Part shown: piece by piece, positions 1 through 14,949 of the stretch
How the letters are laid out: every line of letters begins with the position of its first letter
Position numbering within the stretch: position 1 is the first letter of the stretch
Source of the DNA: Octopus sinensis
Taxonomy: Eukaryota
DNA: 14,949 bases
NCBI RefSeq assembly: GCF_006345805.1
Contig: NW_021825697.1
Coordinates: 1 to 14,949, forward strand
Direction of reading: 5' to 3'
Program-made: the position numbers and the translations under genes
Notes under the pieces: model-generated
Seen by the model: only the letters and a program-made list of their open reading frames with translations
What the model was told of the DNA's origin: nothing
Database searches by the model: none

Positions 1-15
1 TGAAAATCTTAGTTC

Positions 16-560
16 ACCACCACCACCTCCATCTCCACAGCTACCACCTTCATCTCCACCACTATCACCATCATCACCAGCATCACCATCTCTCTCTCTC
101 CATCACTCTCCGTCTCTCACCATCAATCTCTCTCTCTCCGTCTCTCTCTCTCTCTCTTTCTCTCTCTTACTGTTTTTCTTTAACCTCACCATCAGACATC
201 CACGCTAAAATTATATTTTTTAACTTTTCTCCTCTAGCTTCTAACTCTTTTAACCACGTAATAACTATTACCTTCCCCCTACCTCACGTCATGGACACTT
301 CTCTCTCCCTCTTCTTTTCTATCCGTCTTTCTCTCTCTCTTTTCTATTTCTCTCTGTCTGTCTCACTCTTCACCTTATTCTATTTTTCTCTCTCCTTTTT
401 CTTTCTCCTCTCTACCTCTTCAGCTAATCACGTGAAAGAGTTACAACTACATTCCCTCTACTTCATGTCATGGACGCTTCTTTCTCCCTCTTTACTCCCT
501 CCCTCTTTTTCTCTTTCCATTTTTTCTTTCTCCTTCTCTAATCACATGAAAGTGTTCCCG
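16..560. repeat. Pyrimidine-rich low-complexity tract ((CAC/CAT)n, (CT)n) with degenerate internal repeat units
   Basis: CT-rich tract. A related motif TAA(C/T)CACGT...CA(C/T)GTCATGGAC(A/G)CTTCT recurs at about 251-310 and 425-490, with a partial third at about 538-557. Confidence 0.7.
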
Positions 561-682
561 ATGGGCTAAGTAACGCAATGACAATCAGAGTTATTATTAG
601 ATTAGTTCGAGTCATTGAAATGTGATCATGAAATACCATCTCGAACGATTTAATCAAACTGAAGCCACTACTTTTTTTAAGC

Positions 683-790
683 CGATTACTTGCTCTATCA
701 GTGTCTTTTGCTGAACCTCTACATTTACAGGAGTGTAAAAATAGACCAACACCGTTTATCAAAGCGGAGGGAAGAACAAGAACACACACA
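683..790 (-). mobile_element. Degenerate 3' segment of the CORE-type SINE family
   Basis: CTATCAGTGTCTTTTGCTGAACC...ACCAACACCGTTTATCAAAGCG resembles 5757-5850 (CTATCGGTCTCTTTAGCCGAACC...ACCAGCATCGGTTGTCAAGCG). Confidence 0.55.
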
Positions 791-854
791 TTTATACACA
801 CGCTCTCTCTCTCTCTATCTCTCTCTCTCGCACACACACACAAAGTTATATAAT

Positions 855-1036
855 GTGCGCAGGGGTGGCTGTGTGGTAAGTAGCTTGCTTACCAACCACA
901 TGGTTCCAGATTCAGTGCCACTGCGTGGCACCTTGGGCAAGTGTCTTCTACTATAGCCTTGGACCGACCAAAGCCTTGTGAGTGGACATGGTAGACGGAA
1001 TATGAAAGAAACCTGTCGTATATATGTATACATATG

Positions 1037-1080
<44 letters not shown>

Positions 1081-1226
1081 CGTGTGTGTGTGTGTGGTGT
1101 GTGTGTGTGTGTGTGTGTGTGTTTGTGTGTCTGTGTTTGTCGGCCCAACATCGCTTGACAACCATTGCTGGTGAGTTTACCTCCCCGTAACTTAGCGGTT
1201 CGGCAAAAGAGACCTATAGAATAAGT
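855..1226 (+). mobile_element. tRNA-derived CORE-type SINE with internal (TA)n(TG)n microsatellite
   Basis: A-box-like TGGCTGTGTGGTAA, a B-box-like segment, and CORE-like CACCTTGGGCAAGTGTCTT. Closely similar to 6674-6840 and to the reverse complement of 6369-6525. The 3' part resumes after the microsatellite at about 1130. Confidence 0.85.
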
Positions 1227-1294
1227 ATGTATATGTGTGTGTTCATGCATGTATTCATGTAATTGCGTACATGACTTTCAGTAGGAACACACAC

Positions 1295-1474
1295 CTCTTG
1301 ATAACCGATGTTGGTTTGTTTATGTTTCTATAACTTAACGGCCCAGCAAAATTAGAGAACAGAATAAATAGTAGTCTTAAAGGAATAAGTACTGGGCTCG
1401 ATTTGTTCGGCAAGACACTTTACGGCCGTGCTCCAGCATGGTCGCAGTCAAATGACTGAAACAAGTAAAAGAAT
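1295..1474 (+). mobile_element. Additional 3' half of the same SINE family
   Basis: CTTGATAACCGATGTTGG...GTGCTCCAGCATGGTCGCAGTCAAATGACTGAAACAAGTAAAAGA matches 7820-7966. Confidence 0.8.
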
Positions 1475-1808
1475 ATATGAATGTATACGCGCAACACATG
1501 AACACACATGTATAAAGAGCGAGAAATAGATAAAAAGATACATAGAGAGAGTGAGTGAAAGAGATAGGTAGATAGATAGTGAGAGAGTGAGAGGGAAGAG
1601 AAATAGGCAAAGTGCTAAAGACGTAGAAAAAGAAAAACAATATTTCGTTATCACATTCTTTAGTTTTGTGCTGCTATTAAAGACTGACTTTTGTTGAGCC
1701 GAAATGTTGCAGAGGAAACTTATTCAGAGTTTACTAAGATAAGAGCGGGGAATGAATAATAGAAGAAAAGCATGGACACTTCATCGTAGCGACAACCACA
1801 GAGCTAGA

Positions 1809-1811
<3 letters not shown>

Positions 1812-1902
<91 letters not shown>

Positions 1903-1922
1903 TATATATCTATATATATATA

Positions 1923-1972
<50 letters not shown>

Positions 1973-2069
1973 GTAATATATATATATGTATATATAAATA
2001 TAAATATATATGTAAATATATATATATAATATATATGCAATATATATATACATATATATATAATGTATA

Positions 2070-2110
<41 letters not shown>

Positions 2111-2116
2111 TATATA
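1812..2116. repeat. (TA)n microsatellite ending in (CA)n
   Basis: Direct inspection. Confidence 0.95.
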
Positions 2117-2224
2117 ATAATCTATATAAAAATATTAGAAAAAAAGTACTTGGAAGAAGAAGAAGAAGAACGACGAACGAAACGAGCAAATCGAATCGAC
2201 TCGACGCGAGCGCGGTGTCAAACA

Positions 2225-3072
2225 ATAGTGTAATAAATAAAATATATCCATACATACAAACATATATGTACGTACCTACATCTACATGTACATATACATG
2301 CATATATAATATATACGTAAGTACAGGACACCACAACTAGACGTAGAACTCAACGAGAAACGGAAACGGAAAAACAAGCATTTTTTTACAACAGAAAAAC
2401 AGAGTACAAGACAAATTACACAAGGAAAAATCCCCTTCATCAGCTGTCTCTAGTTCAACTCAAGCGTGTTTCGAAGGTACCTTCGAAACACGCTAGCCAA
2501 ATCTACTTCCTTTTTACATGCGGCCTTCAAACTGTGAACACACATTTGCTTTCCCTTGCGCTGCCAGAATCTCCTCCGTCTAAGCCAGAAAAAGGCCTTT
2601 TCGTTTGTTTTCTTGTTTATTTTCTCGTATTGTATTTTCTTGTACATGTATTTTTATCTTATAATTTATTTTGTATTTTTATTTGTATCGTTTTTACGTC
2701 CTGTTTGTGTTACATTTTTTTTCTTTCTTGTTTTTACTCCTCTGCGAAGTAATTTCATTTTAATTCTCTCGCAGGAAGGGCTAGTTTCGACGAGTCGTGT
2801 TCTGTCTTACCTTCGAAACACGCTAGTCGAACTAGAGACAGCTGATGAAGGGATTTTTCCTTGTCTAGTTTTTCTTGTACTCTGTTTTTCTGTAGTAAAA
2901 AAATGGTTTGTTCCATGCTTGTTTTTCCGCTTTCGTTTCTCGTTGAGTTCTACGTTTAGTTGTGGTGTCCTGTACTTACGTATATATTTATATATGCATG
3001 TATATGTACATATAGATGTAGGTACGTACATATATGTTTGTATGTATGTATATATTTTATTTATTACACTAT
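2225..3072. mobile_element. Inverted pair of a non-coding, ribozyme-motif-bearing repeat (Penelope-like terminal repeat candidate) flanked by (TA)n
   Basis: 2225-2479 is an imperfect reverse complement of 2808-3072. A perfect 32-bp palindrome sits at 2463-2494. CTGATGA and CGAAAC motifs occur in both arms, and a diverged relative lies at 9340-9610. Confidence 0.7.
2796..2852 (+). ncRNA. Candidate rearranged (non-circularly permuted) hammerhead ribozyme
   Basis: CGUGU-U (2796-2801) pairs with GAAA-CACG (2815-2822) as stem III. CUGUCU (2802-2807) pairs with AGACAG (2836-2841) as stem I, directly before CUGAUGA (2842-2848). Stem II is weak: (A)GGG with CCUUC. Confidence 0.6.
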
Positions 3073-3077
3073 ATATA

Positions 3078-3137
<60 letters not shown>

Positions 3138-3182
3138 AGTATAGATGTATATAAATATATATGTAAATATATATATATATAT
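3070..3182. repeat. (TA)n microsatellite
   Basis: Direct inspection. Confidence 0.95.
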
Positions 3183-3326
3183 TTCATAGATGAGAATCAA
3201 ATATTCTTCATATAGAATACACTTTGTTGTGCTCAAGAGGTTTAAACTTGAGCGGGTAGAGCAGTAAATATAAAGATAAGCTAGTTAGGCAGGTCAATAT
3301 AAAAAGTATATTAAATACATGAAATA

Positions 3327-4606
3327 CGAGGGGCGTTCAATAAGTAATGCCCATGACCCACTTCCCATAGCAGTAGAGCAACGAAACTTGGCACAGTTAT
3401 TAGTCTTTTTCTACATAGCAACCACCCAGAGTTACGCATTTCTCCCATTGTTTGATGCAGCTCTGGAGACCGTTTTTGTAGAAGAACCCAGCTTGGTCCT
3501 CCAACCTTAACGTGACTTCAGAAATCAAGGCTGCATCATCTGGGAAACGCTTTCCTTTCAAAAACAACTTCATGACTGGGAAGAGGGGAAAATCAGAGGG
3601 TGCAAGGTCAGGAAAGTAGGGGGATGGGGGAGGTGTTCATAGCCATACGCCTGTGCTTCTGATCTGGCGACAAGCGAGCTGTGGACCGGAGCGTTGTCCT
3701 GCAGGAGGAGGATGCCTTTGCTGATCTTGCCCCGCCTCTTGATTTTGATAACTTTCCTCAAAAGTGATGCATAATAGGCTCCTGCAATTGTGGTACCATT
3801 TGCCATGAAATCTGTCATCACTACTCCGTCCTGGTCCCAGAAGATTGTGAGCATGACCTTGCCAGCGGAGGGCTGCACCCTTGCCTTCTTTGGAGGGGGT
3901 GAGTCACGGGGCTTTCACTGCATTGACTGGGCTTTGGTCTCTGGATCATCGTGATGGACCCAGGTTTCATCCTGTGTAATCAGTCTTTTAAAAAATGTTG
4001 ACTCATCTTCTTGGCACATCTCCAAATTCACCCTCGAGCACTCGACGCGTTCTTGCTTCTGGAAAGGCGTGAGCAACCTGGGAATCCATCTGGAAGACAC
4101 CTTTTGCATATGCAAATGGTCATGATGATGATATTTTCCACAGACCCGGTACTAATCTTGACCTCATGGCTATTTGGCGAATAATTATGCGTCGATCTTC
4201 CAAAATGGCAGCCTCAACTTGACGGACAGATGCCTCATCAATGGCAGAAGGGGCGACCAATCTGGGAGCTGTTTCCACAGAGTTCCGACCATGTTTGAAT
4301 TCACGATGCCAGCGTTTTACAAGTCATATGATGGGGCATCATCACCATAAGTTACTTTCATTTCATCAAAAGTCTCCCGTGGTGTGCGTCCTTTCAAATA
4401 CAAAAACTGGATCACTGCTCGACACTCAACAGGCTCCATTTCACACTTGACTCGGTTCAGACACCTGTAAATCAGAAACCACAATTAATTCAGAGCTGTA
4501 ATTTGCCACTTACTCTATAGAGATATAAATGATTGCACATACAAAATTTCAGCTAGATCAAACTAGTGCAAGTGGGTCAGAGGCATTACTTATTGAACGT
4601 CCCTCG
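3327..4606 (-). mobile_element. Full-length mariner (Tc1/mariner) DNA transposon, 1280 bp
   Basis: 37-bp TIRs at 3327-3363 (CGAGGGGCGTTCAATAAGTAATGCCCATGACCCACTT) and 4570-4606, with 3 mismatches. TA duplication at 3325-3326 and 4607-4608. Confidence 0.95.
3400..4439 (-). pseudogene. Frameshifted mariner transposase (DD34D type)
   Basis: Starts MEPVECRAVIQFLYLKG. Motifs WIPRLL, ITQDETW, LLQDNAPVH and a frameshifted PDLAPSDF are present. Ends WEKCVTLGGCYVEKD*. The sequence is split over several frames. Confidence 0.92.
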
Positions 4607-4746
4607 TATATATATGTTTACATGCAAAAATTCTGCCTTGCACAGAATAAAAATATTAAGAATTAAAGAGGTTGAAGAAAAGTATTACAAAACCAACAGC
4701 TGTTTCTGGGGGCTGGGTGGTCCAAAATTATGTTTGTAATTATTAT

Positions 4747-5339
4747 TCCTATTTCTTTATTGCCCACAAGGGGCTAGACATAGAGGGGACAAACAAGGAC
4801 ATAGAAAGAGATTAAATCGATTAGATCGACCCCAGTGCGTAACTGGTACTTAATTTATCGACCCCGAAAGGATGAAAGGCAAAGAAGACCTCGGCGGAAT
4901 TTGGACTCAGAACGTAGCAGCAGACAAAATACCTATGTCTTTACTACCCACAAAGGGGCTAAACACAGAGGGAGCAAACAAGGACAGAGGAACGGATTAA
5001 GTCGATTACATCGACCCTAGTGCGTAACTGGTACTTACTTATCGACCCCGAAGGGGAATTTGAACTCAGAACGTAGCAGAATTTGAACTCAGAACGTAGC
5101 GGCAGACAAAATACCTATTTCTTTACTACCCACAAGGGTTTAAACATAGAGGGGACAAACAAAGACATACGGACGGATTAAGTCGATTACATCGACCCCA
5201 GTACGTAACTGGTACTTAATTTATCGACCCCGAAAGGATAAAAAGCAAAGTCGACCACGGCGGAATTTGAAGTCAGAACGTAGCGGCAGACGAAATACCG
5301 CTAAGCATTTTGTGCTAACGATTCTGCCAGCACGCCGCC
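4747..5339 (-). mobile_element. Head-to-tail trimer of a tRNA-derived SINE with Deu/Nin-like central domain
   Basis: Minus-strand head GGCGGCGTGCTGGCAGAATCGTTAGC and a B-box-like GTTCAAATTCC. The domain CCTTTCATCCTTTCGGGGTCGATAAATTAAGTACCAG resembles the Deu/Nin domain. Units at about 4747-4930, 4931-5111 and 5112-5339. Confidence 0.85.
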
Positions 5340-5869
5340 TTAAAATGCTTATAAATTGATTCCATCGTCAGATGAGACGAGCCTCCGTCTTCAGACAGAA
5401 AGAAGTTCAAGTATGATATGTGTGTGTGTGTATGTGTGTGCGTGTGTGTACATCTCTATCTGTCTGTCTATGTATATGTATAGAGAGAGAATGAGGGAAG
5501 AGAGAGAGGGAGTAGTAAGATGAACAAAATTGATATATAAGTACGTTATAAGTTAACAGAGGTAGTTTTAGATTGATATAGCCAATTGTGTGCGAATGTG
5601 TTTATCTGTGCTTTACGTATTATGTATATGTCTATCAATATTCTCTTTTTTTTCTCTTTTAATTGTTTCAGTCATTTGACTGTAGCCATGCTGGAGCATC
5701 GCCTTTAGTCGAACAAATCGACCCCAGACTTATTCTTTGTAAGCCTAGTTCTTATCCTATCGGTCTCTTTAGCCGAACCGCTAAGTTACGGGGACGTAAA
5801 CACACCAGCATCGGTTGTCAAGCGATGTTGGGGGAACAAACACAGACACACAAACATATACACACACAC

Positions 5870-5917
<48 letters not shown>

Positions 5918-6113
5918 TATATTATAATATATATATATAATAAATATTAGGGAATAAATCCAAATTTACAGGAAAAAAATCAGATTTATGATTAAATCGA
6001 TTTTATAGTAAAATATTATAAAATATTATTCGAGACAAAACCACTATTTTGCAAAACAACAAGGAAAGACTTAATCAATACATAAAATTTTTTAAAAATA
6101 GTCAAAAAAACCG

Positions 6114-6155
6114 CCACTACAATCGTTTCTTGTCTTGATCGACAATCTTCAGTGG
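6114..6155 (-). ncRNA. Minimal type I hammerhead motif (stem I one base short)
   Basis: Minus strand reads CCA-CUGAAGA-UUGUC gaucaa GACAA-GAAA-C gauu GUA-GUGG. Confidence 0.55.
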
Positions 6156-6196
6156 ACTTCCAATAATTCAGTGTCTGACACTGAATTATTGGAAGT

Positions 6197-6238
6197 CCAC
6201 CTGAAGATTGTCGATCAAGACAGAAACGATTGTAGTGG
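6197..6238 (+). ncRNA. Minimal type I hammerhead ribozyme
   Basis: CCAC-CUGAAGA-u-UGUC gaucaa GACA-GAAA-C gauu GUA-GUGG. Stem I is CCAC/GUGG. Predicted cleavage after A6234. Confidence 0.7.
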
Positions 6239-6529
6239 CGGTTTTTTTGACTATTTTTAAAATTTTATGTATTGATTAAGTCTTTCCTTGTTTGTTTTGC
6301 AAAATAGTGGTTTTGTCTCGAATAATATTTTATATATATATATATAATATATATATATACATATATATGACGGGCGTCTTTCAGATTCCGTCTACCATAT
6401 CCGCTCACAAGGATTTTGTCGGCCCGGGGCTATAGTAGAAGACACTTGCCCAAAATGCCATGCAGTGGACTGAACCTGGAACCATGTGGTTCGTAAGCAA
6501 GCTACTTACCACACAGCCACTCCTATATG

Positions 6530-6559
6530 CATACACACACACATATATATATATATTTG

Positions 6560-6613
<54 letters not shown>

Positions 6614-6619
6614 TATATA

Positions 6620-6658
<39 letters not shown>

Positions 6659-6673
6659 ATATATATATATATA
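6530..6673. repeat. (CA)n/(TA)n microsatellite between two divergent SINE heads
   Basis: Direct inspection. Confidence 0.9.
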
Positions 6674-7043
6674 GGCGCAGGACTGGCTGTGTGGTAAGTA
6701 GCTTGCCTACCAACCACATGGTTCCGGGTTCAGTCCCACTGCATGGCACCTTGGGCAAGTGTCTTCTACTATAGCCTCGGGCCGACCAAAGCCTTGTGAA
6801 TGGATTTGGTAGACTGAAACTGAAAGAAGCCCGTCGTATATATGTATATATATATACTAAGCAATTAAGGGTTTAGCAACGAATTGCCTCACCACACACC
6901 GAATTTAGAAATAGCAGTCAAAGAGTTATAGCTATTCTTTCTACTGAAAGGGAGATCTCAGTAAAAACACAGCACTTGAAAGGCAAACACAGACAGGTAA
7001 GAGAGAATGAAATGACGGCAATCTATCATACAATTTTAAGTCA

Positions 7044-7134
7044 CCTACGGACGTACGTTTCGAAATTAAGTTTTAGGAAAGCATAAGAACTAGATAATTA
7101 TATCTTACCCAACTTCTTTTCTCATCAGCGTAGG
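7044..7134 (-). ncRNA. Type I hammerhead ribozyme
   Basis: Minus strand reads CCUACG-CUGAUGA-GAAA[long stem II]UUUC-GAAA-C GUAC GUC-CGUAGG. Perfect 6-bp stem I, palindromic stem III ACGUACGU and GUC triplet. Predicted cleavage between 7050 and 7049. Confidence 0.85.
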
Positions 7135-7626
7135 ACACTACAATTATGAATAATTGTATATTAAATTTCGAGATACTAGAAGGTATCATCTCAACTCAGT
7201 ATCAGAGCGAGCCAAAGCCGTTACCAGTATCACCAAATTCAAAGTGTGAATGAAAGTTTGTGTCACCAACCCCTTCCCACCAGCGTGTAGCCAAGACAAG
7301 ATGCTGTGGTCATTTACTGGGATGAAATATGGTTATCAGTAACAATATAGGGTGAAATTAATTAATTTGGAATAATCATTAATTACACCAAGTAGATTTC
7401 GGCATGTAAAAGCCTCATTCGAGGAAAGTTTAAGTAATACTAAGCAATTAAGGGTTTAGCAACGAATTGCCTCACCACACACCGAATTTAGAAATAGCAG
7501 TCAAAGAGTTATAGCTATTCTTTCTACTAAAAGGGAGATCTCAGTGAAAACACAGCACTTGAAAGGCAATCACAGACAGGTAAGAGAGAATGAAATTACG
7601 GCAATCTATCATACAATTTTAAGTCA

Positions 7627-7717
7627 CCTACGGATGTACGTTTCGAAATTAAGTTTTAGGAAAGCATAAGAACTAGATAATTATATCTTACCCAACTTCT
7701 TATCTCATCAGCGTAGG
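7627..7717 (-). ncRNA. Type I hammerhead ribozyme, second copy with stem II and stem III mismatches
   Basis: Same as 7044-7134, except GAAACGUACAUC (AUC triplet, C-A mismatch) and GAUA at the stem II base. Confidence 0.7.
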
Positions 7718-7732
7718 ACACTACAATTATGA

Positions 7733-7784
<52 letters not shown>

Positions 7785-7973
7785 ATGTTTGTGTGTCTGT
7801 GTCTGACCCCCTAGCATTGCTTGACAACCGATGCTGGTGTGTTTATGTCCCTGTCACTTAGCGTTTCGGCAAAAAGAGACCGATAGAATAAGTCCCGGGG
7901 TCGATTTGCTCGACTAAAGGCGGTGCTCCAGCATGGCCGCAGTCAAATGACTGAACAAGTAAAAGAGTAAAGA

Positions 7974-8019
<46 letters not shown>

Positions 8020-8119
8020 AAGTACTGGGGTCGATATGCATGTGAGTGTATGTATTTGCTGATGTTTGCTAATTAAATATGATGAAAGGTCTTTCACTTG
8101 ATGTAACATCAGTCTTTTG

Positions 8120-8270
8120 CAAGGTAATTCATTTTCGGAAGCTGAATGGACTGCAGCAACATGATATGCAATATTTCGCCCAAAGACACAACGGCGCACT
8201 AACATCAGGAATCGAAACCAAAATCTTACAATCATGAGCGCAACACCCTAACCATTAAACTACCCGCTCC
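8120..8270 (-). mobile_element. Older tRNA-derived CORE-like SINE fragment
   Basis: Minus strand has A-box-like TAGTTTAATGGTTAG and B-box-like GGTTTCGATTCC, then CORE-like GTTGTGTCTTTGGGCGAAA. Confidence 0.65.
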
Positions 8271-9265
8271 CAAATATTAGCTAATAGTACACATTATATA
8301 TTCATACAACCTTGTTAGCATTTATTACAAGTTTCGTCTTTCGTCTACCTAAATTATTTTATCGTATTTTACTGCAATTTTACTTCTAAACTCTCACAAC
8401 TTTATTTCCAATATTAATATCGAATTAACAACAACCTACCCTATTGCAGACGATAAATACGTTTTATTCTGCCCTATCATATACTGCTCTGTTTTGTAGT
8501 ATAGTCTATGCTACTGCATATATACATATAGACTATTCCAAGCTCTTGCTATTTCATATTTTTTTAATATTATCATCGTTTTGTTTTATATGAAACTGAT
8601 ATTTATTTTGCCTGAAACGATATCATATCAAATAACAAATGTGTGTATGCTTCTATCTTTTATATATTTATAACCTGACATGAAAGGAAACGTAAATTTA
8701 TATGCTATATTTGTATGTATATATATATATGTGTGTGTGTGTGTGTATGTGTGTTTGTGTGTGAGTGTGTGTGTGTATTCAAATGTGTGCGTGGATGAAT
8801 ATACAAACAACACACACACACCTATATACATCAATGTGTGTTTTGTATCGTTACATATAAAAGCAATTTAATATTAAACAGAAAATTTTACATTTTAGGT
8901 GAGTATATGTTTATTTACTTTTACACTGATAAGTTTGACAGTGACTCCGAAATTTTGGGCTTGATTCTTTTCATCAGACAGTATAATAACAGCACGCAAG
9001 CCGAGATCTCGAAATTACTGCTATCATTTTTTTTTCTTGTACATATATATATATATACCAAATATATACGTTTTATCTACTATTATTTTGCACATTACTT
9101 AATCATTATTATATGCTTTATCTTATATTTAATCTTTTTATAAGATATAATTTTTCTAAATGGTATAATTTAATTTTTCATTATTGAATTGATAAAAGGT
9201 GTTTTTCTTTTAATTGCTATATACATATATATATTATATATATATTATATTTGATTCAGTATTTC

Positions 9266-9313
9266 TAAATTGAATTTTTCCCTGTAAGATTGGAATAATA
9301 TTCCCTCATATTA
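9266..9313 (+). repeat. Terminal motif related to the 5943-5988 end of the palindromic element, abutting (TA)n
   Basis: Its reverse complement AATATGAGGGAATATTATTCCAATCTTACAGGGAAAAATTCAATTTA resembles AATATTAGGGAATAAATCCAAATTTACAGGAAAAAAATCAGATTTA. Confidence 0.55.
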
Positions 9314-9339
9314 TTATACATATATATATATATAATACA

Positions 9340-9610
9340 TAAATAATATATAAATATATGCATACATACATATATGTACTTACCTACATATGTGTGTGTA
9401 TATATATATATATGCATATATGGGTACAGGGCATAAAAAAAACGTTGAACACAATAAGAAACTAAAACATAAAAACAAAAACATCGAAAACGAAATTTTT
9501 TTGAACAACGAAAAAAGCAAACGGAGAAACGAGACATGCAACATAAAGAATACTCCCCTTCATCAGTTGTCCCTGTCTCATCTACTCCGCGTTACGAAGG
9601 TAAGGACAAC
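9340..9610 (-). mobile_element. Diverged copy of the 2225-2479 / 2808-3072 family, truncated in the rearranged hammerhead
   Basis: Shares ACATATATGTAC.TACCTACAT, GTACAGG, CCCCTTCATCAG.TGTC and CGAAGGTA with 2225-2479. Confidence 0.7.
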
Positions 9611-9902
9611 ATATATATATACACACACATACATATATATATACATATCTATATATCCACTCACACACATACTCACACAAACAGACACGCACATAAAGTT
9701 TCTCTTTATTTAAGCATCACCATATTGTTGTCGCTTTTAGTATTTCATATAGCGAGAAACTTTGAGTCGCAAAACTGTTAACCTTCAGCTTTGAAAGAAT
9801 AAGCCCCTTCTAGTTATATGTGAACTATCTTTTCTTACGTCTTAATATTCAACCGATATAGATTCAAAACATTGACTTATCATATTTTTCGTTATTTTGC
9901 AG

Positions 9903-10327
9903 TGACATCCACCGTATCCAGCATTCTTACACTGACAGTCATCGCATGCGACCGCTTCTTCGGCATTGTTTTCGCTCTAAAAGCACACATCGCAGAACGG
10001 CGTGCTTGGTATGCCATTGTCTTGCTCTGGATTATCGCCATTGTGGTGGCAGCACCGCTGCTCTACGTCAGACGCCTCTTCATGACGAAATGGGCCAATC
10101 ATACGGAACGATTCTGTACAGACGATTGGACTCTCGTTACAAACAGTATGAACGCGATGAAGGCAAGACGCATCTACTACACTTTTGTTTCAATTGTGCT
10201 TTTCTTTGTTCCTGTACTAGTTATGTCCCTTGCCTACGCCATGATTATTTGGAAGTTGTGGTCGGCGCAGATTCCAGGTGAGAGGCTGGAAACGGAAAAC
10301 AGGAACCAACTTAGAGTGAAACGCAAG
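9903..10327 (+). CDS. Internal exon of a class A (rhodopsin-like) neuropeptide-type GPCR, TM3 to ICL3
   Basis: Acceptor TTTTTCGTTATTTTGCAG at 9902 (phase 1) and donor AAG/GTAATA at 10327 (phase 0). Translation shows SILTLTVIACDRF (DRY-like), TM4 LW...AAP, an ECL2 Cys, TM5 FFVP...AY and a basic KRK. General resemblance to QRFP/NPFF/orexin-type receptors, but orthology is not determinable by eye. Confidence 0.9.
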
Positions 10328-10534
10328 GTAATAATTATAACTTGTAAAAAAAGACATTTATTTCATTCGTTTAATGACTTTATAGATTGTACTGGCACGG
10401 TTTTTTATACAACTATGTATGTGCGTGTCATTTGGGAGTGAGTGTATGTGTGAGTGTATTTGTAAGTGTGTGTTTGACACGGACTGACTTTTGCCAACCT
10501 TTGTCAAAGACAGACATTTGTTTCATTCGCTTAA

Positions 10535-11853
10535 CGAGTGAGTGAGTGACTGACTGGCTGTCTGAGTGACTGAGTGAGTGACTAACTGACTGACTGAGTG
10601 AGTGGGTGAGCAAGTGAGTGACTGACTGACCAACTGAGTGAGTGAGTAAATGAGTGAGCGACTGATTGAATGACTGAGTGACTGAGTGAGTGAGTGAGTG
10701 CATGGATCTCTGTGTGTGCGTGTGTGTGTGTGTCTGTGTATTAATTTGGAGGGTGTTAGTTTTAAGGAAATATCAGATTTCCTGATATTACATTATATTG
10801 TCTCGGCTTTCTAACAACTATCTATGGGTGCGTATGTGTTTTTTGTGAGTGAGTAAGTGAGTGAGTGACTGGCTGAGTCATTGAGTGAGTGAGTAAGTGA
10901 GTGACTGACTGACTGACTGAGTGACTGAGTGACTGAGTGAGTGTTATTCTTAAATTTCCTTAAAACTAACAACCTCCAAATTAATACACAGACACACACA
11001 CACACACAGATCCATGCACTCAGTCACTCAGTGAGTGACTAAGTGAGTGAGTGACTGGCTGACTGAGTGACTGAGTGACTGAGTTAGTGACTGACTGAGT
11101 GACTGAGTAAGTGAGTGAGTGACTGACTGACTGACCAACTGAGTGAGTGAGTAAATGAGTGAGCGACTGATTGAATGACTGAGTGACTGAGTGAGTGAGT
11201 GAGTGCATGGACCTGTGTGTGTGTGTGTGTGTGTGTCTGTGTGTCTGTGTGTCTGTGTGTCTGTGTGTCTGTGTGTCTGTGTCTGTGTATTAATTTGGAG
11301 GTTGTTAGTTTTAAGGAAATATCAGATTTCCTGATATTACATTATATTGTCTCGGCTTTCTAACAACTATCTATGGGTGTGTATGTGTTATTTTTGAGTG
11401 AGTAAGTGAGTGAGTGAGTGACTGGCTGAGTCATTGAGTGAGCGAGTAAGTGAGTGACTGATTGACTGATTGACTGAGTGACTGAGTGACTGAGTGACTG
11501 AGTGAGTGTTATTTTTAAATTTCCTTAAAACTAACAACCTCCAAATTAATACACAGACACACACACACACAAACACACACACACAGATCCATGCACTCAC
11601 TCACTCAGTGAGTGAGTGACTGAGTAAGTGAGTGAGTGACTAGGTGTCTGAGTGACTGAGTGACTGAGTGACTGAGTAAGTGAGTGAGTGACTGGCTGTC
11701 TGAGTGACTGAGTGAGTGACTAACTGACTGACTGACTGAGTGGGTGAGCGAGTGAGTGAGTGACTGACTGACCAACTGAGTGAGTGAGTAAATGAGTGAG
11801 CGACTGATTGAATGACTGAGTGACTGAGTGAGTGCATGGATCTGTGTGTGTGT

Positions 11854-11897
<44 letters not shown>

Positions 11898-11952
11898 TGT
11901 GTCTGTGTATTAATTTGGAGGTTGTTAATTTTAAGGAAATTTAAGAATAACA
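10535..11952. repeat. Compound (GAGT/GACT)n satellite of about 2.5 tandem units with an alternately inverted unique module
   Basis: The module TGCATGGA..(GT)n..TATTAATTTGGAGG..TTAAGGAAAT is forward at 10699-10771, 11204-11320 and 11833-11952. It is reversed at 10943-11030 and 11508-11607. Confidence 0.9.
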
Positions 11953-12833
11953 ATGTAATAACAGCGAAAGTTACTGACGGAAACGTAATAACATAAATAG
12001 AGTGAAATTTAAACGTAAATTAGTTTTTATTCCTATTGTTATTATTATTGTTTTTGTTGCTGTTGTTGTTGTGATATGGTTATTATGTTCATACCAATGG
12101 TATTTCATGCTTTTATTCGTAATTGATTAATTAGTTTATCAACAACTTCCACCACACAACTATAAATTTTTCCACGAGTTCGCTATTATTGCTCCTTTTT
12201 TCTGTAGGCTTCCCATGGTTACGTTTCCAGTGATACTGACACAAAACACAAATACAAAACACAAACACCCACACATACACGACACTCACACAATTTGTTG
12301 TGTTATTAAATACGAAAAAGCTAAGCTTGAAATAGAGTTGTGTTTCAGTCGATGATATGAACTCTTTAGAGCAAAAGGAATGAGTGCCAAAATTAATGAT
12401 GAAGAATCACTTACATCATTAAGTATTCGTTGTACTAAGATTTGAGGTTCTAAAATGAGATGAAGTTTTAAAAATATCGTTGCTTGTAATCAGAAATGCG
12501 TTGCAATTCAAATCAATATTATGATCAAAGCAATTAACCATTTTATTTTTCAACTAAAAAGAACACAAACTTCAACGAACTGTATACTGCGTTGTACGTC
12601 GTCAACTCGAACAGGAACGAACCGCAGAAAAATATCAGGTAAACTGCAAGTGAAAATGAAGATGCTGTGAGTTAAATATCTTGCATAATTAGAGAAAAAA
12701 TTTCGAAGAATATAATTTTCACGATCGATTGGCAAATGTTTGACATGAAAGAAATTGGCTTTTTCTGGAAGAAAATGTCATAAATAACATTTTGGTAAGA
12801 CGTGAGACGTTGCAACCTGGTTATAAAACACCT

Positions 12834-13038
12834 GAGAATCGGGTTCTGCTTTTGGCACAAGGCCAGCAATTTCGGAAGAGGGGATATGTCGATTACATCG
12901 ATCCCAGTACTCAACTGGTACTTATTTTATTTCCCTCCGAAAGGACGAAAAGCAAAGTGGACATCAGTGGAATGTGAACTCAGAACGTAAAGACGGACGA
13001 AATACCGCAAAGCATTTTCCCCGGCATGCTAACCGCCG
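12834..13038 (-). mobile_element. Deu/Nin-like tRNA-derived SINE inserted in the Tigger remnant
   Basis: Homologous to 5180-5339. Flanked by a probable TSD, TATAAAACACCT (12822-12833) and TATAAAGCACCT (13039-13050). Confidence 0.85.
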
Positions 13039-13814
13039 TATAAAGCACCTAAATATTGCTTAACCGTTTTATTTGGAAGCAATGCTGAAGGGAACTTTGA
13101 GCTAAACCCGACGTTTATTTATCGAACGATGAACCCAAGCGCTTTAAGAGTAAGCAACAAATAACCTCTTCCACTTACTGAACTAAAGATAAAGGTATTG
13201 TAGCAAGTAGGTTTTGCTGGCGGCTGCTTTACGTCGCGCATTTGATCCGCAAGTTCAAAAGAATTGTTAAAAATATAATTTAGCATCAAAGGTCTTTCGG
13301 TTCTTGACAATGCCCCTGGCCATTGTAACTTACTTTATAACCTTTGCACTAACGTACAGTTCTATCTTTACCGCGCAATATGACATCGTTCTCACATTCC
13401 ATGAACCTGGGAACAATAATTACATACAAGATTTATCATATTCCAATAACTTTCTCACAGGCAAGTAAAGTTATAACTGGGGAAAGAAACAATTTCTCTT
13501 CAAGAATTTAGAGAGGAAAAAAATATATTTAATAAACCTTCGAAAATATTGACGAATTCTAAGACGTAATAATCAGCTGTATGAGAACAACCTTCCAAAA
13601 ATACTTTGCCTGAATGCTCTCATGATTTCAGGTGCTTCACAAATTCGGTAAATAGAATCATTGATTGATAAAATTGCTGCCGTTGGGATGAAGACAAAAA
13701 TGTTTGTCTTCGAGGATGTTGATTGGGGAAAAATGTTCATGAATTATTGGTTTCACAATGAGAAAATTTAAGTGACGAAGTTGTCATTGGGAAACGAGTG
13801 GCTAGAGGACATGA

Positions 13815-14192
13815 GGGTGGGAGAGGGAAGCGGAAGAGGAGGAGCAGGAGCATGAAGAAGAAGAAGAAGAAGAAGAAGAAGAGGAGAACAACAACAACAA
13901 CAACAGCAACAACAACGACGACGACGACGACGACGATATGAACGAGAAGAAAAGTGAAAGAAAGAAAGAAAGAAAAAAGAAAATGAGGAAGAAGAGAGGA
14001 GTGAGAAGTCGACGAGGTAAAGAGGAAGAAGAAGAGGAAGAAGAACAAGAAGAACAAGAAGAAGAAAAAGAAGAACAAGAAGGAGAAGAACAAGAACAAC
14101 AACAACAACAAAAACAACAAAGAAAGAAAGAAAGAAAGAAAGAAAGAAATGAGAGAAAAGAAAAAAGAGTGAGACAACTAAGTGAAAGGATA

Positions 14193-14229
<37 letters not shown>

Positions 14230-14240
14230 GAGGAGATGGA
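13815..14240. repeat. Purine-rich compound microsatellite (GAA, CAA, CGA, GAAA)
   Basis: Direct inspection. Confidence 0.95.
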
Positions 14241-14605
14241 GAACGAAGACGATATTAAGAAAGGGAAGATGTCCCACAGTGGAAAAGAGCAGCGAAGAAA
14301 ACAACTTGATTTTTCTCGAAATATAGAGTCTGCAAAGAGTCAAAAAATGCACAATTAATAGCATCTGCATCCGAATGTCGACAGAAGTATGCTCATTCAC
14401 CGCGATTAAGATAATGAAACATCTTGTTACCGTAAAATGTGTGCAGAGAAGAAAATAGATAAAGCTGTTAAACTGGCATTTGGTCACTTGAAAAATCATT
14501 CTTTCTGAAGAATGAATAATTAACGGTAATTCAAAATGCGTATTTTCTATTTTTCCAACATTGATTATAATTATTTCTATGGATTATAAAATGTGATTTA
14601 ACGTG

Positions 14606-14609
14606 TATA

Positions 14610-14681
<72 letters not shown>
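14606..14681. repeat. (TA)n microsatellite
   Basis: Direct inspection. Confidence 0.95.
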
Positions 14682-14684
<3 letters not shown>

Positions 14685-14949
14685 GTATAACCGGGTAATG
14701 AATCACTTGTGTTTAAATGAAGTTATGATTAAGCATACACTCGAACAAACACGCCTACACTATATGTATGTGCACGTGTGTGTGTGTGTATAAGTATGTA
14801 CGTATATGTAATAAATAAAAATTAATAGATATTCAGCTGTTGAAGTCATGCTACAAACGTTTTAATAGCATGTCAATTTATTTGCACTCTGAACTACTAC
14901 ACCAGTATATCATACACAATATTGCCCGTCATTTCATTGGGCATCTGTG

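Follow-up and report, generated by a model that had tools for sequence, protein, structure and literature searches.

The window analyzed here, a stretch of 14,949 nt of Octopus sinensis DNA (NCBI RefSeq assembly GCF_006345805.1, contig NW_021825697.1), carries on its minus strand a repeat copy that begins where a rearranged hammerhead ribozyme (HHR) would be predicted to cut. Does the family to which this copy belongs record self-cleavage of an element RNA before its reverse transcription, and by which fold would the RNA be cut? The copy consists of the following features:

9330..9609, minus strand: truncated copy of a non-coding, Penelope-like repeat (subfamily 2); 5'-truncated, with an approximate 3' end that grades into (TA)n
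9604..9609, minus strand: UUGUCC (9609-9604), the stem I strand 3' of the predicted cut and the 5' end of the copy
9601..9603, minus strand: UUA spacer (9603-9601) between UUGUCC and CCUUC
9596..9600, minus strand: stem II strand CCUUC, with C11.1 as last base; its upstream partner is missing here
9588..9595, minus strand: core strand GUAA (9595-9592; GAAA with A13U) and stem III 3' strand CGCG (9591-9588), whose partner is missing
9573..9580, minus strand: 3' strand of a helix bridging stems I and II, with one change relative to the subfamily majority; partner missing
9560..9572, minus strand: stem I 5' strand GGACAA (9572-9567) and CUGAUGA (9566-9560)
9544..9559, minus strand: bases after CUGAUGA (AGGGG, 9559-9555), predicted to form their own hairpin and not stem II
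9610..9620, unstranded: (TA)n flank at the 5' junction, with a G at 9610 on the minus strand

The original prediction had read UUGUCC, GUAA, CGCG, GGACAA, CUGAUGA and AGGGG on the minus strand of 9555-9610, and the sequence is as quoted. CGCG and GGACAA are separated by 15 nt on this strand; this linker has diverged, as stated, but its last 8 nt belong to a conserved helix as one of its two strands. The match to intact sisters breaks off at 9609/9610, where (TA)n begins, again as described, and the boundary is ambiguous by 2 nt because the preceding bases of the sisters (U, A) look like the (TA)n flank. In intact subfamily-2 sisters, UUGUCC is immediately preceded by the strand missing here, which supplies the stem III partner and a GUA triplet. 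The window copy has neither a hairpin termed P0 nor the upstream stem II strand, and the UH strand and one half of the bridging helix are absent as well; since these strands are missing and A13U is present, the copy cannot be active, which agrees with its earlier classification as inactive. Judged by its sequence, it is a dead member of a non-coding Penelope-like repeat family, truncated at its 5' end. Chance similarity does not account for it, because it has thousands of candidate relatives in the genome and a 25-nt subfamily-2 motif gave 246 exact genome matches versus 0 for the reversed control. A first look at the genome returned 3274 subfamily-2 candidates, and the 40 that were scored had 88-93% identity to the query. 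An Rfam scan at E<=10 returned no hammerhead match anywhere in the window. An exon of a rhodopsin-family G protein-coupled receptor (GPCR) is found at 9903-10328 on the plus strand (Pfam 7tm_1, E 6e-21); the copy sits about 290 nt upstream of this exon on the opposite strand and is probably intronic.

Other copies of the repeat in the window belong to subfamily 1, one of them with the complete motif:

2490..3072, plus strand: subfamily-1 repeat body; the unit measures 813-841 nt in tandem arrays elsewhere, and the 3' end is at (TA)n
2742..2774, plus strand: hairpin P0 of the intact copy, ending directly before G10.1
2775..2779, plus strand: upstream stem II strand of the intact copy, starting with G10.1
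2781..2801, plus strand: bridging helix 5' strand, internal loop, stem III 5' strand and GUU triplet of the intact copy; the predicted cut lies between 2801 and 2802
2802..2848, plus strand: stem I', 2-nt linker, stem II', GAAA, stem III, bridging helix 3' strand, stem I and CUGAUGA of the intact copy
2225..2479, minus strand: inverted, 5'-truncated subfamily-1 copy, with its 5' end about 6 nt 3' of the predicted cut

The GUU triplet is uncommon in natural hammerheads. The inverted copy and a short forward piece meet in a fold-back palindrome at 2461-2496, both beginning at the linker after stem I', and the forward piece joins the subfamily-1 unit body via a 5-nt shared word.

In the intact copy, stem I is formed by CUGUCU (2802-2807) and AGACAG (2836-2841). 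Examination of both copies bore out that two double substitutions separate this stem from UUGUCC/GGACAA and that pairing is kept. A duplication artefact was considered as the source of this difference and rejected, because intact sisters show matching changes on both strands. To place the two copies in a wider frame, 271 candidate segments were grouped into 26 clusters of >=2 members; 13 consensuses containing the whole motif were used, and the other 13 clusters, which were truncated, redundant or unrelated, were dropped. The strand order is hairpin P0, a stem II strand with G10.1 first, the bridging helix, stem III-UH-stem I', a short linker, stem II'-GAAA-stem III, the bridging helix and stem I-CUGANGA. 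The claim of a rearranged HHR is thus borne out: the arrangement is non-circularly permuted, in S-G-C order.

All helices of this fold keep pairing across the subfamilies. The compensatory change in stem I extends to the 13 consensuses, with 56 Watson-Crick and 1 G-U among 60 pairs and 10 distinct variants, and none of 20000 partner shuffles, which ignore descent, was as good; stem III has 37+1 of 40 pairs, equaled by 3 of 20000 shuffles. The last pair of stem I, examined in 91 copies that have the cleavage strand, was U-A in 11, U-G in 6 and C-G in 16 and 23, and it was unpaired in 16, a subfamily trait. Because U-G occurs beside U-A and C-G, the compensatory path in stem I has a wobble intermediate. 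The core strands are kept as well: CUGANGA is present in 13/13 consensuses (it was also a selection criterion), GAAA in 12/13, the 9555-9610 copy having GUAA, and the NUH triplet in 13/13, as GUA, GUU, GUC, AUC or AUA (U16.1 was required in the selection, whereas H was free and is never G). The 9555-9610 copy has no such triplet.

A further helix bridges the far sides of stems I and II, with 66+2 of 72 pairs in 12 variants; the pairing scores of this helix, of P0 and of the upstream strand are partly circular because all three were located by a best-pairing search. The bridging helix adjoins the stem I and stem II strands with gaps of 0-3 nt, the linker from stem I to stem II measures 2-5 nt, and P0 abuts the upstream strand with a gap of 0 in 10/13 consensuses. 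In the predicted structure of 2740-2865, P0 is formed, the bridging helix occurs together with stem III, and the bases after CUGAUGA make a hairpin of their own; its folding z-score of -1.5 is unremarkable. The internal loop between stem III and the bridging helix has opposing GA steps on its two strands in one Naiad-type copy (L297) and in others of this type. We take this loop to fit, by eye, the kink-turn pattern in the Naiad-type family (3-nt bulge, tandem G-A), and the subfamilies of the window to fit it only loosely.

The helices could also form between two RNA molecules or tandem units, with stem I-CUGAUGA supplied by one and the rest by the next, instead of in a knotted monomer. Tandem arrays are present, the monomer requires two pseudoknots into one loop, and minimal hammerheads of Penelope-like elements (PLEs) have been proposed to act as dimers in the part of the literature available to us (PMC4209133). 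However, the bridging helix flanks the stem I and II strands as closely as a monomer requires, and cleavage has been published for SGC and CSG monomers that have this bridging helix (PMC10085705). We therefore regard pairing in trans as very improbable.

The identity of stem II determines which kind of hammerhead this is. The block order of cleavage strand, GAAA strand and CUGAUGA strand corresponds to type SGC as described in the accessible part of Eckert et al. 2023 (PMC10085705). An ordinary type-SGC hammerhead would pair CCUUC with the GGGG that follows CUGAUGA and leave one A unpaired, as was implied when AGGGG was quoted as part of the motif. This register (+1) gives G-C, G-U, G-U and G-C in subfamilies 1, 2 and 5, so that a downstream stem II would be possible in the window's own subfamilies, and PLE hammerheads in which a base is left unpaired at the 5' end of stem II have been described (PMC4209133). 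Across the variants, however, the bases after CUGANGA reach only 4+3 of 30 pairs in register 0 and 10+4 of 30 in register +1, the latter no better than shuffles; the register fails in the Naiad-type and fourth groups, and these bases form their own hairpin in the predicted structures. The upstream strand, one of those placed by best pairing, provides 23+1 of 25 pairs, with G-C at 10.1-11.1 in 5/5 variants; it has only these 5 distinct variants, and its shuffle test is marginal (1012/20000 as good). It sits 22-27 nt upstream of the predicted cut, after P0 and before the bridging helix. The assignment of AGGGG to stem II was consequently abandoned, and an ordinary type-SGC fold has little chance of being correct.

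Because the stem II partner is the upstream strand and not the bases after CUGANGA, the hammerhead core appears to be opened between A9 and G10.1, a break that was assumed to be impossible in the available text of Eckert et al. 2023 (PMC10085705). The predicted fold is therefore SGC-like and not type SGC, its block C not being intact. As far as that text goes, it shares with type-SGC hammerheads (HRIMA-1 and variants) the S-G-C order, the short linker between stems I and II, the extra helix joining these stems and all core bases; here, in contrast, block C is split and the stem II strand has moved 5' behind a hairpin. The type-SGC examples came from metatranscriptomes and none from genomes of known organisms, whereas the octopus motifs are genomic repeats in an animal. 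Type-CSG hammerheads, represented by two metagenomic sequences in the part of PMC10085705 consulted, are a circular permutation of the same knot; in them CUGANGA runs straight into stem II, where the octopus fold opens the chain. That the split-core topology lies outside the six published hammerhead permutations is a claim we hold at slightly better than even odds, jointly with the activity and 5'-end reading given below. In the openly accessible articles searched, neither a split-core hammerhead nor a permuted hammerhead of a Naiad is described.

If the fold cuts RNA, the places where copies end should carry its trace, and the original prediction had expected a peak of 5' ends at the first stem I nucleotide. 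The 5' ends were sampled with motifs starting at CUGANGA, in genome order, covering 91/246 matches of subfamily 2, 74/552 of subfamily 1 and 73/1651 of subfamily 4 (n=238); 1 subfamily-2 and 4 subfamily-1 rows, all read-through, were left out, and tandem and duplicated copies were not merged. Ends fell exactly at the predicted cut in 5/238 copies, within 3 nt of it in 18 and in the interval -22..+3 in 79, whereas 144 copies read through. Going upstream, the number of ends per 1000 nt at risk was 3.3 (-42..-23), 16.4 (-22..-4), 16.8 (-3..+3), 3.9 (+4..+25) and 2.4 (+26..+90). There is thus no one-base peak at the predicted cut in this sample, the rate there being that of the 19 nt just downstream (p=0.89). 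Instead, end frequency forms a plateau over the 22 nt 3' of the cut, whose -22 edge was chosen after seeing subfamily 2, followed by a 5.8-fold drop upstream (p about 5e-19). Fits with a free edge placed the upstream edge at +2 in subfamily 2, at 0 in subfamily 1, where it is poorly constrained, and at +3 in subfamily 4, which was sampled after the other two. The drop persists in AT-only contexts (28.5 vs 4.9) and in G/C contexts (18.2 vs 3.6); TA microhomology was accordingly rejected as the cause of the plateau. In the Naiad-type group, 19/20 copies holding the G and C blocks also hold the cleavage strand and so read through, these copies having been chosen for their last 34 nt; this counts against cleavage as the source of the ends.

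Since ends pile up just after the predicted cut, the RNA likely cuts itself before being copied, and the plateau with its upstream cliff supports the predicted cleavage, followed by trimming. The idea that self-cleavage shapes 5' ends therefore survives in the form of the six-fold drop at the site, but not in that of the expected peak. A conserved, non-catalytic RNA structure derived from a hammerhead, which binds or protects the reverse transcriptase (RT), could instead make ends pile up by RT stalling or template switching inside it. Such a structure would fit a plateau instead of a peak, the majority of copies that read through, the GUAA copies that also end near the site, and head-to-head fold-back junctions inside the motif (at 2461-2496 of the window and in loci L059, L113, L163, L179, L241 and L286). 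It is at odds with the low end rate (3.3 per 1000) at the point of first contact between RT and stem I with the bridging helix, and with a rate that remains high over the final bases of stem I', for which the partner strand has by then been copied. Nor would it predict a drop at the scissile bond in three families of different sequence, or the conservation of CUGANGA, GAAA, UH and G10.1-C11.1 across families and phyla. We consider this main rival unlikely.

The preferred reading, to which we assign a probability of roughly two in three, is that intact members keep a hammerhead fold split between A9 and G10.1 and that, ahead of reverse transcription, the element RNA is likely cut by this fold at the first base of stem I. 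In the proposed sequence of events, the element RNA would be cut at this base, a Naiad-type RT/endonuclease would prime at (TA)n about 250-280 nt downstream, RT would run off the cut 5' end, and 0-22 nt would be lost from the cDNA as it is joined to the target. Read-through and tandem copies would stem from templates that were uncut, had a mutated core or were re-ligated into multimers or circles.

Copies with altered cores bear on this reading. U at position 13 was found in 12/59 sampled subfamily-2 sisters, and A-to-U changes at other A columns did not exceed 12.5% (median 0); because U13 recurs above the level of other A columns, A13U may have been inherited from a template. In a tree of 86 subfamily-2 copies, GUAA required 9 changes compared with 11.7 after shuffling, with only 5/83 branches supported. 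The window copy and two sampled copies with GUAA end at or just after the predicted cut. If GUAA was inherited, the end of the window copy at the cut was not made by self-cleavage in cis. The single copy, put forward as independent evidence for self-cleavage, loses this role, given that U13 is recurrent in the subfamily and that a template with a GUAA core is predicted not to cut itself. In subfamily 2, GAAA is broken in 31/63 copies overall, and its AAA in 28/50 read-through copies versus 3/13 copies ending at or after the cut (p=0.06). Cores were intact in 54/55 read-through copies of subfamily 1 and 40/40 of subfamily 4, and broken cores are almost absent from both end classes there; read-through therefore does not need a dead core. 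As a separate observation, subfamily-2 columns 22-38 nt upstream of CUGAUGA vary by 8-59% each (>12% at most of them) versus 0-12% in the next 21 nt, and this high-variation zone coincides with the 5'-end plateau.

The fold is common to three sequence-unrelated groups; one of these, the fourth group and the largest, was found by a blind descriptor in flanks, and its core pattern has 12,796 matches versus 258 for the control. For subfamily 1, a first look returned 2391 candidates, and a 28-nt motif had 552 exact matches. The subfamily-2 unit is about 715 nt long (tandem spacing in locus L124), subfamily-1 units are non-coding like those of subfamily 2, and units of subfamilies 1, 2 and 4 span 690-860 nt. 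Copies occur as tandems, head-to-head inversions and inverted 5'-truncated copies with (TA)n flanks, and PLEs have been described with this insertion anatomy of tandems, inversions and (TA)n targets (PMC8557442, in part). At the loci examined, no open reading frame (ORF) with an N-terminal GIY-YIG and a C-terminal RT lies upstream of the motifs of subfamilies 1, 2 and 4, and the search for a coding partner of these subfamilies gave none. The RT fragment that adjoins a subfamily-2 copy at L042 was rejected as such a partner: in the full elements GIY-YIG is C-terminal and the 3' UTR differs, which makes the fragment an unrelated neighbor. Loci L091 and L092 represent a PLE family that is young; its open frames span 1044-1120 aa, with GIY-YIG behind the RT, and an inverted partial copy often accompanies them.

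A link to the Naiad PLEs emerges from their 3' ends. In the available part of Craig et al. 2021 (PMC8557442), Naiads are reported to have no canonical hammerhead, and some, including Naiad_Ovul, are flagged 'HHR_half_core'. By eye, the same split fold ends published Naiad consensuses in the parts of File S5 consulted, where record names were taken from the next header or the file order: Naiad_Bfor (with a weak stem I), three Acropora records, Naiad_Obim, Naiad_Ovul and four records without shown names. Seven further passages of these parts, three of them Nippostrongylus by header, fit type CSG by eye with the same bridging helix. One octopus genome group matches the 3' ends of Naiad_Obim and Naiad_Ovul, its motif having 184 exact genome matches. 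This Naiad-type motif lies downstream of RT fragments on the same strand in 8/30 loci, whereas a motif of subfamily 1, 2 or 4 terminates 0/30 of the RT loci within 1.5 kb. No intact Naiad ORF was detected in 20 regions (19 upstream of Naiad-type motifs and 1 at a Naiad 5' motif), which contained one RT fragment, not named by Pfam, and one broken N-terminal piece. The octopus repeats thus share with Naiads, as far as the available part of PMC8557442 describes them, (TA)n targets, partial tandems, inverted 5'-truncated copies and the fold at the Naiad_Obim and Naiad_Ovul ends; they differ in that subfamilies 1, 2 and 4 have no ORF and in that the paper reports no canonical hammerhead.

Animal non-LTR retrozymes (bioRxiv 10.64898/2026.07.22.740005) and PLE minimal type I hammerheads (PMC4209133) likewise come as non-coding units in tandem, each with a single hammerhead, and PLEs are considered to mobilize them. 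Both carry type I (CGS) hammerheads, in contrast to the non-type-I fold of the octopus tandem units. The window also contains a tandem at 6854-7736 (583-nt unit) with type I hammerhead motifs in canonical order at 7711 and 7128 on the minus strand, with a long stem II and one per unit; by its sequence, it is a retrozyme-like repeat. Another repeat family has type I motifs in canonical order, head-to-head at 6152 (minus strand) and 6201 (plus strand), with a CUGAAGA core and a GUA triplet. Terminal inverted repeats flanked by TA bound an element at 3327-4607, which we take to resemble a mariner transposon.

Taken together, the odds are modestly in favor of the wider reading that Naiads and their non-coding dependants carry an active split-core hammerhead that sets the 5' end of many retrotransposed RNAs, recorded as a 5'-end cliff and as an excess of dead cores in read-through copies of an older subfamily; as part of the same joint judgment, the knot would be present in its closed form, CSG, in the Naiads of nematodes. 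New here are the cliff in 5' ends at the level of families and the surplus of dead cores among read-through copies. If true, this reading would explain why a large Penelope-like clade has been reported without hammerheads, would place non-circularly permuted ribozymes, known from anonymous metatranscriptomes, in genomic copies of animals by the thousands, and would imply that the hammerhead core tolerates a chain break assumed to be impossible. What hammerheads do in PLEs is described as unclear in PMC8557442, and the 5'-end cliff offers a testable answer to this question as well as a way to read ribozyme activity from genome copies.
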